Shown: positions 1 to 47,731 of the stretch, one piece after another
How the letters are laid out: each line of letters begins with the position of its first letter
Position numbering within the stretch: the first letter of the stretch is position 1
DNA from: a phage
Sequence record: PZ445407.1
Strand: one strand, 5' to 3'
Length of the DNA stretch: 47,731 nucleotides
The notes under the pieces: generated by a model
What the model was told of the DNA's origin: nothing
What the model saw: only the letters and a program-made list of their open reading frames with translations
Database searches by the model: none
Made by a program: the position numbers and the translations under genes

Positions 1-41
1 GCACGAATTGCCAAACACAAAAGCCACGGATGGCGTATAGT
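1..41 (+). promoter_or_regulatory. palindrome-type promoter (half-palindrome completed by window end) for 72..449
   Basis: gcacgaattgcca + 22 bp + TATAGT (36..41); near-identical to copy at 43335. Confidence 0.5.
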
Positions 42-71
42 CACTTCACACAAACGAGAGGAGTTAAACAA

Positions 72-449
72 ATGACAAACACTTCAAAGGCTGTATATAT
101 TGGGAACAATGATGACAAGTATTGTGGATTCACTCCGGGAAATGAATACGACGTTTGCGTTCTTGATGATGGATTTTTGGGGGTTTACGATGATGATGAT
201 ATTCACCGTTGCATTAAAAACGGAACGTTACACGAGTTCAAGCTCGATTGTGAGGATGGTCATTTTGTAACTGAGACTGAGTGCGAAGTCATGCCGCCTA
301 TCGACAATAAAAAGCCAGAGCTTAGATATTACATAAATGGTCATGAGGTTGACATGGTTGAGTTCGGAAATGTGCGCTATACTGTAGAGCAGCTTAATGA
401 GGATGGCGTAAAATGCGACACAATCAAGTTCGAAGTAAAATTCGAGTAA
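72..449 (+). CDS. hypothetical protein, moron-like; paralog of 12195..12569
   Basis: ATG at 72 in frame with ORF 30..449, RBS gagg upstream; preceded by palindrome promoter; C-terminus (KFEVKFE) matches 12195..12569 (DFEVSFE). Confidence 0.5.
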   Translation: MTNTSKAVYIGNNDDKYCGFTPGNEYDVCVLDDGFLGVYDDDDIHRCIKNGTLHEFKLDCEDGHFVTETECEVMPPIDNKKPELRYYINGHEVDMVEFGNVRYTVEQLNEDGVKCDTIKFEVKFE

Positions 450-470
450 CCACAAAAGCTGTGATAAACT

Positions 471-494
471 AGCCCCTGTTATGGGGCTTTTTAT
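471..494 (+). terminator. rho-independent terminator
   Basis: hairpin agcccc-tgttat-ggggct + T-run. Confidence 0.5.
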
Positions 495-505
495 TGGAGA
501 AAAAC

Positions 506-1768
506 ATGGTCAAGACAGACAGCTACGCCAATATCTTTCTCGGCGGCAGTGATGGTAGTGAGATTTACGGGAGTTTGCAGAATCAGGCGCCCACAATTCT
601 GGCCTCGCTTTATGCTGACAATGCTCTGGTGCGTCGAATTATCGACACAATACCGGAGACAGCATTAGCGGCAGGATTCCACATTGATGGTATTGATGAT
701 GAATCTGAATTCTGGTCTCACTGGGACGACCTGGAGCTAACAAAACACATCAATGAAGCCTGGTCATGGGCTAGATTGTTCGGTGGGTCTGCAATTGTTG
801 CTATCGTTAAGGACAATAGGGCGCTAACAAGTCCGGTCAGAGAAGGTGCCGAGCTTGAAACGGTTCGCGTTTACGACCGCACACAAGTAAAAGTACAAAC
901 CCGAGAGGAGAACCCACGCAACTCGCGCTTTGGTAAGCCGCTAACCTATCGCATCACAACAAACGAAAGCGATATGTTCTATGATGTGCATTACACCCGC
1001 ATTCACATCATTGACGGAGAGCGAGTCCCTAACGTAATGCGCCGTCAGAATGATGGATGGGGTAGAAGTGTTCTTTCTAGTGATATTCTTGACTCAATCA
1101 AGGATTACACGAACTGTGAACGACTTGCCACGCAATTACTGAAGCGTAAGCAGCAGGCGGTCTGGAAGGCGAAAGGGCTTGCTGAGTTGTGTGATGACAG
1201 CGAAGGATTTGGCGCGGCTCGATTACGACTTGCTCAGGTTGATAACAATAGTGGCGTGGGTCAGGCAATTGGCATTGACGCAGAATCTGAAGAGTACAGT
1301 GTTCTAAACTCTGATATCGGCGGGATTGATGCGTTTCTGGATAAGAAGTTTGACCGAATCGTTGCTCTGAGCGGCATTCATGAAATCATCCTGAAGAACA
1401 AGAACGTTGGCGGTGTATCTTCAAGCCAGAATACGGCGCTTGAGACATTCCACAAGCTGGTTGACCGCAAGCGTAATGCTGAGCTTCTGCCTATTCTTGA
1501 GTTCTTAATCCCGTTCATTGTTAATGTAGAAGAATGGTCAGTAGAGTTTAATCCTTTAGCGCAGGAGTCGAGCAAGGATAAAGCAGAGATTCTGGAGAAG
1601 AACGTAAACAGCATTGCGGCACTAATTGCAGCTGGCGCTATGGATACTAACGAGGCTCGTGATACACTACGAACTATCGCACCAGAGATTAAGATTGGTG
1701 ATGGAAATATCGAACCTGAAGAACCATCTAAGGAAGTAATCGCGACGACAGAGGAATCTAATGAATGA
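506..1768 (+). CDS. portal protein (putative)
   Basis: ~420 aa ORF immediately downstream of the terminase genes across the junction; ATG 506 preceded by ggag; position-based call. Confidence 0.55.
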   Translation: MVKTDSYANIFLGGSDGSEIYGSLQNQAPTILASLYADNALVRRIIDTIPETALAAGFHIDGIDDESEFWSHWDDLELTKHINEAWSWARLFGGSAIVAIVKDNRALTSPVREGAELETVRVYDRTQVKVQTREENPRNSRFGKPLTYRITTNESDMFYDVHYTRIHIIDGERVPNVMRRQNDGWGRSVLSSDILDSIKDYTNCERLATQLLKRKQQAVWKAKGLAELCDDSEGFGAARLRLAQVDNNSGVGQAIGIDAESEEYSVLNSDIGGIDAFLDKKFDRIVALSGIHEIILKNKNVGGVSSSQNTALETFHKLVDRKRNAELLPILEFLIPFIVNVEEWSVEFNPLAQESSKDKAEILEKNVNSIAALIAAGAMDTNEARDTLRTIAPEIKIGDGNIEPEEPSKEVIATTEESNE

Positions 1769-1801
1769 TGAATTTGATGGATTTTAGTGAGGAGAATTGG
1801 G

Positions 1802-2890
1802 ATGTATAAAGTCCGCTATGACAGCGCAAAGTTTAAGGCAACAATCGACGAGAATGGATTCTTAGTCGATACGCCTGTGGTAGCGCGCCTCGGCGTGCAA
1901 GTCTACTACATGGAGGATGGTCGCACGGTTCGAGAGTTTCGCCCAGCAGAGGAAGTTTTCAAGGATGAATCCCTCGCAAGCTACCAGGGTAAGCCAATGA
2001 CCCTGGATCACGTCTTCGTTAACTCTGAGAACGCTAAAGAGGTGGTAGTAGGTTCAGTTTCTGGCAAAGCTGAACCTCTTGGCAGTTCAGTGGTTGCGCC
2101 AATCGTTATTTACGACAACGCAGCCATTCAGGAAGCTATGGCAGGTAACGCCAAGGAGTTGTCAGTCGGATACTCTGCAATTCTTGACGAAACCCCAGGA
2201 TGGGGAGACCCTGCTACTGGCGAGTACATCCTTAAATCTGATGCTGATGAGAAATTCGATGCACCAGAAGGATGGCAGGAGTTCGACGCAATTCAGCGTG
2301 ACATTAAAGTGAACCATCTCGCAATGGTATATCGCGGTCGCGCAGGTATTGCCAAATTGAATATGGACGGTGAGCAGGAAAACCCGTATACTACTGACGT
2401 TGATATCAATAAAGAGGATAAACAGGAAATGATTAAGATTAAACTCGACGGCGCGCAGGAATTTGAGGTCGCACCGGAAGTCGCTTCTCACATCGAAGCG
2501 CTGAACGCAAAGGCTGATACCGCAATCGCAGAGCGCGACGCACTGAAAGCTAAAGTAGACGCAATGCCTGCCGAAATCGAGGCTGCCGTAGCTAAAGCTA
2601 AAGCAGACGCTGAAGCACTAGCTGCCCTGGTTGCTGTTGCCGCTGAAGCTGGTGTGAAAGCTGACGGTCTGGATGCTAAAGGCATTAAAGTTGCTTACGT
2701 TAAAGAAGTCTCCGGCCTTGATGTTGCTGAGAAATCCGACGCGTACATCGACGCAGCGTTCGACATTGCCAAAGATTCTGATAAAATGGCTGAAGTACGT
2801 AAAGCAACTAACGCTTCCAACAAATCTGACAGCGCCGATGAGCCTAAGAAATTAGACCCGCGTGCTCGTTTAGCTAAAATTAAGAAATAA
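1802..2890 (+). CDS. head morphogenesis / scaffold-like protein (putative)
   Basis: ATG 1802 after gaggag; Ala/Lys/Glu-rich C-terminal region typical of scaffold coiled coils; lies between portal and capsid. Confidence 0.4.
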   Translation: MYKVRYDSAKFKATIDENGFLVDTPVVARLGVQVYYMEDGRTVREFRPAEEVFKDESLASYQGKPMTLDHVFVNSENAKEVVVGSVSGKAEPLGSSVVAPIVIYDNAAIQEAMAGNAKELSVGYSAILDETPGWGDPATGEYILKSDADEKFDAPEGWQEFDAIQRDIKVNHLAMVYRGRAGIAKLNMDGEQENPYTTDVDINKEDKQEMIKIKLDGAQEFEVAPEVASHIEALNAKADTAIAERDALKAKVDAMPAEIEAAVAKAKADAEALAALVAVAAEAGVKADGLDAKGIKVAYVKEVSGLDVAEKSDAYIDAAFDIAKDSDKMAEVRKATNASNKSDSADEPKKLDPRARLAKIKK

Positions 2891-2902
2891 GGAGTTATAA
2901 AC

Positions 2903-3424
2903 ATGGCAATTCGTTCCGTAGCACTGGCTGGTATGGTTTCTGATACCTCTCTGTATAACATCGACGGCGCTTGCGTAGTTGGTGGTAGTGATGCAATTCC
3001 GGTTGGTACTGTTGTTGGAGTTACATCCGCTCAGCCTGTGGATGGTCACAAGGTTGTTGGCCTCCCTGCTGTGACTGGCACACCAGTTAAACCTTATGGT
3101 GTTGTTGTTAAATCTCATTACGAGACACCGGATGGCACCGCTCGCGTAAATGAAGCAGTTAACGTAATGACTCATGGTCGAATCTGGGTTCGAACCACTT
3201 TAGAAGCTGCGCCAGATTTTGGTAGTAAGGTTTTCGTAAACGCAAGTGGCGTTGTTGCTACCGAAGCAGCAGGCACTACTTGGGAGACTGGCTTTACATT
3301 TGCTGGCGGTTATGTGTCTGCCTATGCTGGCGGCGCCAACCCAATTCAGCAAGGAGAAAGCGTTGATGGTGCACTAGTTGAGGTTCAGCTTATTCAATCC
3401 GCAGACTCAACTGTTGCAGCTTAA
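2903..3424 (+). CDS. putative head structural / decoration protein
   Basis: RBS aaggag; Gly/Val/Thr-rich; followed by terminator hairpin. Confidence 0.35.
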   Translation: MAIRSVALAGMVSDTSLYNIDGACVVGGSDAIPVGTVVGVTSAQPVDGHKVVGLPAVTGTPVKPYGVVVKSHYETPDGTARVNEAVNVMTHGRIWVRTTLEAAPDFGSKVFVNASGVVATEAAGTTWETGFTFAGGYVSAYAGGANPIQQGESVDGALVEVQLIQSADSTVAA

Positions 3425-3430
3425 TTAGAT

Positions 3431-3450
3431 GGCCCTTCGGGGCCTTTTTT
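3431..3450 (+). terminator. rho-independent terminator
   Basis: ggccc-ttcg-gggcc + TTTTTT. Confidence 0.6.
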
Positions 3451-3466
3451 ACTATATGGGGATTTT

Positions 3467-3691
3467 ATGATAAAAATATTTTCTGGTGACTTCGAGTTCG
3501 CACATGAGGCTGATGCATTCCTTAATGATGCAATTTCCTCAGGATTCAAATATCTAGTCAGGTCGCTGAGCAAATCACCAATGATTCAGGCCTATAGTCG
3601 CAGCGATACAACTCCAGGAAAAGGGGTTATAAGAAAGGATGGAGTGAGAGTTTTGGGAGTGGCCCTATCTGACGACCCTAGATGTGGATAA
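3467..3691 (+). CDS. hypothetical protein
   Basis: ORF bracketed by terminators; same frame as the downstream ORF, separated by one TAA. Confidence 0.3.
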   Translation: MIKIFSGDFEFAHEADAFLNDAISSGFKYLVRSLSKSPMIQAYSRSDTTPGKGVIRKDGVRVLGVALSDDPRCG

Positions 3692-3787
3692 CTGGTTGAT
3701 GAATTTTCTGTTTTTAAGTCAGCGGAGTATGAGGAGTATACTCATGAGATTGATGGTGTATGGGTTAACTATATCCACAATGACTTC

Positions 3788-4009
3788 GTGAGTAAATTAA
3801 ATGATGGTTGGAGAACGGTTACAGACAGCGCATCCCCGCTAACCCACCACCCTCAGGTGTTGACGTGGTCATGGGAGTACAACTACTATTACACAAGATC
3901 ATCATCAACTTATGGTATTTGCTTTTTAGCTAGGTTTGCAAATCATGATTCAACTAAAAAATCTGGCTGGGCCTTAGTTAAGTACGAAGAGGTAGAAGCG
4001 CCACAGTAA
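3788..4009 (+). CDS. hypothetical protein (GTG start; frame open from 3692)
   Basis: ORF track; in frame with 3467..3691. Confidence 0.3.
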   Translation: MSKLNDGWRTVTDSASPLTHHPQVLTWSWEYNYYYTRSSSTYGICFLARFANHDSTKKSGWALVKYEEVEAPQ

Positions 4010-4015
4010 ATAAAG

Positions 4016-4033
4016 CCTCCTTCGGGAGGTTTT
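4016..4033 (+). terminator. rho-independent terminator
   Basis: cctcc-ttcg-ggagg + TTTT. Confidence 0.5.
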
Positions 4034-4043
4034 ACCGCCACCA

Positions 4044-4071
4044 TTGCGTGGGCTAAAAACTCGTGTATAAT
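4044..4071 (+). promoter_or_regulatory. sigma70-like promoter for major capsid gene (-35 TTGCGT, -10 TGTATAAT)
   Basis: Hexamers with 16-bp spacer and extended -10 TG. Confidence 0.45.
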
Positions 4072-4109
4072 GAACCCGTAGACACCTAACTGAAAAGGAA
4101 CAATAAAGA

Positions 4110-5054
4110 ATGGCCATTAAATTTGATGCAGAACAAGCAAAAATCACCGCCCACCTCGAGCAAATGGGCGTAGATAAAGCAGATGCCGCTGGTATCTGGA
4201 CCGTTAATCAGCTTACCGCTGCACTGAATCGTGCTTACGAGAAAGAGTATGCAGAGAACTCTGTCGTTAATATCTTCCCTGTAACAAATGAAATCCCTGG
4301 TCACGCGAAGTATTTCGAATATCCAGAATTCGACGGTGTTGGTATCGCTCAGATTATCGCTGATTACTCTGACGACCTGCCTCTGGTTGACGCTTTCATG
4401 ACTGAGAAGCAAGGTAAAGTATTCCGTTTCGGTAACGCATTCCTGATTTCTACTGATGAAATTAAAGCTGGCGCTGCAACTGGTCAGTCTCTGTCAACTC
4501 GCAAACAAGCGCTGGCATTCGAAGCGCACGACAACCTGTTGGACAAACTGGTTTGGTCTGGTTCCGCTCCGCACGGTATCGTAAGCGTATTCGATCAGCC
4601 GAACATCAACAACGTTGTTGCAACTCCAAACTGGAGCGTCCCGCAGAACGCAATTGATGACGTAACCGCGATGATTGATGCAGTTGAATCTTCAACTCAG
4701 GGCTTACATCATGTGACTGACATTCTGCTTCCAGCCTCTGCTCGCCGAGTAATGCAGCAACTGGTTCCGCAGACAAACCTGAGTTACGGCGAATTGTTCA
4801 CTCGTAACAACTCGGGCCTGACTATTCGCTTCTTGCAGTTCCTGGATAACTACGATGGAGCGGGTGGTAAAGCTGCTCTGGCGTTTGAAAAGAGTCCACT
4901 CAATATGTCTATCGAGATTCCAGAAGCTACTAACGTTCTTCCTGGTCAACCGAAAGATTTGCACTTTAAGTACCCTGTAACATCTAAAGCGACAGGTTTG
5001 ATTGTTTATCGCCCTCTGACGATGGCAGTAATCAAAGGCATTACCTTCGCGTAA
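4110..5054 (+). CDS. major capsid protein (putative)
   Basis: 314 aa ORF behind a strong sigma70-like promoter and followed by a strong terminator; position in head module. Confidence 0.6.
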   Translation: MAIKFDAEQAKITAHLEQMGVDKADAAGIWTVNQLTAALNRAYEKEYAENSVVNIFPVTNEIPGHAKYFEYPEFDGVGIAQIIADYSDDLPLVDAFMTEKQGKVFRFGNAFLISTDEIKAGAATGQSLSTRKQALAFEAHDNLLDKLVWSGSAPHGIVSVFDQPNINNVVATPNWSVPQNAIDDVTAMIDAVESSTQGLHHVTDILLPASARRVMQQLVPQTNLSYGELFTRNNSGLTIRFLQFLDNYDGAGGKAALAFEKSPLNMSIEIPEATNVLPGQPKDLHFKYPVTSKATGLIVYRPLTMAVIKGITFA

Positions 5055-5060
5055 TAAATC

Positions 5061-5082
5061 GCCCTCTTCGGAGGGCTTTTTT
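5061..5082 (+). terminator. rho-independent terminator after major capsid gene
   Basis: gccctc-ttcg-gagggc + TTTTTT. Confidence 0.65.
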
Positions 5083-5147
5083 ACGTCTGTACCAAATGGA
5101 ATTGTTGGGTTATAATCACTCAATCAGATAAACAAAGGAGAAAAAAA

Positions 5148-5393
5148 ATGATTCGCTTAGAACACACTGGCGCTTGCCTTATCGTCTACAAGGGTGAGAA
5201 ATATTTGCCTGGTGATACTTTCGAGGTTGATGCAATTTGCGACGGACTCAAGCGCCTAATCGCAGAGGGTAAGCTCACCATTGAGGGTGACGCTAAGGCA
5301 ACCAAGCAGATCGCGCAGGAAATTGTTAGCAAGAAGAAGCGCAAAGAACCGAAAACCATCTCCGAAGCTGAGACTGGTAACGAGTACAAATAA
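5148..5393 (+). CDS. hypothetical head-module protein
   Basis: ORF with RBS aaaggag; terminator downstream. Confidence 0.4.
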   Translation: MIRLEHTGACLIVYKGEKYLPGDTFEVDAICDGLKRLIAEGKLTIEGDAKATKQIAQEIVSKKKRKEPKTISEAETGNEYK

Positions 5394-5433
5394 CAAAAGG
5401 GCGCTTCGGCGTCCTTTATTGTATGGAGCTAAT

Positions 5434-5835
5434 ATGAATGATGCAATTTTGGCGTTTATGCGATCGCTTGTTCCTGCGCTTAAAGCGGTGGATGACGAAT
5501 CAATTAATGTATGGATCGATTTGGCACGTCTCTACGTATGTGAGAGCAAGTTTGGCAATGATGCTGATCGCGCTGTGGGCCTTTATGCCTTGCACCTGAT
5601 GCTTTCTGATGGCGCATTTAAGGGTGAGAATGAAGGCTTGGAAACATACAGTCGTAGAATGGCAAGTTATGCACTGAGCGGTGAGTTCTCTATCACTTAT
5701 GATAATCAATCAGCAATCCAGGGTGACTTATCATCTTCCTCATGGGGTCGTATGTACAAGGCACTTCTCCGCAAGAAAGGTGGTGGCTTTGGTTTGATTA
5801 CTTCCGCTCGTAGCGGTGGGTGCGGTTGCCGATGA
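5434..5835 (+). CDS. head-tail connector / adaptor (putative)
   Basis: ATG 5434 with ggag RBS; start of a chain of overlapping genes between capsid and major tail. Confidence 0.4.
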   Translation: MNDAILAFMRSLVPALKAVDDESINVWIDLARLYVCESKFGNDADRAVGLYALHLMLSDGAFKGENEGLETYSRRMASYALSGEFSITYDNQSAIQGDLSSSSWGRMYKALLRKKGGGFGLITSARSGGCGCR

Positions 5836-6203
5836 ACTACAACGAAATAGAATCAATCACTCGTGCTGGCATTAACTTCTTTAGTGATGCCAGCGGCGTT
5901 TATGAAATGAGTACGGGAGCTGGATATGTTGAAATCGTTAACGGCGTTGAGGTTGAGGTTCCTTCGCAAACATTTCAGCTAAAGGGCTTGGTGCGAGAAA
6001 TCAAGACGCGAGATATCGATGGCGAGTTTATCCAGTTTGGCGATAAGCGCGGAATCTTCACGGCCCAGGTGGAAATCAAGCAGGGTTATCAGATTAAGGT
6101 TGATGGTGAGACTTTTGTTGTTGTTGACCCGCGCCCTGTTAAACCAACTGGCACGGTTGTTGGCTACCGTCCAATTCTTCGTAGGGTGGCTACTTATGGC
6201 TAG
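5832..6203 (+). CDS. head-tail joining protein (putative)
   Basis: ATGA overlap with upstream gene. Confidence 0.4.
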   Translation: MNYNEIESITRAGINFFSDASGVYEMSTGAGYVEIVNGVEVEVPSQTFQLKGLVREIKTRDIDGEFIQFGDKRGIFTAQVEIKQGYQIKVDGETFVVVDPRPVKPTGTVVGYRPILRRVATYG

Positions 6204-6633
6204 GAATATTGGAAGCGTGGTTACGTTTGAAAAATCTATTGCTGACTGGATTGACAGAGCGGAGGATGGTTTTGGGATTGTGGTAGCCAATACGGTTATC
6301 AAGACAGCCAGCGCAATTGTTGACCTTTCTCCTGTCGACACTGGTAGGTTTAAGGCTAACTGGCAAATCACCGCAAACTCGCCAGCCCAGCAGTCACTAA
6401 ACGAGTACGACCAGACTGGCGGTCAGACAAAAACATACCTCGCCAGACAGGCGAGAGCGGTTGCCAACTCAAAAGCTACAAGTGTTATTTATATTACCAA
6501 CCGACTTGACTACGCGGCTGATCTTGAGTACGGCGCATCAAACCAGGCTCCATCCGGTGTTTTAGGTGTGGTGCAAGCAAGGTTGGGTAGGTATTTTCAA
6601 GAGGCAGTGGAGGAGGCGCGTCGTGCAATATGA
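6196..6633 (+). CDS. tail completion / neck protein (putative)
   Basis: ATG 6196 overlapping upstream stop; position in module. Confidence 0.4.
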   Translation: MARNIGSVVTFEKSIADWIDRAEDGFGIVVANTVIKTASAIVDLSPVDTGRFKANWQITANSPAQQSLNEYDQTGGQTKTYLARQARAVANSKATSVIYITNRLDYAADLEYGASNQAPSGVLGVVQARLGRYFQEAVEEARRAI

Positions 6634-7024
6634 ATTATCATTAGCAGCAAGGAAGTTCGTCAACGATTTGCTGGTAAGTGAATTTCCAGTCAGGTATCCA
6701 GTTGCTTGGGAGAATGCTGCATTTACCCCTCCTGCAGACGGATCAATCTGGCTTAAGTACGACTACACAGAGGCAGACACCGTAACCTATGGGCTTAGCC
6801 GAAAGTGCAAATACTACGTAGGCATGGTGCAGATTTCTGTTTTCTTCAGTCCTGGCACTGGAATTGATAAGCCGAGACAAATCGCTAATCAATTGGCAGA
6901 ATCTATCGTTGATGGTACAATACTTGACAGCGGGACCATTTATGAGTCTGGAGTTGTTAACCCGGTTATCAAATCCAAGTCTGGGTGGTTTATCCCGGTT
7001 CGTTTTTATGTTCGTCTAGACTAA
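6623..7024 (+). CDS. neck / tail terminator protein (putative), GTG start
   Basis: GTG 6623 preceded by aggagg; start codon uncertain. Confidence 0.35.
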   Translation: MQYELSLAARKFVNDLLVSEFPVRYPVAWENAAFTPPADGSIWLKYDYTEADTVTYGLSRKCKYYVGMVQISVFFSPGTGIDKPRQIANQLAESIVDGTILDSGTIYESGVVNPVIKSKSGWFIPVRFYVRLD

Positions 7025-7038
7025 CAAAAGGAAAATAC

Positions 7039-7695
7039 ATGGCCCATTTATCAAACGGCACCCAAGTCTTCGTAGAAGGCTCTCGTGGTGATGCTATTTC
7101 TGTCACTGCAATCTCTAACGCCTCCAGACCAGTTCTAACCGTTGACGATGCTTCTGGCGTTGTTGTTGGTGATTACCTGTTGTTTACAGCATCTGCTTCT
7201 ACACTACTTGCTGATAAGCAAGTTCGAGTTACCGCTGTAACTGGTAACTCAATCACTGTTGAAGGTATCGATACCTCTAACACCACAAAATTCCCAACTG
7301 GCTTAACTGGTGAGGTAGTTAAGATTCTTTCCTGGTTCGAAGTTCCGTGTGTTCAGGACGTATCCACTGACGGTGGAGAGCAGCAGTTTGTTAACTTCCA
7401 GTGCCTTTCTGATGATCGTGAACAGCAGATTCCGACCTATAAATCTGCCGTAACAAACACCTTTACCTTCGCTCATGAGTACACTAACCCGGTTTATCCG
7501 GTTCTGCGTGAATATGATGAGTCTGGTCAGGTTGTCGCGATTCGACTGTATGTTCCACGCGCCCAGGAAATGCGCTTGCAGTCCGGCACTATCGCTTTCA
7601 ACGACACCCCCACCATTGGTGTTAACGAAATCGAAACGGTATCCATCGCAGTATCCATTCGTGGTCGCTTGTCCTCTGTGGCAGCTGAAGTTTAA
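7039..7695 (+). CDS. major tail protein (putative)
   Basis: ATG 7039; ~218 aa; upstream of chaperones and tape measure; terminator follows. Confidence 0.5.
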   Translation: MAHLSNGTQVFVEGSRGDAISVTAISNASRPVLTVDDASGVVVGDYLLFTASASTLLADKQVRVTAVTGNSITVEGIDTSNTTKFPTGLTGEVVKILSWFEVPCVQDVSTDGGEQQFVNFQCLSDDREQQIPTYKSAVTNTFTFAHEYTNPVYPVLREYDESGQVVAIRLYVPRAQEMRLQSGTIAFNDTPTIGVNEIETVSIAVSIRGRLSSVAAEV

Positions 7696-7703
7696 AACAC
7701 AAA

Positions 7704-7723
7704 CCCTCTTCGGAGGGTTTTTT
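7704..7723 (+). terminator. rho-independent terminator after major tail gene
   Basis: ccctc-ttcg-gaggg + TTTTTT. Confidence 0.65.
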
Positions 7724-7729
7724 ATTGCA

Positions 7730-7772
7730 TAGCATTTTTTGATAAAGCATTAATTTAATCTTCCTGTATAGT
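7730..7772 (+). promoter_or_regulatory. palindrome-type promoter (TAGCA-N5-TGATA, 22-bp spacer, -10 TATAGT)
   Basis: Direct read; leader TACCTCATCGAAACGAAA. Confidence 0.55.
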
Positions 7773-7805
7773 TACCTCATCGAAACGAAATGAGAGATTA
7801 AAGAA

Positions 7806-8054
7806 ATGAATAACGTTAAAAACATCATCAAGCTCGCTGCGGTTCTGGTTGCTTTTTATGCAGTGATTCAGATTGTTAATCCAACCGGCGAGGCTGATGC
7901 AAATAGCAAGGCAAACAAATATGCCGTTGAATTTGCTAAAGCTGAGCGAGCATGTCAGTCGCTTGTAGGTGGTAAAGTTGACCAAATCATGAAATATGGC
8001 AAAGAGGTTTGCAAGGACTCAGCCGCTAAGATTGCAAAAGAAAACACTAAGTAA
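7806..8054 (+). CDS. small secreted or membrane protein, moron-like
   Basis: Own palindrome promoter; hydrophobic N-terminal segment (IIKLAAVLVAFYAVIQIV). Confidence 0.4.
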   Translation: MNNVKNIIKLAAVLVAFYAVIQIVNPTGEADANSKANKYAVEFAKAERACQSLVGGKVDQIMKYGKEVCKDSAAKIAKENTK

Positions 8055-8093
8055 TAGAATACATACTCACAAACAATAAGAGGATTAACTAAG

Positions 8094-8408
8094 ATGGCAA
8101 AGTTCAAACTTTCACTGGCGGCACTTCCTGACTTTAAGCTGCCTGTAAAATTCAAGCTAGCTAACGACCAGGATGTAGAGGTTATTTTTACAGTCAAGCA
8201 CAAGAAGACATCGGAACTTCAGGAGTTGCTACAGAAAGAAGACTTGAGTACCAAAGAATTGATTATGGCAATCGCCTCTGATTGGGATCTGGAAGAAGAA
8301 TTTAATGAAGAAAACGTCATCGAGTTTGCTGATTTATTCCCATCCTCCACAGTTGCGCTTACTACCGCTTATATGCAAGCGCTCGCTGGTCAACGAGTAA
8401 AAAACTAA
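8094..8408 (+). CDS. tail assembly chaperone (G-like)
   Basis: Directly upstream of tape measure; ends just after slippery heptamer A_AAA_AAC. Confidence 0.55.
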   Translation: MAKFKLSLAALPDFKLPVKFKLANDQDVEVIFTVKHKKTSELQELLQKEDLSTKELIMAIASDWDLEEEFNEENVIEFADLFPSSTVALTTAYMQALAGQRVKN

Positions 8409-8728
8409 AACGAGCGGTGTATCTCCAGTACCAGTCAGACCCAACCGATGCCGAGCTGGAAGCTATTGGGATGCGCCGCTCTGATTATGAAGATGAAGAG
8501 CCTGAGGTTTTACACTTCGACGACAACATGATGAAGGCGTGGGACATTTACTGTTCAATGGCCACGCAATGGAGGGTTGGAGCTAACGGAGCTACAGGGC
8601 TAGATTACAACGTGCTAAACTTCCTCTTTAGAGTGTATAATGTCTCAGAAGAAGAATTGGTGCTCAGCGATTTACGCATCCTTGAAGCTAAGGCTCTTGA
8701 GATGATGGATAACCTGAGAAAAAAATAA
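8094..8728 (+). CDS. tail assembly chaperone GT-like fusion via -1 frameshift (predicted)
   Basis: ORF 8417..8728 is in the -1 frame relative to 8094..8408 and begins right at the slippery site. Confidence 0.4.
8399..8405 (+). other. -1 programmed frameshift slippery heptamer AAAAAAC
   Basis: X_XXY_YYZ heptamer in frame with the G-like ORF, 1 codon before its stop. Confidence 0.45.
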
Positions 8729-8747
8729 CCCGCTTCGGCGGGTTTTC
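8729..8747 (+). terminator. rho-independent terminator / attenuator before tape measure
   Basis: cccgc-ttcg-gcggg + TTTTC. Confidence 0.5.
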
Positions 8748-8763
8748 TATTATGGAGGCTTAG

Positions 8764-11739
8764 ATGGCAACAAATGAATTAGCCGGAATCACACTAGCCG
8801 TAGATGTCTCGCAAGTGGACAGGGGCACTCAATCCCTGCAAAAGTTCAGACAGGCTAACCAACAAGCGGCCTCTGGGATTAGTGAGTTCGTTGATGCCGA
8901 GAAGGTTGCAAGAATCCAGGCGAGAGACACCGCTAGATCGCTAGCGGAACAGCAAGCGTCACTAGCTAAGTTGCAAACAGCGATTGATCCAACAGCTGCA
9001 AAGTTCCGAAAACTTCAGGAAGCTGCCGCCGCTTTGGACAAGGCTTTCGCCGCTGGAGTGGTTCCTGATGAGGAGTTTTTCCGCTTAGGCGAGGCACTTG
9101 AAACGCAGAATGCAAAGCTCGCTCGCTCTCGCGCAGCTCTCACTGAAGAGGGTAGGGCAGCGGCTCAAGCAGCAAAGGAGAAAGCGAAAGCACAGGCGGC
9201 GGCGGATAGATTTATTGCATCACTTGAACGCCAGGCTCAGGCTGCAACATTGACGCGCGAGGAGTATTTAAAGTTACAGGCAGCACAGCTTGGCGTTAGT
9301 TCTCAGGCCGCGCCTATTATTGACAGAATCGCCGAAGCTTCAGAGAGGGCTAATGTTCAATTAGCGAACCAAAGCAAGGCCTTTCAGAAGTCAGGGCTAA
9401 GCGCCGGTCAATACAAGAATGCCATTAGCCAGTTGCCAGCACAGATTACAGATATTGGAACATCACTTGCTGGCGGCATTCCGATTTGGCTTATTGCAAT
9501 TCAACAGGGTGGGCAGATCAAGGATGCATTTGGCGGTATTGGTAACACCTTTAGGTTTGCCCTTGCTGCGCTAAATCCTTTTAATGTTGCCGTTGGTGTT
9601 CTTGGTGGTGCCCTTGTAGCTCTCGGTGTTGGTGCGGCTCAGGCTGAAAGTGAATTTAGAGCATTAAACTCTGCGATTGCATTCTCAAACAACTCGACAA
9701 TTACGTCAATCTCGCAAGTTAGGCAGTTAGTTAGCTCTGTTTCTGATGCCACTGGCGCCACCAGGGGCCTTGTGACTAGCATCGCAACAAGCCTTATTGA
9801 GCAAGGAAACCTTACGCTAACGCAGATTGATAAGATTACTAAATCAACCGCGAGATGGGCGCAGTTGACAGGTAGGGATGCGAAGGAGATTGCTGGTTAC
9901 TATAACCAGATTGCAAGCGACCCAATCCAGGGTTTAGTTGATTTGGATAAGCGATTTAACTTCCTCACGCAGGGGCAGTTGACGACAATCGAGAACCTGA
10001 GAAAGACAAGGGGAGAAGTTGAGGCTGTTACCGCTGCTATTGATATTTTCAGTAAGTCGCAGGAAGCCAACCTTAACGACATTGCAGCACAGTTAACTCC
10101 GCTTGAGTTAGCCTGGAATGATTTCAAAAAGTACATCTCTGATATCTGGGATGCAATTAGCCGTAGAACGGTTGGGGCGCTAAACCTGTTTGTTGACGTA
10201 ATAGCTGGAACCATTGAGCAAATTAGGGTCTTCATTAACCAGGGCGATGTGCTGATTGGTGAATTCGTAATTAGTGCAACGCAGGCATTGCAGAACATTC
10301 CTGGTCTTGATGGTGTTGGTGATGATGTTATCAAGAGTCAGCAGAAGATTATCGATGCCGCTAAGAAGCAAAACCTTGAGCTAGAAAAGTCTATCAGGGA
10401 GCGAGATGCCAGAATAAGAGAAGGGGAGCTTGGTTACGTTACTCGCAGAGAAAATCAGAACACCAATGAGCAATCAGGTACTGATGAGGAATTTGCAAAA
10501 AGGAAGAAGGCACTTCAGGATGAGCTTGACGCGATCAAGAAAAACAGGAAAGAAGAAAATGGTAGGGTTAAAGAGCAAAGAGACCTAACAATAGGTTATG
10601 AATCTGGCGTTCTGGCGCTTCAGGCTCAGCTAAAAGTTCTTCAGGAAAACAGGGATATCGGCGCAGTAATAAGTAACGAGCGCAAGCAGTACCTTCAGGA
10701 AGAGGCTAAATTCAGGATTCTTGAGCAGAGACAACTTGATGGCTCAATAACCAAAGAGCAGGCAAGGCTTCTCATTGAAAAGGATAAGGTTCTTGAATTG
10801 GCAAGGCAGAAGGCTGAGCTAGGTGATCAGATTGTTTTGCAGGAGCGAGCCAATAAGTTAGCTGAAGATAACAGGAAGAAGATTCTTCAGATTAACAATG
10901 AAGCAAACAACATTGATTTAGGCGCTGCATTGTCATCTCGCGAGCAGCAAAGACTTAAAGAGATTCAGGCTCTTGAGTCCAATCAGGTTAACGCTGGTGG
11001 TTCTCTTGAAGACGTAGATTTTCAGCAACTCCTCGAAGCAAGACGTAATTTTTATGCTCAGGAAGATGCGCTACGTGAAAACTGGCTTGCTGGCGTGAAT
11101 CAATCCTTTGCTGACTGGGCTGAGAGCGCTACAGATGCCTTCTCAATTGCTGGAAGTTTAACCACCACCGTATTTGAGGGTATTACCGACCAGATTACCA
11201 ACCTGGTAACAACTGGTGAGACTAACTTCAGGGAATTTACCGTTAGCATTCTTAAGCAGATTGCTAAGATTGCAACCCAGCTTCTTATTGTCAAGGCTAT
11301 TGAGTCCAGCTTAAGTAGCTTCGGTGGTACTGGTGGCGCTATTGGTTCAATTGCTTCTGGTTTAGGGTTCGCTAGCGGCGGCTACACTGGAGATGGTGGA
11401 AAATATCAGCCAGCAGGCACGGTTCATCGTGGAGAGTTTGTATTCACAAAAGAAGCGACAAGCCGAATTGGTGTTAAGAACCTTTATGCATTAATGAAAG
11501 GTTACGCAAACGGTGGTATTGTTGGTGGTACTTCTGGTTATGCTGGTGGCGGATTGGTTTCTGGTGGCCCTAATGTTGATGTTAGCGGTATAACTGTTAA
11601 CGTGAACTCGGGGGTAGGTAGCGACCCAGAGCAAGCTAAGGCATTGCAAAGTGGCGTCAAGGCAATCGTAGCGGAAGAGATTGCTCAGTCCTTCCAGCAG
11701 GGTGGGCGAGCTTATCAGTACCTTCGTGGATTCAACTAA
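8764..11739 (+). CDS. tape measure protein
   Basis: 991 aa, long coiled-coil-rich middle, Gly-rich C-terminus, preceded by chaperone pair. Confidence 0.8.
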   Translation: MATNELAGITLAVDVSQVDRGTQSLQKFRQANQQAASGISEFVDAEKVARIQARDTARSLAEQQASLAKLQTAIDPTAAKFRKLQEAAAALDKAFAAGVVPDEEFFRLGEALETQNAKLARSRAALTEEGRAAAQAAKEKAKAQAAADRFIASLERQAQAATLTREEYLKLQAAQLGVSSQAAPIIDRIAEASERANVQLANQSKAFQKSGLSAGQYKNAISQLPAQITDIGTSLAGGIPIWLIAIQQGGQIKDAFGGIGNTFRFALAALNPFNVAVGVLGGALVALGVGAAQAESEFRALNSAIAFSNNSTITSISQVRQLVSSVSDATGATRGLVTSIATSLIEQGNLTLTQIDKITKSTARWAQLTGRDAKEIAGYYNQIASDPIQGLVDLDKRFNFLTQGQLTTIENLRKTRGEVEAVTAAIDIFSKSQEANLNDIAAQLTPLELAWNDFKKYISDIWDAISRRTVGALNLFVDVIAGTIEQIRVFINQGDVLIGEFVISATQALQNIPGLDGVGDDVIKSQQKIIDAAKKQNLELEKSIRERDARIREGELGYVTRRENQNTNEQSGTDEEFAKRKKALQDELDAIKKNRKEENGRVKEQRDLTIGYESGVLALQAQLKVLQENRDIGAVISNERKQYLQEEAKFRILEQRQLDGSITKEQARLLIEKDKVLELARQKAELGDQIVLQERANKLAEDNRKKILQINNEANNIDLGAALSSREQQRLKEIQALESNQVNAGGSLEDVDFQQLLEARRNFYAQEDALRENWLAGVNQSFADWAESATDAFSIAGSLTTTVFEGITDQITNLVTTGETNFREFTVSILKQIAKIATQLLIVKAIESSLSSFGGTGGAIGSIASGLGFASGGYTGDGGKYQPAGTVHRGEFVFTKEATSRIGVKNLYALMKGYANGGIVGGTSGYAGGGLVSGGPNVDVSGITVNVNSGVGSDPEQAKALQSGVKAIVAEEIAQSFQQGGRAYQYLRGFN

Positions 11740-11769
11740 TTAATGGGGCTTCGGCCCCTAAGGATTTTT

Positions 11770-12120
11770 ATGGCAATTGATACATTTACCTGGTGTACTC
11801 AGATTCAAGGTGGCTCAGCCTCCTTTAGTAACACGAATAACGTTCGCATAGTTAGCTTTGGCAATGGTTATGAACAGCGTGGGACTGGCGGCTACCGAAG
11901 CAACAAGCGAAGTTACCAGATGACCTACACTAACAAGGACTGGCGTAATGTGATGGATTTCTGTTTCAACCACATCATCACTCCATTCTTCTGGACTACG
12001 CCGCAAGGTGATACGTCAATGTTTGTGATCCAGCAGGATAGCATTAGCGTTACACCACTCAGTAATGAAGTTCAGACTGTAAGCATGCAATTCGTGGAAG
12101 TCTTTAGCTCAATGCGTTAA
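11770..12120 (+). CDS. minor tail protein (lambda M-like, putative)
   Basis: ATG 11770; ~116 aa immediately after tape measure. Confidence 0.5.
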   Translation: MAIDTFTWCTQIQGGSASFSNTNNVRIVSFGNGYEQRGTGGYRSNKRSYQMTYTNKDWRNVMDFCFNHIITPFFWTTPQGDTSMFVIQQDSISVTPLSNEVQTVSMQFVEVFSSMR

Positions 12121-12121
12121 A

Positions 12122-12164
12122 TAGCACTTTTTGCTAAACAGTATTGACATGGATGTCGTATATT
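12122..12164 (+). promoter_or_regulatory. palindrome-type promoter (TAGCA-N5-TGCTA, 22 bp, TATATT)
   Basis: Direct read. Confidence 0.55.
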
Positions 12165-12194
12165 TAATTCAACAAAACGAGAGGAGGATATGAT

Positions 12195-12569
12195 ATGAAG
12201 GCTATTTTTAAAGGATCTGCTGGTAGTGAATTCCTGGTTAAGCGCAACTTTACAGTTGGCAAGGAGTATGATCTGGAAGATGCCAAATTCGGTTTTTACA
12301 TAACTCAGGATAATCAAGGCAAAAGCTTGATTTTTCAGAATGGAGTTGATTACACATTTGATTTAGTTGTTGCTGATAGCTTTATCAAGAGCACTGTATG
12401 CGAAGATTCAGGCAATGAGGTGGTAAAGCGCAATGAGAACAAGATGGTCTACCGAATGAATGGTGTAGATGTGACTTGTGACTACTTTAGCGAAAAGCTG
12501 TTAGAGGTTGAGTTACTTAAAGCTAAAGGCGTTTCGGTATTTATCGACTTCGAAGTTAGTTTTGAATAG
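12195..12569 (+). CDS. hypothetical protein, moron-like; paralog of 72..449
   Basis: Own palindrome promoter and terminator, inserted within tail module. Confidence 0.5.
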   Translation: MKAIFKGSAGSEFLVKRNFTVGKEYDLEDAKFGFYITQDNQGKSLIFQNGVDYTFDLVVADSFIKSTVCEDSGNEVVKRNENKMVYRMNGVDVTCDYFSEKLLEVELLKAKGVSVFIDFEVSFE

Positions 12570-12588
12570 TTAAGGATGATGTTAAACT

Positions 12589-12617
12589 AGGTCAATCGAG
12601 AGATTGGCCTTTTTTTA
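12589..12617 (+). terminator. rho-independent terminator after moron 12195..12569
   Basis: ggtcaatc-gaga-gattggcc + TTTTTTT. Confidence 0.55.
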
Positions 12618-12629
12618 TTGGAGAAAATC

Positions 12630-13385
12630 ATGTTAAGTCCAAAGTTTGAAAATCAGTTGCAAAGCCTTTTCCCTGGCGAGATTGTAACTCTAATCCAGGT
12701 TGACGGCACGTCCTTCGGAAGTCTCGTTTACAATTTCCACAATGAGAACATTTCATACACACCTGAAGAAATCATGCTAGCCCAAATGAATGGTGAGCCA
12801 CTACCAGAGAAAACCATCACCTTTCGTGGTGAAGAGTACGGCCCAAGACCTTTTGGAATCTCGGGCATAAATATGACCTCTGACGGCAAGGCAAACAAGG
12901 TTACGCTAACAGTATCAAACGTAGACCAGCGCATTAGCGCATTGATTCGCACATACAACGGACTTGTTAAAGCTAAGGTTACCATCTGGATTACTACGCG
13001 AGATAACATCAATGAAGACGGAAGCATTGCTGATGGGGATTATCGCAGATTCGTTTACTTCATTGAGCGACCAAAGCAGGTTGACTACAAGACGGCATCA
13101 TTTGAGCTAAGCAGCCCGATGGATATGGATGGTATTTACATTCCTGCTCGACTTGTTCAGTCTGTTTGCTATTTCGCCTCTAGGGGTTGGTATCGTAGCG
13201 GTAATGGTTGCGCTTATGCTGGAAACAGATACTTCAACAAGGATGACGAGCCAGTATCAGACCCTTCATTAGACTTCTGCGCAGGAACTGTTAACAGTTG
13301 CAAGCTTAGATTTGGTGAGAATAATCAGTTAGATTTCGGCGGTTGCGCTGCAGCAAGCCTTCAGGCTAAAGCTAATCAATCATAG
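12630..13385 (+). CDS. minor tail protein (lambda L-like, putative)
   Basis: Cys-cluster near C-terminus (CYF..GNGCAYAG..CAGTVNSC..GGC); RBS context identical to portal (ttattggagaaaa). Confidence 0.55.
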   Translation: MLSPKFENQLQSLFPGEIVTLIQVDGTSFGSLVYNFHNENISYTPEEIMLAQMNGEPLPEKTITFRGEEYGPRPFGISGINMTSDGKANKVTLTVSNVDQRISALIRTYNGLVKAKVTIWITTRDNINEDGSIADGDYRRFVYFIERPKQVDYKTASFELSSPMDMDGIYIPARLVQSVCYFASRGWYRSGNGCAYAGNRYFNKDDEPVSDPSLDFCAGTVNSCKLRFGENNQLDFGGCAAASLQAKANQS

Positions 13386-13430
13386 CACTTTTTGTTAAGA
13401 GGATGGTCCAGACTTGGGCTATCCTATAAT
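13383..13430 (+). promoter_or_regulatory. palindrome-type promoter variant (TAGCA-N5-TGTTA, 27-bp spacer, TATAAT) for HNH gene
   Basis: Direct read; spacer longer than family norm. Confidence 0.4.
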
Positions 13431-13452
13431 CTCTTATATTGGTGGTTAAAAT

Positions 13453-13935
13453 ATGAATTGGAATGATTACTTTAGATATGAAAGCGGCAACCTATACTGG
13501 TTGACAAAGAGAAAGGGAGTTAGAGCAAGTGGACTTGCCGGCTATTCAAGGAAGGACGGTTATGTTCAGGTTAGAGTTTCAGGAAAAGCCTTCCTTGCGC
13601 ACAGAATTATATGGGAAATGCATAATGGATTGATACCAGAAGGCATGGAGATAGATCACATAAACCACAACCCAGGAGACAATTCAATCGAAAATCTTAG
13701 GGTCGTCACATGCAAAGACAATCAAATGAATAGACCAATCAGGCTGTTGAGTAAAAGCGGCTTTAACGGTGTCACTTGGCACAAAAAATCAAAAAAATGG
13801 CAGGCAACGGCAAGAGTTAATGGAAAAACAAGATACTTCGGTCTGTTTGATGATCCAATCGATGCCTCAAAGGCAATGCGTTCATTTTTTATGGAAAATA
13901 ATTTCCATCCAAATCATGGGGAAAAACGATGTTAA
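13453..13935 (+). CDS. HNH homing endonuclease
   Basis: H-N-H motif region (GMEIDHINHNPGDNSIENLRVVTCKDNQ); free-standing with own promoter inside tail module. Confidence 0.7.
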   Translation: MNWNDYFRYESGNLYWLTKRKGVRASGLAGYSRKDGYVQVRVSGKAFLAHRIIWEMHNGLIPEGMEIDHINHNPGDNSIENLRVVTCKDNQMNRPIRLLSKSGFNGVTWHKKSKKWQATARVNGKTRYFGLFDDPIDASKAMRSFFMENNFHPNHGEKRC

Positions 13936-14687
13936 CACCAAAAGTTAAACTAGAAATCTTCCAGCACGCAAAGGAAGTTTACCCGCACGAATGCTGTGGG
14001 GTTGTCACACAGAAGGGTCGAGCCCAGAAATATCACAGAATCACCAATGCCAGCAAAGACCCTGAAAATGAGTTTATCCTTGATTCAAATGAGTATGCAG
14101 ATGTTCTCTTTGAGTTAGCTCACAATGAATCTATTGTTTATGTAGTTCACTCTCACACTGGTGACGGTGCCACAACAAGACCCAGTCCTGCGGATATCTG
14201 TAGCTGTAATGAATGCGAGATTCCTTACGTTATTGTAAGCATTCCTGAGGGAGACATGCGGATTCTTGAGCCATCAAAAATGCCACTGATTGGTCGGCCG
14301 TGGGGTTTGGGTAGCTTTGATTGCTGGGAGTTGGTTATGGCATTTCACAAGAAATACGGCGTCAAACTGAATGACTATCGCGTTAATTACCCGTGGTGGG
14401 AGAAGAAGTACGGAGAAAATATCTATGATGACAACTGGATTAAGGAAGGTTTTGATCTGGTAAAAACTTCGGATATTCCTGTTGGCTCAATGATTATGAT
14501 GCAGGTGCAAAGCGAGGTTACAAACCACGCCGGAATCTACATTGGCAATAACAGGTTCATCCACCATCTCTATGGTAAAATGAGCTCTGTTGATATCTAC
14601 TCCGATTACTGGCGAGAGCGCACCGTGAGAATCGTTCGTCACAAGGATTTACCAGAGGATGTAATTTATGACCCAGAAACTGATTGA
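13929..14687 (+). CDS. tail assembly protein (lambda K-like, peptidase-like)
   Basis: Conserved Cys/His residues (HECCGV, HSH); position between L-like and I-like genes. Confidence 0.55.
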   Translation: MLTPKVKLEIFQHAKEVYPHECCGVVTQKGRAQKYHRITNASKDPENEFILDSNEYADVLFELAHNESIVYVVHSHTGDGATTRPSPADICSCNECEIPYVIVSIPEGDMRILEPSKMPLIGRPWGLGSFDCWELVMAFHKKYGVKLNDYRVNYPWWEKKYGENIYDDNWIKEGFDLVKTSDIPVGSMIMMQVQSEVTNHAGIYIGNNRFIHHLYGKMSSVDIYSDYWRERTVRIVRHKDLPEDVIYDPETD

Positions 14688-15240
14688 TATTAAGTTAGGC
14701 CTGTCTCTAGGCCGTAAGTTTGGCAAGATTCACCAAATGGCGGTGAGTAGCGTGCCAGAGGCTATGCGAGCGCTTTGTTCTCAGATTCCAGCATTCAAAG
14801 AATTTATGAACAGTCATGTTGGTCAAAATACTAGATATGCAATTTTCGTTGATGGCAAAAATGTGAATGAACATAGAATTTCTGATTTCAGTGCCGTTCA
14901 GGAGATACGCATCTTACCAATACCTCAAGGTCGAAAGTCTGGCGGTTTGTTTCAGACAATACTAGGCGCCGCGCTTATCACGGTTGGCATCTTCACTGGC
15001 CAGATTTATCTTGTCGGTGCTGGTGTATCTTTGGCTGCTGGTGGTATTGCGCAATTACTTTCACCACAGGCAACTGGTTTGAAGACCCAGGACAACCAAA
15101 CAAGCAACCGCGCATCATACGCATTTGGCTCTGCTGTTAACACGGTAGCTGCTGGTTATCCGGTTTGCTTACCTTATGGATATCGAACGGTTGGCGGATC
15201 CGTGTTTAGTGCCGGATCGTATAGTGAAGACATTGCTTAA
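14668..15240 (+). CDS. tail assembly protein (lambda I-like, putative)
   Basis: Overlaps K-like gene, precedes J-like gene; hydrophobic C-terminal segment. Confidence 0.5.
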   Translation: MTQKLIDIKLGLSLGRKFGKIHQMAVSSVPEAMRALCSQIPAFKEFMNSHVGQNTRYAIFVDGKNVNEHRISDFSAVQEIRILPIPQGRKSGGLFQTILGAALITVGIFTGQIYLVGAGVSLAAGGIAQLLSPQATGLKTQDNQTSNRASYAFGSAVNTVAAGYPVCLPYGYRTVGGSVFSAGSYSEDIA

Positions 15241-15248
15241 ATACCATA

Positions 15249-15270
15249 CCCGCCTAGTGCGGGTTTTTTA
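15249..15270 (+). terminator. rho-independent terminator
   Basis: cccgc-ctagt-gcggg + TTTTTT. Confidence 0.55.
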
Positions 15271-15320
15271 TTTAGTGTAGAATGGCGCAAATGATCAAAA
15301 CAAACATGAGGCTTTGTGAT

Positions 15321-18300
15321 ATGGCTGAAGAGATTAAGATTTATGGTGCTAAAGGCGGTAGCCAGAAGCAACACCAACCAGTGGAGCAGGAAGATAACCT
15401 TATTTCACTTAACAAGGTTAAGGTGTTACTTGCGGTTGCTGACGGAGAGGTGGACCCTAACTTCTCATTGAAGGATTTATACCTTGCTGACGTTCCGGTA
15501 CAAAACCAGAATGGCACATACAACTATGAAGGAGTTCGAGCCGAGTTTAGGGCTGGTACGCAGTATCAGGATTACATCGCTGGGCTTGATGGTGCAAACT
15601 CGGAGATTCAGGCTTCAAGGGAAATCACAAACGATACCCCGTACATCATTGCGGTTAACAATACTCAGCTATCAGCAATTCGAGTTAAACTCTTTTGGCC
15701 CAGACTAGTTAAGCAAGAAAGTAACGGAGACCTTGTTGGAACTACTTGCGAGTACGCAATTGACCTGTCTGTTAATGGTGGCGCTTACCAGGAATACACT
15801 CGGGGAGTTGCTAACGGCAAGACAACTACAGGTTACGATCGCAGCATTCGTGTAAACCTTCCTGCTGAATTTGATAGCGCACTGGTTCGCATCCGCAAGA
15901 TTACAGCGGACTCAACGAGTAGCACACTGGTAAACGGAATGCAAATTACAACCTATCAGGAAGTAATCGACGCTAAATTTCGCTACCCTCTTACGGCTCT
16001 GGTTTATGTTGAGTTTGGTTCTGACCTTTTTCCTAACGGGATCCCGACAATCTCAATCAAGAAGCGCTGGAAGCTAATTCAGGTTCCGACAAACTACAAC
16101 CCAGAGACCAGGACTTACAGCGGCACATGGAATGGCCTGTTCAAAATGGCATGGTCAAACAACCCAGCCTGGGTTCTTTATGATCTAGTGACAAATCGCC
16201 GCTATGGCCTTGACCAGCGAGAGTTGGGTGTAGAGATTGATAAGTGGGGGCTGTATGAAGCGGCGCAATTCTGTGACCAGATGGTTCCAGATGGCAAGGG
16301 TGGCTTAGAGCCGAGATACCTTTGCGATATGGTTGTTCAAAACAAGGTTGAGGCATACACACTAATTCGTGATATCTGTTCAATCTTCCGTGGACTAACT
16401 TTCTATGATGGCGAAAAGATTGGCATCGTTGTTGATAAGCCTCGCAATCCATCATACATCTTCACGAATGATAACGTTGTAAACGGATTATTCAGCCGCA
16501 CATTTGCCAGCGATAAGAGTCTTTACACTACCGCGAACGTACAGTTTGACGATGTGGAGAACAACTATCAGCAAGATGTTGAGCCGGTATTTGAACTGGA
16601 AGCAACTCGCCGATTCGGGTTTAATCCAGTCGATCTTACGGCAATCGGATGTACTCGCAGAAGTGAAGCAAACAGACGCGGCAGGTGGCTCCTGAAAACA
16701 AACCTGAGAAGCGAAACTATCAGCTTCACTACCGGATTGGAAGGCATGATTCCGATGATTGGTGAGGTTATCGCGGTCAACGATGCAGCATGGTCGAGCA
16801 ACTATCAGTTAAACCTTTCCGGTCGTATTGAATCAGTGCAGGGATTGCAGGTTTTTACACCGTTTAAAGTTGACGCGGCGCCGGGTGACAGAATTCTTCT
16901 GAACAAGCCAGACGGGAGCCCGGAGGCGAGAACTATTGCAAGCGTTTCGGAAGATGGTAGGACGATTAACCTGAACACGGCGTTCAGCTTTGTAGCTCAA
17001 CCTGATACTGTGTTCGCAATCGATAAGGACAATCTGGCGCTTCAGCAGTATGTTGTGACCGGGATTCAAAAAGCAGATTCTGACGGTTCGGATTCATTCC
17101 AGTACACAATTACCGCTGTAGAGTATGACCCAAACAAGTACGACGAGATTGATTATGGCGTAAACATTGTTGACCGCCCAACTTCAATTGTAGAGCCTGA
17201 CAGATTGTCGCCACCTGAGAATTTAACAGTATCAAGCTACAGCAAGATTGTTCAGGGCTTATCAGTTGAGACGATGGTGATTGGCTGGGACAAGGCGCCA
17301 TACGCTAAAACCTACAATGTTCAGTGGAGGAAAGAAAATGGCAACTGGATTAACGTACCAAGAACAGCTAGCACAGAGGTTGATATCGAAGGTATTTACG
17401 CAGGAATCTATGACGTTAGGGTTCGAAGCGTATCAGATACTGAAAACGTGTCTGCCTGGTCTGACATTGTAACGGTATCGCTAACTGGCAAGATTGGTCG
17501 CCCGTCGGCACCTACAGTTATCACGGCATCAACTGATGAAGTGTTTGGCATCCGTGTTAAGTGGGGATTCCCTGAGGGCTCTGGTGACACTGCTTACACT
17601 GAACTTCAGCAGGTTCCTGATAATGGTGATGGTACTTATAATCCTGATAATGCAAGTTTACTTACGTTACTTCCGTATCCGGCCTATGAATACTGGCACA
17701 CGCCAATTCAGCCTGGCAAGGTTATCTGGTATCGCGCAAGATTGATTGACAGAATCGGGAACACCTCTGATTGGTCTGATTTCGCGAGAGGCATGAGTAC
17801 TGATGATGCCAACATAATCAACGATTACATCAAGGTTGATATTGAGGGTTCGGAAGGATTCAAATATCTCGAGCAGAATGCGATTCAAAAGAACCAGGAT
17901 GTTCAGAACCAAGCCGAGGCAATTATCGAGAACGCATTGGCAAACGATACTGATGTTCGCCGCATGACAAAGGAGAATGGCGCCAGAAAGGCTGAGTTTG
18001 TTCAAGCAGTGAATCTCATAGCTGATGAAACTCAGGCGCGTGTAGAGGCTCTTACGCAGCTTAAGTCACAGATTGATGACGAGATTGTTGGTCAGATTAC
18101 AATGATTGAAACGGCGCTGGCTACAGAGACTGAAGCTAGAGCAACGGCTGACACTCAGCTATCAGCAAGGATTGGTGATAACGAGGCCGCTCTAAACCAG
18201 AAGCTGGACGCATTCTCTAACGCAACATCAACCGGTGTGCAGTACGGAATTAGTCTTGGCCTGAAATACAATGGACAGACTTATTCATCCGGTATGAGCA

Positions 18301-18677
18301 TGGAGCTTGTTGGAACTGGTGATAATGTTCGCAGTCAATTCATTTTTGACGCAAACAGATTCGCAATCAGTAACGGCATTGGTTCTGGTTCCGGTCAGTG
18401 GCAACTCCCCTTCGTTGTCGAGAACGGAAACGTAATCATCCAGAGCGCGGTAATCGGCGATGGCTCAATCAGTAACGCGAAGATTGGAAACTTTATTCAG
18501 TCCAATAACTATGTAGCTAACACTACTGGATGGAGACTTGATAAAGGCGGCACATTCGAGAATAACGGGTTCACACCTGGTGAAGGTAGAATGAAGCAGA
18601 CTAACCAGACAATTTCGGTTGCTGATGCTAACGGAAGGCTTCGTGTTCAGATTGGTCGTTTAACTGGAGTGTACTAA
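15321..18677 (+). CDS. tail tip / central fiber protein (lambda J-like host-specificity protein)
   Basis: ~1119 aa; N-terminus resembles J-type (YGAKGGSQKQ, FRAGTQ); ATG 15321 after gagg. Confidence 0.75.
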   Translation: MAEEIKIYGAKGGSQKQHQPVEQEDNLISLNKVKVLLAVADGEVDPNFSLKDLYLADVPVQNQNGTYNYEGVRAEFRAGTQYQDYIAGLDGANSEIQASREITNDTPYIIAVNNTQLSAIRVKLFWPRLVKQESNGDLVGTTCEYAIDLSVNGGAYQEYTRGVANGKTTTGYDRSIRVNLPAEFDSALVRIRKITADSTSSTLVNGMQITTYQEVIDAKFRYPLTALVYVEFGSDLFPNGIPTISIKKRWKLIQVPTNYNPETRTYSGTWNGLFKMAWSNNPAWVLYDLVTNRRYGLDQRELGVEIDKWGLYEAAQFCDQMVPDGKGGLEPRYLCDMVVQNKVEAYTLIRDICSIFRGLTFYDGEKIGIVVDKPRNPSYIFTNDNVVNGLFSRTFASDKSLYTTANVQFDDVENNYQQDVEPVFELEATRRFGFNPVDLTAIGCTRRSEANRRGRWLLKTNLRSETISFTTGLEGMIPMIGEVIAVNDAAWSSNYQLNLSGRIESVQGLQVFTPFKVDAAPGDRILLNKPDGSPEARTIASVSEDGRTINLNTAFSFVAQPDTVFAIDKDNLALQQYVVTGIQKADSDGSDSFQYTITAVEYDPNKYDEIDYGVNIVDRPTSIVEPDRLSPPENLTVSSYSKIVQGLSVETMVIGWDKAPYAKTYNVQWRKENGNWINVPRTASTEVDIEGIYAGIYDVRVRSVSDTENVSAWSDIVTVSLTGKIGRPSAPTVITASTDEVFGIRVKWGFPEGSGDTAYTELQQVPDNGDGTYNPDNASLLTLLPYPAYEYWHTPIQPGKVIWYRARLIDRIGNTSDWSDFARGMSTDDANIINDYIKVDIEGSEGFKYLEQNAIQKNQDVQNQAEAIIENALANDTDVRRMTKENGARKAEFVQAVNLIADETQARVEALTQLKSQIDDEIVGQITMIETALATETEARATADTQLSARIGDNEAALNQKLDAFSNATSTGVQYGISLGLKYNGQTYSSGMSMELVGTGDNVRSQFIFDANRFAISNGIGSGSGQWQLPFVVENGNVIIQSAVIGDGSISNAKIGNFIQSNNYVANTTGWRLDKGGTFENNGFTPGEGRMKQTNQTISVADANGRLRVQIGRLTGVY

Positions 18678-18724
18678 GTGATAGAATTGGCAAATGGATT
18701 TGCCTCTTTCAATTGGAGATAATT

Positions 18725-19033
18725 ATGGCTGAGTATGGAATTGCAACATATGATGCAAATGGTAATTACAATAACTATGGGATTAAGCCAGTGACGGTTG
18801 TTGGTGTTGTTAAACTCAATGAGGGTCAAACGTCCGGATCTTATACTTACAGCATCCCTTCTGGATACAAAGTTGGTTACTTTATAACCCTTGATTCCGC
18901 AAACACGCCAAACAATGGCAGGAACATAAGTGCGTCCGGCAACTCAATAACAATAACACCAAGCAATTCAACAGGACCAAACTACTACGCGGCAAGCGAG
19001 TGTGAAATGGTCGTTTATTTGGAGAAAGCATAA
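18725..19033 (+). CDS. hypothetical tail-associated protein
   Basis: ATG 18725 after ggag; N-terminus (MAEYGIATYDANGN) parallels the next gene. Confidence 0.4.
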   Translation: MAEYGIATYDANGNYNNYGIKPVTVVGVVKLNEGQTSGSYTYSIPSGYKVGYFITLDSANTPNNGRNISASGNSITITPSNSTGPNYYAASECEMVVYLEKA

Positions 19034-19704
19034 TGGCAGATTACGGAGCTATAATTGATGTGAATGGAAACCCATTTATCACACCTGCATCAACTCCATT
19101 TTGTCTATATGGAAAATATACCTACCAATCATCTGGCAACAGTGCTGCTCACAGCGTTACTCAATACATACCGATTGATTCAAGCTATCCGGTTTGCGCA
19201 TTCTTGAAAACCAGCAATACTGAGCAAGGTACGGCGGTGATAGCATATGCAATACGTAGCGGCGCGAATGCTGGAACTCTGTACGTGAATGGAACGAACT
19301 ATTCAGGCCAATCATTCACTCTAACCGTTTATGTTTTCGCTATATTCCCGCAAACCCTTCCGGCTTGGGGTATGGCGATATGGGATGCTAACGGGAAATT
19401 GGTTCTTACGAACGAAAGCAGGGTTCTTAGCGACCTGGAGACAGTACCAGGCTCAGGTTACACACTTGATTATACATATAATGGTAGTTACGCCGTTTCC
19501 CCGAGGGCGCTTGGTGCGGTTAACGTTTATCAGGTGCAGAACGGACAGCAGATTATAAGGAGCGCAACGGCTGGTGTTTCTTGCAGATTTGATGGTTCAC
19601 GAACAAGAATAAATGCGGTCCCTCTTATTAATGGAAGCGCCGCGAGTGGGGGTACTTCAAACGGTGGGCTTGTAACGGCGATCAATACAGCGGCATACGA
19701 TTAA
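19033..19704 (+). CDS. hypothetical tail-associated protein
   Basis: N-terminus MADYGAIIDVNGN similar to upstream gene; terminator follows. Confidence 0.4.
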   Translation: MADYGAIIDVNGNPFITPASTPFCLYGKYTYQSSGNSAAHSVTQYIPIDSSYPVCAFLKTSNTEQGTAVIAYAIRSGANAGTLYVNGTNYSGQSFTLTVYVFAIFPQTLPAWGMAIWDANGKLVLTNESRVLSDLETVPGSGYTLDYTYNGSYAVSPRALGAVNVYQVQNGQQIIRSATAGVSCRFDGSRTRINAVPLINGSAASGGTSNGGLVTAINTAAYD

Positions 19705-19727
19705 GCCCCTTTCGGGGCTTTTCTTTT
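19704..19727. terminator. bidirectional terminator between convergent genes
   Basis: agcccc-tttc-ggggct with T-run; same hairpin as 22964. Confidence 0.55.
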
Positions 19728-19947
19728 ACATTGAGCAATCGTGAGACTTAAAGTTATTCTCTGATACGTAGTGGAACGAGAATGGGTATCCAGCACGCAA
19801 TATCATCTCCTCACCGCGCATCTGAGAGCCAAAAACATAAACCGAGTACTCTGCTCCACCTGATTCATAAATCGCAGTACATGTGCGCTCTGGCATCGTA
19901 GAGCAACCACTCAGGAGTAATGCCGCAATAGTAATGATCTTCTTCAT
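19726..19947 (-). CDS. outer-membrane lipoprotein, Cor-like superinfection-exclusion candidate
   Basis: Signal peptide with lipobox LLSGC; small size; minus-strand island after tail genes. Confidence 0.5.
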   Translation of the reverse strand: MKKIITIAALLLSGCSTMPERTCTAIYESGGAEYSVYVFGSQMRGEEMILRAGYPFSFHYVSENNFKSHDCSM

Positions 19948-19957
19948 ATTTCTCACC

Positions 19958-20062
19958 TTAGAAACCGTTAAAATTAGAAGCCAGCATCAGAACCCAAACC
20001 AAGAAACCAGTTACAGCAGTGCCGGCGACCAGGGAGATTGAGTTGTTGATTAAGTTAGTCAT
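19958..20062 (-). CDS. small hydrophobic peptide (34 aa, MTNLINNSISLVAGTAVTGFLVWVLMLASNFNGF)
   Basis: Hand-translated; RBS gagggg; sits between palindrome promoter and Cor-like gene. Confidence 0.3.
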   Translation of the reverse strand: MTNLINNSISLVAGTAVTGFLVWVLMLASNFNGF

Positions 20063-20101
20063 TTTGTACCCCTCATTAAGTTGTTTCGTTTCGATGGAGT
20101 A

Positions 20102-20144
20102 ATAGTATCGCATCCTTGCGAGCAGTGTTTAGCAATTCGTGCTA
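20102..20144 (-). promoter_or_regulatory. palindrome-type promoter on minus strand for small peptide and Cor-like operon
   Basis: Reverse complement reads TAGCA cgaat TGCTA + 22 bp + TACTAT + leader TACTCCATCGAAACGAAAC. Confidence 0.5.
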
Positions 20145-20200
20145 TTGCATACACGTAACCGTTGTAACTCGATGTATACAATCTCATCCGCGAAAAATGA

Positions 20201-20300
20201 TATACGCCCTGTTACGCCAATTTACGCATTAGTTACATTAAAATATCTATATATATCAACCTTTTACTCTTATTATTATTATTATATATATTACTGTGTA
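20201..20300. repeat. iteron/AT-rich repeat element copy A (TTACGC-like repeats, ATATCTATATATATCAACCTTTTA core, (TTA)5 microsatellite)
   Basis: ~80-85% identical by eye to copy B; in divergent intergenic region. Confidence 0.6.
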
Positions 20301-20526
20301 TATCATGTAACTACTTCTATAGAGCGTTCCGGTTATAATTTTAATATCATGTGGATTTATACAGTATTGCGCGGTAGCTATAACAATGCACCATCAGCGA
20401 TAAACGGTATACACGATATACACACTAGTTACATTGAGCTATAGCTGGGCTGAGGTGCTAAAAGCCGTAACCAATGGCAATGCCTACACGCAATTACAAA
20501 GATTCACGCGTAAGTTTGAATCAACG

Positions 20527-20570
20527 ATTGGCAAAACCAATTGGACTGGCTACGGTGCCGAATATATAGT
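20527..20570 (+). promoter_or_regulatory. promoter with variant palindrome ATTGG-N5-CCAAT, 23 bp, -10 TATAGT
   Basis: Same geometry and leader as family but different half-site. Confidence 0.4.
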
Positions 20571-20607
20571 TAAATCATCGAAAGCAATCAACCAGAGAGA
20601 TACAGAA

Positions 20608-20802
20608 ATGACCTACTACATTATCAAAGAGAAAAACAACGCACTTTTCGGCGATTGCTATTTTGGTGGCCCTGCTGGATACACCACAAATAAGAGCGAA
20701 GCTGACCGATTCGAGACCAAAGAAGAAGCCCGAGATGTGCTGACCGGGTACTTCACTGAAGAAGATTTGAAGTCTGTTAAAGTGGTTAAGATCAAGGGGT
20801 GA
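20608..20802 (+). CDS. hypothetical protein (64 aa; track ORF 20434..20802 probably over-extended)
   Basis: ATG 20608 sits behind a promoter/leader of the conserved type located inside the track ORF. Confidence 0.35.
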   Translation: MTYYIIKEKNNALFGDCYFGGPAGYTTNKSEADRFETKEEARDVLTGYFTEEDLKSVKVVKIKG

Positions 20803-20805
20803 GTT

Positions 20806-21771
20806 ATGAGCTTTAAGGTTTTTACGCGAGAGGAGCTAAGTAACGAGGCCTATCACGCTGAGACTGAACACATCTCCGGTAGCTCGCTTGTTGAGATTAT
20901 CCAGGGCTCACCAGCTAAGTGGAAGTTCAAGCAACGAAATAATGATAGCAAGGCGCTTAAGTTTGGAACCTTAAGCCACACTATGATTTTGGAACAAGAT
21001 GTATTCGATAAAGAATACCTTCGCGCAACAGACCTTGATGCAATCGAGGGATTAATTACAAGCCAGGCTGGATTGTCGGCAGCGCTTAAAAAAGTTGGTG
21101 TAGCTGGAGCGTCTGGGAAAGGATATGTCGAACTCATAGAGATGATGTATCGATCTGGTGAGGATTGGCCTGTTAAGTGGCTAATTGAGCAGCAGGAGAG
21201 CGCACAGGCGCTTGTGGAGGGTAAGGAGCTTGTTAGCGCAGCGGACTACGATAAAGTTATGGCAATGCGTGAAGTTCTTTGCAATATTCCTGCTTACGAT
21301 AAGATTGTTAACAGTGAAACGGCGCAGAAAGAGTTATCAATATTTGGTGAGATTCTCGGGGTTGGCGTGAAGATTCGAATTGACCATGTTGACGTTGTTG
21401 ATGGCGTAGTTCGCATCACAGATTACAAAACGACAGCAGACGCAAGCCCTGAAGGATTTGGTAAGTCGGCATTCTCACACGGATACCTTGCAAAAATGAC
21501 CCTTCAGAGAGATCTGTTTGTGAAGGCGTTTAACGAGAAGCGCAAGGTTGTCGTGGGATTGCTAGCGCAGGAGAAGGTAGAGCCATATCTCCCAATGCTT
21601 TACACCTTAACGGATGAGCAACTTCGAATCGGCCGCTTGCAGTACCTTGAGGCGCTAGCCACTTATAAGAAGTGCAAGGAGCTTGATATTTGGCCTGGCT
21701 ACTCGAATGGCATTACAGAGCAAGAGCTATTGGTTCCTGAGTGGGCTCTAAAACAATACAAAGAAATCTAA
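20806..21771 (+). CDS. PD-(D/E)XK 5'-3' exonuclease (YqaJ/RecE-like recombination exonuclease)
   Basis: D...D/E...K arrangement (IDHVD..ITDYKT); adjacent to Erf-like gene. Confidence 0.6.
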   Translation: MSFKVFTREELSNEAYHAETEHISGSSLVEIIQGSPAKWKFKQRNNDSKALKFGTLSHTMILEQDVFDKEYLRATDLDAIEGLITSQAGLSAALKKVGVAGASGKGYVELIEMMYRSGEDWPVKWLIEQQESAQALVEGKELVSAADYDKVMAMREVLCNIPAYDKIVNSETAQKELSIFGEILGVGVKIRIDHVDVVDGVVRITDYKTTADASPEGFGKSAFSHGYLAKMTLQRDLFVKAFNEKRKVVVGLLAQEKVEPYLPMLYTLTDEQLRIGRLQYLEALATYKKCKELDIWPGYSNGITEQELLVPEWALKQYKEI

Positions 21772-21772
21772 A

Positions 21773-21815
21773 CAGCACAAATTGCTAAAGACAAAATTAA
21801 AAGGTGGGGTATGAT
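21773..21815 (+). promoter_or_regulatory. palindrome-type promoter (CAGCA-N5-TGCTA, 22 bp, TATGAT) for erf
   Basis: Direct read; leader TACCCCATCAAAAACGAACGAGG. Confidence 0.5.
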
Positions 21816-21844
21816 TACCCCATCAAAAACGAACGAGGTTAAAG

Positions 21845-22495
21845 ATGCAAATTTCAGAATCATGCAAGTCAATTCTAAACGCACTGCACACTGCTAAATC
21901 GCTATTTGCGAAGGCTGAAAAGTCTAAGCAGAACTCGCACCTAAAAAACAAGTACGCAACCCTTGAAGACGTACTAGCGGCTGTTGAGCCTGGTTTAGAT
22001 GAGTGCGGTCTTGTTATGTTCCAGAGCGTTCTTGATGATGAGCAAACGAATCGCATGAAGGTTGAGACAAAGCTGTTCCATGCTGAGTCAGGGGAGTGGG
22101 TTAGCTTCTTAATGATAGTCCCAATTAGCAAGAATGATGCTCAGGGTTATGGCTCCGCATTAACATACGCTCGACGTTACGGAATCACAGCGGCATTGGG
22201 ACTTAGTCAAGCAGATGATGATGGCAATCTCGCAGCGAAAGGTGTTAAGGATTTCAAACGGGAACTTGAGAAGTGCAACACATTAGATGAGCTTCGTAAT
22301 GTCTGGAAGGATGCCAAGCAGTCACTTGACGCGGCAGGATGGAAGGTCTTTGAGCCTCATATTATTGAGCGCAAGGCAGAGATTGAAGCAAATGCAGCAA
22401 CTGGCTTCAATCCAGCAACACCAAAGAAAGTTGCAGAAAAAAGTAGTATTGATGAAAAGCCTGAAGCAGAATCACAACAAATCGACACATTCTAA
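21845..22495 (+). CDS. erf: Erf-family single-strand annealing protein
   Basis: Motif GSALTYARRYGI characteristic of ERF family; next to exonuclease. Confidence 0.6.
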   Translation: MQISESCKSILNALHTAKSLFAKAEKSKQNSHLKNKYATLEDVLAAVEPGLDECGLVMFQSVLDDEQTNRMKVETKLFHAESGEWVSFLMIVPISKNDAQGYGSALTYARRYGITAALGLSQADDDGNLAAKGVKDFKRELEKCNTLDELRNVWKDAKQSLDAAGWKVFEPHIIERKAEIEANAATGFNPATPKKVAEKSSIDEKPEAESQQIDTF

Positions 22496-22537
22496 ATTTA
22501 ACGGGGCTGCGGCCCCAACAAGCAGAGAGATAAAAAC

Positions 22538-22957
22538 ATGCACGTAATTACTGGTCAGATTCGCCGCGCTCCATTCACCAAAGAAGGACAGAACGCCAAT
22601 GGTAGCTGGAAAATGTTTGCGGTTGATTTGAGTGAGCGATACAAGGATAAGGATGGTAATAATCATTACACCAACTATCGCGCAGTTTTCTTCGCTAAAG
22701 AGTCAATGTTAGATTGGTATAATGAAGCATTTCAAGAGGGTAAAATTGTTAGCGTTAGCGCTGAAAGCCTGGCTGTTGATGTTCGGGATAAAGATGGCAA
22801 GACTTACGTAACGGTCAATATGAACAACCCTAGACTTGAGTTTAGCCAACGTGGTGATTCAGCACCACAACAGAAGGCGCAAAAGCAACCACAGCAACAG
22901 CAGAATCAACAGCAACCGCAACAGCAACAACAGTTTAATGAAGACATTCCATTCTAA
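22538..22957 (+). CDS. SSB-like single-stranded DNA-binding protein (putative)
   Basis: Gln/Pro-rich linker and C-terminal DIPF tip like bacterial SSB acidic tails. Confidence 0.45.
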   Translation: MHVITGQIRRAPFTKEGQNANGSWKMFAVDLSERYKDKDGNNHYTNYRAVFFAKESMLDWYNEAFQEGKIVSVSAESLAVDVRDKDGKTYVTVNMNNPRLEFSQRGDSAPQQKAQKQPQQQQNQQQPQQQQQFNEDIPF

Positions 22958-22963
22958 ATATAA

Positions 22964-22990
22964 AGCCCCTTTCGGGGCTTTTTTTATTTT
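22964..22990. terminator. bidirectional terminator between SSB-like gene and convergent tail fiber
   Basis: agcccc-tttc-ggggct + TTTTTTT. Confidence 0.6.
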
Positions 22991-25098
22991 GCAATCCAGG
23001 TGCCTGGCGTTCCTGATGATGTGCAAATCCACTTTTCAATAAATGATGTTCCGCTTGGGTTTATGTTGTAAACAATATCACCAGCAACCCAGGTTAATGT
23101 TGTCGGAGCCGCTCCACCATAAGCTGTCGCCCTTGATTTGTTGTCAGTTCTGGTTAAAGATCCAAGTATGCTTGGGTTTGTTGCTGTATCGAATCTATTT
23201 CCATAGAAAGTTAAATATGGAAGCCCATCACCATACATCCTAACTGATGTGTCCGTAGTATTGGCTGATTCATTTCCAATTATAACCATACCTTGTGAAT
23301 TCCATGTTATATTTCTATAAAAACCATCAAAATAACAATTAATTATTGAGTTTTTTGATGTGTTTGCATCTATAGCAACATCCGTAGTTGATTCCCCTCC
23401 ATGAGTGAATCTACAGCCTTTGTATCTTACATTTACACCTCCAAAACCAACTTTTGAACACTCAGCTACAATGTCTGATATCTCAACTCCACCACCTCCA
23501 GAGAAAGAGAAAAGCTGCCCAACATTTGTCGCAGATGAAGAGCTAAATGAGCAGTTGGTCGCGTTATAAAAAGAAACGCATGGAGTTGCGAGCCTATTTC
23601 CAATCTGCTTAAGAACAAAGTTAGAGCAAACTATGTTAGACCCCTGTATTGAAACCATTGCGCTATTGGGTTGCGAGTTCCTGTAAATTGATGTGTTTGA
23701 TAAGTTAATGCTATTTAATCCACCCTCCTCGTTGTAAACATAAACGTCTATTTTTTGGTTGTTTGAAGACTGAACTCCAGATATCAATATTGATGATGAA
23801 CTGGATACATCATCATTCTGCGAGTAAACCCTTAATCCATACTCTGTATTGTTGTTTGTCGTGACATTGGAAACAATTGACCCAACACATCGCCACAACA
23901 AAATACCCCTACCAAGATTGTTAGCTGGAGCAACACCAGTGTTACCATTGTAGTTAAACTTTCCTGATAGTATTGAGTTATTGAAACCATCACGATCTTG
24001 AATTCCGCAAACTAGATTATTAAAAGACCTTGCTTTATCAATGATCATGTTGCGACATGATACCATCCTTAATCCATCTTGTGATCCCTTAGTTATGATG
24101 CAACCATCAACAAGTCCATACTCGCAGTTTTCCAATAGAATCATGTGTCCGTTGCCTGACGTGTTATCAAGACCTGTCCCAACAAATCTACCTCCAATTA
24201 TAGAGAAGTTGTTTGCGTAGCTAGCTCTCCATGCCGCAGTAACCAATTCACTTGTTAGCTGAATAGTTGAAGTGCCAAGCACTATATAATGCCCTGATCT
24301 GATCGTAACCTGCTTGCTTTGAATGTAGGTTCCAGCCGGAAAATAAACATTTAGAGAGGAGTTAAGCGCTGAGATAATGGCGTCAGAATCATCAGTAACA
24401 CCATCACCCTTTGCGCCAAAGTCCTTAACACTAACGAATCCCCTTGATGATATTTCACCCTTTGAGTAAACATCAAGGTTCTGCCTTGCTAGTGGCTTGT
24501 CTGTTAAGTCTGAGAGCGCCAAATCTTTTCTTAGTAGGTTCTGCGTGTCAAGTGACGCCGCATAATCTGCCGCCTCCTGCGCTGAAGTTGCTGCCGCGTC
24601 TTTGGCTGATAGTGCGCTGGTTGCACTTGCTGCCGCTGCATTCTTATCGGTGGTCACTTGGGCGGCATCATTTGCAACCTGTGCCCCAATAGAAACAACA
24701 TCACCATGCTGCGCGTCTACCTGAGCTACCTTTGATTCAAAATCCGCAGAGTCAAAGTTATTGAAAGCATCAACAGCATCTGCAATCTCAGTTTCACGTG
24801 ACTGATAGTAACGCAATGTTTCGGCAACATCCTGAGCTAAACCCTGAACGGTAATCCCATCATGAGCAAGGATCGCGTAACCAGTCCCAGCAGGAACAGT
24901 TTCAGAATTAGGATTATAAACATTAATCTGCGTATCGCTGATAATTTCTGAGATGGTGTAAATTTGTACTGGTTCAGTTTTAAATACAATTGTGGCGCCT
25001 GCCCTGATAAGAGTAAGAGGCGCCTTCCATGTCGTTCCTACGCCAGTCACCTCGCCATTTTCTACTAGTGACGCTGTTCCTAAGTCATAAATTGCCAT
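22984..25098 (-). CDS. tail fiber / tailspike with pectate-lyase-like beta-helix domain
   Basis: Motif VKDFGAKGDGVTDDSDAI followed by Asn/Ser/Gly-rich beta-helix-like repeats; Ala-rich coiled-coil N-terminal part. Confidence 0.65.
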   Translation of the reverse strand: MAIYDLGTASLVENGEVTGVGTTWKAPLTLIRAGATIVFKTEPVQIYTISEIISDTQINVYNPNSETVPAGTGYAILAHDGITVQGLAQDVAETLRYYQSRETEIADAVDAFNNFDSADFESKVAQVDAQHGDVVSIGAQVANDAAQVTTDKNAAAASATSALSAKDAAATSAQEAADYAASLDTQNLLRKDLALSDLTDKPLARQNLDVYSKGEISSRGFVSVKDFGAKGDGVTDDSDAIISALNSSLNVYFPAGTYIQSKQVTIRSGHYIVLGTSTIQLTSELVTAAWRASYANNFSIIGGRFVGTGLDNTSGNGHMILLENCEYGLVDGCIITKGSQDGLRMVSCRNMIIDKARSFNNLVCGIQDRDGFNNSILSGKFNYNGNTGVAPANNLGRGILLWRCVGSIVSNVTTNNNTEYGLRVYSQNDDVSSSSSILISGVQSSNNQKIDVYVYNEEGGLNSINLSNTSIYRNSQPNSAMVSIQGSNIVCSNFVLKQIGNRLATPCVSFYNATNCSFSSSSATNVGQLFSFSGGGGVEISDIVAECSKVGFGGVNVRYKGCRFTHGGESTTDVAIDANTSKNSIINCYFDGFYRNITWNSQGMVIIGNESANTTDTSVRMYGDGLPYLTFYGNRFDTATNPSILGSLTRTDNKSRATAYGGAAPTTLTWVAGDIVYNINPSGTSFIEKWICTSSGTPGTWIAK

Positions 25099-25120
25099 TG
25101 TAAAGTCTCCATTTGTAAAA

Positions 25121-25135
25121 TAGCACAGATTGCTA
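25121..25135 (-). promoter_or_regulatory. palindrome TAGCA cagat TGCTA only ~22 nt upstream of tail fiber start codon (operator-like position)
   Basis: Perfect palindrome but no room for the usual spacer, -10 and leader. Confidence 0.4.
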
Positions 25136-25162
25136 AGTTGGATTGTAGCAGCTTTCAGACAT

Positions 25163-25185
25163 AAAAAAACCTCCCGTGGGAGGTT
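25163..25185 (-). terminator. minus-strand terminator between primase and tail fiber
   Basis: hairpin cctccc-gtg-ggagg with A-run on plus strand. Confidence 0.5.
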
Positions 25186-26107
25186 AGTCTAATAACTCGC
25201 TTGCTTTGTATATTCGCTTTCTTATGCCTGACTTGAAAAAATTATCATCATTTGGTAATACCACATCAAGATTGCGATCGTCAGCAACAGCAAGTAATTC
25301 AAAATTATGGCGAGTACAAGCGATGCGTAACTTGTGGTTTCTAAGCGCGTAAGCAACCATTTCCATATTATAACTGGAGTGACAAACAAGTACGCAGCGG
25401 TTGCCAGTACCAAGATGAACGTGAACACCATCAATCCAATTGTCGACAAGATAAGCGTACTCATCATCTTTAAGAGAGCCAATAACAGCAACTGACTGGC
25501 GAGTGTAATCTTTTGCAGCATAACTAACATCTCCCTCTTCATTGATAAACATTACATTGCACATTTCCTCTGATATACCGTCACTATAAGCCATAAAGCA
25601 CGGTATTGCGTGTATTAGTTCGCCTGATTTTGCTCTACCAACATCAAATCCAAACTCGCTATAGATTCCCTCGTATGTACTGAGTGGGGTTGATTCTACT
25701 CTTTTGGTCCTTCCCATTATCTCCAGGCATCTTTCGTGGTCAATCTGAGCGCCCATCTTGTATGGTGATGTTCTTGATGCTTGCTTGTTTGCTTTGTTAA
25801 CCACCTCGACGGGGATTAGGTTTAACCACTCACCTAGAGCATCGATACATTCGCTGAACGACTCCCCTCGCAGTTTCTGGACCCAAAGAATTCCATCACC
25901 TGAGCCGCATTGGTTGCAAATAATACCACCATCACCAGGCTCGCTAACTTTGTCGGTCCATCTTGCGCGATCGTTTCCGCCGCAATAAATGCATGGTTGA
26001 TGCTTCTTGGTCTGGAAGAACTTTGGGTCAGCGCCGCAGATATTAATAAGTGCCTTATCCCACAGGCCGCGCATTCTTGGTAGAACCTCTTTCTTATCGT
26101 AGTGCAT
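25184..26107 (-). CDS. DNA primase (zinc-binding, putative)
   Basis: N-terminal Cys4 cluster (CIYCGG...CNQCG); replication region. Confidence 0.55.
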   Translation of the reverse strand: MHYDKKEVLPRMRGLWDKALINICGADPKFFQTKKHQPCIYCGGNDRARWTDKVSEPGDGGIICNQCGSGDGILWVQKLRGESFSECIDALGEWLNLIPVEVVNKANKQASRTSPYKMGAQIDHERCLEIMGRTKRVESTPLSTYEGIYSEFGFDVGRAKSGELIHAIPCFMAYSDGISEEMCNVMFINEEGDVSYAAKDYTRQSVAVIGSLKDDEYAYLVDNWIDGVHVHLGTGNRCVLVCHSSYNMEMVAYALRNHKLRIACTRHNFELLAVADDRNLDVVLPNDDNFFKSGIRKRIYKASELLD

Positions 26108-26190
26108 ATCAATCTATCTCTTAACAAATAAAAAAAGGATGTACCGATTATGGCACATCCCATTACTTACTCTTTAACTTTTCGTGCTAC

Positions 26191-26379
26191 TTAAATTACA
26201 AAGTGATGAGTCATTCTTAGAGACAAAAAAGACTCAAGATACCCCTCAATTACTTCCTTTTTACCAGTTTTTTTGTTGTAGGCGTATGGAATTCCTCTGC
26301 TGTTATCAACTTTACCAACAAATTTGTCGCCATCAACGTTAAAGATTGCTACGAATTTACATTTAGGGAATTTGTTCAT
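26191..26379 (-). CDS. hypothetical protein
   Basis: ORF track; in minus operon. Confidence 0.3.
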   Translation of the reverse strand: MNKFPKCKFVAIFNVDGDKFVGKVDNSRGIPYAYNKKTGKKEVIEGYLESFLSLRMTHHFVI

Positions 26380-26428
26380 TTTGTATATCCTTGTTTAGTT
26401 TATCTGCTTTCGATGTGTTAACTATACC

Positions 26429-26914
26429 TCATCCATGAGATATGTCTTTAGCTTTTCGTGCTGCTTCGTTAGCAGCCTTAATTTTACGCCATGATCGACA
26501 TTCTGGTTTGGTTGCTAACTCGGATTCAGTAACCACACGCAGCATGTGACGCTTTTTGCAACGCAGCGTAAGAGGCTTTCCATTGCCGTCGAATTGCAGA
26601 TCTGGTCGGCAGAATGTAGCGCGAAAACCTTCTCCGGTTCGTTTGTAGTAGTTGTGAGATAGCTGAGCGCCACGTGCAGAGATCATGCCACGCTTAAACC
26701 ACTCTTCTACAGCCTGCGGCGTCACCTTTAACTGCTTTGCGATATTCGCCTTTGTGCCGAAGAAATCAAGGAGCATCTCAAGCCGCGCGCGTAGCCCAGC
26801 CCTTACCTCATCTTTCAAAACGTAGTAACCTGAAGGTCGTTTCCGCTGCTTTTTATCTTCAGTGCGGATGGTTCCGTTATTGCCGTTAGTGGTTCGCTTA
26901 TCAACTGCATTCAT
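26429..26914 (-). CDS. putative HTH DNA-binding regulator
   Basis: Segment IAKQLKVTPQAVEEWFKRGMIS resembles a helix-turn-helix; highly basic protein; divergent from helicase promoter. Confidence 0.45.
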   Translation of the reverse strand: MNAVDKRTTNGNNGTIRTEDKKQRKRPSGYYVLKDEVRAGLRARLEMLLDFFGTKANIAKQLKVTPQAVEEWFKRGMISARGAQLSHNYYKRTGEGFRATFCRPDLQFDGNGKPLTLRCKKRHMLRVVTESELATKPECRSWRKIKAANEAARKAKDISHG

Positions 26915-26926
26915 TTTATTACCTCA

Positions 26927-26968
26927 ATAGCATTTTTTGTTAAAAGTCATTCTGATTTGATGGTAGTA
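26927..26968 (+). promoter_or_regulatory. palindrome-type promoter for helicase (TAGCA-N5-TGTTA, ~21 bp, TAGTAT)
   Basis: Direct read; palindrome lies 13 bp from start codon of divergent HTH gene. Confidence 0.45.
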
Positions 26969-26971
26969 TTG

Positions 26972-27001
26972 TACTCAATTAAACGCTACAAGACAATTTT
27001 T
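26972..27001 (-). promoter_or_regulatory. sigma70-like promoter on minus strand (-35 TTGTCT, 17 bp, -10 TACAAT) for HTH/primase/tail fiber operon
   Basis: Read from reverse complement of divergent intergenic region; coordinates approximate. Confidence 0.35.
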
Positions 27002-27015
27002 ATAGGAATTTAGAT

Positions 27016-29010
27016 ATGTTGCCTATCGAGAAGCTGGTTGCCAACTTTGATAAAGAGAGAATTAAACAGATTCAGAAAGATTACCAGTTTGGCGAGATAA
27101 CACCTTACGAGTTCCAGTGCGTTACATTTGATGCAATTGGGAAAGCCATTGGCAAGTATGAGGCTCCATTTATCGCAGACCTTTCCGTGTCTGCGGGCAA
27201 GACAATAATTCTGGCTATGATTGGTAAGCGCATGGAGCAATTGGGGTTGCCTTATATGGTGCTCTCTCGCCAGTCAGAGATAATCAGCCAGAACTCAGAA
27301 GAGCTTCGCAACTTCGGCATCCGTAACAGCGTCTATTGCGCTGGTCTTAACGTTAAATCAGTTTACTACCCAACCATAGTTGCTAGTGAGGGTACGGCAG
27401 CCAACGGCTTGTTTAAGGGGCTTGGTGATTATGTTCCGGCAGTTATCGCTATCGATGAATGCCACATGGTCGATCACATGGATATCGTGGAAGCTGAAGA
27501 GAACGAAGAAACATTTGAGCAAATGAGCACAAAGAAAGGTGAGATGGTATTCAAGGATGGCGTTAACACTGGTTTGATTGGTACAGGTCGCGCACAATAC
27601 ACGCTAATAATTACCGAAATGAAACGTCGTTGCCGTGAGAAATACGGGCGGGAGCTTCGCATCTTTGGCCTTACTGGCAGCCCATATCGTAACAACGATC
27701 ATATCGTCGTTAGTAATCCAAACATCCGTGGTTTCTGGCGCAAGACGGTAATACAAGTACCAACCAATTACCTTGTTGATTTGGGGTTCGTTGTGCCAAC
27801 TGTTTACGGTGAGGTTGGCGATTTGGGTTACGATCTTAGTGAGTTTGCGCCAGATGGAAGTGACGGAATTAAGGATTTTAGCAAAAAAGAAATGGATGCG
27901 ATGGAGGAGAAAATCCACCAAAACCAATCAATGACTCAAAAGATTATGCAATTTGCCGCAAAGTTCATGGAGACTCGCAACGCAGCGCTTGTGACATGCT
28001 CTGGTAAGCGTCACTGTGAAGAAGCGGCAGCGGCGCTTCCTGAGGGTGTGACCTGGGCTATAGTAACCGACTCTACAGGTGAGAAAAAGCGCCGTGAGAT
28101 TCTGGCTGACGCTTCAGAAGGTAAGTATAAGTTCATCTTTCAGATTGGTTGCCTCACAACCGGAGTGAACGTCCCACCGTGGGATACATCAATCATTCTG
28201 CGCAAGGTTGGTAGCATCACGTTACTTATTCAGCTTTTGGGTCGAGGCATGCGAATTCTTAAGAAGAAGCATAAAGAAATGGGCATGGTTAAGGACGACC
28301 ACGTGGTTCTAGACTTCGCTGGAACACTTGACGACATGGCAGAGTTGTACTTTGACCCAATCATAGAGGAGGTGCAGGACCAGAAGTTTAAATCATCACG
28401 CAAGGGAAACGATGAGCCGAGGGTTTGCCCGGCCTGCAGCTATGAGAACTCACCATTCGCTCGTCGATGCAATAACGTAATTGACGGGAGGCGTTGTGAA
28501 CATTTTTTTAAATTTCGCTTATGTGAAGATATAGAGGACCACCAGACAAAAGTTACTGTTAAGAAAGGTTGTGGTGAGAAGAATGATATTGCCGCTAAAA
28601 ACTGCCGCTGCTGCGGAGAAATGCTTATTGACCCTAACGCAAAGTTGTCTGGAAAGATGTATCGAAAAGGTGACTGGTTGAGAGTTTACGGATTCAGTAT
28701 TGGGTTAACTAAAAACCAAGCCGGAATCGTTGCTCGCTATGAAATAATGGCTCACAGCGGGGATAGGTTTGTTGCTTACGAAACTTTCTTCCCAGAGAGT
28801 GACCATCGCGTTTGTTCCGTTAAGTGGAAGGCATTTTGCCAGGCGCACATCCAGAACAAAACAGAAGCATTTCGCATCGGAAGACTTCGAAACGCCAAAA
28901 TGATTATGACTAACGCAATTCAATTTCGTGAGCCAATGCGAGTGACTCATAGAAAGAACCAGAAGGGGCAGGACATTATTGCAAACAAATCTTTTACTAT
29001 GGATGATTGA
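27016..29010 (+). CDS. DExH-box helicase
   Basis: Motif II DECH (AIDECHMVDH), motif VI-like QLLGRGMR, C-terminal Cys clusters. Confidence 0.75.
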   Translation: MLPIEKLVANFDKERIKQIQKDYQFGEITPYEFQCVTFDAIGKAIGKYEAPFIADLSVSAGKTIILAMIGKRMEQLGLPYMVLSRQSEIISQNSEELRNFGIRNSVYCAGLNVKSVYYPTIVASEGTAANGLFKGLGDYVPAVIAIDECHMVDHMDIVEAEENEETFEQMSTKKGEMVFKDGVNTGLIGTGRAQYTLIITEMKRRCREKYGRELRIFGLTGSPYRNNDHIVVSNPNIRGFWRKTVIQVPTNYLVDLGFVVPTVYGEVGDLGYDLSEFAPDGSDGIKDFSKKEMDAMEEKIHQNQSMTQKIMQFAAKFMETRNAALVTCSGKRHCEEAAAALPEGVTWAIVTDSTGEKKRREILADASEGKYKFIFQIGCLTTGVNVPPWDTSIILRKVGSITLLIQLLGRGMRILKKKHKEMGMVKDDHVVLDFAGTLDDMAELYFDPIIEEVQDQKFKSSRKGNDEPRVCPACSYENSPFARRCNNVIDGRRCEHFFKFRLCEDIEDHQTKVTVKKGCGEKNDIAAKNCRCCGEMLIDPNAKLSGKMYRKGDWLRVYGFSIGLTKNQAGIVARYEIMAHSGDRFVAYETFFPESDHRVCSVKWKAFCQAHIQNKTEAFRIGRLRNAKMIMTNAIQFREPMRVTHRKNQKGQDIIANKSFTMDD

Positions 29011-29011
29011 T

Positions 29012-29431
29012 ATGAATATTACAGACAAAGTTGATTACATTGAGTTTTACCCGGGCCCGGTTAAGTCATGCCCCAAAGAGGACGACGAACAGATCTTTTG
29101 CTCTGATTGGGTTAAGTACCATTATCCTCAGATTATCTATTGGCATACCGTTAATGAGGGGAAGAAATCAATGTGCGCAGCCAGAAAGGATGCAGCAAAA
29201 GGCCTCCTTAAAGGCGTATCAGACTGCCTATTTCTAATACCTGAACCATTGCGAGGAAGGTATCCATTTGGCGCAATAGAGCTAAAGAGGGCAGGGAAAA
29301 CGCAGGCTAGTCCAGTCAGCGAAGATCAGAAGGCATTCCTGAAGAGCGTAAGAGAATCAGGCGGCTTCTCGGCTGTGGCCTACGGTCGTGAAGGTTTTCT
29401 TGCGGCGTTCAGAGAAATGATTTCAAAATAG
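29012..29431 (+). CDS. VRR-NUC-like nuclease (putative)
   Basis: D/E/K residues in DCLFLIPEP...GAIELK arrangement; start choice 29003 or 29012. Confidence 0.45.
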   Translation: MNITDKVDYIEFYPGPVKSCPKEDDEQIFCSDWVKYHYPQIIYWHTVNEGKKSMCAARKDAAKGLLKGVSDCLFLIPEPLRGRYPFGAIELKRAGKTQASPVSEDQKAFLKSVRESGGFSAVAYGREGFLAAFREMISK

Positions 29432-29471
29432 CACTAATTGCTAAAGAGATTTCGCAGGGATGCGATATAGT
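29429..29471 (+). promoter_or_regulatory. palindrome-type promoter (TAGCA-N5-TGCTA, 22 bp, TATAGT)
   Basis: Direct read; palindrome includes stop codon of upstream gene. Confidence 0.55.
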
Positions 29472-29507
29472 TACTCCATCGAAACGAAACACAGAGAGAG
29501 AAACAAA

Positions 29508-29702
29508 ATGGCTACTATCTTTACTGGTAAAATCTACGAATCACGCAAGACTGGTTATGAATATGAATTAGTAATCACCGCTGAGGGTTATGTTCTTGAC
29601 GATGGTGAGGGTTATGCTTTCGAAGTAAGCCCAACTTACAAGGATGATTTGGAGACTGTTAAAAACGCATTTGGCGAAAAATTTGATGAGGTATCAGAAT
29701 GA
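29508..29702 (+). CDS. hypothetical early protein
   Basis: ATG 29508 behind conserved promoter and leader. Confidence 0.4.
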   Translation: MATIFTGKIYESRKTGYEYELVITAEGYVLDDGEGYAFEVSPTYKDDLETVKNAFGEKFDEVSE

Positions 29703-29856
29703 GAGAGGCAATCGTAAACTGGAAAAACGGAGAAGATTCAAAGTTCTTCTTCAATACACTCTCACAATACATTGATAAGATTGTTTTCGTAATTGATGGC
29801 GGGTGTGAGGTTATTGTGCCTATAAAGCTAATAGATGGATTGGGAGTATCTGAATA
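29698..29856 (+). CDS. hypothetical small protein (52 aa)
   Basis: Hand-translated; ATGA overlap with upstream gene. Confidence 0.3.
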
Positions 29857-30075
29857 ATGAAATTAACATTTGATAAGCAATGGGAACTCTTTCAGGCAAT
29901 GGTGGCTCAGGAGTTGAGCAAAGCTGGATATAAACATGATGTTTGGGATTTGGCTTGGTGTCTTGATTATAGTTTCGAGGAAGACTACCTGAACACCGAT
30001 ATCGAAACATGGCGCGACCGTATGGTTTCTGATATCCAAGAAATGAAAAAAGATTGCCCTGAGGATTTCTTATGA
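29857..30075 (+). CDS. hypothetical protein
   Basis: ORF track; TAATG overlap. Confidence 0.4.
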   Translation: MKLTFDKQWELFQAMVAQELSKAGYKHDVWDLAWCLDYSFEEDYLNTDIETWRDRMVSDIQEMKKDCPEDFL

Positions 30076-30272
30076 TTGGCATCTGCGTAAAAACAAATGG
30101 AAGTTTTACTTTATTCGATGAGTACGAGATTAATTTTGGCGATGATTTTTATTCAGACAAGATTGTAGTAATGAGCGATGATGGATGGAATTACATTATT
30201 GATTATCAAGGTGATGGCTACTACGGGTGCGTAGACGCGAAAGGAAAAGAAGTTAGTTTCTTGGTTGAATAG
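30072..30272 (+). CDS. hypothetical protein
   Basis: ORF track; stop TAG forms next promoter palindrome. Confidence 0.4.
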   Translation: MIGICVKTNGSFTLFDEYEINFGDDFYSDKIVVMSDDGWNYIIDYQGDGYYGCVDAKGKEVSFLVE

Positions 30273-30312
30273 CATTTTTTGTTAAAACTAAAATCCAGGG
30301 ATGGATTATATT
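30270..30312 (+). promoter_or_regulatory. palindrome-type promoter (TAGCA-N5-TGTTA, 22 bp, TATATT)
   Basis: Direct read. Confidence 0.55.
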
Positions 30313-30342
30313 AAACACATCAACAACGGAGAGGATTAAGAG

Positions 30343-30468
30343 ATGAAAATTGTAGACAAAGAGATGCTTGACCTTGCTCAAATTTACTCAAAGGCAGCAG
30401 TAAATCAGGGTTGTGACTACCTCTGGATGTGTGCTAAAGAATACCTGAAAATGGCATACGGATTATGA
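30343..30468 (+). CDS. hypothetical small protein (41 aa)
   Basis: Hand-translated; behind conserved promoter; ATGA overlap with next gene. Confidence 0.3.
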   Translation: MKIVDKEMLDLAQIYSKAAVNQGCDYLWMCAKEYLKMAYGL

Positions 30469-30713
30469 TAGTTGAAACCGGACGCGCCGCAGTATGGTCG
30501 CATTGTGGAGAGGCTGGACTTCAAGATGATATTAAGCAGATATCCCGCTTCTTTGATATAAAAGATATCAGCGTTGTCTTTAATGGTAAATTATCTTACA
30601 TGGATGAGCGACCAAGAAAATACGTAAGAGTTAAGCCGGGCGTCAGGATTGATGTTAACGAGTTCCTCAAGGCTGAGGGATACAAGTTTAAGATAACGAA
30701 GCCTAAGGATTAA
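30465..30713 (+). CDS. hypothetical protein
   Basis: ORF track. Confidence 0.4.
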   Translation: MIVETGRAAVWSHCGEAGLQDDIKQISRFFDIKDISVVFNGKLSYMDERPRKYVRVKPGVRIDVNEFLKAEGYKFKITKPKD

Positions 30714-30715
30714 GT

Positions 30716-30967
30716 ATGTTGGGTTTAGATTTTCAGCCAGAGCATTACGATTTGGTTCATGGGCAAAGCGGTGCGAAGTTTAGGGCGATACCTATTGCTG
30801 ACTGGTTCCCTCCTGACTATGTGGATGTGAACGCAAAAACTAAAGACGGAAAGTGGGTGCAGATTTACTACTCTCCAGCGTGCGGAAACCTTTGCATGAC
30901 CGACCTTGAGCGAAAGTTAGCAATTAGTGCGGAAGTGATAGGCTACTGGTTGAAAGAGGTTGAATGA
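30716..30967 (+). CDS. hypothetical protein
   Basis: ORF track. Confidence 0.4.
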   Translation: MLGLDFQPEHYDLVHGQSGAKFRAIPIADWFPPDYVDVNAKTKDGKWVQIYYSPACGNLCMTDLERKLAISAEVIGYWLKEVE

Positions 30968-31038
30968 CGAGCCTAATACTAGTAGCATCGTTACCACTGT
31001 TTAGCTTTACTATCTTATACTTTATCGCAATGAATTAA
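30964..31038 (+). CDS. hydrophobic micro-ORF (24 aa, MTSLILVASLPLFSFTILYFIAMN)
   Basis: Hand-translated; ATGA overlap with upstream stop. Confidence 0.2.
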   Translation: MTSLILVASLPLFSFTILYFIAMN

Positions 31039-31050
31039 GGAACTTATATA

Positions 31051-32181
31051 ATGGCAACTGCAAAAATTACCAACGAAGAACTGCGCGAAGAACTGGCTAA
31101 TGGCATGACCAACAAAGCTATCGCAGAGAAGTACGGAATGAATATTCGCAATGTCGAATTGCGTCGTAGTAAATTAGCTAAGAGTGGAGAGTTGCACGGA
31201 AACCCAGGTATCAAGAAGTTAGTTCCTGACGGTTATTTGGTCAAAGGTACGTCAACCATGATTGATGCGGATGGCAACGAGAAGATTCGCTGGGTTAAGA
31301 CCTCAATTGATAATGAGCGACTTGAGGTTTTAATGGAGCAAGCTCGAGAAGCATTCTGCTCTGATTTGCCAAAAGCAGATGCGGTAATCCACTCAGGTAA
31401 TGAGGTCAACTCTGAGTTAATGACTCTTTACCCTATTTTCGATATCCATATTGGCATGATGGCGCATCGCCATGAGTCCGGCGAAAATTATGACACGAAC
31501 ACCGCTGAGAAATTAATGGGATCATATTTTGACCATGCAATTTCCGTATCACCAGCCTCAGAGAAAGCCGTGATTTTAGTTGGTGGTGATTTCCTTCACT
31601 CCGATGGGTTGGAATCGGTAACTCCAGCAAGCGGACACTGCCTTGATCAAGATAGTCGATATGCCAAGTTAGTTTATGTTGCTATTCGCTCGATTCGTTG
31701 CGCCGTAGAGAAGATGCTTAAGAAGCATAAGAATGTCGAGATTCAGATTATAGAGGGCAATCACGACCAGAGTGGTATGATTTGGCTCCGTGCGGCAATG
31801 GCTGCATTTTATGAAAACGAGAATCGCGTGTTTGTTGATACCAGTCCGGCAATCATGCACAAGACGCGATTTGGCTCAACATTACTTGGTTACACTCACG
31901 GTCACACCATGAAGAAAGCCGAGGGTAGACTTGCAGCAATGGCTACCGACTACCGCAAAGACTTTGGTGAATGTGAGTTTGTTTACTGCCACTCCGGCCA
32001 TTTCCATCACGCAACTGTTACAGAGTGCACTCTTGGGATTGACGAGGTTCACCCAGCGCTGGCTAGTAAGGATGCGTATGCAGCTCGAGGAGGGTGGCGC
32101 TCATATCGCCAAGCTGCCGCAATCATCTATCACAAGGAGTTCGGTGAGGTTGGTAGGCATATTTATCGCCCAGGCATGTAA
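31051..32181 (+). CDS. calcineurin-like metallophosphoesterase with N-terminal HTH-like domain
   Basis: Motifs DIHIG..H, GGDFLH, GNHD, GHxH; N-terminal TNKAIAEKYGMNIRNVELRRSKL. Confidence 0.55.
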   Translation: MATAKITNEELREELANGMTNKAIAEKYGMNIRNVELRRSKLAKSGELHGNPGIKKLVPDGYLVKGTSTMIDADGNEKIRWVKTSIDNERLEVLMEQAREAFCSDLPKADAVIHSGNEVNSELMTLYPIFDIHIGMMAHRHESGENYDTNTAEKLMGSYFDHAISVSPASEKAVILVGGDFLHSDGLESVTPASGHCLDQDSRYAKLVYVAIRSIRCAVEKMLKKHKNVEIQIIEGNHDQSGMIWLRAAMAAFYENENRVFVDTSPAIMHKTRFGSTLLGYTHGHTMKKAEGRLAAMATDYRKDFGECEFVYCHSGHFHHATVTECTLGIDEVHPALASKDAYAARGGWRSYRQAAAIIYHKEFGEVGRHIYRPGM

Positions 32182-32182
32182 G

Positions 32183-32225
32183 TAGCACTTTTTGCCTAAA
32201 GGATGCCGTAGAAATACGGCATAAT
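32183..32225 (+). promoter_or_regulatory. palindrome-type promoter variant (TAGCA-N5-TGCCTA)
   Basis: Direct read; one-base insertion in right half-site. Confidence 0.4.
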
Positions 32226-32266
32226 CACCAAATCGAAACGAGATGAACTAAACCAGGAAACACAAA

Positions 32267-32461
32267 ATGACTAAGATGATTTATTGCACCAAGAACAACT
32301 CCAAGACTCTGCCGTTTACTGTCAACCAGCCGTACAATGCGGAGTACCAGGGTGATGGATATTTCAAGATTTACGGCGATGACATGACGTGGATTTTAGC
32401 GCCGATTGATGGTTCGCTGGTTGAATTTATTATCGCTGACTAGCGCAGCAAAAACATAGCG
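32267..32461 (+). CDS. hypothetical small protein (64 aa)
   Basis: Hand-translated behind conserved promoter/leader; not in supplied ORF track, so coordinates need checking. Confidence 0.25.
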
Positions 32462-32472
32462 TTAAACACGGG

Positions 32473-32500
32473 GGGGCTTTTGGCTCCCTTTTTTTATGCT
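32473..32500 (+). terminator. rho-independent terminator before lysis cassette
   Basis: G-rich hairpin + TTTTTTT. Confidence 0.4.
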
Positions 32501-32573
32501 TCTTTTCCGAGCAGGTCTAATGTATCATTCTTTTACTAACTTAAGCATTGACAAATAAATAAAGGTGGATCAC

Positions 32574-32789
32574 ATGAGGGAAGTCATTAACGCCGCTACA
32601 GCATCAACTGGCGGCGCTGCTTTTACTGGTGCGGCAACTGGTCAAATGACTATAGCAATAATCAGCCTTATCGCTCTGATTATTTTTGGTGCCTGGGGAG
32701 CGTACTGGAAGTTCAAGGATAGCCAGGCTATTCGCCGAGCGCTTGAATCAGGGGATCTAAAAACAGCACTAAAGATAAGGAGCAAGTAA
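32574..32789 (+). CDS. holin (pinholin-like, two TMDs)
   Basis: Gly/Ala-rich TMD1 plus hydrophobic TMD2, charged C-terminus; immediately upstream of SAR endolysin. Confidence 0.55.
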   Translation: MREVINAATASTGGAAFTGAATGQMTIAIISLIALIIFGAWGAYWKFKDSQAIRRALESGDLKTALKIRSK

Positions 32790-33275
32790 ATGAAGCAGAA
32801 GATAGCCATTACCGCGGCTACGGCTGCGGCTATATACATCGCGGCGCCGCTTATTGAACTTGTGGAGGGTGTAGAGAATAAGCCATACATGGACATTGCC
32901 GGAATTCCTACGGTCTGCGCAGGTATCACTGGGCCTGACGTGACATGGGGTAAAACTTACAGTAACAGAGAGTGTCGCAACCTTCTTGAGAAGCACATCC
33001 AGATTCATGGAAAGCATGTTCAGAATGCCGTTACCTATCCAATCGCACCTCAGACAAGGGCGGCTTTAATCAGCTTCAGTTATAATGTTGGTGGCTCAGC
33101 AATGAGGAATTCTACCGCTGTGAGACTAATTAACCAGGGTAAGATTGAGCAGGGTTGTAAGGCTCTCGGGATGTGGAATAAAGCTACCGTTAATGGCAGG
33201 AAGGTTGTGGTTAAGGGATTGGTAAACCGCCGGAATCAGGAGATTAAATTATGTTTAAGTGGATTGCAGCGTTAG
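32790..33275 (+). CDS. SAR endolysin (T4-lysozyme-type)
   Basis: N-terminal Ala/Gly-rich signal-anchor-release segment followed by E...D...T catalytic spacing (ELVEGVENKPYMDIAGIPTVCAGIT). Confidence 0.7.
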   Translation: MKQKIAITAATAAAIYIAAPLIELVEGVENKPYMDIAGIPTVCAGITGPDVTWGKTYSNRECRNLLEKHIQIHGKHVQNAVTYPIAPQTRAALISFSYNVGGSAMRNSTAVRLINQGKIEQGCKALGMWNKATVNGRKVVVKGLVNRRNQEIKLCLSGLQR

Positions 33276-33640
33276 TAATGTGCGTAGCTTTGTCTGGATG
33301 TTCAGCAACTGATGCACTGACCGGATTGATTGGCAGCAAGCCGGAGGTTACAGCTCAGGCCGGGGCAGAGAATAACAAGGTTGGAGTTGGGTTAACGAAT
33401 AAGGTCGACTCTAGTAACTCCAGTGATGCCACTGTTAAGGATTCCAGCGTAGGCTCTCTGGATAGCTCGAGTGGGAAAAAGACTGCTGACAATTCGATTA
33501 AGGCCTCAACAATTACCGCCGAAAAGATTGAAATTACCAATAACGAATCATCCGCGCTTCCGTGGGTTGGAACAGGAGCAATGGGTTTGTTGGTTTTAAT
33601 TCTCATGGCATTAATCTTAAGACGTAAAAAAGCCTCCTAA
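33251..33640 (+). CDS. unimolecular spanin (u-spanin-like)
   Basis: N-terminal lipobox LSGC plus C-terminal TMD followed by RRKK; overlaps endolysin 3' end. Confidence 0.6.
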   Translation: MFKWIAALVMCVALSGCSATDALTGLIGSKPEVTAQAGAENNKVGVGLTNKVDSSNSSDATVKDSSVGSLDSSSGKKTADNSIKASTITAEKIEITNNESSALPWVGTGAMGLLVLILMALILRRKKAS

Positions 33641-33662
33641 TGGAGGCTATATTTTTATCCAA
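33641..33662. terminator. bidirectional terminator after spanin
   Basis: agcctcc-taat-ggaggct flanked by A-run and T-run. Confidence 0.55.
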
Positions 33663-33990
33663 ATAACTCGTCGTCCGTCATTGTTCCTATATTCATCATC
33701 TCTTTTATGTACTTGCTTTGATACCCGTTAAGCGCCTCGAAGTTAAACTCAAATGGTCTTTTCAAGCTACCCTTGCTAACAAACTCACCACACTTACCAT
33801 CAATGTATCCAGCAGTTAGCATTTTTGCACAAAATTCCTTTGATGCGGCACTGCAAAACTCTCTGTGCGACAAACCAGCCGCTTTGCTGAATCTCTCAGA
33901 GTCCTTGTGTTTGTAGATGAATCGCGCCAAATGCTGGCGCGTAAAGTAGGAATAAGATTCACAGAATCGGTACACGTCAAGGATGAACAT
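33655..33990 (-). CDS. hypothetical protein
   Basis: Last gene of minus-strand operon. Confidence 0.4.
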   Translation of the reverse strand: MFILDVYRFCESYSYFTRQHLARFIYKHKDSERFSKAAGLSHREFCSAASKEFCAKMLTAGYIDGKCGEFVSKGSLKRPFEFNFEALNGYQSKYIKEMMNIGTMTDDELFG

Positions 33991-33992
33991 AA

Positions 33993-34079
33993 TTAACTCC
34001 TGAGTACTGCCAAAACAAATAGAAGCATCGAAATTGTTACAACAACACCAAGTATTATCAATAGTATCGATTCAATCAT
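33993..34079 (-). CDS. hydrophobic micro-ORF (28 aa, MIESILLIILGVVVTISMLLFVLAVLRS)
   Basis: Hand-translated; RBS gggtga; tightly packed between two minus-strand genes. Confidence 0.25.
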   Translation of the reverse strand: MIESILLIILGVVVTISMLLFVLAVLRS

Positions 34080-34082
34080 AAG

Positions 34083-35666
34083 TCACCCCAGCAATCGTGG
34101 ATTAATGTAAACTTTATCACCAATCAGGCACGTGTAGTTTTTCTCATCAAGCATTGGCAGCAGGTGATCTTTAATCTTAGTCATCACTCCAGCCTGAGCT
34201 TCGAATGGTTTGACCTTACGAGCAGCTTCATATAGAGAACGAACGCCTACTACGCCTTTCCCGTTCCTGCCTTGTTTAATCAGAATATCAATCAGCTTAT
34301 TCATCTCGGCATTGTCTCCAGCGTGACCAGCGGCGTTGGCAGATGACAGATAAGTCTTGCTAAGTTCCTGGAACATAATTACAGCCTCCTGCATTGTGTC
34401 CAACTCAATCTCCCTGGACTTCTGTGGACTCCCGCCGTTAGGGTTGAACCAGTTGCGAATAGTGTGAAGAACCGCAGCGATTCTGATAGCCTGCTTATCG
34501 AACTTGCCTAACGCACCGCGCAACATTGTGTGTGAATACTTCCCGCCGTCCGCGAGGTGAGGCTCCATTTCCTGACGCGCTCGGTTGAGATATTTCATTG
34601 CTGAGTTGCTCACTGTCAACTTAACATCTTGCTCATTCATGATTTCGTGAACCAGTCGGAAGTAATCAGCCTTTAGTCCACCATCAATTGGCTCGTATGT
34701 TGATTCACCATTTTCATCAACGAATACACGCTCGCCCAGGAATGACTTTTCACGTACAAGCAGGAAACGTTCCGACACACCAATACCACGCGCACCAGCA
34801 TTCATGATCGCGTTTATTGTTTCATCCTGCGCAATTACTGAGATGCAACCCATAGCAAAGAAACTCATGTTGTTCTCTGCATTCGCGCGAGCGATAGATA
34901 CGTGCCCACCATCCCATGCTTTAAGAACAAGTTCGCTGTTCGTTTTCTTAGAGCCATCACCATAGGTCATGCCAAGCAGTGAGTTAACACTCGTTGCCTC
35001 ATCCGAGATAACCGCGAAGTTACCCTGGCGGTTGTTTATTCGTGCCAGGCCTTCAGGTGTGGTGTCTGATACCGGGAATACGATATCGCACAACTTCTCC
35101 AGTTTTTCCTCTAGCTCCTCCTTTTCCTCAAATAGGGAGGCCATCTCTGAAGGAGATTTTTCCTGCTTCATCTCTTTGGATAATGCGGATAGTTTTGCCA
35201 TAATCTTTTTGCGCTCACGCTTGCGAACTTCATTCAGTCGCTCGGTCTCAGCAATCATTGGAGCAATCGAAAGTGAGTTGATGGCTGATTTACCAGTTGA
35301 TGGCGGCTGACTGGTCACGACGTAAAGCGAAGTCGGTTGCTGAGTTCCATGATACTCGACAGTAAAGCGGCCCAGCATCGCAGCAGAAATACACCCCAGG
35401 AAGTGCATATAGGCTGAAGACTCTGGGAACTGAACGGAGCGGGCAATGTTGGCAGAAAGTTTACCAACAACATCAATATCATTACCGAGTGAGATTACGG
35501 GGTACTTGTCATTAGCGGAATCAATCTCTACGGGCGCCTTCCAGAACGATTGAGACTGTCGATAGCCATTGGCATTAATAGCGACTCGCAGGGGTGGGAG
35601 GTTGTCTGCGGCAGCAATTGCCATAACCTGTTCAACAGATAGCTTATCTTCGTTGAAATCAAACAT
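34083..35666 (-). CDS. P-loop NTPase (putative replication-associated ATPase)
   Basis: Walker A-like QPPSTGKS and Walker B-like AVISDEAT; N- and C-terminal regions shared with 38508..39047. Confidence 0.55.
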   Translation of the reverse strand: MFDFNEDKLSVEQVMAIAAADNLPPLRVAINANGYRQSQSFWKAPVEIDSANDKYPVISLGNDIDVVGKLSANIARSVQFPESSAYMHFLGCISAAMLGRFTVEYHGTQQPTSLYVVTSQPPSTGKSAINSLSIAPMIAETERLNEVRKRERKKIMAKLSALSKEMKQEKSPSEMASLFEEKEELEEKLEKLCDIVFPVSDTTPEGLARINNRQGNFAVISDEATSVNSLLGMTYGDGSKKTNSELVLKAWDGGHVSIARANAENNMSFFAMGCISVIAQDETINAIMNAGARGIGVSERFLLVREKSFLGERVFVDENGESTYEPIDGGLKADYFRLVHEIMNEQDVKLTVSNSAMKYLNRARQEMEPHLADGGKYSHTMLRGALGKFDKQAIRIAAVLHTIRNWFNPNGGSPQKSREIELDTMQEAVIMFQELSKTYLSSANAAGHAGDNAEMNKLIDILIKQGRNGKGVVGVRSLYEAARKVKPFEAQAGVMTKIKDHLLPMLDEKNYTCLIGDKVYINPRLLG

Positions 35667-35740
35667 TACTTCTCTCCGTGTTGTTTCTGAGCGGCCATTA
35701 TATCAACGGCCGCCTATAATTCATTATCAATTTGTGCTAT

Positions 35741-36094
35741 TTACAGGTATTGCGCTTCAAATCTGTAGTCACCGCACACTGTAACAAAGCCAACCTCTTC
35801 GTCACGGTATAGCTGCCAGGCATTGCCTTCTCTATCGTAAACGTATCCAGCAAACTGCCCAAGACCTGCATGAATGGCAACTTGATACCTCTTCCCTTCG
35901 GTAAAGTACTTGCGAATAGATGAGCGATGGTTAACCTTTGTGCAGTAAATAGTTTTGGTCTTGATATACTTACCGCGCCCTTCAATGTTAATCCATTTGC
36001 CATCTTTCTTGATTTGCTCTACACCATCTTTAACGCGAGCTTTGTATAATACGTTTTCGTTGCTAATCCAGTTCTTTGTCAGTGTAGTAGTCAT
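35741..36094 (-). CDS. hypothetical protein
   Basis: ATG 36094 overlaps stop of upstream small ORF. Confidence 0.4.
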   Translation of the reverse strand: MTTTLTKNWISNENVLYKARVKDGVEQIKKDGKWINIEGRGKYIKTKTIYCTKVNHRSSIRKYFTEGKRYQVAIHAGLGQFAGYVYDREGNAWQLYRDEEVGFVTVCGDYRFEAQYL

Positions 36095-36255
36095 TTTGTT
36101 ACTCTCTTCGTTGTCCACATGAATTTGTTAGGTACTGATTTGCGCACGATTCGCACAGCAATCTTGTCAAACTTCTGAACTAAACCGTAAATCTTCCCAT
36201 CAAGTGAGGAGCGGTAAACAGCCTCTTCCATTGCGTCGTAAAAGTTGTCGAACAT
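36091..36255 (-). CDS. hypothetical small protein (~54 aa)
   Basis: Hand-translated; coupled to neighbours. Confidence 0.25.
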   Translation of the reverse strand: MFDNFYDAMEEAVYRSSLDGKIYGLVQKFDKIAVRIVRKSVPNKFMWTTKRVTK

Positions 36256-36258
36256 TTT

Positions 36259-36450
36259 CTATCTCTTTGTTGCGTAAGTAATATTGCCCGCTGGAGTTGA
36301 GCATGTGATATCAAGTGGTTTGCTGTTGTGCTTAATTGTCTTGCTCTGCTCTCTAGCTGTCAAAACTGAATCAATAATCCTTTGGATGATAACCTTATCT
36401 CGTTTGCTTGACAGCTTCCATCGTTTCGTTAAAGTTTTTATGTCTTGCAT
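36259..36450 (-). CDS. hypothetical protein
   Basis: ORF track; behind minus-strand palindrome promoter. Confidence 0.35.
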   Translation of the reverse strand: MQDIKTLTKRWKLSSKRDKVIIQRIIDSVLTAREQSKTIKHNSKPLDITCSTPAGNITYATKR

Positions 36451-36476
36451 TTCACATCTCCCGTTTCAATGAGATG

Positions 36477-36519
36477 AATATACATGAAAAGCCCCGAAGG
36501 GATTTAGCGATTCGTGCTA
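36477..36519 (-). promoter_or_regulatory. palindrome-type promoter on minus strand with terminator-like hairpin in spacer
   Basis: Reverse complement: TAGCA cgaat CGCTA + 22 bp (contains cccttcgggg hairpin) + TATATT. Confidence 0.45.
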
Positions 36520-36665
36520 TTGCGTGCTTTTTCTATCGCCCTTAGCATAATCTCATGACTATCAAGCAAGTCTTCTCGGAACCAATCCCCGCATGGCCAG
36601 CCCTTTCCGCTGTAGGCGCTGATGACCTCCAGATCGAAATAATTTATCTCAGATGGTAATAGCAT
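36504..36665 (-). CDS. hypothetical small protein (~53 aa)
   Basis: Hand-translated; stop embedded in promoter palindrome. Confidence 0.25.
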   Translation of the reverse strand: MLLPSEINYFDLEVISAYSGKGWPCGDWFREDLLDSHEIMLRAIEKARNSTNR

Positions 36666-36668
36666 TAC

Positions 36669-36860
36669 TCAGGCCTCCATAATGTATTCAAACTCTGATG
36701 TAAACAGTGGAAGCTCCCTTCCGGAAGGAGTCTTGATACTAACCCCGCCGGACTCATACTGTCGCATAACCTCGTAAGAACCTCCAATCTCAACTCCGTA
36801 GAATTCTCTCTCGTATTTGCCGTGTTTCGTTTGAAAGCTGATTAATTTAATTTTCATCAT
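36669..36860 (-). CDS. hypothetical protein
   Basis: ORF track. Confidence 0.35.
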   Translation of the reverse strand: MMKIKLISFQTKHGKYEREFYGVEIGGSYEVMRQYESGGVSIKTPSGRELPLFTSEFEYIMEA

Positions 36861-37096
36861 TTCACCTCATTAAAGGTTGCAATACCAGGGATAAACATTC
36901 CAACCTTCCAGCCCGCAATGGCAATCCATCCAGAGTCGTGCTTGTGCGGTCGCTCAGCGCCATTAATCACCCACTCGTTCGGGATTGTCTTGCCGTTAAT
37001 GATTAGCGGCTCAGCGTCGTATGCAGAGCCTTTGACGAATGGTGTTAATACCTTCTTGTCTGTACTTGTAATAACGTTAGTGCAGCGAATTTTCAT
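36857..37096 (-). CDS. hypothetical protein (start MKIRCTNV)
   Basis: RBS gagga before ATG 37096. Confidence 0.35.
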   Translation of the reverse strand: MKIRCTNVITSTDKKVLTPFVKGSAYDAEPLIINGKTIPNEWVINGAERPHKHDSGWIAIAGWKVGMFIPGIATFNEVK

Positions 37097-37106
37097 ATCC
37101 AAATCC

Positions 37107-37286
37107 TCAAATAAATGGTAGGCATTCGTCACAGCCAAGTCCATCACAGCACAGGAATTCATCTTCTGACTGGAATTGCTTAGCCAAATCTATATCCAAC
37201 TTTCCTCGCACCACAAGTTCCGTGTAATCCTCGTTAAGCCCAATCAGTGCGCATTCTTGGCGTAACTCATCTTTATCAATCTTCAT
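37107..37286 (-). CDS. hypothetical protein (60 aa; Cys-rich C-terminus CCDGLGCDEC)
   Basis: ATG 37286 behind minus-strand promoter/leader of the conserved type. Confidence 0.35.
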   Translation of the reverse strand: MKIDKDELRQECALIGLNEDYTELVVRGKLDIDLAKQFQSEDEFLCCDGLGCDECLPFI

Positions 37287-37313
37287 ATCCACCCCCTCGT
37301 TGTTGATGAGTTG

Positions 37314-37357
37314 ACTATACCCTCGCCAGACCATAACGTCATTAACAAAAAGTGCTA
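37314..37357 (-). promoter_or_regulatory. palindrome-type promoter on minus strand for the 33655..37286 accessory operon
   Basis: Reverse complement: TAGCA ctttt TGTTA + ~22 bp + TATAGT + leader ...CATCAACAACGAGGGGG. Confidence 0.5.
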
Positions 37358-37373
37358 TTCGTCAGATTTATGG

Positions 37374-37458
37374 ATTGTTGCAGATATTGCAATGATTCAC
37401 ATGATTATTGCACATATAGCAATATTGCTTCAGATGCAATGATGTTTTTGATTGTTGC
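37374..37458. promoter_or_regulatory. cluster of ATTGCA/TGCAAT repeats flanked by direct repeat GATTGTTGC (operator-like)
   Basis: At least six TTGC(A) units within 85 bp of a non-coding region. Confidence 0.3.
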
Positions 37459-37602
37459 GAAAAGTGAAATGAAGGGGTGAGTGAGCGAATGATAGATGGA
37501 TGGACTACCATACAAGTTGATTTTGATTCTTCTTGAGCAACTTTGCGCATACGCGTTATAAAGGTTATGCCATGTAGATGAAATCTCACTCCGCAGGAAT
37601 CG

Positions 37603-37700
37603 TGTACGCCTATCACGCAGGATTACGCAATGGTTACGTAATAATATCTATATATATCAACCTTTTAGTGTTATTATTATTATTATTATTATATACGTGT
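37603..37700. repeat. iteron/AT-rich repeat element copy B (same core, (TTA)7)
   Basis: Direct repeat of copy A; second short conserved block TTACATTGAGCTATA at 37848..37869 vs 20429..20449. Confidence 0.6.
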
Positions 37701-37753
37701 ATATAGTGTAGATAGTGGATATTGGATATTGCGATAGTTTTCTATGATTTTTT

Positions 37754-37786
37754 CCTACACTTGTAGGAATGTGACTACACTGTAGG
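37754..37786. promoter_or_regulatory. two tandem palindromic sites CCTACA-(N1-2)-TGTAGG-AAT (operator-like)
   Basis: cctacacttgtaggaat and ctacactgtaggaat read directly. Confidence 0.35.
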
Positions 37787-37917
37787 AATAAATAGGCATA
37801 TATGGGCCACCCCTCCATAAAAACTTATCTACAATCTGTACACGGCTTTACATTGAGCTATATCTGGGGTTGGTAGCTGAAAAGCGTAAATAAATTGAAT
37901 TCAACCACAAATAACGC

Positions 37918-37946
37918 TTGATAACATGTAACCTCGATGATATTAT
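37918..37946 (+). promoter_or_regulatory. sigma70-like promoter (-35 TTGATA, 17 bp, -10 TATTAT) for 37987..38508
   Basis: Hexamers read directly. Confidence 0.45.
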
Positions 37947-37986
37947 GCACCCATATTAACGAAGGCAACAATCAGGAGTAATATCT

Positions 37987-38508
37987 ATGTCGAATCGAAT
38001 TCAGCCAGTAAGCCTTGGTGATGTTATCCGCTACATGGCCAAGCAGGCACTTAAGACTGACAACCGAACTTTTCATGTCCCAATCCATCTTATAGCTCGC
38101 CAGGTGTACGGACTAACGTCTGATGATATGGGCCGAATCAGCACTGAAGATCTCGAGACTGGTGGCAAATACAGCTTGGCAAAGTTGAAAGCGTCATATG
38201 TCTCTAACACAGTTGCAAGGATGCCGGAGATTCAGGAGGCGAACGTTCGGGCCAAGCTATCAATCAAGGACGGAGACTTCGGGGATGATGTTGATGTTCG
38301 ATGCGCATACATCACCTTGGTAGATGGGGCAATTCAGAAAGGAAAGAGAGTGAAGGCCAACAACCAGGTTGCAGAGAAGGCGGTGAACGACTTTAAGGAT
38401 AGAATCCTCAAGCTAATGCCATCCGTGACTGAGTTTGAAGGAGGCGAGATCACTGGAGCCATTAAGGCAATTAAGATGTACCAGGAAATGATTAAGGAGA
38501 CAAAATAA
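37987..38508 (+). CDS. hypothetical protein
   Basis: Behind canonical sigma70-like promoter. Confidence 0.45.
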   Translation: MSNRIQPVSLGDVIRYMAKQALKTDNRTFHVPIHLIARQVYGLTSDDMGRISTEDLETGGKYSLAKLKASYVSNTVARMPEIQEANVRAKLSIKDGDFGDDVDVRCAYITLVDGAIQKGKRVKANNQVAEKAVNDFKDRILKLMPSVTEFEGGEITGAIKAIKMYQEMIKETK

Positions 38509-39047
38509 TGGGGATGTTTGATTTTACCGAAGAGAAGCTGACAGATGAGCAGATTATGCAGATTGCTGCGCGGGATGGACTTCCTCCGCTACGAGTTGCA
38601 ATCAATGCCAATGGATATCGCCAGTCTCAATCATTCTGGTGTAGTGTTGAGGAGTTGCTCTGCGCAAAGCTCGACAGCAAGTCGGGCGTAGTTGTGCTAA
38701 AAATTCACGACCAGAGCAGGAACGGTAAAGGGGTTGTAGGAATTAGATCAACATATGAAGCGCTGAGAAAGGTCAAGCCATTTGCCGGACTCAACGGAGT
38801 CATGCATGACCTGAAAAATAACATCCTGCCATCGCTACAGGACGTAGGAATCATCTGCCTCATTGGAGATAAAATTTACGTGCATCCATACATCATTGGC
38901 ATGCATGCGATAGAAGTTGAAGAGTGGTGCGACCCATGTCCTGCTGTTGAGCAAGATACTAGACTACCATACCACTTGCGTTATAGTGAGGAAGAGGTGG
39001 AGATGGCGATGGACTTGTATCGTAGATGGAATGCTGTTGGGAAATGA
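38508..39047 (+). CDS. internally deleted paralog of the 34083..35666 ATPase (N- and C-terminal modules only)
   Basis: Shares LPPLRVAINANGYRQSQSFW and C-terminal RNGKGVVG.R..YEA.RKVKPF...CLIGDK.Y with the 527-aa protein; lacks the P-loop core. Confidence 0.5.
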   Translation: MGMFDFTEEKLTDEQIMQIAARDGLPPLRVAINANGYRQSQSFWCSVEELLCAKLDSKSGVVVLKIHDQSRNGKGVVGIRSTYEALRKVKPFAGLNGVMHDLKNNILPSLQDVGIICLIGDKIYVHPYIIGMHAIEVEEWCDPCPAVEQDTRLPYHLRYSEEEVEMAMDLYRRWNAVGK

Positions 39048-39067
39048 AGCCAATCCTGAACGGTGAA

Positions 39068-39110
39068 TAGCAATAATTGCTAAACAATTGATCGGGTAGT
39101 CAGCTATGAT
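39068..39110 (+). promoter_or_regulatory. palindrome-type promoter (TAGCA-N5-TGCTA, 22 bp, TATGAT)
   Basis: Direct read; leader TACCCCATCTACAACAAAGAGG. Confidence 0.55.
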
Positions 39111-39134
39111 TACCCCATCTACAACAAAGAGGAA

Positions 39135-39344
39135 ATGAAGATGGAAAATATTCGTATTGAAGATGTTTACGTTGACCAGGCTGAGGTCAGCATCACAAAA
39201 AGAGATCGTGGTGCCGTTGTATCTCTGGATTTCGACCCTGATGAATACGGAGATTGTCAGACGCTGATGCAATACAGTCCAGACCAGGCGCGCAAGCTGG
39301 CGGCGGCATTAATTCTGGCGGCTGATGAGGCAGAGAAGCAATGA
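39135..39344 (+). CDS. small acidic protein (paralog family with 39456 and 42469)
   Basis: Shared C-terminal helix (ARKLAAALILAADEA). Confidence 0.4.
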   Translation: MKMENIRIEDVYVDQAEVSITKRDRGAVVSLDFDPDEYGDCQTLMQYSPDQARKLAAALILAADEAEKQ

Positions 39345-39455
39345 GTAGTCATCACAATGAGCACGTAATGCAGCTCTACCGACATAATCTCAAGTCACTT
39401 GGTCGGTTGGGTAGGTAAAATAACGGGCCTTTACAGGCCCATTTAGAGGTGTTAT

Positions 39456-39641
39456 ATGAGCAACGGAATCATTATAAAATCTGGCGACAGGATTCTTATT
39501 GAGGCGCGCAGAAATGTCGTTGAACTTGAAACAGAAAATGACTATGCGTTCATGACTCCAGAGCAGGCGCTTGAACTTGCAGCCGCCCTTGTATCTGCGG
39601 CGAATGAAGCCAACAACCAGCTCGGGAGCGCCCAGGCATGA
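39456..39641 (+). CDS. small acidic protein (paralog family)
   Basis: C-terminal ALELAAALVSAANEA. Confidence 0.4.
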   Translation: MSNGIIIKSGDRILIEARRNVVELETENDYAFMTPEQALELAAALVSAANEANNQLGSAQA

Positions 39642-39862
39642 AGAAGCATCGCATTGTGATGATCAGGACTGAGACGGCGTTCGGCGATCCGTGTCACAGT
39701 ACTGTCGATGCGTTCGTGAGTGAGCTTGCGGCTGGTCCAGGGAAAACCGTCCAAGATGACAAATACGGCGTCGCAGATGAATTGACGAAGAAAAGCAAAT
39801 TCACTTTCGGTAGCAATTTCGGTGAAGGCAAAGCGCTTACCATGTCAACTGCGAAAATGTAG
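39638..39862 (+). CDS. hypothetical protein
   Basis: ATGA overlap with upstream stop. Confidence 0.3.
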   Translation: MKKHRIVMIRTETAFGDPCHSTVDAFVSELAAGPGKTVQDDKYGVADELTKKSKFTFGSNFGEGKALTMSTAKM

Positions 39863-39901
39863 CCACGAATCGGCGGTTACGGATATGTCAATCGTCACAT
39901 A

Positions 39902-40201
39902 TTGGCGGTTAGCGAATGCGAATCGGCACGCGATCGCAAGGTGGCTGTTTGCTATTGCGTTGGTGGCAATGAGTTCATCAATGGTTGCGAATGCGAGTAT
40001 GAAGTTGATGAGCGCGAGGCGGGGTGTGAGCCGCGCATTATTCATATCGTACAAGATGCATTCGTCTCTGACTTAAAAGGTGATCACCGCTGGGAATCTG
40101 TTAAGTTTGGAAAGCTTAACATTGATGGAAAAGATCTTGGCGATGCATACGCAATCATAAATCCTGATGGCGGCGTAGTGGCTCAGTTCTACATCAAATA
40201 G
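39902..40201 (+). CDS. hypothetical Cys-rich protein (non-ATG start, boundary uncertain)
   Basis: No in-frame ATG; stop TAG embedded in promoter palindrome. Confidence 0.25.
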   Translation: MAVSECESARDRKVAVCYCVGGNEFINGCECEYEVDEREAGCEPRIIHIVQDAFVSDLKGDHRWESVKFGKLNIDGKDLGDAYAIINPDGGVVAQFYIK

Positions 40202-40241
40202 CACGATTTGTTAAAAGGGGATTCATCCTGACTGGTATAAT
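40199..40241 (+). promoter_or_regulatory. palindrome-type promoter (TAGCA-N5-TGTTA, 22 bp, TATAAT)
   Basis: Direct read. Confidence 0.55.
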
Positions 40242-40274
40242 CCCCACATCAACCACACGAATGGAAGTTAACAA

Positions 40275-40814
40275 ATGAATCAGATGTACACCATGATTAA
40301 GCAACACCTGAACACCGAGGCAATCAACAAGCCAGTCTACGTGTTTGACTACGACGGCACGCTGTCGGACGGATCGCATCGCTTGCATAAGTTGCCGACA
40401 AAGGATTTACACCTCACTGAGTCATGGTCTGAATTCAATCGACTGTCAGAATATGATGAACCTATCGAATCAACCATTCAGGTGATGAATAGCCTGTACG
40501 ACTCTGGCGCATACATCATCATCCTAACCGGGCGGTCAGACGAGGTGTGTGAAATTTCGACTCAGTGGCTTCATGATGCTAAAGCAAAATATAACGTAAT
40601 GGTCATGCGCCAGGCTGATGACAACAGAAAGGATACAATCATCAAAGAGGAGTTCTTGCGCTACATTGGCTTGCATCGAATTACGGCAGCATTCGATGAT
40701 AGCCCTAACGTGGTTGCGCACTTCCGAAGCCTGGGCATCACTACCTATCAGGTTTGCGACTATGGCGATAAGCTACACGCTGGAGTCGGATCGCATGGCG
40801 TTCATCATAAGTGA
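40275..40814 (+). CDS. HAD-superfamily phosphatase / nucleotidase (putative)
   Basis: HAD motif I VFDYDGTL and later D-rich motifs. Confidence 0.5.
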   Translation: MNQMYTMIKQHLNTEAINKPVYVFDYDGTLSDGSHRLHKLPTKDLHLTESWSEFNRLSEYDEPIESTIQVMNSLYDSGAYIIILTGRSDEVCEISTQWLHDAKAKYNVMVMRQADDNRKDTIIKEEFLRYIGLHRITAAFDDSPNVVAHFRSLGITTYQVCDYGDKLHAGVGSHGVHHK

Positions 40815-40934
40815 CGATATACGAACATAAATTCAGTAGCAGGGGTATTGATATGCTCCTGCACTATGTAGACGAAAAATACGCAAATCTCATGCTTAAG
40901 ACGCATGGTGGCACAATAACGAGGATTAACATCA

Positions 40935-41567
40935 ATGGCTAAAATAATCATTCTTAATGGACCGGCAGGTATTGGAAAGGACACTATCGGAAACGCGCTT
41001 GCAGCAGATTACAATTGCAACCTGGTAAGTTTCAAGCGTCCTATGTTTGATATCGCATCCTCAATACTAGGCGCTTTAGCCTTCAGCAAATTCATCACCG
41101 CTTATAATGACCGAGATCAGAAAGAGCGTCCTCAGGAATTTCTTGGTGGAAAGACATGCCGTGAGTTCATGATCTGGATTAGCGAATCAGTAGTTAAGCC
41201 GCTTTTAGGCGATAGGCAGTTCGGTAAGTTGATGAGCGAACATATCCAGATGCGTGACGAAGGCTTTACGTTTGTTTGCACTGATGGCGGTTTCCCTGAT
41301 GAGGTTATTCAGCTAGTGGAAGATGGACACGATGTTACCCTTGTACGCTTATTTATGGATGGTAAGACATTCGCTGGCGATAGTCGTGATTACATCCGAA
41401 TCAAGGAATCGCACTTCCCTGATTACCATGCCTACCAGGAGCATGATGTTCATCTAGTCAATGGTGATATTTATGGCGGTGTTCTGTCGGTAGCTGATGC
41501 TTGCGGTATTGGCTCACCAGTTCCAGAGGTTGATGTTTACGAGTGGGAAGATGGATTACCCTGGTAA
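40935..41567 (+). CDS. P-loop nucleotide/nucleoside kinase (dNMP-kinase-like, putative)
   Basis: Walker A GPAGIGKDT at N-terminus. Confidence 0.5.
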   Translation: MAKIIILNGPAGIGKDTIGNALAADYNCNLVSFKRPMFDIASSILGALAFSKFITAYNDRDQKERPQEFLGGKTCREFMIWISESVVKPLLGDRQFGKLMSEHIQMRDEGFTFVCTDGGFPDEVIQLVEDGHDVTLVRLFMDGKTFAGDSRDYIRIKESHFPDYHAYQEHDVHLVNGDIYGGVLSVADACGIGSPVPEVDVYEWEDGLPW

Positions 41568-41568
41568 A

Positions 41569-41610
41569 TAGCACGAATCGCCAAAGCCGCTCCGGCGGGT
41601 TTTGTTATAG
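41569..41610 (+). promoter_or_regulatory. palindrome-type promoter variant with terminator hairpin in spacer (TAGCA-N5-CGCCA, TATAGT)
   Basis: Direct read; hairpin ccgc tccg gcgg + T-run inside spacer. Confidence 0.4.
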
Positions 41611-41643
41611 TTAGTTCACACCAAACGAGAGGAAGTAGAAGAA

Positions 41644-41835
41644 ATGATTACAATTAACCTGTCAGAAGAAATGGCTGCTGACCTTATTGATTCACTAAGC
41701 CTGGTTAAAATTCGATACGGGACTTACAACAGAAGCGAATCAATAAAGGAAGTGGTAAAGCAAGTTAAACAGCAGGTCGAAGCGGCCAAAATCGAATTGC
41801 AGAACACCCCATACGATTTTAATAAAGGTGAGTAA
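41644..41835 (+). CDS. hypothetical protein (MITINLS paralog 1)
   Basis: N-terminus MITINLSEE. Confidence 0.4.
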   Translation: MITINLSEEMAADLIDSLSLVKIRYGTYNRSESIKEVVKQVKQQVEAAKIELQNTPYDFNKGE

Positions 41836-41836
41836 G

Positions 41837-42055
41837 ATGATTACAATTAACCTGTCAGACAAGCAAGCAGCAGAACTTAAATCCATGTTATCAATCTTTG
41901 AGAAGCCAAATGACCGAGCAATTGCAAAAGAGGTTATCTCTCAGATCAACAACCAGCAATTCGACGTCAGTGACTTCGAGTCATCACGTCAATATGAAGC
42001 GATGAGTGTCAACGCTGCATACCTGGTTAACTGGGATAAGGCGACTAAGCAATGA
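41837..42055 (+). CDS. hypothetical protein (MITINLS paralog 2)
   Basis: N-terminus MITINLSDK; tandem duplicate. Confidence 0.4.
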   Translation: MITINLSDKQAAELKSMLSIFEKPNDRAIAKEVISQINNQQFDVSDFESSRQYEAMSVNAAYLVNWDKATKQ

Positions 42056-42189
42056 TTTACGTTCACACTTACTACACTGCAAAGTTTAATAGCGTGAAGA
42101 ATGTTAGTGTTCACGAAAGCTACGAGAGCGCAAAAGCTCAATGGTTGGTTCTCGGCGGTGATATTAATTCATATAGAGTCGATGAATAG
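42052..42189 (+). CDS. hypothetical small protein (45 aa)
   Basis: Hand-translated; ATGA overlap. Confidence 0.25.
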   Translation: MIYVHTYYTAKFNSVKNVSVHESYESAKAQWLVLGGDINSYRVDE

Positions 42190-42228
42190 CAAGAATTGCT
42201 AAAACAGCATTGGGGTAATTTGTTATAG
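42186..42228 (+). promoter_or_regulatory. palindrome-type promoter (TAGCA-N5-TGCTA, 22 bp, TATAGT)
   Basis: Direct read; leader TACCCCATAGAAACGAATGAGG. Confidence 0.55.
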
Positions 42229-42259
42229 TTACCCCATAGAAACGAATGAGGAAGAAGAG

Positions 42260-42472
42260 ATGAAAATTGAAATTATCGACGTGGATTACCAGGTGGACCA
42301 GGAAATTCCTACTCTGCGCGACTGTGGTTTCCGGGTTGGAGATATAGTAGAGGTGATTGGTTACTACGATGATGGCGACATTTCAATCCCTGCAATCCGT
42401 GAGACTGAGTTCGCCAATATCGGAGATGAAATCAGTATTTGCGAGCATGAATACAGGGGGGTAGAGAAATGA
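42260..42472 (+). CDS. hypothetical protein
   Basis: Behind conserved promoter/leader. Confidence 0.4.
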   Translation: MKIEIIDVDYQVDQEIPTLRDCGFRVGDIVEVIGYYDDGDISIPAIRETEFANIGDEISICEHEYRGVEK

Positions 42473-42651
42473 TTAAGTTCGAGCAAAGCGAACCTAAGCT
42501 ACAGGCTAACCACTTCGATGGCTACTCAACATTCATCATTGCCCAGGCGTACGGAATGCGTGAAGACCCACAGGTCCACACAATCCACTTAACCGAAGAG
42601 CAGGCTAGAGAGTTGGCTTACGAAATTCTAGAGCAATTGAATAAGATTTAA
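42469..42651 (+). CDS. small acidic protein (paralog family with 39135 and 39456)
   Basis: C-terminal EQARELAYEILEQL. Confidence 0.4.
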   Translation: MIKFEQSEPKLQANHFDGYSTFIIAQAYGMREDPQVHTIHLTEEQARELAYEILEQLNKI

Positions 42652-42700
42652 CGCGCCTAAAACGCACTATGACGAAAGATAATTTAAGTAAGGTGATTCT

Positions 42701-42871
42701 ATGATTAAAGCTGTTTTTGTTGCTGAGGATGACGATTATCTAGGCCTAAAGACACATGACGTGATCTATGTTGAACCATTAAAAAATGGTGATGGCTATA
42801 TCTACACTGATAAATTTGGCGTGCGTCTTTTTATTGAGCGATGGGAAATTGAGGAGATTAGTGGTGAGTAA
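42701..42871 (+). CDS. hypothetical small protein (56 aa)
   Basis: Hand-translated; RBS aaggtg. Confidence 0.3.
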   Translation: MIKAVFVAEDDDYLGLKTHDVIYVEPLKNGDGYIYTDKFGVRLFIERWEIEEISGE

Positions 42872-42986
42872 CGAAAGCCCCGTAGAGTGGTGCAAGAGAA
42901 TGCAGGACGAGGCCAAGACGAGCGAAGAGGCAATGGCTTACTACGAGCTTGCGAAAATGTGGATGGAGCGGGAGAAGAAGGAATGA
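42864..42986 (+). CDS. hypothetical small protein (GTG start)
   Basis: RBS gaggag; overlaps neighbours. Confidence 0.2.
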   Translation: MSNESPVEWCKRMQDEAKTSEEAMAYYELAKMWMEREKKE

Positions 42987-43126
42987 GCTTCACTGAATAT
43001 GTTATCGCATGTGAGAGAATTGTGTTTGACATGAAAACCTTTCACTGGTTCATCATTAAGGATTTAATCAAGCCTTATAAGCAAGGCGTTACGCCAGAAC
43101 AGTTTGTTAAGTCATTCTATAAATAA
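42983..43126 (+). CDS. hypothetical small protein (47 aa)
   Basis: ATGA overlap. Confidence 0.25.
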   Translation: MSFTEYVIACERIVFDMKTFHWFIIKDLIKPYKQGVTPEQFVKSFYK

Positions 43127-43152
43127 TCTTATCAGAAAGAGAGAGAAACAAA

Positions 43153-43350
43153 ATGTGGATCAACATTAAAGAAGAGATGCCTGGCAGCGAGGATGTTTTG
43201 GTTTATTGCTCAGACACAAGAGAGCAGATGGTTGGGTTCCACAAGGGGAGAGGTCTTTTTCAGTTCTTTTTCATGAATGGGGTGGAGGGAGTTTGCAAAC
43301 CAACGCATTGGATGCCGCTACCAGAAGGTCCAGATAGCACGAATTGCTAA
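43153..43350 (+). CDS. hypothetical protein
   Basis: ORF track, RBS agagagag. Confidence 0.4.
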   Translation: MWINIKEEMPGSEDVLVYCSDTREQMVGFHKGRGLFQFFFMNGVEGVCKPTHWMPLPEGPDSTNC

Positions 43351-43377
43351 ACACGCTCGCCACGGATGGCATATAAT
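43335..43377 (+). promoter_or_regulatory. palindrome-type promoter (TAGCA-N5-TGCTA, 22 bp, TATAAT)
   Basis: Direct read; near-duplicate of junction copy. Confidence 0.55.
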
Positions 43378-43407
43378 TACCCCATCAACACAACGAGAGA
43401 TTGAGAG

Positions 43408-43647
43408 ATGTTTGGATTAAATGAAGCGATGTTTAATGCTGTAAAGCGCCAGGCTAAAAAGCTCAACGATAAGTATGAGACACTAAGCAAACTGGACCGC
43501 AAGAATGACAAGCTAGTTGCTGGAGTTATAACTGAGATTTGGCAGCCCGTTTCTACGGTAATCAGCAGAGATCGCTTTGTGTGGGTAGCTGGTTACTTGC
43601 GAGGCCGGGTTGGTCACGACGAGAATGGGAATAGCCTTTATGAGTAA
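43408..43647 (+). CDS. hypothetical protein
   Basis: Behind conserved promoter/leader. Confidence 0.4.
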   Translation: MFGLNEAMFNAVKRQAKKLNDKYETLSKLDRKNDKLVAGVITEIWQPVSTVISRDRFVWVAGYLRGRVGHDENGNSLYE

Positions 43648-43747
43648 GTTTATTGATTGTGTTATTTACGCGTGGTGCTTGGCGCTGGCTTCAGCCTCGG
43701 TTATGTTAATAATTGCTGCGATTATGATGATGGGTGGGTATGTATGA
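43640..43747 (+). CDS. hydrophobic micro-ORF (35 aa, MSKFIDCVIYAWCLALASASVMLIIAAIMMMGGYV)
   Basis: Hand-translated; overlaps both neighbours. Confidence 0.3.
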   Translation: MSKFIDCVIYAWCLALASASVMLIIAAIMMMGGYV

Positions 43748-43932
43748 GTAATTGCAACAAGCACCACTATTACTACGCATACGAGTCGAAATTGGAGAAG
43801 TCTGACATTGATGGGATTAGATATGGATGGGCTGACGCAACGGCGCCATGCATCTTCGTAGGAATGAAAATGGCATTCTACGTTTGCAGTAAGTGCCACA
43901 ACATACTTATCACCGAGAGGCTGAGTAAATGA
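43744..43932 (+). CDS. zinc-ribbon-like protein (paralog 1; C.KHHYYY...C.KCH)
   Basis: Cys/His spacing shared with 43994..44230. Confidence 0.4.
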   Translation: MSNCNKHHYYYAYESKLEKSDIDGIRYGWADATAPCIFVGMKMAFYVCSKCHNILITERLSK

Positions 43933-43997
43933 GTGAACTAACAATCTGGTTTATCGCAGGGCTGGTTACTTGGGCTTACTTTATGGAGGCAGCATGA
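43929..43997 (+). CDS. hydrophobic micro-ORF (22 aa, MSELTIWFIAGLVTWAYFMEAA)
   Basis: Hand-translated; ATGA overlaps at both ends. Confidence 0.3.
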   Translation: MSELTIWFIAGLVTWAYFMEAA

Positions 43998-44230
43998 GAA
44001 CATTGAGGCAGATTTTAAACGGATGCAAGAAGCATCATTACACTTACTTTCGTGACATTAAATGGTTCGAGGATGCTAATCGTTTAGATGGCTACAAGAC
44101 AAAGTTAATATGCAAGAAGTGCCACCATGTTGAGAACAGTAAGGTAGATATGATGATTTGCCGTAGCACACTCGACGAAGTTCATTATGCAAAGGCCAGA
44201 AGGCTCAAAAAACTAGTTGCCAGACCGTAA
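43994..44230 (+). CDS. zinc-ribbon-like protein (paralog 2)
   Basis: CKKHHYTY...CKKCH pattern; RBS ggagg. Confidence 0.4.
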   Translation: MRTLRQILNGCKKHHYTYFRDIKWFEDANRLDGYKTKLICKKCHHVENSKVDMMICRSTLDEVHYAKARRLKKLVARP

Positions 44231-44244
44231 TTGTTAAAAAGAAC

Positions 44245-44273
44245 TTGCACCACTGACCGGAATTATATAATAT
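44245..44273 (+). promoter_or_regulatory. sigma70-like promoter (-35 TTGCAC, 17-bp spacer, -10 TAATAT) driving non-coding region and tRNA
   Basis: Hexamers read directly from sequence. Confidence 0.4.
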
Positions 44274-44279
44274 TAACCA

Positions 44280-44640
44280 CGTAGACAAACGAGGCCACTA
44301 AGTGGCAACGGCGCACGGAGCGCACTACGCGGTAAGTCCGCTGCTCATTAAGTAGCGTATGCGGCGCATCTGGTCCATGAGGATAAGGCGTAAACCTCAA
44401 CCAACTTCCCAGTATGGGCTTTATTCCCTTAGGGACTTGAAGACCTAGCGCAAATAGGCCGACATGGTCCAAGTCGAAAAAACTGACCAGACCTGAGCAC
44501 GTCATTAAAAGAGCTTTCTGTTAATCGGTCGTTTCAGGCGACCCCGGAGCCGTAACCGGGATTTATATGGGTGGCATTTATGTCATCTTGTAAATTGGTC
44601 GTAAAGGCGACCCCGGAATCATAACCGGGACTCATTCAAA
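44280..44640 (+). ncRNA. candidate structured non-coding RNA / tRNA precursor leader with duplicated double-hairpin unit
   Basis: No convincing ORF; GC-rich; two ~34-nt direct repeats (44527..44562 and 44596..44630) each forming two 5-bp hairpins. Confidence 0.3.
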
Positions 44641-44718
44641 GCTCTGCTAGCTCAATTGGATAGCAGCAACGACCTTCTAAGTCGTAGGTTACTGGTTCGA
44701 ATCCAGTGCGGAGCGCCA
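44641..44718 (+). tRNA. tRNA-Arg (anticodon UCU), CCA encoded
   Basis: Acceptor stem GCTCTGC/GCGGAGC, anticodon stem ACGAC/GTCGT with loop CTTCTAA, canonical T-arm GGTTCGAATCC, 3' GCCA. Confidence 0.8.
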
Positions 44719-44745
44719 AATTAAACCAATAATCCTGGGGGATTT

Positions 44746-44928
44746 ATGAAAACTGTAACATTCATCGTAAAAGATTCAGGGACGGGAACCGTTCAGAAGT
44801 TTAACGCGAAATTAACCTACAACAAAGGTGGAAGTAAAGAAGTTAGAGGCTCACTGGGCGGCGTGATGGTTGAGGCTCGACTCCCGATTATCTACCCTGA
44901 TGACGAGCGCCGCAATGTGGGACGTTAA
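44746..44928 (+). CDS. hypothetical protein
   Basis: ORF track; RBS gggg. Confidence 0.35.
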   Translation: MKTVTFIVKDSGTGTVQKFNAKLTYNKGGSKEVRGSLGGVMVEARLPIIYPDDERRNVGR

Positions 44929-45097
44929 ACTTTCAATCAGACTAATGGGCCGAAGTTGCAAGAATTGCACTCAAGATTATATCGCGTCAGTTGCCGCAAT
45001 CAGCGCTGAGGATGCGGTAGCGAAAGTAAAAGAGTTGTCAGGCGCTGATCCAGACACTCACAAATTCCTGGTAGCTTACGTTCGTGAGCGAAAGTAA
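44915..45097 (+). CDS. hypothetical protein
   Basis: ATG 44915 in frame of track ORF 44870..45097. Confidence 0.35.
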   Translation: MWDVKLSIRLMGRSCKNCTQDYIASVAAISAEDAVAKVKELSGADPDTHKFLVAYVRERK

Positions 45098-45141
45098 AAA
45101 GTGTTATACCCTCGTTAAGTTCCGTTTCTCTCGTTGTTTTT

Positions 45142-45165
45142 AGCCCTCGCTTGAGGGCTTTTTTT
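45142..45165 (+). terminator. rho-independent terminator
   Basis: agccctc-gctt-gagggct + TTTTTTT. Confidence 0.6.
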
Positions 45166-45175
45166 CGCCCGCATG

Positions 45176-45204
45176 TTGACAACAATATATAGGTGCATTA
45201 GTAT
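45176..45204 (+). promoter_or_regulatory. sigma70-like promoter (-35 TTGACA, 17 bp, -10 TAGTAT)
   Basis: Hexamers read directly. Confidence 0.45.
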
Positions 45205-45245
45205 TAACTCATCGGGGCGACCCACTAACCAGAAGGAGATTCAAA

Positions 45246-45482
45246 ATGATTACATTAAAAGCAATTCACAAAGACGGTAGCGAGCAGGTTTTTGAAGTTA
45301 AGAATTTTGGCTACAGAGCTACGCAGAACCGTATTGATGCTGTTGATTGCGATTGCCAACCTTTCAGTATTTACCTTAATGATGACTCAGTTGCTATTGT
45401 GTACGCAATGAACTCAAGAGGGGCAACTATTGGTAAATACTCTCTTATTGAGTCGGTAGGACTACGAGATTACATATCTTAA
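45246..45482 (+). CDS. hypothetical protein
   Basis: Behind canonical promoter, RBS aaggag; terminator follows. Confidence 0.45.
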   Translation: MITLKAIHKDGSEQVFEVKNFGYRATQNRIDAVDCDCQPFSIYLNDDSVAIVYAMNSRGATIGKYSLIESVGLRDYIS

Positions 45483-45486
45483 ATTA

Positions 45487-45510
45487 GAGCCCCTTAATTG
45501 GGGCTTTTTT
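45487..45510 (+). terminator. rho-independent terminator before terminase genes
   Basis: agcccc-ttaatt-ggggct + TTTTTT. Confidence 0.55.
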
Positions 45511-45555
45511 ACGCCTGTAACATGGTATAATATAACATCAACAAAGGAGGATTAA

Positions 45556-46062
45556 ATGAGCAAAGCAGCATTAAAGATGGGTGAGGGAAATTTCAAGGCG
45601 CTTTACAACAAGAAGTATGGCGATATTGCGATGGTGGCTATTAACCGCAAGTACACGCCTGAGGAAGTTTTCGATTTCGCTGTTCGATACTTCTCCTGGG
45701 CTGAGACTGAGGCAATCAAAGCAATTGAGACGGCGGCATTCCAGGGTGTGGTTAGTGAGAGCCTTGTGCACAAGCCTCGAGTATTCACATTAACCGGGCT
45801 GGCGCTCTTTATGGGTGTTAATATCAATAGATTCGCACGCTGGCGTACTGAGGCTGGTTACTCTGATGTGATGGAATTCATTGATAACGTAATCTACGAG
45901 CAGAAATACCAGCTTGGCGTTGCTGGTATCATCAACTCCACCATCGTGGGGAAAGAATTGGGAATTGATAAGCCGCAGGAGATTACCATCAGCAACAACT
46001 CCACAGCCAACGACGTTGATAGCATGAAGGAAGCGCTGGAATCTGTTATTAGTAAGCTGTGA
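45556..46062 (+). CDS. terminase small subunit (putative)
   Basis: ~168 aa gene directly upstream of large terminase; RBS aaggagg. Confidence 0.55.
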   Translation: MSKAALKMGEGNFKALYNKKYGDIAMVAINRKYTPEEVFDFAVRYFSWAETEAIKAIETAAFQGVVSESLVHKPRVFTLTGLALFMGVNINRFARWRTEAGYSDVMEFIDNVIYEQKYQLGVAGIINSTIVGKELGIDKPQEITISNNSTANDVDSMKEALESVISKL

Positions 46063-46080
46063 TAAAACGAGGGTATAACA

Positions 46081-46176
46081 ATGAAAGGCTTGATTAAACT
46101 ATTCATGATGTATTATCTATTAACTAGCGTATCTCTTTGTGTCTTTATGTTGGTGGTTAAATTATGGCTAATTTAG
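46081..46176 (+). CDS. hydrophobic micro-ORF (31 aa) overlapping terminase large start
   Basis: Hand-translated; RBS gaggg. Confidence 0.2.
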   Translation: MKGLIKLFMMYYLLTSVSLCVFMLVVKLWLI

Positions 46177-47731
46177 TATGGGAAGAAATGACCATTCAGG
46201 AAAAGATGGCCGTCAAGGCGATATCAGAACACAGCTTCGAGGGCTTTCTTCGTTGCTGGTTCCAAATCACACAGGGCGAGCGATACATCCCTAACTGGCA
46301 TCACAAATATCTATGCAGAATCATTGACGAGATTATTGCAGGTGAGCGCAAGGACACCATCATCAACATAGCGCCGGGCAGCGGAAAGACAGAAATAGCT
46401 TCAATTCACTTTCCTGCCTACTCTATGGTTAAGCTGAAGAAGGTGCGGAACCTTAATATCTCCTTTGCCGACTCATTGGTTAAGCGTAACTCCAAGCGCG
46501 TACGTGACCTTATCAAATCTCAAGAATTTCAATCACTCTGGCCATGCAAGTTTGGTACGTGCAAAGACGATGAGCTTCAGGTTCTTGACGAGAGTGGCAA
46601 GGTTAGATTTGAGTCAATATCAAAGGCGGCTGGAGGTCAGATTACAGGCGCTCGAGGTGGCTATATAACAGAAACATACAGCGGGGCAGTTCTATTAGAT
46701 GATTTCGACAAGCCGGCCGACATGCTATCTCAGGTCTACCGAACTAACAATCACGTAATGCTTAAGAACACGATTCGCTCACGTCGAGCTAGTTCTGTAA
46801 AAGGCAAGGCGACACCAATCATTTCGATACAGCAGCGATTGCACGTCAATGACTCAACCTGGTTCATGATGGAAGGAGGGATGGGTATTGATTTCGATCT
46901 GATTAAGATACCAGCATTAGTTACTGAGGATTACATCGATTCACTTCCTGACTGGATTAAAGAGCAGTTTGCGGAAGACGTTTTGAGTGGTGAGTACATT
47001 GAGCGAGATGGGGTAAAGTACTATAGCTACTTCCCTAAAAAGGAATCCGTGCACGACCTAGTTGCGATGTGGGATAGTGACCCGTACACTTTCCTTAGCC
47101 AGTATCAACAGGAACCTGTAGCTCTCGGCGGCAATCTGATTAACGTGGATTGGTTCCAGCGCCTTAGTGACACATTCAGACCTCCAGCTAAGTATGATTA
47201 TCGATTCATCACGGCTGATACGGCGATGACAACTAAAAGCTATAGTGACTTCTCTGTGTTGCAACTTTGGGGCTATAAGGATGCCAGGATTTACCTTCTT
47301 GACCAACGCAGAGGCAAATGGGAGGCACCAGAGTTACAGGCTGAATTGCTTGAGTTTGAGAAGTCCGCAAGGGCCACCAGTCAGCAAAATGGAATTCTTC
47401 GAAAGATTATCGTCGAGAAGAAAGCATCTGGTATCGGTCTTATTCAATCAGCAAGTCGAGTTATGCGAACGCCAGTCGAGCCATACGTTCCGGATAACGA
47501 CAAGCTGACCAGGGTAATGAGTGCGCTACCGCAGATTAAGGCCGGTAACGTCGTTCTTCCAGGGTCAGCGACATGGCTAAATGGTTTGCTTACGGAGATT
47601 GCATCTTTCACAGCAGACGACTCACACAAGCATGACGACCAAATTGACTGCCTAACAATGGCAATCAACCTGGTACTTAACATTGCAGATGACCCTAAAT
47701 CGCGGATGTTACGCCTTGCAGGAATTAAATA
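46164..47731 (+). CDS. terminase large subunit; CDS wraps the window junction (stop TAG = 47730, 47731 and base 1)
   Basis: Walker A-like NIAPGSGKTE, Asp-rich nuclease-type C-terminal region; open to window end. Confidence 0.8.
   Translation, partial: MANLVWEEMTIQEKMAVKAISEHSFEGFLRCWFQITQGERYIPNWHHKYLCRIIDEIIAGERKDTIINIAPGSGKTEIASIHFPAYSMVKLKKVRNLNISFADSLVKRNSKRVRDLIKSQEFQSLWPCKFGTCKDDELQVLDESGKVRFESISKAAGGQITGARGGYITETYSGAVLLDDFDKPADMLSQVYRTNNHVMLKNTIRSRRASSVKGKATPIISIQQRLHVNDSTWFMMEGGMGIDFDLIKIPALVTEDYIDSLPDWIKEQFAEDVLSGEYIERDGVKYYSYFPKKESVHDLVAMWDSDPYTFLSQYQQEPVALGGNLINVDWFQRLSDTFRPPAKYDYRFITADTAMTTKSYSDFSVLQLWGYKDARIYLLDQRRGKWEAPELQAELLEFEKSARATSQQNGILRKIIVEKKASGIGLIQSASRVMRTPVEPYVPDNDKLTRVMSALPQIKAGNVVLPGSATWLNGLLTEIASFTADDSHKHDDQIDCLTMAINLVLNIADDPKSRMLRLAGIK

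Follow-up and report, generated by a model that had tools for sequence, protein, structure and literature searches.

The gene for the side (lateral) tail fibre, or tailspike, of this phage poses a question of expression: it lies inside the replication region, behind the terminator of the gene upstream, and shortly before its start codon stands a perfect palindrome belonging to a family of repeats that elsewhere in the genome accompanies predicted promoters. Which promoter, if any, serves this gene, and what could the palindrome do there? The window, by which we mean the entire 47,731-nucleotide stretch of DNA analysed, is the genome of a Braunvirinae (T1-like) coliphage. A first-pass annotation had placed a beta-helix tail fibre on the minus strand, and this is borne out by the open reading frame listed in Table 1 and by domain matches (Pfam PF12708 at 4.4e-11, and PF13229; PHROGs tail fibre at 2.6e-59): the protein has a conserved N-terminal anchor (residues 1 to about 110) and a pectate-lyase/beta-helix domain (residues about 221 to 429). 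Among relatives the fibre is mosaic towards its C terminus, and the upstream region and N-terminal domain are conserved. Gene order also differs between lineages; in Webervirus regulator, primase, exo, erf, ssb and tail fibre follow one another on one strand, an order that T1 and the Braunvirinae do not share. The authors of the SU57 genome doubted any transcription of the tailspike gene, because of the terminator (PMC7718038).

The gene is bracketed by two rho-independent terminators, each a G+C-rich hairpin with a U-tract and each folding well below shuffled controls. The upstream one, which closes the primase operon, folds at -12.3 kcal/mol (z = -3.3); its stem is overlapped by the primase stop codon, and hairpin and T-run are retained in all 17 divergent relatives, among them Rtp, T1 and phages of Yersinia and Enterobacter, that were aligned over the intergenic region before the tail-fibre gene. 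For the downstream one (hairpin at 22962..22981) the folding energies are -14.9 kcal/mol as read on the minus strand, and -13.5 kcal/mol on the plus. A terminator between primase and tail fibre, and a bidirectional one at the end of the gene, had both been proposed beforehand, and both proposals hold. Where the tail-fibre Shine-Dalgarno sequence stands in the window, relatives carry a purine-rich block. The arrangement is best explained as an autonomous, insulated unit made up of terminator, predicted promoter of its own, gene and terminator. A supply of tail-fibre mRNA purely by read-through from the primase operon appears unlikely, because the terminator is strong and the putative dedicated promoter is conserved.

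Table 1. Features of the tail-fibre transcription unit and of the neighbouring regulator/helicase locus, in window coordinates
Feature	Position	Strand	Remarks
Erf recombinase and ssb genes		+	downstream of tail-fibre gene; also in SU57 annotation
Bidirectional intrinsic terminator	22962..22988	both	common to tail-fibre gene (-) and ssb (+); 8-bp stem, T-runs on both strands
Side (lateral) tail-fibre / tailspike gene	22984..25098	-	704-aa ORF
Shine-Dalgarno sequence GGAG of tail-fibre gene	25107..25110	-	8 nt before ATG; read from sequence
Palindromic core of Drexlerviridae promoter-associated repeat	25121..25135	.	perfect palindrome TAGCAcagatTGCTA / TAGCACAGATTGCTA
Predicted extended -10 sigma70 promoter TGcTACAAT	25142..25150	-	TG-TA-A-T columns invariant in 17 divergent relatives
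Intrinsic terminator of primase operon	25163..25185	-	7-bp stem AACCTCC/GGAGGTT (25185..25168), loop CACG, T7 (25169..25163)
DNA primase gene	25184..26107	-	upstream neighbour; Pfam Zn_Ribbon_Prim 5.5e-10; annotated as primase in relatives
Cro/cI-type helix-turn-helix protein	26429..26914	-	161 aa; Drexlerviridae-restricted; candidate reader of repeat
Second non-canonical repeat use TAGCATTTTTTGTTA	26928..26942	.	canonical for helicase promoter (+)
Predicted sigma70 promoter of regulator gene, TTGTCT-17-TACAAT	26968..26996	-	

The predicted promoter of the tail-fibre gene combines a TGn with a hexamer that has A2 and T6 and agrees with the -10 consensus at five of six positions. It is without a -35 box, the T-run of the terminator filling that position; extended -10 sigma70 promoters can dispense with one. 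In T1 the tail-fibre promoter has a -35 box as well (TTGCAA, 17-bp spacer). Of 13 lineage representatives, 12 have a TGn joined to a -10 of at least 5/6 in front of the tail-fibre gene, and TGnTAnnnT occurs in most of 74 distinct upstream sequences, repeat-less lineages included. Webervirus and one further group (L029) have kept the extended -10 in the absence of the repeat, and the TLS tail-fibre gene has a plain -10 (CATAAT), also with no repeat. Since lineages that lack the repeat keep the promoter, the latter would be independent of the former, which favours a modulatory or negative role for the repeat. As the promoter looks activator-independent, early or constant low-level expression that is later damped fits at least as well as "late" or "delayed" expression of the fibre.

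Exact TAGCA-N5-TGCTA occurs seven times in the window, where 0.02 are expected; with up to one mismatch, the threshold at which family copies were counted, there are 17 (1.9 expected). In the orientation TAGCAC..TTGCTAAA, a -10-like hexamer stands exactly 22 bp downstream of 13 of these 17 copies and at 21 or 23 bp from three others, the background being 2% per position. This distance of 22 bp to the hexamer puts the centre of the repeat at about -42. A position matrix from 50 canonical copies reads aAAATAGCAC-NNN-TTGYTAAA. Class II activator sites have a dyad near -41.5, a -10 and a poor -35, and the canonical copies, with a predicted centre at -42 and with -10 hexamers that lack a -35 box, resemble them in geometry. 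They precede early, replication and tail genes alike, and three of the promoters concerned lie within the tail-gene region (7730, 12122 and 13383). The family itself has been described: a 21-nt direct repeat with the consensus aaATAGCACnnnTTGnTAAAA is known from TLS, T1 and Rtp, and also from Rogue1, its function having been left open with a stoperator, an enhancer or a UP-like element as suggestions; TLS, in which only three consensus sigma70 promoters were found, has 18 intergenic copies that lie about 76 nt before start codons and are oriented along transcription (PMC11447400).

The copy at the tail-fibre gene departs from this pattern. Exactly 22 nt separate it from the ATG, and it alone among the 17 has no -10-like hexamer 20-25 bp away in either orientation; in phage JeanPiccard, where the hexamer geometry is as in the window, the tail-fibre copy is again the sole one without. 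By sequence it belongs to the same family, for the full asymmetric element, which reads aaaaTAGCACagaTTGCTAAg on the plus strand, agrees with aaATAGCACnnnTTGnTAAAA at 19 positions, its core at 15 of 15, and the last two A's alone differ; TLS and the window are also alike in carrying such intergenic repeats phage-wide (18 copies in TLS, 17 here at up to one mismatch). In placement it differs. Whereas the described repeats run along transcription some 76 nt before start codons, this one is inverted relative to tail-fibre transcription and stands downstream of the predicted promoter, and TLS has no copy at its tail-fibre gene. It begins 6 bp after TGcTACAAT and spans about +1 to +15 of the predicted transcript, not the vicinity of -41.5 nor the position 22 bp from a -10, and so forms a dyad-symmetric site inside the footprint (-10 to +20) of polymerase at that promoter. 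Earlier claims that a perfect palindrome lies about 22 nt before the ATG, that this is too near for the usual layout, and that the palindrome would overlap the transcribed 5' region agree with these results. The accompanying suggestion of an operator-like placement in an insulated unit is upheld in that the repeat is conserved just after the -10, but it had missed the predicted promoter itself.

The alignment of the 17 relatives reveals how selectively the region has been preserved. Invariant intergenic columns are the stem bases and T-run of the terminator, the TG-TA-A-T of the predicted promoter and the TTA-CAA...GTGCTA of the repeat; the others vary, including the 6-7 bp between -10 and repeat and the leader. 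These elements, their geometry and their selective conservation can be read directly from the genomes. The repeat is present in 30 of the 74 distinct upstream sequences, following the extended -10 in Braunvirinae, Tunavirus (T1), a Yersinia phage and several other lineages, and three lineages lack it. Its orientation is the same, inverted, in 29 of those 30, a constancy that may come from common descent and not from function, and its position stays fixed to the -10 even in lineages with flanks too diverged to be aligned. The gap between the two is 6, 7 or 12 bp (12 in one lineage); variable spacing of this kind, as opposed to the strict 22 bp at canonical sites, fits steric occlusion, not activation.

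A second departure from the canonical arrangement is found at the regulator/helicase locus. There the repeat that is canonical for the helicase promoter is simultaneously inverted in the leader of a Cro-like regulator gene, 13 nt before the regulator ATG, and the -10 of the predicted regulator promoter has base pairs in common with the helicase -10 (TATTGT, plus strand). The order sigma70 promoter, inverted repeat, ribosome-binding site is seen at the regulator gene in the window, in T1 and in five of nine IMG/VR relatives among the matches listed. In TLS, the published coordinates give promoter P57 and then repeat DR11 at this locus (PMC11447400).

These observations suggest a reading to which we give an even chance: the inverted repeat at about +1 to +15 may be an operator that damps an autonomous tail-fibre promoter, the same factor activating elsewhere. 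Three elements of this reading are inferred: activity of the extended -10, binding of a protein to the repeat, and a negative effect. Transcription would then meet, in order, the primase terminator, the extended -10, the inverted repeat 6 bp further on, the ribosome-binding site, the open reading frame and the bidirectional terminator. The tail-fibre promoter would work without an activator. At canonical copies a reader of the repeat, sitting at about -42, would turn up some 15 promoters; at the tail-fibre copy it would sit on DNA needed by RNA polymerase, so that initiation or promoter escape would be reduced, and it would also block any polymerase that passes the terminator. The same factor would likewise damp the promoter in front of the Cro-like regulator gene, where the repeat lies inverted between the predicted sigma70 promoter and the ribosome-binding site. 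Two proteins are candidate readers, the Cro-like protein of the phage and Lrp of the host. One difficulty is that a factor which would stimulate promoters of the tail region (those at 7730, 12122 and 13383) has no obvious reason to repress a structural gene.

A different difficulty for the operator reading is that every copy of the repeat might bind a repressor, as a "stoperator"-like roadblock, the canonical promoters being weak sigma70 promoters with a -35-like hexamer inside the repeat and the tail-fibre copy acting alike from another position. The 3' end of the repeat with its flank (TGCTAAACA) does give TAAACA, which agrees with TTGACA at four of six positions and is separated from the -10 by a spacer of 18 bp; serving as a weak -35 box, it could alone fix the 22-bp spacing, with no activator needed. 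Cro proteins, whose type of fold the candidate protein shares, are repressors. The hexamer, however, is without the critical TTG, and copies stand before early, replication and tail genes alike, so that global repression would yield no programme. Most genes, moreover, need the repeat-associated promoters switched on, TLS having only three consensus sigma70 promoters; we thus regard repression at every copy as unlikely, despite the authors of that study having raised the stoperator idea (PMC11447400). Much harder to credit is a role for the tail-fibre copy on the plus strand, where, in the canonical reading aaaaTAGCACagaTTGCTAA, it would drive an RNA antisense to the 3' end of primase. The asymmetric element is indeed canonical on that strand in 29 of 30 distinct sequences, and a CATAAA/TATAAA hexamer stands 24 bp downstream; but no hexamer with A2 and T6 occurs at 20-25 bp in the window or in JeanPiccard, T1 has TACCTG at the 22-bp position, and thus no acceptable -10 was found at that distance in any of the three. 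The candidate hexamers also vary (C/T) within the Braunvirinae, the conserved stretch TTACCCCATC that follows canonical -10s is absent, and a plus-strand TTGCCA-18-TAAAAT (25092..25121) has a 20-bp spacer in relatives.

The palindrome might alternatively act as RNA, the first 15 nt of the mRNA folding into a 5'-terminal hairpin that makes the transcript more stable or adjusts its translation. The predicted start would place such a hairpin at the extreme 5' end, and the 15-mer by itself folds at -3.0 kcal/mol (z -2.1); in the context of the leader, however, the fold of -3.8 kcal/mol has a z of -0.18, with 84 of 200 shuffles folding at least as well, and the stem shows no compensatory changes. 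TAGCA and TGCTA are kept exactly in all lineages while the loop varies, which is the signature of a DNA-protein site, and we consider a function in RNA very improbable. Nor does it seem at all probable that the copy has no regulatory role, whether as a relic of the rearrangement that joined tail fibre to primase or as a linker aiding recombinational exchange of fibre modules. The differing gene orders of Webervirus and T1/Braunvirinae, the mosaic C-terminal part of the fibre beside a conserved upstream region and N-terminal domain, and the three lineages that manage without the repeat would all suit such an origin. A relic would decay, yet repeat and extended -10 are the sole invariant intergenic blocks besides the terminator, and the position of the repeat is locked to the -10 even where the flanks are unalignable.

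Several other candidates were tried and set aside. TGcTATTTT (25124..25116), composed of the right half of the repeat and a T-tract, is confined to the Braunvirinae as a possible promoter; T1 has TGcTATTTA, which lacks T6, and the leader would be just about 12 nt long. A sigma54 promoter (TGGCAC-N5-TTGCA) has its GG-GC spacing off by 2 bp and is followed by a sigma70-type -10, and a sigma32 promoter, suggested by the CCCCAT after many canonical -10s, has no TTGAAA 13-15 bp upstream. An analogy with the T4 MotA box rests on the resemblance of TTGCTAAA to TTTGCTTTA, yet the former lies at about -38, not -30, and there is no MotA or AsiA among the ORFs scanned. At 41567..41611 an apparent natural experiment, in which the repeat seemed to have been exchanged for a TG extended -10, actually contains a repeat with two mismatches. 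The intergenic mini-ORF ATGTCTGAAAGCTGCTACAATCCAACTTAG has lost its ATG (to ATA) in several relatives.

The use of one type of dyad for two outcomes has well-known precedents. Lambda cI activates PRM from OR2 at about -42 and, from OR1 and OR2, lies over PR; phi29 p4 is comparable, as is CRP at class II as against repressing positions. In the phage examined here, similarly, one dyad would stimulate near -42, where a good -35 is lacking, and block over the start, and the regulator-helicase pair, whose two -10s have base pairs in common, resembles a small divergent switch. This phage is strictly lytic, however, its element is asymmetric outside the 5+5 core, its reader is only a candidate, and its roughly 15 dispersed activator-type copies are far more numerous than those of lambda-type switches. 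In phage Mu the activators Mor and C bind a dyad near -43.5 at middle and late promoters that have a -10 and no -35 box. That geometry equals the one of the canonical copies; no Mor/C homologue was found here, and the candidate has a Cro-type helix-turn-helix fold. No operator-type reuse of the Mu site at a tail-fibre gene is known. The stoperators of mycobacteriophage L5, as outlined where Brown et al. 1997 is cited in PMC11447400, are likewise short asymmetric sites in transcribed DNA with one orientation, and both within-transcript copies of the present phage (tail fibre and regulator leader) are inverted alike. As outlined there, they are bound by a prophage repressor that silences the lysogen, whereas this phage is virulent and most of its copies stand upstream of promoters.

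Transcription in Drexlerviridae is essentially uncharted, and our literature searches turned up no transcriptomes, transcription start sites, or binding or reporter assays of their promoters; the family is very common (hundreds of genomes; some 800-900 records were matched here), is widely used in therapy collections and offers few recognisable sigma70 promoters. To the repeats already described we add a putative tail-fibre promoter and the inverted placement after its -10. The architecture offered is one in which the repeat occupies a fixed -42 geometry at most promoters, with two conserved exceptions, the tail-fibre and regulator genes, where it lies downstream of a predicted activator-independent promoter. 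If confirmed, this would amount to a one-factor, two-outcome circuit for the Drexlerviridae, would explain the expression of a receptor-binding fibre whose gene lies among replication genes, and would mark a promoter/operator to preserve or re-engineer in exchanges of tail-fibre genes that aim at another host range.

As to the protein that would read the repeat, the Cro-like protein is one candidate, and Pfam and PHROGs scans with 20 more ORF queries brought up no additional transcription factor of the window. The recognition helix of the Cro-like protein shows little conservation (TPQAVEEW, SQQTVNQW, CCVRLTNAY), and the repeat is identical in phages of Escherichia, Klebsiella and Vibrio. Covariation leaves the pairing unsupported, for in Vibrio phage Vc1 and Klebsiella phage NJS1 the helix differs and the repeat is unchanged. 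The SELEX consensus of E. coli Lrp, yAGhAwATTwTdCTr in the form in which Cui et al. 1995 is quoted in PMC5554404, has the same length of 15 bp, and its ten outer positions fit the repeat (TAGCA = yAGhA; TGCTA = TdCTr), the centre of which is mostly A/T. Measured against the consensus so quoted, the tail-fibre copy agrees at 12 of 15 positions on either strand; the 50 canonical copies, on the other hand, have two to six mismatches, 80% of them a non-consensus C at position 6 and 46% a T, A or G in place of the C at position 13. The outer Lrp pattern occurs 20 times in the window and 3.4 times in shuffles, an excess that for the most part reflects the repeat family itself. As a rule Lrp works from several sites in an array, and the papers searched gave no link between it and T1-like phages. 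The protein is 91% identical between E. coli and Vibrio vulnificus, a conservation that would fit the identity of the repeat in Escherichia, Klebsiella and Vibrio phages. It is doubtful, though worth stating, that host Lrp and not a phage protein reads the repeat, with some 15-20 promoters per genome wired to a single Lrp dimer site at -42 and an inverted copy at +1 holding down the tail-fibre and Cro-like regulator genes; phage transcription and tail-fibre dosage would in that case be coupled to the feast/famine state of the host.

The window has seven exact copies of the palindromic core TAGCA-N5-TGCTA, against 0.02 expected; when one mismatch is allowed the count rises to 17, against 1.9 expected. 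This palindrome is the core of the 21-nt direct repeat aaATAGCACnnnTTGnTAAAA that German, Kropinski and Misra located at 21 places in phage TLS and noted also in T1, Rtp and Rogue1, leaving undecided whether it acts as a stoperator, an enhancer or an UP-like element (PMC11447400). At 13 of the 17 copies in the window a -10-like hexamer (TATAGT, TATAAT, TATGAT or similar) lies exactly 22 bp downstream, and in three others the distance is 21 or 23 bp; by background alone such hexamers occur at 2% per position. With the 22-bp spacing, the 15-mer is centred near -42. These canonical repeat-associated promoters of the window lack a TTG-type -35 box. A position matrix from 50 canonical sites in four genomes (the window, JeanPiccard, Vibrio phage Vc1 and Klebsiella phage NJS1) describes an asymmetric element, aAAATAGCAC-(G/T)WW-TTGYTAAA, whose palindromy is limited to the 5+5 core. 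The stretch that follows the canonical -10 is conserved as well (TTACCCCATCgAAACGA; with the -10, TAtAgT-TACCCCATCgAAACGAa) and would supply a C-rich discriminator together with the start of the mRNA; CCCCAT within it is similar to a sigma32 -10, the corresponding -35 being absent. Canonical copies are placed as activator sites are in class II activator-dependent promoters, exemplified by CRP or FNR at -41.5, lambda cI at OR2 and Mu Mor/C, and we infer that they activate from -42.

A terminator hairpin belonging to the gene upstream, such as aatCCCCTTCGGGGcttttcatg, often sits in the 22-bp spacer, which intertwines that terminator with the promoter that follows and puts the repeat within DNA transcribed as part of the unit before it. 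One repeat-like 15-mer with one mismatch, TAGCACTGGCTGGTA (2919..2933, +), has TAACAT 22 bp downstream and falls inside a structural gene (2903..3424), at its 5' end; its position is retained in JeanPiccard (5007..5021 of that sequence), and may reflect coding constraint or an internal promoter.

At the tail-fibre gene the first-pass annotation had proposed an operator-like palindrome and insulating terminators, and all the elements it named are present where it placed them, including the palindrome TAGCACAGATTGCTA at 25121..25135, 22 nt from the ATG. In the sense of tail-fibre transcription, the intergenic sequence runs terminator-T7-atgtctgaaagc-TGcTACAAT-ccaact-TAGCAATCTGTGCTA-ttttacaaat-GGAG-actttaca-ATG. 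The primase terminator hairpin folds with -12.3 kcal/mol (z -3.3), and its T-run takes the -35 position of the predicted extended -10 promoter, TGcTACAAT. The repeat begins where transcription is expected to start, 6 bp past this hexamer, and therefore spans about +1..+15. The asymmetric element has its canonical reading, aaaaTAGCACagaTTGCTAAg, on the strand opposite to the gene, which makes this copy inverted. In the window, as in JeanPiccard, the tail-fibre copy alone has no -10 within 20-25 bp, whichever orientation is considered. A plus-strand match with 10/12 sigma70-like positions, TTGCCA-18-TAAAAT (25092..25121), extends over the tail-fibre start codon as far as the repeat; it is probably due to chance, since the spacer is 20 bp in relatives and T1 has no equivalent.

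Features of the phage genome
Feature	Position	Strand	Remarks
Stretch following canonical -10	29465..29490, 43371..43395, 42223..42247, 39104..39128, 21809..21833		
Stretch following canonical -10	20108..20085	-	
Terminator hairpin within repeat-to--10 spacer	region 36519..36480	-	
Terminator hairpin within repeat-to--10 spacer	region 41567..41611	+	
Terminator hairpin within repeat-to--10 spacer	region 35739..35690	-	
Tail-fibre ORF	22984..25098	-	704 aa; conserved N-terminal anchor domain and pectate-lyase-type beta-helix
Primase stop codon	25186..25184	-	overlaps terminator hairpin AACCTCC-CACG-GGAGGTT, then seven T's
8-bp hairpin adjoining tail-fibre 3' end			T-runs on both strands; -14.9 and -13.5 kcal/mol
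Tail-fibre extended -10 (predicted)	25150..25142	-	TGcTACAAT
Extended -10 after terminator hairpin, tail-fibre-like	45523..45531	+	TGgTATAAT; ahead of small terminase gene (45556)
Extended -10 after terminator hairpin, tail-fibre-like	41603..41611	+	TGtTATAGT; ahead of 41644; 2-mismatch repeat 22 bp upstream
Regulator gene promoter (predicted)	26996..26968	-	TTGTCT-17-TACAAT; ahead of the 26429..26914 gene, upstream of primase
Late genes	small terminase 45556 round to tail tip 18677	+	
exo/erf/ssb block		+	
Tail fibre, primase, 161-aa regulator		-	
Helicase, then lysis genes and many small early genes			helicase on +
tRNA-Arg (anticodon TCT)	44641..44718	+	likewise in JeanPiccard

Upstream regions of the tail-fibre gene were collected from 80 IMG/VR contigs, found by alignment of the N-terminal domain, and from several GenBank phages. 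Nearly all have a terminator and then TGnTAnnnT before the ATG, and the repeat is present in 30 of 74 distinct sequences, its carriers including Braunvirinae (Rtp among them), Tunavirus (T1 and Shfl1), a Yersinia phage, Enterobacter-type phages and several other lineages. Among these 30, the gap from -10 to repeat is 6, 7 or 12 bp and the inverted orientation is common to 29. In an alignment of 17 sequences drawn from across these lineages, the intergenic columns without change are the bases of the terminator stem, the T-run, TG-TA-A-T and TTA-CAA...GTGCTA, while the promoter-repeat spacer, the leader and flanking codons vary. The Webervirus and L029 groups of relatives keep the extended -10 without the repeat, a Webervirus genome having canonical copies at other places, and TLS has a plain -10 (CATAAT) and no repeat, consistent with the lack of a tail-fibre entry in its published repeat table (PMC11447400). 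This comparison argues that the promoter is independent of the repeat, and that the repeat, where present, is selected at a position tied to the start site, with more latitude in spacing than the strict 22 bp seen at canonical copies; for these reasons steric interference would fit better than activation. In phage morffagbaw (2385..2440) and one other relative (L077), an extended -10, TGcTATTAT, overlaps TTAGCAAATGCTA before the tail-fibre gene, with the same half-sites 2 bp apart instead of 5.

We propose that transcription of the tail-fibre gene would start at a dedicated extended -10 sigma70 promoter instead of arriving by read-through, and that a protein reading the repeat at +1..+15 would compete with RNA polymerase, so that the gene would be held down or shut off; the bound reader would also stop polymerase escaping the primase terminator, and the same protein at -42 would stimulate promoters lacking a -35. 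Taken whole, this scheme of an autonomous promoter repressed at +1..+15 by a reader that activates from -42 seems to us about as apt to hold as to fail. One type of site activating from -42 and repressing at +1 is classical regulatory logic. The fibre, which the first-pass annotation took to be late, may be an early gene damped later, or a low-copy virion component kept low as genome copies rise.

That the repeat is a repressor site at every copy is improbable, though viable, because TAAACA at its 3' end could serve as a weak -35 box. The tail-fibre copy is still less probably a relic or recombination linker, a reading that conflicts with the conserved footprint. We give very little credence to an antisense promoter, for which the conserved -10 is absent, and equally little to an RNA 5' hairpin, which is weak, does no better in context than shuffled sequences and shows no compensatory changes.

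As to the protein that would read the repeat, the 161-aa Cro/cI-type regulator is one candidate. Its N-terminal arm DKRTxNGNNGTxRGxDKKxRKRP, predicted to be disordered, and its C-terminal motif FCRPDLxFDxNGKPL are nearly invariant across Drexlerviridae, whereas its presumed recognition helix is among the most variable segments. The repeat itself is unchanged between phages that infect Escherichia, Klebsiella and Vibrio. A helix reading an invariant site should be conserved, not variable, and this counts against the regulator. Host Lrp is a lead, not a result: its SELEX consensus is quoted as yAGhAwATTwTdCTr, and the protein is 91% identical between E. coli and Vibrio vulnificus (PMC5554404). 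The repeat core, for example at 43335..43349, satisfies all ten outer positions of this consensus, while agreement over the full 15-mer of canonical copies is moderate (2-6 mismatches). Literature searches brought up no paper in which T1-like phages depend on Lrp.

A second inverted copy, TAACAAAAAATGCTA, lies 25 nt past the TACAAT of the regulator promoter; the ATG is 13 nt beyond the repeat, with GAGG in between. On the other strand this copy serves the helicase promoter as its upstream element, and the helicase -10 (TATTGT) occupies the same base pairs as the regulator -10 (26928..26996 region). T1 has TTGAAT-17-TATAAT, 23 nt, a perfect TAGCAAAAAGTGCTA and a ribosome-binding site, and TLS has promoter P57 and then repeat DR11 (PMC11447400), so that the layout of promoter, inverted repeat and leader is kept in relatives, T1 and TLS. 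The region resembles a compact divergent switch in which the regulator gene is under negative feedback. The repeat family is already known; no description of the strict 22-bp geometry, the asymmetry or the two conserved operator-type placements was found in the literature searched.

A megablast search with 22800..25500 matched records of 95 phages, almost all of them Drexlerviridae that infect Escherichia, with SU57, JeanPiccard and Rtp-like phages among the Braunvirinae, and the T1-like gene set is complete in the window. Between divergent early gene blocks, some 620 bp (37360..37986) are mostly non-coding, with a single 82-aa ORF lacking family hits, TGCAAT...ATTGCA dyads (about 37389..37412), a (TTA)n run (37672..37692) and two direct copies of CTACACTnGTAGGAAT (37758..37790). 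This stretch, which is closed by a strong sigma70-type promoter, TTGATA-17-TGaTATTAT (37918..37946), may have a role in early control, or may represent an origin or a genome end.

Follow-up and report, generated by a model that had tools for sequence, protein, structure and literature searches.

The tailspikes DpK2 of Klebsiella phage RAD2 (7LZJ) and Depo32 (7VYV/7VZ3) are K2 capsule depolymerases of T1-like Klebsiella siphoviruses. DpK2 forms globular appendages on the siphovirus tail, and in its chain a triple-helical bundle at the N-terminus is followed by a beta-helix and then by a C-terminal domain (PMC8552709). For the lateral tail fibres of Drexlerviridae, a primary and dispensable role in O-antigen binding has been proposed, with the BASEL authors stating that O-antigen use by these fibres has "never" been shown directly; the terminal receptor is decided by a separate locus downstream of J, termed the 'bona fide RBP locus' (PMC8594841). 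A 2026 receptor-prediction preprint covers, among Drexlerviridae, the J-downstream locus only, and a literature search for the lateral fibre protein of phage JulesPiccard (Bas03), which is the subject of the present analysis, yielded only unrelated matches.

JulesPiccard (Bas03, MZ501087, 47,731 bp) is assigned to Drexlerviridae, Braunvirinae, Guelphvirus (Maffei et al. 2021 supplementary tables, PMC8594841). Its terminal receptor has been experimentally determined as FhuA, and its proposed primary receptor is given as "LPS / O-antigen?" (PMC8594841). The window, by which we denote the whole stretch of 47,731 nucleotides analysed here, is the complete genome of this Escherichia phage, and a 22-kb stretch of it is ~86-87% identical to SU57, DTL, JeanPiccard and other T1/Rtp-like coliphages. 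A single 704-codon open reading frame fills the fibre gene on the minus strand and reads leftward, no long reading frame being found on the plus strand of the same segment; its product is 100% identical to the annotated "lateral tail fiber protein [Escherichia phage JulesPiccard]". According to the annotation of its neighbours, the gene lies between the SSB/Erf/exonuclease genes and primase, separate from the main tail module, a position that has been described for the fibre locus of all BASEL Drexlerviridae (PMC8594841). The GC-rich hairpin that separates the convergent SSB and fibre genes is a probable bidirectional terminator. The features discussed below are collected in Table 1. They are best explained, with a probability of roughly 0.6, by a lateral receptor-binding protein of a T1-like siphovirus whose working end is a tailspike that binds O-antigen and probably cleaves it.

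Table 1. Features of the lateral fibre gene and of the adsorption apparatus in the JulesPiccard genome.
Feature	Position	Strand	Residues or size	Remarks
Lateral tail fibre / tailspike gene	22984..25098	(-)	704 aa	Stop codon 22984-22986; ORF list and translation
N-terminal virion-anchor domain	24850..25098	(-)	aa 1-83	Beta-rich; pLDDT 40-72, low confidence in monomer model
Ala-rich helical stalk	24454..24849	(-)	aa 84-215	Long helix 84-182, then short linker helices to aa ~218
Right-handed parallel beta-helix receptor-binding domain	23137..24453	(-)	aa 216-654	
N-cap motif VKDFGAKGDGVTDDSDAI	24376..24429	(-)	aa 224-241	
Family-invariant polar patch, four successive rungs	23734..24018	(-)	aa 361-455	Conservation in 99 homologues and alignment A2
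Locally divergent patch in helix	23569..23748	(-)	aa 451-510	Sliding-window comparison with L001/P0002
C-terminal ~50-aa module (APTTLTW..GD...P.G....W.CT..GTPGTW)	22987..23136	(-)	aa 655-704	
GC-rich hairpin	22962..22981	.		Between convergent SSB (+) and fibre (-) genes; terminator scan, consensus match only
GGAGA ribosome-binding site	25106..25110	(-)		7 nt upstream of fibre ATG; sequence read, consensus match only
Hairpin and T-run	25185-25168			3' of upstream primase gene; terminator scan, consensus match only
Lambda-J-like central tail fibre / tip protein	15282..18677	(+)	1131 aa	phrog_31, E 0
Two-gene locus downstream of J	18713..19704	(+)	106 aa and 223 aa	phrog_557, phrog_425
Cor superinfection-exclusion lipoprotein	19726..19947	(-)	73 aa	Lipobox LLSGC; phrog_1119, E 1.3e-28

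Three modules make up the fibre protein: a virion anchor conserved in the family, a helical stalk rich in Ala and an exchangeable beta-helix. A preliminary description of this DNA had regarded it as a receptor-binding fibre, and its N-terminus agrees with this assignment: residues 1 to ~175 constitute the conserved Drexlerviridae lateral-fibre anchor, with PHROG tail-fibre families matching residues 1-175 and residues 1-174 matching the N-termini of DpK2 and Depo32 (7lzj, 7vyv, 7vz3) at E-values of ~1e-33. At the nucleotide level, 38 phage records, Rtp rtp50 among them, are related to the gene by megablast solely over its initial 300-650 nt (80-89% identity), the anchor being 84-89% identical to the fibres of Rtp, IME253, SU57 and other Drexlerviridae. 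Both this family-shared anchor and the location between recombination genes (exonuclease, Erf, SSB) and primase/helicase identify the protein as a Drexlerviridae lateral tail fibre. The fibres of Rtp (rtp50), IME253, SU57, AugustePiccard and JeanPiccard have the same locus, strand arrangement and conserved 5' gene end, and their receptor-binding part is different in each phage. The O-serotype-reading fibre of a Cronobacter Drexlerviridae phage differs from the JulesPiccard protein in being a fibre-type RBP with an S74 chaperone.

For the stalk segment, which contains 27% alanine, an AlphaFold2 model of the monomer yields DSSP helices at residues 84-113, 117-182 and others, with pLDDT values of about 80-90 at residues 110-180. 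The stalk is likely to be the counterpart of the DpK2 helical bundle, and presumably forms a trimeric helical bundle itself, the trimeric state being carried over from DpK2 to our monomer model. Like the JulesPiccard protein, DpK2 and Depo32 sit laterally on a tail of the Drexlerviridae type, and beyond the homologous N-terminal ~175 residues, DpK2 shares with it the entire module order of anchor, helical bundle, right-handed beta-helix and C-terminal domain. With its succession of anchor, beta-helix and C-terminal domain, and a module junction at residue ~210, the protein is thus laid out as a phage tailspike depolymerase. That it represents a glycan-binding trimeric spike appears very likely.

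The preliminary description had further claimed a pectate-lyase-like beta-helix in the fibre, to be checked by a profile search and a structure prediction, and both of these, together with fold searches, bear out the helix. PF12708 matches residues 221-427 with 43.4 bits at a cut-off of 27 (E 4.4e-11, Pfam), while PF13229, at 20.9 bits, stays under its cut-off of 25.9. In the AlphaFold2 monomer model, residues ~220-704 are confidently predicted as an all-beta structure with three regular strands per rung, with block pLDDT values mostly at 94-98, and Foldseek searches agree with a beta-helix fold. The profile match with its GAxGDGxTDD N-cap, as well as the many rungs of a three-stranded right-handed parallel beta-helix, place the domain in the pectin-lyase-like right-handed beta-helix superfamily (PF12708/PF13229 clan). 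The Asn/Ser/Gly-rich stretch noted earlier after the cap motif is also found: the 489 residues from position 216 onward contain 10.0% Asn, 12.5% Ser and 11.2% Gly, compared to 5.3%, 6.9% and 7.7% in the long open reading frames of the window.

The motif VKDFGAKGDGVTDDSDAI had been taken as the hallmark of tailspike enzymes, which holds for the fold, but not for the enzyme. A profile built from 23 members of the helix family and run against all PDB sequences matches PfbA (1.3e-21), GH55 glucanases, phi29 gp12, AlgE4/6, iota-carrageenase, the Sf6 tailspike and K5 lyase, with all these matches confined to the N-cap and the first rungs. The motif is, as judged from the sequence, the cap found at the N-terminus of PF12708-type beta-helices, and does not mark a catalytic site; because the cap also occurs in the non-enzymatic adhesin PfbA, it proves the fold, not catalysis. 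Similarly, the label "pectate-lyase-like" is appropriate for the fold, but not for the family: in Pfam, no pectate-lyase or GH28 family matches the fibre protein even at E <= 1, and an NCBIfam rhamnogalacturonidase model reaches 20 bits, at a cut-off of 500, over the N-cap only. A catalytic-domain model that would make the protein a bona fide pectate lyase (PL1/PL3/PL9) or GH28 pectinase therefore finds no match, and none of the canonical CAZy-family catalytic motifs is recognised in it by Pfam or NCBIfam.

Neither Foldseek nor the profile search of the PDB detected a solved structure with more than 20% identity to the beta-helix. Among predicted viral structures, Foldseek finds nothing beyond generic 'tail fiber', 'tail spike' and 'pectate lyase superfamily' proteins of 10-34% identity, none of them characterised. 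The O-antigen endoglycosidase tailspikes of P22, Sf6, HK620 and Det7 are 11-15% identical to the JulesPiccard spike in structural alignments, but sequence similarity is restricted to the N-cap, and their catalytic residues are not alignable here; for Sf6 TSP, the match (E 7e-8) covers profile positions 16-140 only, i.e. the cap and first rungs, and homology to the P22/Sf6/HK620 endoglycosidases does not extend across the catalytic rungs. Further structural neighbours, at 18-20% identity, are the phi29 gp12 pre-neck appendage and the A-module of the mannuronan C-5 epimerase AlgE4. AlgE-type epimerases use a YG(F/I)DPH(D/E) motif. At the inferred equivalent place, the JulesPiccard spike has EYGLRVYS and lacks DPH, and is thus not an AlgE-type mannuronan C-5 epimerase/lyase by this motif, so that AlgE chemistry is not transferable to it. 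With profile matches ending after the N-cap and first rungs, and no Pfam or NCBIfam enzyme family matched, we dropped the derivation of a catalytic mechanism from homology to solved enzymes.

The lambda-J-like central fibre and the Cor-like lipoprotein of the preliminary description are both present in the window, the former matching phrog_31 and the Pfam families FNIII-A_GpJ (3e-38) and Phage_Tail_Tip (7.8e-37), the latter matching phrog_1119 and carrying a lipobox (Table 1). The two-gene locus at 18713-19704 corresponds to the one to which the BASEL authors assign the choice of terminal receptor, FhuA for this phage (PMC8594841). The two-step adsorption that had been suggested on their account fits the published Bas03 receptor model and the J, RBP-locus and Cor genes, and is supported as a scheme already published for this phage family. 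In published plating data, Bas03 has an efficiency of plating of about 0.4-2.8 on K-12 rfaC, rfaG and wecB mutants and lyses E. coli B; it forms no plaques once the O16 antigen of K-12 is restored, and does not lyse UTI89, CFT073, 55989 or two S. Typhimurium strains, leaving none of the smooth strains in these data with plaques. It follows that the spike is dispensable on rough hosts, that it requires neither LPS core nor ECA, and that it is unable to handle O16.

The genomic surroundings of related helices bear on the nature of the glycan. We looked up three temperate relatives, and in all three an O-antigen-modification cassette lies directly beside the tailspike gene: an Acyl_transf_3 (oac-like) gene, along with an integrase, in a P22-like element (P0044, 44% identity); gtrA-gtrB-gtrC in a P22-like prophage of E. 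coli (P0144, 34%); and a gtrA-gtrB-gtrC-like cassette, located downstream of a J-like gene, in an Enterobacter hormaechei prophage (P0125, 43%). In P22, Sf6 and Shigella serotype-converting phages, such cassettes alter the O-antigen that the same phage uses as its receptor. The neighbouring gtrABC/oac cassettes, seen against this precedent, favour O-antigen over capsule as the target, and we consider O-antigen the somewhat more probable glycan, although its exact structure need not be the same as for these relatives, given identities of only 34-44%. The observation that DpK2, the solved relative of the anchor, targets capsule speaks against O-antigen, and a depolymerase of capsule (K-antigen) or exopolysaccharide, possibly a lyase on uronic-acid polymers, would be the first alternative, which in view of the cassettes we regard as unlikely. 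We abandoned the assignment of a serotype through 5,426 complete E. coli genomes, in which a blastn search in distant mode found no match to the helix DNA; for the P0044 gene, matches in E. coli genomes were limited to the 5' end that encodes the head-binding part.

For the O-antigen-directed spike that we favour, a site of action is suggested by the conservation of the helix, which was scored on 99 homologues covering more than 400 helix residues, down to about 25-30% identity; a cleaner alignment of 23 sequences (A2) repeats the same picture. A polar patch is formed by N361, G365, D368 and R369, the last two conserved at about 70%, and by the (nearly) invariant residues N384-G385, G396-R397-G398, W402, N417, E419-Y420-G421, R423, Y425-S426, D430, N447, D451 and Y455. 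In the AlphaFold2 monomer, the patch residues fall on the first strand of consecutive rungs (strands 364-369, 397-402, 420-426 and 450-456), and R369, W402, R423, Y425, D451 and Y453 would all face outward on the same sheet, as deduced from the G-hydrophobic-x-hydrophobic-x register of the strands, which, rather than geometry, is the basis for placing the conserved residues in a groove. Such a stripe of charged and aromatic residues would be expected of a glycan groove whose catalytic apparatus is fixed, making the patch a candidate glycan-binding or catalytic site. By their conservation, E419, D430 and D451 are candidate catalytic carboxylates, and R397, R423, Y420 and Y425 further candidates, with the Arg and Tyr residues leaving open the possibility of a lyase-type mechanism.

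A beta-helix could of course also bind its glycan reversibly without cleaving it, as a non-catalytic adhesin. However, R397, E419, R423, D430 and D451 are near-invariant across homologues that presumably see different glycans, a pattern that fits a conserved catalytic apparatus better than a binding site that determines specificity. In addition, to our knowledge, nearly all characterised phage beta-helix spikes of this architecture are enzymes. We therefore consider a pure adhesin improbable, and cleavage of the glycan by the spike a reasonably likely candidate activity, which makes "depolymerase" a reasonable, if provisional, term.

The C-terminal module is itself nearly invariant in the family, with P665, G673, W690, C692, G696, G699, T700 and W701 conserved at >=90%. 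Numerous other proteins carry it on its own at their C-termini, and it has the look of an independently mobile element that may serve as a trimer cap or in folding. An identification of these 50 residues as PF27114 (Phage_tail_beta) was rejected, as PF27114 precedes the beta-helix in homologues and has no match in the JulesPiccard protein.

A tblastn search of the GenBank phage collection found this helix in no other Drexlerviridae phage, the best matches coming from Escherichia phage KKP 3715, of 71 kb, where 94% of the query aligns at 44% identity, and from an Enterobacter phage of 153 kb (34% identity). Searches of large protein collections place the helix after the same Drexlerviridae anchor in the two closest homologues, P0002 (89% identity) and P0003 (63%), whose genes reside in the same primase, fibre, SSB-Erf context; in other phages it is fused to P22 head-binding domains or to TSP1/gp66-type N-termini, and it also forms ~510-residue proteins almost without an N-terminal extension. 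An exhaustive search gave 43 cluster representatives at E < 1e-30, indicating a family of modest size. Relative to P0002, an environmental homologue, nucleotide identity amounts to 77-94% up to residue 210, and at the junction it jumps from about 80% to 97% (residues 211-240), and the proportion of synonymous differences drops from 0.48 in residues 1-215 to 0.14 in residues 216-704. Thus, the helix appears to have been exchanged between diverged backbones after their anchors had split. Within the helix, residues 451-510 stand out with 76% nucleotide identity to this homologue, compared to 94-98% around them, and one may speculate that this patch sets specificity.

In the same comparison, dN/dS is 0.08 for residues 1-215 and 0.41 for residues 216-704, pointing to weaker constraint on the helix than on anchor and stalk, with 0 differences at the family-invariant residues. 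If the phage needed FhuA only, the spike could be a remnant in decay or without function, which would accord with full-efficiency plating on E. coli B and rough mutants of K-12 and with the lack of plaques on all smooth strains tested, but we reject this highly implausible reading on account of these dN/dS values and of an intact 704-codon reading frame with its ribosome-binding site, to which the retention of all family-invariant residues and the confident structure prediction can be added.

A beta-helix spike in this place is a common variant and routine for enterobacterial phages: 38 of 109 listed proteins sharing only the anchor, about one third, carry a precomputed beta-helix Pfam match (PF12708, PF13229 or PF27114), others among them having S74 chaperone, GDPD or other domains, and one relative, the SU57 protein, is already annotated as "tail spike protein". 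According to the second BASEL paper (PMC11990801), many unrelated phages carry homologous tailspikes of the pectin-lyase-like type, which have often been exchanged horizontally.

For a tailspike that binds and probably cleaves O-antigen, adsorption may be envisaged as follows. The conserved N-terminal domain would plug the spike into the tail, with the Ala-rich stalk probably forming a trimeric bundle, and the exchangeable beta-helix, together with the small C-terminal cap, would recognise the surface polysaccharide of the host. A matching O-antigen would be bound along the conserved groove (R369/R397/W402/E419-Y420/R423/Y425/D451) and probably cleaved, allowing the virion to work its way down the glycan layer to the outer membrane, where the J-tip RBP would bind FhuA irreversibly and DNA injection would follow. 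Infection of E. coli K-12, B and other rough hosts would, in this scheme, not depend on the spike.

Tentatively, and with less confidence than for the reading as a whole, the helix might represent an uncharacterised family of glycan-processing enzymes, with about 100 detectable members in phages and prophages of E. coli and Enterobacter and with an invariant site of its own (GRG-W / N-EYG-R-YS / D / N-D-Y). If so, it would constitute a new glycoside-hydrolase or polysaccharide-lyase family for certain enterobacterial O-antigens, and Bas03 would offer a tractable system for the first direct proof of enzymatic O-antigen processing by the lateral appendages of Drexlerviridae. With its clean junction at residue ~210, the protein could conveniently serve as a scaffold on which glycan-specific modules are swapped. 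Should the spike prove active, one could read from its specificity which smooth strains are the natural hosts of Bas03, a widely used BASEL reference phage so far known to infect rough laboratory strains only, and the assumption of the BASEL authors that the side appendages of T1-like phages work on O-antigen would be put on an experimental footing.

The β-helix of the spike is not uniformly conserved. Relative to the closest homologue it is 94–98% identical elsewhere, whereas the patch directly past the invariant polar site falls to 76% nucleotide identity and carries 14 amino-acid changes. This patch may be a specificity-determining surface or, alternatively, a micro-recombination tract. In an exhaustive protein search, dozens of proteins that differ widely in length matched the spike in its C-terminal residues alone, in each case at the C-terminus of the matching protein, and tblastn located the same module in tail proteins of Dickeya phage RC-2014 and Arthrobacter phage Xenomorph. 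This segment behaves as a module with a mobility of its own, and it may act as a trimer cap or as a folding aid.

Features of the phage genome (window) and of the related prophage locus (L006/L007)
Feature	Location	Residues	Strand	Remarks
Small ORF	window 19958-20062		-	34 aa, MTNLINNSISLVAGTAVTGFLVWVLMLASNFNGF, strongly hydrophobic
C-terminal spike module	window 22987-23136	655-704	-	~50 residues, LTW..GD...P.G....W.CT..GTPGTW
Divergent β-helix patch	window 23569-23748	451-510	-	
Homologous spike	L006/L007 7001-9112			TSP1/gp66-type N-terminus; lambdoid Enterobacter hormaechei prophage

Directly upstream of the superinfection-exclusion gene cor, and on the same strand, lies a small ORF for which a PHROG comparison returned no match; it may encode a small membrane protein that is co-expressed with the Cor lipoprotein. 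Among related GenBank records, MG065688.1 (‘Campylobacter phage A110b’) and PP134917.1 (‘Pseudomonas phage PsgS01F’) are ~86% identical to the T1-like coliphage group over 76–80% of a 22-kb query. The PsgS01F record equals that of an E. coli phage (PQ314493.1) both in length (44,679 bp) and in match statistics. The host labels of both records look doubtful.

Among the spike homologues, the Drexlerviridae anchor is joined to very different distal domains (e.g. in P0103, P0064, P0096, P0106 and P0113): in the phage DTL homologue (P0103) it is followed by a GDPD phosphodiesterase (PF03009), and elsewhere by an S74 intramolecular chaperone (PF13884), PF25670, PF09992 or Peptidase_G2 (PF11962). Such variety behind a single anchor suggests that the lateral-fibre locus spans a broad range of glycan or teichoic-like substrates. 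In the Enterobacter prophage, a J-like gene is followed directly by the homologous spike and then by a gtr cassette; in Drexlerviridae, this slot next to J belongs to the RBP locus for the terminal receptor. The same helix is therefore used at a ‘lateral’ or a ‘central’ position, depending on the siphovirus.

Follow-up and report, generated by a model that had tools for sequence, protein, structure and literature searches.

The stretch of DNA analysed here (47,731 nucleotides, hereafter the window) is the genome of an Rtp-like coliphage of the Drexlerviridae (T1-like phages); it matches Rtp-like phages of this family along its whole length, with an identity of 89% to JeanPiccard and of 83% to Rtp. 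In the replication module, between the genes for primase and helicase, lies an ORF of 161 aa (26429..26914, minus strand), which starts with an ATG at 26914 and was confirmed to be a real gene; a Shine-Dalgarno sequence, GAGGT, can be read ahead of it at 26921..26925 on the same strand. Its orthologues are Rtp52, T1 gp23 and TLS gp57, for which the existing annotation goes no further than "putative transcriptional regulator". The protein is homologous over its full length to phrog_2856 (E=3.4e-83, aa 1-157), with an identity of 94-96% to the regulators of the closest (Rtp-like) relatives and of 52% to T1 gp23. Downstream of the regulator, on the minus strand, are a 62-aa ORF (26191..26379) and the primase (25184..26107), and divergent from it is the gene of an ATP-dependent helicase (27016..29010, plus strand). 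This order, with the primase on one side of the regulator and the divergent helicase on the other, is kept in the window, in T1, in Vibrio phage Vc1, Pseudomonas phage Motto and Klebsiella phage KP1801, as well as in a divergent metagenomic contig (L087).

The initial annotation had described the ORF as encoding a basic, HTH-like protein, and it was found to be a genuine Cro-type HTH protein with a pI of 10.3. Its Cro/XRE HTH core (aa ~35-102) has the all-alpha Cro fold, and is accompanied by an N-terminal arm (aa 5-24) that carries the invariant motif DKRxxNGNNGTxRxxDxxxR and is predicted to be disordered, by a conserved C-loop (aa 96-120), and by a C-terminal helix which is lineage-specific. 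The match to the Pfam family P22_Cro (PF14549) was sub-threshold, scoring 26.1 bits against a gathering threshold of 30.2 bits (E=7e-6) and covering aa 48-72 only. In an exhaustive profile search the core (aa ~40-117) was linked to short Cro/YdaS-like proteins, which are ordinary members of that kind, 80-100 aa in length and without the N-terminal arm. The full-length architecture forms a small, compact family, with P0130 and P0132-P0134 as its distant full-length relatives; it was found in 824 phage records and 138 protein clusters, essentially all of them Drexlerviridae, and a scan of bacterial genomes returned no bacterial or prophage copy except for one phage-like contig. The Cro protein of Jerseyvirus was also considered as a link to the regulator and was rejected as unrelated.

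Conservation is spread very unevenly over the protein. The N-terminal arm, in which nine of the 20 positions are invariant, has a mean entropy of 0.72 bits, and the C-loop, with seven of 25 invariant, one of 0.82 bits. The recognition helix (helix 3, about aa 65-75) has a mean entropy of 2.25 bits and not one invariant position out of ten, making it the most variable segment of the protein; between genera its sequences are nearly unrelated, as in PQAVEEWFK, NQTVQGWKE, CVRLTNAYR and NPLEYREMI.

In the gap between the regulator and the helicase lies a promoter box, TAGCATTTTTTGTTA, which points to the helicase and is one mismatch away from TAGCA-N5-TGCTA. A palindrome had previously been placed here at 26927..26941; it is present and 13 nt (26915..26927) away from the ATG, with its real coordinates being 26928..26942 on the plus strand. 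Exact copies of TAGCA-N5-TGCTA occur seven times in the window against 0.02 expected, and 17 copies are found against 1.9 expected when one mismatch is allowed, numbers that were reached by no shuffle in either case. Family-wide, the box is part of a module made up of TAGCAC-N3-TTG(C/T)TA, 22 nt and a -10 hexamer, with no -35. When the sites were aligned they read aAATAGCAC-N3-TTG(C/T)TAAAa (the consensus box is given as AAATAGCACGAATTGCTAAAA), followed after 22 nt (21 to 23 in a few) by a TATAAT-like hexamer and a conserved leader (..CATCgAAACgA..GAGG). A weight-matrix scan of the window returned 16 instances of the module on both strands, among them those at 29429, 42187 and 43335 (plus) and at 20144 and 36519 (minus), and two more with shifted spacing. 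In the 16-18 promoters of the window, and equally in five other genomes, the -10 begins 29-30 bp downstream of the box centre, which brings the latter near -42 of the predicted starts. The consensus has no conserved bases 16-18 nt from the -10, where a -35 was looked for, the TTGCTA half being at 22 nt. The box is also oriented and asymmetric, its upstream half, TAGCAC, being nearly invariant and its downstream half degenerate.

The module is also found in T1, Vc1, Motto, KP1801 and L087, so that the box is present at 1.8-4.5 copies per 10 kb in all six of the regulator-bearing genomes (the window included), and no box was found in Jerseyvirus or Dhillonvirus, both of which are without the regulator. 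So far, box and regulator are both universal in the Drexlerviridae and confined to them. The same element was previously reported (German, Kropinski et al. 2024, PMC11447400) as a 21-nt direct repeat, aaATAGCACnnnTTGnTAAAA, of which phage TLS has 18 intergenic copies. The authors of that work noted it in T1, Rtp and Rogue1 as well, did not name a protein that binds it and left its function open, proposing a stoperator, an enhancer or an UP-like element. The fixed 22-nt link to the -10 was noted here and not in the TLS paper.

Several further regularities were seen around the boxes. The three central bases fall into a few classes (GAA, TTT, TAA, AAA) in the window and in L001-L005, likewise in TLS, and in all 85 loci compared the helicase promoter has a box of the T-run class. 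At the 16-18 sites of the window the leader (TTACCCCATCgAAACGA..GAGG) is conserved 3' of the -10, and just 5' of the -10 there is a G-rich element (GGATGG or GGGGTA) which often forms an inverted repeat with the leader, bracketing the -10. A similar leader, ATCGAAACGAGAGGAG, stands 3' of promoters in Jerseyvirus Shelanagig (L086). That phage also has a palindrome of its own, TAATAG-N4-CTATTA, in five copies (15199, 27368, 30681, 36449 and 37544), of which at least the one at 37544 lies across the -10 in a canonical TTGAC(A/G) promoter, an operator-type arrangement that is unlike the box layout. GC-rich, terminator-like hairpins were found in the 22-nt spacer between box and -10, with their T-run merging into the -10, at 36480..36519 (minus) and 41569..41610 (plus) of the window and many times in L001-L005; a hairpin inside the spacer would mean that termination of the upstream transcript and re-initiation are packed into about 45 bp. 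Readings of the module as a sigma32 promoter (CCCCAT in the leader), as an UP-element or as a MotA box were rejected on spacing or position, as was a sigma54 promoter, the module having AG where GG is needed, a spacing 2 bp shorter and its box 22 nt upstream of the -10.

At the regulator/helicase gap two promoters can be predicted back to back. The helicase promoter has its -10, TAGTAT, at 26964..26969 (plus strand), 21 nt after the box, and no -35 at 16-18 nt, and it is this box promoter at 26928 that is predicted to drive the helicase gene. The regulator promoter has a -10, TACAAT, at 26968..26973 and a -35, TTGTCT, at 26991..26996 (both minus strand) with a spacer of 17 nt, its -10 overlapping that of the helicase by 2 nt to form a bidirectional core; in phage SU57 a BPROM promoter was found at the same spot. 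The initial annotation had put the palindrome at about -42 of the helicase promoter and over the 5' end of the HTH gene, and both positions hold: the box centre (26935) is at about -41 relative to a start predicted near 26976, which is the distance of a class-II activator from the helicase -10, and the box lies in the 5'UTR of the regulator, between about +20 and +34 of the predicted transcript. The divergent -10 elements overlap as well, and should the protein bind the box, this layout would allow self-regulation. The 13 bp between the palindrome and the start codon, which had been put forward as a further pointer to autoregulation, does not count as independent evidence, since such an adjacency follows from a -42 box and a short leader being packed into a divergent gap of ~100 bp.

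The layout was kept in 85 of 85 related loci, counts that are not independent as the loci are phylogenetically related. Across them the regulator-sense -10 is TATAAT in 70, the commonest -35 is TTGTCA (37 loci), and no box was found upstream of the regulator-sense -10 or -35. The regulator-sense -10, 22-23 nt from the box, merges with the helicase -10 into a single 7-bp block, TATTATA. For most genera this predicts divergent starts at a distance of 18 bp (about 15 bp in the window), and 18 bp is reported as the commonest start spacing at bacterial bidirectional promoters (PMC12825309). The same work reports that an activator of one direction of such a promoter represses the other through competition for polymerase, from which it follows that activation of the helicase promoter should silence the regulator. 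In TLS, P57, the promoter of gp57 and the equivalent of the one in the window, was one of only three canonical sigma70 promoters retrieved in a rigorous search of the intergenic regions (PMC11447400); a canonical sigma70 promoter fits a master regulator that is made early.

Like the helicase, the genes on the other side of the regulator appear to have a box promoter. A second one, consisting of CAGCACGAAAAGCTA (26463..26449), 22 nt and TATAGT (26426..26421), occupies 26421..26463 on the minus strand and starts within the last codons of the regulator ORF; it is predicted to serve the 62-aa ORF and the primase and has a counterpart in DR10 of TLS. The regulator ORF is thus bracketed by two box promoters that both point away from it, towards helicase and primase, which leaves it as the only gene of the block to rely on a canonical promoter alone. 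A lineage-specific second operator was also looked for in the regulator-helicase gap, and no general pattern emerged, a clear one being present in T1 only. There, at 36463..36500 (L001), a perfect 9-bp inverted repeat, AACGTTTAC-N20-GTAAACGTT, brackets the shared regulator/helicase -10; neither the window nor Webervirus shows this repeat.

With its fold, promoter architecture, conservation and co-distribution with the box established, we infer, at somewhat less than an even chance, that the ORF at 26429..26914 encodes an early transcription factor that is specific to the Drexlerviridae and acts at the boxes, in binding, activation, timing and feedback alike. In the proposed sequence of events the regulator would be transcribed by unaided host sigma70 RNA polymerase from TTGTCT-17-TACAAT, whose -10 overlaps that predicted for the divergent helicase promoter. 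The regulator, probably as a dimer, would then occupy the TAGCAC-N3-TTG(C/T)TA boxes near -42 of about 18 promoters that have no -35, and would recruit polymerase there in the manner of a class II activator. At its own locus, polymerase recruited towards the helicase would exclude the opposite orientation, and the bound protein would sit within the transcribed leader of the regulator (about +20 to +34). Exclusion of polymerase together with a protein bound on the leader would make the synthesis of the regulator self-limiting.

The idea that this HTH protein is the regulator of the palindrome promoters, as it was initially suggested, draws its strength from promoter logic and co-distribution, and falls short at the covariation that might have been expected between helix 3 and the box. 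The rigid distance of 22 nt between box and -10, in promoters without a -35, implies that they need a helper. That the helper is a separate DNA-binding protein and the box not part of a recognition element of the polymerase is indicated by boxes which stand at operator-like positions with no -10 at 22 nt. One of these (25121..25135, plus strand) lies after the primase terminator and overlaps a predicted late-gene start; read on the minus strand, it follows a TACAAT at a distance of 6 nt and precedes the ATG of the tailspike gene by 22 nt. The same layout was found in T1 (34903 of L001) and L087 (5076..5090), the boxes of the three genomes being 6-8 nt after TACAAT, TAAAAT or TATAAT and about 21-24 nt before the ATG of a tail-fibre or tailspike gene. 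Among the non-structural genes common to the window, T1, Vc1 and Motto, an HTH signal was limited to the regulator and a phosphoesterase, and the regulator is the only recognisable transcription factor common to all T1-like (Drexlerviridae) phages. A GntR-like protein of Vc1 and Motto was tried as a universal binder and rejected, as it is absent from the window.

The box never changed when it was compared with helix 3 in five genomes, in 79 IMG/VR loci and in P0106, at 39% identity the most divergent homologue. A box that stays constant next to unrelated recognition helices, that of P0106 included, gives no positive support to the regulator and counts against a readout by helix 3. The residues of helix 3 are not conserved together with the box (none of ten invariant), and only the N-terminal arm (nine of 20) fits that pattern. 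With the recognition helix unconserved, the box would most likely be read through the invariant basic arm and the conserved core, and a classical helix-3 readout is unlikely. To our knowledge there is no precedent for a disordered N-terminal arm that supplies such specificity. The asymmetry and the strict orientation of the box are, moreover, more than a plain symmetric dimer requires, and count against the regulator as its reader. Taken together, binding of the box by the 161-aa protein appears to have nearly, but not quite, an even chance of being true, and we regard the protein as a reasonable candidate for the one that switches on the T1-like box promoters. A more specific version, which we put forward as speculation and consider unlikely as a whole, is that of a novel type of phage activator, a Cro-fold scaffold whose helix 3 has escaped selection, with the invariant disordered arm either reading the TAGCAC box or clamping polymerase 22 bp from the -10, and so flipping the regulator's own bidirectional promoter towards the helicase. 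If the arm does work in this manner, a single binding event would launch the replication genes and end the synthesis of the regulator. Our search of the literature found no transcriptome, start-site map or expression data for any Drexlerviridae phage, and no biochemical study of a Drexlerviridae regulator.

The same contrast between a hypervariable recognition helix and an invariant box is what lineage-specific operators would produce. It was also considered that the protein acts early, as a Cro-like regulator or as an accessory of replication, on a different and lineage-specific target, for instance as one that shuts off early promoters or binds near the origin, the boxes being read by another phage protein such as a small core protein. 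The short relatives of the regulator, ordinary Cro/YdaS-like proteins devoid of the arm, and the place of its gene between primase and helicase would both agree with this, and six conserved small core proteins to which no function has been assigned are possible binders as well. Nonetheless, a detectable DNA-binding domain was found in none of these six, the regulator-helicase gap holds no alternative conserved lineage-specific operator (the extra inverted repeat being clear in T1 only), and the invariant arm and the dedicated sigma70 promoter would both be left unexplained. A different target is in our view rather unlikely. A reader of the box could also come from the host, in which case an essential component, be it RNA polymerase or a DNA-binding protein, would recognise the box and the regulator would be dispensable for the box promoters. 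The invariance of the box across phages reported on Escherichia, Klebsiella, Vibrio and Pseudomonas is as expected of a conserved host partner, and many box promoters stand ahead of small, early-looking genes; should these fire at time zero, their binder must pre-exist in the host. Yet a host activator at work from time zero would make it hard to rationalise why the regulator has a conserved strong sigma70 promoter that faces a box. The downstream half of the box, TTG(C/T)TA, does resemble a -35 hexamer, but at 22 nt from the -10 it is too far away for sigma70, and the likeness of the whole box to the sigma54 element TGGCAC-N5-TTGCA is offset by the absence of the GG and of the obligatory spacing and by a position of -49 to -35 instead of -24/-12. 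We know of no E. coli factor that has the box as its consensus, and the box was absent from the other coliphages tested. T1-resistant mutants obtained in classical selections are known for fhuA and tonB only, and not for a regulator, which argues against a dispensable host factor; overall, we hold a reading by the host to be distinctly unlikely.

The second HTH protein, a phosphoesterase ("DNA repair exonuclease"; 31051..32181, plus strand) with an N-terminal HTH resembling sigma70 region 4 and LuxR, had been named in the initial annotation as an alternative; it would bind the box as an activator through this HTH. The domain itself is well supported, with a Sigma70_r4_2 match in five of the five orthologues tested (best E=5e-7), a weak match of the N-terminus to LuxR-type HTH structures of the SsrB/EsrB kind, and a well conserved recognition helix in which R33, V35, E36 and R38 are invariant; activators of the LuxR type, furthermore, classically act on palindromes near -42. 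What weakens the proposal is the distribution of the family, which takes in 2017 phage records and extends to Jerseyvirus, Kagunavirus and Dhillonvirus. Full-length homologues with near-identical reading residues (R33, N34, V35, R38) are encoded by Jerseyvirus Shelanagig and Dhillonvirus McMelon, neither of which has a box, and for this presence in box-free phages the phosphoesterase was rejected as the main candidate. In the window its gene, located downstream of the box promoter at 30270, also lacks a separate promoter, which would create a bootstrapping problem for the activator of that promoter, and we consider its role as the box-binding activator very improbable.

Among known systems, the regulator comes close in kind to the all-alpha Cro proteins (P22 Cro, N15 Cro and Xfaso1 Cro; PF14549) and YdaS (PF15943). 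Unlike Cro, it is twice the size, with an invariant basic arm of 20 aa and a C-terminal extension that are both absent from Cro; the phage is virulent and so has no cI partner, and the proposed role is activation at -42 rather than repression. The consensus operator of N15 Cro, TTATAGCTAGCTATAA, has the core ATAGC in common with the box, and the helix of N15 Cro (T-P-G-A-x-Y-Q-W) resembles that of the regulator (T-P-Q-A-V-E-E-W), but other genera are without such a helix and the half-sites of the box are 5 bp further apart than those of the N15 operator, so that this likeness is suggestive but weak as a lead. Class II activators, including CRP and FNR at -41.5, lambda cI at PRM, and LuxR and TraR at about -42.5, likewise use a dyad-like site near -42, over a missing -35 and in fixed phase with the -10. 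In comparison with these the box is asymmetric and strictly oriented, and its spacing is unusually rigid (22 nt mostly, 21 to 23 in the rest). Phage factors that let the host sigma70 polymerase use middle or late promoters having a -10 and no -35 are known from phage Mu (Mor/C) and T4 (MotA/AsiA). Neither is related to the regulator in sequence or fold, the MotA box being at -30 and requiring AsiA as a co-factor, and the HTH of Mor/C being C-terminal. Divergent -10 elements that are shared or abut, as at the regulator locus, are found at PacrA/acrR with SoxS/MarA and at the early/late switch of phi29 p4; here, in contrast, the repressed direction would encode the activator itself, and the predicted overlap of the -10 elements in the window is only 2 nt.

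Other features of the window and its relatives were noted along the way. The fusion of an HTH of ~50 aa (31051..31260, plus strand, in the window) to a phosphoesterase is widespread, occurring in Drexlerviridae, Jerseyvirus, Kagunavirus, Dhillonvirus and Vibrio phages. The gap ahead of the phosphoesterase gene is filled by an unlisted, strongly hydrophobic micro-ORF of 24 codons (MTSLILVASLPLFSFTILYFIAMN; 30964..31038, plus strand), and small hydrophobic ORFs are present in the same gap of T1 and Vc1. Between the leftward and the rightward arms of small genes, the non-coding region 37360..37990 has a (TTA)n run, several repeats both direct and inverted (e.g. CTACACTTGTAGGAAT / CTACACTGTAGGAAT), a perfect palindrome, AGCAATATTGCT, which amounts to TAGCA-type half-sites at N4 spacing, and at 37918..37946 a strong sigma70-like promoter with an extended -10 (TTGATA-17-TATTAT); the region may be an early promoter, an origin or a pac region. 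Ahead of the small-terminase gene come a terminator hairpin, a TATAAT and the conserved leader (45483..45555, plus strand), with no box and the hairpin in its place, and the T1 gene has a box right after a -10-like hexamer (8363 of L001).

The gene and the box were each on record before; their pairing, the bidirectional switch and the hypothesis on the N-terminal arm are new. Although T1 belongs to the classic set of seven T phages, its transcription programme is essentially uncharted, and the repeated box was described only in 2024. Should the regulator turn out not to bind it, the invariant box would still point to another factor that is worth finding. Pairing the box with a specific early protein would provide a family of more than 800 sequenced phages, among them many candidates for therapy against Klebsiella and E. 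coli, with its first regulatory circuit open to testing. If the proposed role of the regulator is true, it would offer compact and strictly phage-dependent promoters for engineering, and the regulator/helicase gap of the Drexlerviridae would be a natural bidirectional promoter that serves as a self-limiting switch.

Follow-up and report, generated by a model that had tools for sequence, protein, structure and literature searches.

The window (PZ445407.1, the whole 47,731-nt stretch of phage DNA analysed) is a Rtp-like genome of the Braunvirinae, family Drexlerviridae. Its minus strand carries ten ORFs, o1 to o10, between positions 33655 and 37357, each preceded by a Shine-Dalgarno-like sequence. 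Three starts were reset to positions that match the JeanPiccard and Rtp annotations: that of o1 from 37334, an ATG inside the promoter whose ORF has a PHROG match only over aa 17-75, to 37286; that of o2 from the longest-ORF start at 37162 to 37096; and that of o7 from a GTG at 36118 to the ATG at 36094. Stop-to-start distances from o1 through o10 are 10, -4 (ATGA), 3, 53, 3, -4 (ATGA), 74, 3, and 2 nt, so the tight coupling proposed in an earlier sequence-only reading holds for the ten ORFs, all of which are present, except across the 53- and 74-nt gaps, which contain promoter elements. Comparison with five relatives gave pN/pS values of 0.05-0.29 for nine ORFs; o9, compared with a single close copy, had a value of ~1.0. 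Where several hydrophobic micro-ORFs had been expected, we found one, o9 (GRAVY 2.39).

JeanPiccard, ZL19, and 2725-N35 share 86-88% nucleotide identity with the window and have identical gene order. A homologous arm, flanked by a divergent intergenic region and a convergent spanin gene, is present in ACG-M12, PaulSarasin, NPat, SH2, T1, Rtp, and Bas11. In T1 and Rtp, it likewise lies between a divergent AT-rich intergenic region and a convergent holin-endolysin-spanin cassette with identical strand logic, conserves the trio gp7, gp9 (the helicase), and gp10, and carries upstream direct-repeat (DR) elements, one of them ~73 nt before the helicase start. T1 differs in its small promoter-proximal genes and in the HNH endonuclease gene that separates gp7 from gp9, the additional gene rtp68 is present in Rtp, and the window has the o3, o5, and o9 cassettes. 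The corresponding trio of o7, o8, and o10 was detected in unchanged order in every Drexlerviridae locus examined, across all subfamilies checked, whereas the remaining ORFs were not; it accounts for ~60% of the block. We consider it probable that the block is the homologue of genes 1-10 of T1 (ST1-ST10) and genes 66-75 of Rtp (rtp66-rtp75), and thus the leftward, presumably early, arm of a phage from the T1 family. This is one joint judgment on the arm, its transcription scheme, its swappable genes, and its replication cassette as set out below. As a conserved arm in which a few swappable small genes precede a helicase and two conserved, putative partners, the block is therefore mostly ordinary and is already annotated in relatives.

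Four of the small promoter-proximal genes are subfamily-specific, detectable in Braunvirinae only: o1 (37107..37286; 59 aa, acidic; phrog_9053; Rtp gp74; pN/pS 0.12), which has a C-terminal CCDGLGCxECLPF motif, o2 (36857..37096; 79 aa; phrog_4448; Rtp gp73; pN/pS 0.13), o4 (36504..36665; 53 aa; phrog_4548; Rtp gp72; pN/pS 0.05), and o6 (36091..36255; 54 aa; phrog_5407; Rtp gp70). Three ORFs are sporadic and occur in some close relatives only. The first, o3 (36669..36860; 63 aa; phrog_14327), overlaps the o2 stop at an ATGA and is a cassette with paralogues in relatives. The second, o5 (36259..36450; 63 aa, basic), matched no family and occupies a swap slot; among the six Braunvirinae compared, only the window and JeanPiccard have it. 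In other Drexlerviridae subfamilies, Dcm methyltransferase genes are found in the promoter-proximal position. The third, o9 (33993..34079), is a 28-aa single-pass hydrophobic micro-ORF within an 89-nt insert that is present in three of the six Braunvirinae; in ZL19, the same insert encodes a diverged hydrophobic ORF of 27 aa. Presence and absence among relatives vary at the level of cassettes, and homology breakpoints fall at DR edges. The promoter-proximal ORFs thus behave like accessory early genes. We propose that o1-o6 are small early genes with fast turnover whose cassettes would be exchanged at gene boundaries and conserved DR edges. Most likely, they can be dispensed with and serve host takeover or anti-defence, which would put them in one class with Bas11 Gp54.

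The "family-type promoter" of the sequence-only reading is the T1-like 21-nt intergenic direct repeat aaATAGCACnnnTTGnTAAAA published for TLS, T1, Rtp, and Rogue1 (German et al. 2024). Consensus and orientation to transcription are the same; the repeats lie 70-74 nt before start codons here versus ~76 nt as published. With up to three mismatches allowed, the window has 12 occurrences of the 18-mer ATAGCACGAATTGCTAAA where 0.09 would be expected, and this type of DR was present in all Drexlerviridae loci examined. About 18 repeat copies align over ~65 nt, the -10 hexamer included: each DR is 20-21 nt from a TATAGT-like hexamer, which is followed by a conserved leader and a ribosome-binding site, and is oriented toward the downstream gene. 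A strong hairpin encloses or abuts the -10 in 7 of 18 copies. The fixed distance to the hexamer, the conserved leader, and these hairpins add to the published description of the repeat.

Three such elements lie on the minus strand of the block. P1 (37314..37358) has the DR ATAGCACTTTTTGTTAAT at 37341-37358 and a -10 TATAGT at 37314-37319, 72 nt before the o1 start; homology to relatives ends at 37338, 3 nt beyond the DR edge. P2 (36477..36520) has the DR ATAGCACGAATCGCTAAA at 36503-36520, a weak CCC-TTCG-GGG hairpin, and a -10 TATATT at 36477-36482, with a homology breakpoint at the DR edge at 36503. P3 (35690..35740), dedicated to the helicase gene and 74 nt before its start, has its DR at 35723-35740 and a -10 TATAAT at 35697-35702 that is enclosed by an 11-bp hairpin (35690-35714, -16.5 kcal/mol); hairpins with different stems occur at this position in Rtp-group phages, ACG-M12, PaulSarasin, and T1/SH2. 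The two promoters previously placed at 37314..37357 and 36477..36519 are both real members of the repeat family; the third, at 35697-35740, had been missed, and with three promoter-type elements the block is not the one self-contained operon that was envisaged. The bidirectional terminator that the block and the convergent spanin gene have in common was confirmed as an intrinsic terminator at 33631..33648. Its hairpin, flanked by T-runs on either side, has folding energies of -13.3 (z -3.1) and -15.3 kcal/mol (z -5.9) for the two strands. In the scheme that we favor, host RNA polymerase would read P1 through o1-o4, P2 through o5-o6 with o7 ending that unit, and P3 through the helicase gene, and would stop at the terminator that also serves the lysis cassette.

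The DR spans about -51 to -33 without a canonical -35 box, and it may act as a UP-like element, a factor-binding site, or in some other way. It is unlikely that the block-internal DRs are instead operators, "stoperators", enhancers, or RNA-processing sites on a single transcript from P1 or further upstream. This would fit with the lack of a DR-provided -35 box 17 nt from the -10 and with a simple sigma-70 scan, which gave P1 9/12 and listed neither P2 nor P3; the P3 hairpin could be an RNA element of read-through transcripts, and the TLS authors named the stoperator and enhancer hypotheses and left the function open. It is at odds with the invariable 20-21 nt between DR and hexamer and with a leader and ribosome-binding site that always face the downstream gene. 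It also conflicts with observations on Bas11, in which the 75 nt before gene 54 make up a DR-type element. This region is treated as the native promoter; a fragment that carries the native promoter drives expression in uninfected E. coli, and escape mutations directly upstream of the gene lower expression (PMC11578894).

The gene served by P3, o8 (34083..35666, minus strand), encodes a 527-aa DUF3987 (SF6/MCM-related AAA+) protein, a predicted helicase that corresponds to T1 gp9 and Rtp gp67. Its match to PF13148 (DUF3987) scored 145 bits (cut-off 27; E = 3.7e-42), in agreement with the P-loop ATPase first noted in the block. The GK of Walker A (SQPPSTGKS, aa 119-127) and the DE of Walker B (ISDEA, D222 E223) are invariant among homologues down to 35% identity. 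Of 924 matching phage records, 908 contain the full-length protein, and these span Braunvirinae, Tempevirinae, Tunavirinae, and Webervirus. The pN/pS of o8 is 0.07; no relative of solved structure was found by sequence. DUF3987 proteins have been described as SF6, MCM-related replicative helicases with a C-terminal wHTH domain (PMC4889955), and 5'-3' DNA helicase activity has been shown for the PriCT-DUF3987 protein AgaPH (PMC11724360). By analogy with this literature, o8 would have a C-terminal winged helix and be hexameric. It resembles AgaPH, the phage N4 dns protein, and the Mycobacterium phage Corndog helicase in its strong Pfam match, its invariant Walker A/B motifs, and, in related phages, its genomic association with a DnaG-type primase. 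It differs in having no fused PriCT or AEP primase domain, in its distance of ~8 kb from the primase gene, and in being flanked by the family-specific small o7 and o10. In the more distant phages KpV2811 and AsC4_1, the helicase gene lies inside a replication cluster of primase, SNF2 helicase, RecE, Erf, and SSB genes.

The primase of the window is a Zn-ribbon, DnaG-type protein (25184-26107), and its gene adjoins a divergent gene for a SNF2-type helicase (27016-29010). The window proteins that were examined included no DNA polymerase, and T1/TLS reportedly lack one too (German et al. 2024). Because a primase is encoded but no DNA polymerase, we infer that o8 opens or unwinds the phage DNA, works with the DnaG-type primase, and recruits the host replisome. 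The distal part of the arm would then be a conserved replication-initiation cassette around an MCM-like hexameric helicase with its own promoter.

If the SNF2-type helicase and the primase did the unwinding, o8 could instead bind the origin as an initiator or serve as an ATPase in restart, recombination, or counter-defence. The adjacency of those two genes and the 8 kb between primase and o8 genes would suit this division of labor, as would the TLS authors' assignment of replication to the primase and the SNF2/DEAD-type helicase that T1-like phages encode beside it, which they regard as the replication helicase. So would a 179-aa "mini-helicase" paralogue in the opposite arm, which retains only N-terminal and C-terminal parts of o8 and hints at a separate function for these end domains. 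However, SNF2/DEAD helicases encoded beside a VRR-NUC nuclease gene are usually fork-remodelling or repair enzymes, and the Rtp annotation has such a nuclease gene beside its SNF2/DEAD helicase gene. DUF3987 proteins are moreover MCM-related and oligomeric, the single assayed member unwinds forked DNA 5'-3' (PMC11724360, PMC4889955), and the Walker motifs are invariant. A role of o8 away from the fork is thus improbable, and we prefer that of a replicative helicase.

Upstream of the helicase gene lies o7 (35741..36094, minus strand; 117 aa; T1 gp7/Rtp gp69 family; phrog_2684), whose relatives are few (26 representative clusters); it is predicted to be all-beta, and its C-terminal ~70 aa are conserved family-wide. 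Downstream lies o10 (33655..33990, minus strand; 111 aa; T1 gp10/Rtp gp66 family; phrog_2794; pN/pS 0.07), for which relatives are likewise few (75 matches, none below 50% identity). It is predicted to fold as a winged helix over aa 1-80 and to end in a disordered tail with an invariant DDELF motif. Neither gene was found beside the helicase gene in outgroup phages, so that DUF3987 helicases do not universally have the two proteins as cofactors. We propose that the beta-barrel o7 and the winged-helix o10 with its acidic tail might be family-specific loading or adaptor subunits of o8.

The modelled o7 includes a rare beta-barrel like that of Bas11 Gp54 (PDB 9axb), the trigger of CapRelSJ46, and gene 54 sits behind its DR-type promoter in the arm homologous to the block. 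Gp54 is non-essential and sensed by CapRelSJ46, and deletions of gene 54 and neighboring genes are viable (PMC11578894). At the sequence level, the two proteins are nevertheless not significantly similar (hhalign probability 0.6%, E 0.096), and the window contains no sequence homologue of Gp54. Furthermore, o7 has twice the length of Gp54 and is conserved throughout the family, whereas Gp54 is dispensable and patchy (213-215 phage records). The barrel in the o7 model, the winged helix and DDELF tail of o10, and the mini-helicase paralogue of the opposite arm are new details.

It is very unlikely that the whole ten-gene block, ATPase included, is a single self-contained operon of accessory or anti-defence cargo. 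Such an operon would be consistent with the lack of a Pfam or NCBIfam function for nine of the ten products, with the small ORFs and lysis-cassette neighborhood typical for cargo, with the variable content of o3, o5, and o9, and with the deletable immune trigger in the homologous Bas11 arm. Yet all subfamilies checked keep o7, o8, and o10 in unchanged order, purifying selection on o8 and o10 is strong, and three promoters divide the block. Moreover, the family of o8 is one of replicative helicases, and outgroup phages have its gene among those for replication. The accessory module of unknown function described from the sequence is apt for the proximal ORFs, which are subfamily-specific or sporadic, and not for the o7/o8/o10 core; nor does every gene of the block have a conserved replication homologue.

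Three breakpoints suggest a role of the DR in recombination. The PeSL motifs of T4-like phages are similarly promoter-containing repeats, often with a stem-loop, between small early genes and at the boundaries of exchanged cassettes. Their sequence is unrelated, and phage family and architecture differ, so that the resemblance is one of working and not of membership.

The ten minus-strand ORFs at 33655-37357, numbered o1 to o10 from the promoter-proximal end, lie in a known, conserved region of T1-like genomes, in which a mosaic of swappable small early genes stands ahead of a core replication cassette. The window has the gene map of a T1/Rtp-like siphophage. Structural genes occupy the plus strand up to ~23 kb, and a block with tail-fibre, primase and Cro-like regulator genes is on the minus strand. 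A SNF2-type helicase gene is followed by a holin-endolysin-spanin cassette ending at 33640 and then by the ten-ORF block, after which a divergent, AT-rich intergenic region of 652 bp leads into a long plus-strand series of small genes. A megablast search with 33600-37500 matched 168 phage records. The closest were Escherichia phages 2725-N35, ZL19, JeanPiccard (Bas02) and the vB_EcoS-12xxx series, at 86-88% identity and 85-89% query coverage; those for which the taxonomy was retrieved belong to Drexlerviridae, subfamily Braunvirinae. The block corresponds in gene order to the leftward early arm of T1-like phages (T1 genes 1-10, Rtp 66-75), with the divergent intergenic region followed by small ORFs, gp7, a DUF3987 helicase and gp10, convergent with the spanin gene. 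This order was identical in T1, Rtp, ACG-M12, PaulSarasin, NPat, SH2 and Bas11, and in other subfamilies the small ORFs of the arm include a Dcm methyltransferase. T1 genes 1 and 2 are, we presume, DNA-negative loci. What we add to this region is small, namely a putative third promoter, a predicted Gp54-like fold in the gp7 family, a DDELF tail in the gp10 family, a mini-helicase and repeat edges as possible cassette boundaries. These points are worth a note but fall short of making the locus a discovery and will hardly surprise a specialist; all are directly testable, and their main value is a clearer version of the existing annotation.

All ten ORFs were present, but three of the longest-ORF starts were too early. 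We placed them at 37286 (o1), 37096 (o2) and 36094 (o7), as indicated by Shine-Dalgarno sequences, by the range of the PHROG alignment and by how relatives are annotated. The tight coupling described from the sequence was borne out except at the two gaps with promoter elements, the distances between consecutive genes being 10, -4, 3, 53, 3, -4, 74, 3 and 2 nt. Nine of the ORFs are under purifying selection (pN/pS 0.05-0.29 against five Braunvirinae). When the ten products were compared with eleven loci by tblastn, o7, o8 and o10 (T1 gp7, gp9 and gp10) were found in Braunvirinae, Guelphvirus ACG-M12, Tempevirinae (PaulSarasin), Webervirus (NPat) and Tunavirinae (T1, SH2); o1, o2, o4 and o6 were confined to Braunvirinae, and o3, o5 and o9 to some Braunvirinae. 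Presence or absence therefore varies among relatives for o3, o5 and o9 and at the level of subfamilies for o1, o2, o4 and o6, but not for o7, o8 and o10. The sequence-only reading had taken the whole block for a self-contained accessory module. That description suits the promoter-proximal third and fails for the remainder, since o7, o8 and o10 recur in all subfamilies surveyed; the remainder is ordinary phage replication machinery, in which the helicase is already annotated in several relatives. Dispensability is known for the homologous Bas11 region only.

The nine non-helicase ORFs had no match in Pfam or NCBIfam. Homology to defence or anti-defence proteins was likewise absent, the small ORFs having no functional match in those two databases and only "unknown function" matches in PHROG. 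An Rfam scan of 33400-38200 gave nothing above threshold (top match ES003, E 0.7). A distant relationship of o1 to T1 gp6 and bas09_0054, with which it has a C-terminal C..C.PF motif in common, is unproven, the match being only 9 residues long (E 0.016). The several hydrophobic micro-ORFs reported earlier came down to one, o9, which encodes 28 aa and lies inside an 89-nt insert separating the helicase gene from o10. Both 2725-N35 and ZL19 have the insert; JeanPiccard, Rtp and ACG-M12 lack it. In ZL19 it has diverged strongly, yet it still codes for a 27-aa hydrophobic peptide, which argues that o9 is a real micro-gene.

The P-loop ATPase noted in the block is o8, a 527-aa protein that matches PF13148 (DUF3987) over aa 81-430 with 145.2 bits against a cut-off of 27 (E = 3.7e-42) and phrog_2373, "DNA helicase", with E = 2e-259. 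Walker A residues G125 and K126 (SQPPSTGKS) and Walker B residues D222 and E223 do not vary among the 9 sequences compared, down to 35% identity, and the last 63 aa form a conserved unit. Of the 924 phage records that the protein matched, 908 align over 80% or more of its length. Sequence searches of the PDB with o8, alone and as a profile, found no relative of solved structure. We noted that 21 records named as Campylobacter jejuni phages (MG065688.1, MG065685.1 and others) carry an Escherichia T1-like helicase region at 71-88% identity, a label that looks like contamination or mislabelling. DUF3987 proteins have been described as SF6 helicases, distant relatives of MCM that carry a C-terminal wHTH domain and in most cases are associated with a primase, and have been argued to be replicative (Kazlauskas et al., PMC4889955). 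ATP-dependent 5'-3' unwinding by an oligomer has been demonstrated for AgaPH alone, a PriCT-DUF3987 protein that also binds its primase-polymerase (PMC11724360). In KpV2811 and the Aeromonas phage AsC4_1, the o8 homologue (35-38% identity) sits within a cluster of primase, SNF2-type helicase, RecE and Erf genes, which in KpV2811 also includes an SSB gene. A primase gene adjoins or lies near the homologue in both phages, and the Zn-ribbon primase gene of the window is ~8 kb from o8. T1-like phages encode no DNA polymerase (PMC11447400). From these sequence relationships, the most economical reading is that o8 is the replicative or initiator helicase of the phage. A T1-like gene at the end of the lysis cassette, often annotated as "hypothetical" or "putative helicase", would then be a conserved MCM-like helicase with its own promoter and two small conserved partners, which makes it the best candidate for the replication-initiation module of T1-like phages, a classic family whose replication is poorly understood.

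We then considered how the block might be transcribed. A bidirectional terminator shared with the spanin gene had been proposed, and the hairpin at 33631-33648 is indeed stable on both strands and has T-runs on each side. The two proposed promoters at 37314-37358 (P1, upstream of o1) and 36477-36520 (P2, upstream of o5) do belong to one repeat family, to which a third, overlooked copy at 35697-35740 (P3), directly upstream of the helicase gene, has to be added. The 18-mer ATAGCACGAATTGCTAAA occurs 12 times in the window with up to 3 mismatches (0.09 expected), and looser matching gave 18 copies alignable over ~65 nt. These lie at 7729, 12121, 13382, 21772, 26927, 29428, 30269, 39067, 40198, 41568, 42186 and 43334 on the plus strand and at 20145, 26190, 26464, 35740, 36520 and 37358 on the minus strand, in early, replication and structural regions alike, and all are oriented towards the gene downstream. 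In each layout the repeat is followed after 20-21 nt by a TATAGT-like -10 hexamer, a leader with the consensus CCCATCGAAACGA and a ribosome-binding site.

The repeat is the 21-nt intergenic direct repeat aaATAGCACnnnTTGnTAAAA published for phage TLS and found also in T1, Rtp and Rogue1, whose function the TLS authors left open (PMC11447400). The three copies in the block (37358, 36520 and 35740) have this consensus, are intergenic and follow the direction of transcription; they precede the start codons of o1, o5 and o8 by 72, 70 and 74 nt, compared with ~76 nt for the published repeat. We found the repeat in every Drexlerviridae locus examined and did not find it in the examined parts of two outgroup phages. 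It spans about -51 to -33 and supplies no canonical -35 box. Its palindromic form (TAGCA-N5-TGCTA, centred near -42) could have pointed to a class II activator site for a phage factor. The stretch of 75 nt that precedes Bas11 gene 54, however, is exactly an element of this type, and the CapRel study describes expression of gene 54 under its native promoter from a plasmid in uninfected E. coli, as well as escape mutations just upstream of the gene that reduced its expression (PMC11578894). Activity in uninfected cells leaves the activator site unsupported, and together with the effect of the upstream mutations it is why the repeat elements are best read as promoters for host RNA polymerase. With three promoter-type elements, the block would comprise three nested transcription units and not the single operon that had been proposed.

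Strong hairpins (z below -3.5) occur at seven of the 18 copies, with the -10 hexamer either inside the hairpin or next to it. Within the block, P3 alone has one, and it encloses the -10 hexamer. P3 keeps its place in all subfamilies, and the stem is built from different sequences in the Rtp group, ACG-M12, PaulSarasin and T1/SH2. A weak hairpin at P2 was unconvincing as an internal terminator (z -0.14). Repeat edges may also mark sites of gene exchange. Where homology between the window and its close relatives breaks off, it does so at gene boundaries, and three of the breakpoints (37338, 36503 and 35741) are 0-3 nt from a repeat edge, whereas a rough estimate predicts ~0.13 such coincidences among ~12 breakpoints. 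This resembles the PeSL promoter/terminator motifs that bound exchanged cassettes in T4-like phages, although the repeat is unrelated to PeSLs in sequence and strong hairpins are limited to the seven copies. The fixed register with the -10 hexamer and the match to cassette-exchange boundaries are thus two additions to the open question of the 21-nt repeat.

Gp54 of Bas11 (phage JohannLBurckhardt) is a 66-aa non-essential protein of unknown function. It folds into a rare six-stranded barrel and directly activates the defence protein CapRelSJ46 (PMC11578894). Its gene, bas11_0054, comes second in the homologous arm, ahead of a Dcm gene, the homologue of gp7, the helicase and the homologue of gp10. 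The predicted model of o7 (117 aa) has the six-stranded small beta-barrel of Gp54 (PDB 9axb). Comparison of the two family profiles by hhalign aligned the expected regions but was not significant (probability 0.6%, E 0.096), and phmmer and hmmsearch detected no Gp54 sequence homologue in the window. We therefore claim for o7 only a predicted fold in common with Gp54 and no membership of its family. Even the close Gp54 homologues of Bas5, Bas8, Bas10 and SECphi27 do not activate CapRelSJ46 (PMC11578894). The o7 profile weakly detected bas09_0059, a 68-aa stand-alone protein encoded beside the PaulSarasin Gp54 homologue (E 0.0085 with a few thousand ORFs searched), and a Foldseek search of viral models picked up this fold in several stand-alone phage proteins, each 62-75 aa long. 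HMMs of o7 and o10 found no counterpart beside the helicase in KpV2811 or AsC4_1. The studied immune trigger is thereby placed in the same arm, where a conserved neighbour of the helicase is predicted to have its rare fold. In Tempevirinae, a small ORF directly follows the Gp54 homologue (1856-2283 in the PaulSarasin locus, 6001-6395 in the Bas11 locus). In SH2 and phi2457T, the Gp54 homologue is found ~1 kb into the record, away from the helicase arm and apparently within the opposite, rightward one, so the gene seems to move from arm to arm.

Acidic/aromatic tails were seen in three proteins. The SSB (22538-22957, plus strand) ends in NEDIPF and the Erf-like annealing protein (21845-22495, plus strand) in QIDTF, and o10 (111 aa; 33655-33990, minus strand) has a DDELF motif one residue before its C-terminus. 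These tails may reflect a common docking mode. A bolder proposal, which we think improbable, is that o7 as a beta-barrel and o10 as a winged helix with a DDELF tail are dedicated subunits of a novel type of replisome-initiation complex centred on the MCM-like DUF3987 helicase. The DDELF tail would mimic SSB-type C-terminal tips, such as the NEDIPF end of the phage's own SSB, and would connect the helicase with the interaction network of host SSB or Pol III, as a polymerase-less phage would need. The stand-alone Gp54-like and gp7C-like barrels in the arm would have split off from the helicase cofactor by duplication and been put to new use as effectors aimed at the host. If true, this would explain why a CapRel-type defence sensor watches the Gp54 fold.

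A paralogue of o8 is encoded in the rightward arm. This mini-helicase (179 aa; 38508-39047, plus strand; phrog_7327) lacks the entire ATPase core. Its aa 3-53 correspond to helicase aa 1-51 (71% identity) and its aa 69-131 to helicase aa 465-527 (57%), so that the conserved C-terminal unit of o8 is retained. Against relatives without the o9 insert, its tblastn match apparently continues beyond the stop codon of the helicase gene and takes in the first ~12 codons of o10. This points to an origin by duplication of a helicase-o10 segment and loss of its interior. An orthologue with 48% identity occurs in JeanPiccard, a remnant is all that 2725-N35 has, and T1 lacks the gene.

The divergent intergenic region between the arms (37335-37986; 652 bp, 38% GC) contains three copies of GATTGTTGC, and two of TGCAATGA-N-ATTGC at a distance of 47 nt. 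It also has a run of (ATA)n at ~37672-37690 and, at 37371-37399, a hairpin of 13 bp. Its T1 counterpart is the start of the deposited linear record and of its 2.8-kb terminal repeat, and we regard the intergenic region of the window as a candidate origin and/or packaging-start region. Elsewhere, the 376-aa product of 31051-32181 (plus strand) is called "DNA repair exonuclease" in T1, Rtp and ACG-M12 and "sigma-70 region 4 domain-containing protein" in Klebsiella phage NPat; the latter label looks unreliable, as the only match we obtained, to a metallophosphatase family, was weak and stayed under the Pfam cut-off. The rightward arm opens with a gene (37987-38508, plus strand) for a DUF7174 protein (PF23796, E = 5e-51), and a tRNA-Arg gene (anticodon TCT) lies at 44641-44718 on the plus strand, amid the small rightward early genes.

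Follow-up and report, generated by a model that had tools for sequence, protein, structure and literature searches.

How did a phage genome come to hold, beside a helicase gene, an opposite-strand gene for the two ends of that helicase without the motor between them, and what might its product do? The window, that is, the whole 47,731-nt stretch analysed (PZ445407.1), is Escherichia phage JulesPiccard (BASEL Bas03, Drexlerviridae). Among coliphages and Klebsiella phages, the T1-like phages (Drexlerviridae) are common, and they serve in therapy and in defence-system research. To our knowledge, replication initiation in this family is essentially unstudied. An earlier note on this DNA had described a P-loop ATPase of 527 residues and an internally deleted paralog of 179 residues in opposite orientation, and both ORFs were confirmed, at 34083..35666 and 38508..39047. 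The features of the locus are as follows.

34083..35666, minus strand: gene for the 527-aa DUF3987 / MCM-like (SF6) helicase
34086..34307, minus strand: helicase C-terminal helix and winged-helix block (aa 454-527), common to the short protein (hhalign, 99.5% probability)
34992..35018, minus strand: Walker B region FAVISDEAT (aa 217-225), coordinates checked
35286..35309, minus strand: Walker A-like QPPSTGKS (aa 120-127), coordinates checked
35514..35666, minus strand: helicase N-terminal block (aa 1-51), common to the short protein (BLASTP, 71% identity, E 1e-21)
37335..37986: divergent AT-rich intergenic region of 650 bp (GC 0.38), with repeats and inverted repeats
37918..37946, plus strand: predicted sigma-70-like promoter TTGATA-17-TATTAT with an extended -10 TG (consensus scan, 10/12 matches)
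37987..38508, plus strand: DUF7174 gene (phrog_4841; Pfam PF23796, E 4.9e-51)
38494..38499, plus strand: ribosome-binding site AAGGAG of the short gene, 8 nt ahead of its ATG
38508..39047, plus strand: gene for the 179-aa core-less paralog (bas03_0065, phrog_7327; 100% match to NCBI 'hypothetical protein bas03_0065')
38514..38666, plus strand: N block of the short protein (aa 3-53), the homolog of helicase 1-51
38679..38900, plus strand: helix and winged helix of the short protein (aa 58-131), the homolog of helicase 454-527
38901..39044, plus strand: family-specific acidic tail (aa 132-179), without counterpart in the helicase

The longer protein is a Drexlerviridae DUF3987 helicase. Its residues 81-430 match Pfam PF13148 (DUF3987) at 145.2 bits, against a gathering cutoff of 27. 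The Walker A-like QPPSTGKS and Walker B-like ISDEAT motifs, which had been picked out before, are present and largely invariant across the helicase family. In an alignment of 38 helicases, Q120, P121, P122, S123, G125 and K126 of Walker A and F217, S221 and E223 of Walker B do not vary. As modeled, the fold is an MCM-like AAA+ motor with a C-terminal winged helix (WH). The order along the chain is a short three-helix N-terminal segment (helices 11-21, 25-33 and 36-41 in the structure model), then the motor, then a basic WH domain. The model gives the WH topology H451-468 E472-474 H475-482 H494-508 E512-515 E518-521; the C-terminal block has a pI of 9.6, and this region finds WH structural neighbours in a fold comparison. 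DUF3987 proteins belong to the SF6 helicases and carry a wHTH at the C-terminus (PMC4889955), and one of them, AgaPH, has 5'-3' helicase activity and binds its primase-polymerase (PMC11724360). By analogy with AgaPH, for which ATP-dependent unwinding has been demonstrated (PMC11724360), the same activity is predicted for the 527-aa helicase. Primase fusion or adjacency, which is frequent but not universal in DUF3987 helicases, is absent here; a DnaG-type primase gene lies at 25184-26107, about 8 kb from the helicase gene. The immediate neighbours of the helicase gene are small ORFs of unknown function.

The shorter protein matches the two ends of this helicase. BLASTP aligns helicase 1-51 with short-protein residues 3-53 (36/51 identical, E 1e-21). 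It also aligns helicase 465-527 with residues 69-131 (36/63 identical, E 3e-23). Profile-profile comparison widens the second match to helicase 454-527 against residues 58-131 (99.5% probability), a shared region of about 50-57% identity. The PHROG profiles cross-match as well, with the helicase hitting phrog_7327 (E 2e-54) and the short protein hitting phrog_2373 (E 8e-25). Two separate BLASTP blocks, the profile comparison and the PHROG matches bear out the proposed paralogy, with the short copy as an internal-deletion derivative and a C-terminal block conserved in both proteins. Low-complexity or chance similarity, the other possible source of the matches, is ruled out by the two independent blocks and by the profile and PHROG cross-matches. 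The ATPase core is missing from the short protein, as had been claimed: the alignment spans only helicase 1-51 and 454-527, and the part left out, approximately residues 52-453, is the whole core. No Pfam domain is found in the short protein at E <= 0.1, and the DUF3987 region of the helicase is absent from it. Judged by its sequence, then, the 179-aa protein is descended from a DUF3987 member but does not itself belong to that family.

The two genes have diverged far at the DNA level. The 20-residue stretch LPPLRVAINANGYRQSQSFW is identical in both proteins, as first noticed, and the DNA encoding it carries 10 synonymous differences over 15.5 sites and 0 non-synonymous differences over 44.5 sites. 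Nucleotide identity between the paralogous genes is 64-69%, their longest exact match is 11 nt and synonymous sites are near saturation (pS 0.52-0.67); these values rule out recent gene conversion or a recombinogenic inverted repeat. The suggestion that both copies are under selection holds, and in both it is purifying, with dN/dS at 0.01-0.03 for the helicase and 0.15-0.29 overall for the short gene. Within the short gene, the shared blocks lie at 0.11-0.18 and the tail at 0.56-0.82. The short gene evolves at about ten times the rate of the helicase, under purifying selection about ten times weaker.

How widespread is the short gene, and where did it come from? Relatives carry one or both genes: both are found in about 129 of 924 helicase-bearing phage records, and about 86% of phages with a DUF3987 helicase of this kind are without the short gene. 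The carriers, which equal in number the records with at least 90% helicase identity, are limited to phages with the closest helicases; the ones checked are from Braunvirinae, Rogunavirinae and Nouzillyvirus. Tunavirinae phages are without the short gene. Intact copies number more than 100 in phages, and most of about 300 metagenomic homologs are intact. A divergent short homolog, P0245, sits on a 653-bp contig. In the helicase tree the short proteins form one nested clade, which indicates that they arose once, by duplication and internal deletion. The reverse order of events, a motor inserted into a small ancestral protein to give the helicase, is ruled out by this nesting and by the confinement of carriers to the closest helicases. 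The gene has also been lost or truncated repeatedly. It is reduced to a 19-aa stump in Rtp and holds two nonsense codons in Msk; about 43 Veterinaerplatzvirus records have a TGA ahead of the tail, and some contigs have versions split at the N-terminus. This repeated loss, together with absence from about 86% of phages with this helicase, makes any role an accessory one and no core part of replication; judged by these genomes, the short gene is dispensable.

The short gene has its own expression signals. The region 37335..37986 separates a leftward block, with the helicase, from a rightward block, with the short paralog. The predicted promoter at 37918..37946 lies upstream of an operon of the DUF7174 gene and the short gene, which are joined by a TAATG stop/start overlap at 38506-38510. 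The DUF7174 gene stands immediately upstream of the short gene and overlaps its start in 6/6 relatives examined, among them Veterinaerplatzvirus, Rogunavirus AHP42 and Nouzillyvirus P817. Relatives also retain the ribosome-binding site and the coupled translation. The short gene would thus be the second, translationally coupled gene behind a predicted promoter, with early timing assumed. With an AAGGAG site, TAATG coupling and a predicted promoter, it does not look like the pseudogene remnant lacking expression signals that the earlier note had considered.

The AF2 model of the short protein is compact (pLDDT 82.2, pTM 0.70) and shows helicase-like N-terminal helices and a WH fold. Helices 13-23, 27-35 and 38-43 correspond to the three helices of the helicase N block. 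The WH is basic (pI 9.6, net charge +4), and from this charge DNA binding is putative. Its structural neighbours are ORC2, ORC1, Cdc6 and RepA, and also MarR-type regulators; the best are mostly protein-interaction WH domains of the ORC, Cdc6 and kleisin type. The 48-residue tail, overlooked in the first reading, has a net charge of -6 and consists of a helix, a disordered linker and a conserved terminal helix (Y159, E163, Y171, R172). The phrog_7327 profile covers nearly the whole protein (E 2.4e-69; residues 3-175 align to positions 1-173 of the 179 in the profile). PDB sequence searches with either protein, with their profiles or with DUF7174 gave no usable match. In NCBIfam and PADLOC none of the three proteins (short protein, DUF7174, helicase) had a match, and in BFVD the fold search recovered only members of the same family and fragments of helicases.

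The short gene thus goes back to a single duplication of the helicase gene inside Drexlerviridae with in-frame loss of approximately residues 52-453 (motor and lid), which joined the N-terminal helices to the last helix and the WH. The acidic tail with its conserved terminal helix was gained in addition. The resulting protein presumably neither binds ATP nor forms a motor ring, and so could act only through what the helicase terminal segments bind. Identity of the 20-aa motif despite synonymous saturation, along with a basic WH in both proteins, suggests that this ligand is probably common to both. Three candidates for it are origin or fork DNA, the ring of the helicase itself, and a partner in the replisome, for instance the primase. 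The short protein may adjust how the helicase is loaded or how active it is, and competition for the ligand would be the simplest way. Most likely, then, it is an accessory modulator or competitor that works through the ligand of the helicase terminal module. To the explanation as a whole, a motor-deleted helicase paralog that modulates through a ligand common to both proteins, we give an even chance.

A rival reading is conflict rather than regulation. The short protein might mimic the helicase terminal module toward a defence sensor or inhibitor, or poison the helicases of co-infecting relatives, and in that case it would not regulate its own phage's replication. The gene lies in a variable accessory region (early timing assumed) with a HAD/polynucleotide-kinase-phosphatase-like gene, and in Rtp this region holds a T4 Stp-like gene. 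Its roughly tenfold faster evolution than the helicase, with its patchy distribution and repeated loss, is typical of an arms race, and the 20-aa motif is kept identical, as a mimic requires. However, no defence system is known to sense DUF3987 helicases; the helicase-linked literature found (retron-Eco11, Avs) concerns SF2 or RecA-type helicases, which are another family, and there is no PADLOC or other family match. Outside the motif the short protein is at 57-71% identity while the helicase is about 98% constant, a poor fit for a mimic. We consider such a role unlikely. Its specific form, an early (assumed) decoy against a factor that targets MCM-like phage helicases or a dominant-negative against the near-identical helicases of T1-like competitors, seems quite unlikely.

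Two further readings part the short protein from the helicase altogether. It may now regulate transcription from the predicted divergent promoters, its helicase link gone. A basic WH domain, MarR-type regulators and RepA among the structural neighbours, the nearby 650-bp repeat-rich region of predicted divergent promoters and the gain of a family-specific tail would all fit. A pure transcription factor, however, has no obvious need for a perfectly kept N-terminal helicase motif, the best neighbours are ORC, Cdc6 and kleisin-type protein-interaction WH domains rather than classical regulators, and no repeated operator was shown to co-occur with the short gene; we hold this neofunctionalised role to be improbable. 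The other reading is a functionless duplicate, a rearrangement leftover that is decaying and still open by chance. The Rtp stump, the Msk nonsense codons, the Veterinaerplatzvirus TGA, the N-terminally split versions and the relaxed tail (dN/dS 0.56-0.82) would suit it. Against it, more than 100 phage genomes and most of the metagenomic homologs keep the ORF intact although synonymous sites between the paralogs are saturated, the shared blocks are constrained (dN/dS 0.11-0.18), the ribosome-binding site and coupling are conserved and the predicted fold is confident. Because a neutral ORF is expected to be lost over such divergence, decay is largely refuted and very improbable.

A naturally excised, separately expressed terminal module would mark a part of an MCM-like helicase with a job of its own, be it ligand binding, loading or regulation, and the short protein would be a ready-made probe for the ligand of that module. 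If it is a regulator, competitor or decoy, it offers a clean bacterial-virus case of a modulator made by deleting the motor of a replication enzyme. Were the mimic reading true, it would represent a new class of protein for anti-defence or inter-phage competition, obtained by motor excision from a replication enzyme. Even without a phenotype, the locus documents how domain-excision paralogs arise and persist. The phage itself is a tractable BASEL phage, which makes direct testing feasible.

How does this pair compare with known systems? Kazlauskas et al. in 2016 reportedly described the DUF3987 (PF13148) / superfamily-6 MCM-like helicases of phages and mobile elements; AgaPH and N4 dns are examples of the family. 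The 527-aa protein resembles these helicases in its Pfam match, Walker A/B motifs, MCM-like AAA+ fold and C-terminal WH, but begins with a segment of three helices in place of a PriCT or primase domain. The short protein shares descent with them through its two termini, without the DUF3987 domain. It matches phrog_7327, a family of unknown function, end to end, and the members of that family are its orthologs in Braunvirinae, Rogunavirinae and Nouzillyvirus. We found no paper linking phrog_7327 to the helicase or treating its domain make-up or selection regime, and the literature on DUF3987, on Drexlerviridae helicase escape and on the T1-like origin gives the helicase family assignment and nothing on a short paralog. 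The WH modules of ORC2, ORC1, Cdc6, the MCM C-terminus and plasmid RepA resemble that of the short protein in fold at 8-15% identity, which does not imply homology or shared function, and the short protein differs from them in having no ATPase domain attached.

The closest parallels in logic are competitors and repressors derived from replication and transposition proteins by truncation or internal deletion: papillomavirus E8^E2 and E2-TR, the Tn5 inhibitor protein, the P-element KP repressor and phiX174 A*. In these examples the catalytic part is gone and the DNA- or partner-binding modules are kept, so that the sites of the parent can be occupied. The short protein would follow the same logic, with inhibition here putative; a dominant-negative or competitor role finds support in the constrained 20-aa motif, identical in both copies. 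Such products come from the parent's own gene, through alternative starts or splicing, or from defective element copies, whereas the short gene is a separate, diverged, independently transcribed opposite-strand paralog with a tail of its own. The theme is known, and the core-less helicase paralog is a modestly novel instance of it.

The 179-aa protein is 100% identical to bas03_0065 of Escherichia phage JulesPiccard, which identifies the phage as Bas03 of the BASEL set. The gene map of JulesPiccard is that of a typical T1-like phage. It holds two proteins of interest here, a helicase and a short paralog of it, in opposite orientations and exactly at the coordinates claimed in the earlier note.

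25184-26107: DnaG-type primase
27016-29010: SF2 helicase
34083-35666, minus strand: 527-aa helicase under study
37987-38508, plus strand: DUF7174 gene
38508-39047, plus strand: 179-aa short protein (bas03_0065)
Also on the map: exonuclease VIII, Erf, SSB, lateral tail fibre, lysis genes, small terminase subunit

A BLASTP comparison of the two proteins returns two separate blocks. Helicase residues 1-51 align with short-protein residues 3-53 (36/51 identical, E 1e-21), and residues 465-527 align with 69-131 (36/63 identical, E 3e-23), the latter being the conserved C-terminal block described before. When the profiles of 36 short proteins and 38 helicases are compared, this C block widens to helicase 454-527, equivalent to short-protein 58-131 (99.5% probability), and the PHROG models of the two proteins match each other's protein in both directions. 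The DNA of the N and C blocks is just 69% and 64% identical, the differences fall mostly at third positions, and exact matches reach 11 nt at most. The 20-residue N-terminal stretch LPPLRVAINANGYRQSQSFW is indeed the same in both proteins, with 10 synonymous differences over 15.5 sites and 0 non-synonymous over 44.5 sites. Such synonymous divergence, from which selection on both copies had been proposed, points to a similarity that is old and strongly constrained in both. The low DNA identity and short exact matches rule out upkeep by recent gene conversion.

The long protein belongs to a known helicase family and is an ordinary member of it. Pfam DUF3987 covers residues 81-430 (E 3.7e-42), the protein matches phrog_2373 "DNA helicase", and the Walker A and B strings named for it are present and conserved. 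An AlphaFold2 model built with 38 homologs is confident (pLDDT 89.8, pTM 0.87). In this model three short helices (11-21, 25-33 and 36-41) and a loop come before the motor, and after it come a long helix (451-468) and a winged helix (WH, 472-521). This agrees with Kazlauskas et al., who describe DUF3987 proteins as SF6 helicases with a C-terminal wHTH (PMC4889955). In agreement as well, a PriCT-DUF3987 protein has been shown experimentally to have ATP-dependent 5'-3' helicase activity and to bind its own primase-polymerase (PMC11724360).

The short protein has no match in Pfam, NCBIfam, PADLOC or PDB sequences and falls in phrog_7327, a family of unknown function. Its AlphaFold2 model (pLDDT 82.2, pTM 0.70; confident for residues 10-140) repeats the three N-terminal helices of the helicase (13-23, 27-35 and 38-43). 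Next come a short helix, a long helix (57-69), the WH (76-125), another helix, a linker predicted as disordered (144-154) and the terminal helix (161-178). A fold search with the helicase C-terminus gives the same kind of matches as the short protein. Both proteins have a basic WH (pI 9.6, net +4 and +5), and the tail of the short protein is acidic (net -6). The short protein is therefore the helicase's two ends joined, plus a new tail. Helicase residues ~52-453 are missing, so the ATPase core is absent as had been noted, and the 48 residues that run past the helicase's end are an extension the earlier note did not contain. The N motif, WH and terminal helix are all kept in divergent family members. 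In P0082, a metagenomic homolog, the terminal-helix motif is in tandem duplicate (YDADEVEKAIEFYRKYDEDEVEEAMQFYRSY), which suggests that the tail helix could be a modular unit. In the family alignment, C45, C52, C117 and C141 (numbered as in the 179-aa protein) are common in one sub-clade. C117 is invariant across the family and has a counterpart in the helicase; the other three are replaced in a second sub-clade. In some members these cysteines may bind a metal or form a disulfide.

The short ORF does not look like a pseudogene lacking expression signals. AAGGAG sits 8 nt 5' of its ATG, the ATG overlaps the stop of the DUF7174 gene (TAATG), and a good sigma-70-like promoter is predicted upstream of the latter. 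The same order, again with the start overlapping, recurs in six relatives (Veterinaerplatzvirus, Rogunavirus AHP42, UALMA_PCEc3, Nouzillyvirus P817, JeanPiccard and Msk), and in all six the helicase lies on the opposite strand a few kb off, beyond a long divergent intergenic region. In JulesPiccard this 650-bp AT-rich region (37335-37986, GC ~0.38) separates the helicase-side and short-paralog-side blocks. It carries three copies of a ~28-nt unit (TTGTTGCA..ATTGCAATGA-like, 37368-37472), a (TTA)n run near 37674-37692 and two inverted repeats (37696-37714/37826-37844 and 37747-37759/37781-37793), and is a candidate promoter/operator or origin region. On the helicase side, a terminator-like bidirectional hairpin with T-runs on both sides (AGCCTCC-TAAT-GGAGGCT, 33631-33648) marks the boundary between the convergent spanin gene and a ydbL-like gene (33655-33990) downstream of the helicase.

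Just downstream of the short gene are two adjacent small ORFs (39135-39344, 69 aa; 39456-39641, 61 aa). Both match phrog_13316 and have a common alanine-rich C-terminal helix (…LAAAL…AA.EA…), and this pair of unknown function resembles a tandem duplication. Further genes follow on the same strand, in what is assumed to be the same operon (40275-40814 and 40935-41567). They include a HAD-type phosphatase-like protein, whose Rtp homolog rtp4 is annotated polynucleotide kinase/phosphatase, and a 210-aa P-loop NTPase. With the T4 Stp-like peptide annotated nearby in Rtp, this suggests a region of host-takeover or anti-defence functions.

The helicase occurs in 924 phage records, 129 of them with at least 90% identity to that of JulesPiccard. 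The helicase query finds 1053 places, 129 more than records. These counts fit one short paralog per genome of the close-helicase clade and none elsewhere. With the short protein as query, a full-length copy is found in 106 records. In Klebsiella, Tunavirinae and Tempevirinae-type phages it matches their helicase alone. The distribution agrees with the major Braunvirinae plus Rogunavirinae clade of Drexlerviridae in the BASEL description; Braunvirinae such as Msk and the Veterinaerplatzvirus isolates are the closest to JulesPiccard in the phage collection (~86% nucleotide identity over the paralog region). DUF7174 is present in 140 records, and some of these phages, such as Rtp and Sd1, lack the short gene. 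The short family is narrow, since its profile finds only 51 hits among 1.84 billion representative proteins: about ten full-length short proteins, about a dozen helicases and fragments.

A neighbour-joining tree built from the two shared blocks joined end to end, indicative only as it has a short alignment and no support values, groups all short proteins in one clade. The closest helicases are its sister group, and helicases of more distant Drexlerviridae type enclose both. The simplest history is a single duplication with an in-frame internal deletion in the ancestor of the clade. P0245, a divergent homolog on a contig of just 653 bp (L010, 103-612), is 41% identical overall to the JulesPiccard short protein. 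Its WH is 69% identical to that of the JulesPiccard helicase, against 57% for the JulesPiccard short protein, which may reflect slower divergence in that lineage or occasional sequence exchange with the paralog.

Across seven phages with both genes, the helicases are 90-99% identical and the short proteins just 45-78%. The Nei-Gojobori dN/dS ratios of the helicase are 0.01-0.03. Those of the short gene are 0.15-0.29 overall, 0.11-0.18 across the N and C blocks and 0.56-0.82 in the tail, with dS partly saturated at 0.5-2.4. By these ratios purifying selection acts on the short gene at roughly a tenth of its strength on the helicase, and some lineages can dispense with the gene. In Rtp (L004, 1064-1383) it is down to a 19-aa ORF, rtp2 (MFDFTEEKLTDEQVMRIVE and a stop). 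The next gene, rtp3, encodes 87 aa with a lipoprotein-type signal (MKRLMKCMTIIAAMVALTGC...); a possible membrane or exclusion lipoprotein appears to have taken the place of the accessory gene. Msk (unverified record; L006, 6381-6920) has CAA to TAA at codon 39 and TGG to TAG at codon 140. Veterinaerplatzvirus 12210I (L001, 7403-7936; ~43 near-identical records) has GGA to TGA at codon 141, with the tail beyond still readable in-frame. These nonsense codons in otherwise intact genes may be sequencing errors, may be read through, or may mark a recent inactivation. Some metagenomic sequences contain split copies.

Lacking a motor, the short protein would act through binding alone. The perfectly conserved N-terminal motif and the basic WH are constrained in both copies, and the most economical reading would be that the two proteins use them to recognise a common ligand. 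This could be DNA (an origin or a fork), the ring of the helicase itself, or a partner protein, for example the primase or DUF7174. In the simplest case the short protein would compete for this ligand and so modulate how the helicase is loaded or how active it is, and we give this about an even chance. The near-invariant helicases do not co-vary with the variable short proteins, which counts against a tight complex of the two.

The fast evolution of the short gene, its patchy distribution and its place among accessory genes, assumed to be early, would also suit a decoy or inter-phage weapon. We consider this rather unlikely, as no defence system in the literature or PADLOC is known to sense the DUF3987 helicase family; only if it were true would the short protein be mechanistically surprising. 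That the protein is now a WH transcription regulator, its link to the helicase gone, is doubtful to a slightly greater degree. A decaying remnant is contradicted by the dN/dS values and very improbable.

The short protein is real, conserved and accessory. We found no paper noting the derivation of phrog_7327 from the helicase. Catalytically dead derivatives that keep binding modules include papillomavirus E8^E2, the Tn5 inhibitor, the P-element KP repressor and phiX174 A*. By analogy, the short protein would resemble these in having lost catalysis and kept its binding modules. Unlike them, it is a separate, diverged and oppositely oriented paralog with an added tail.
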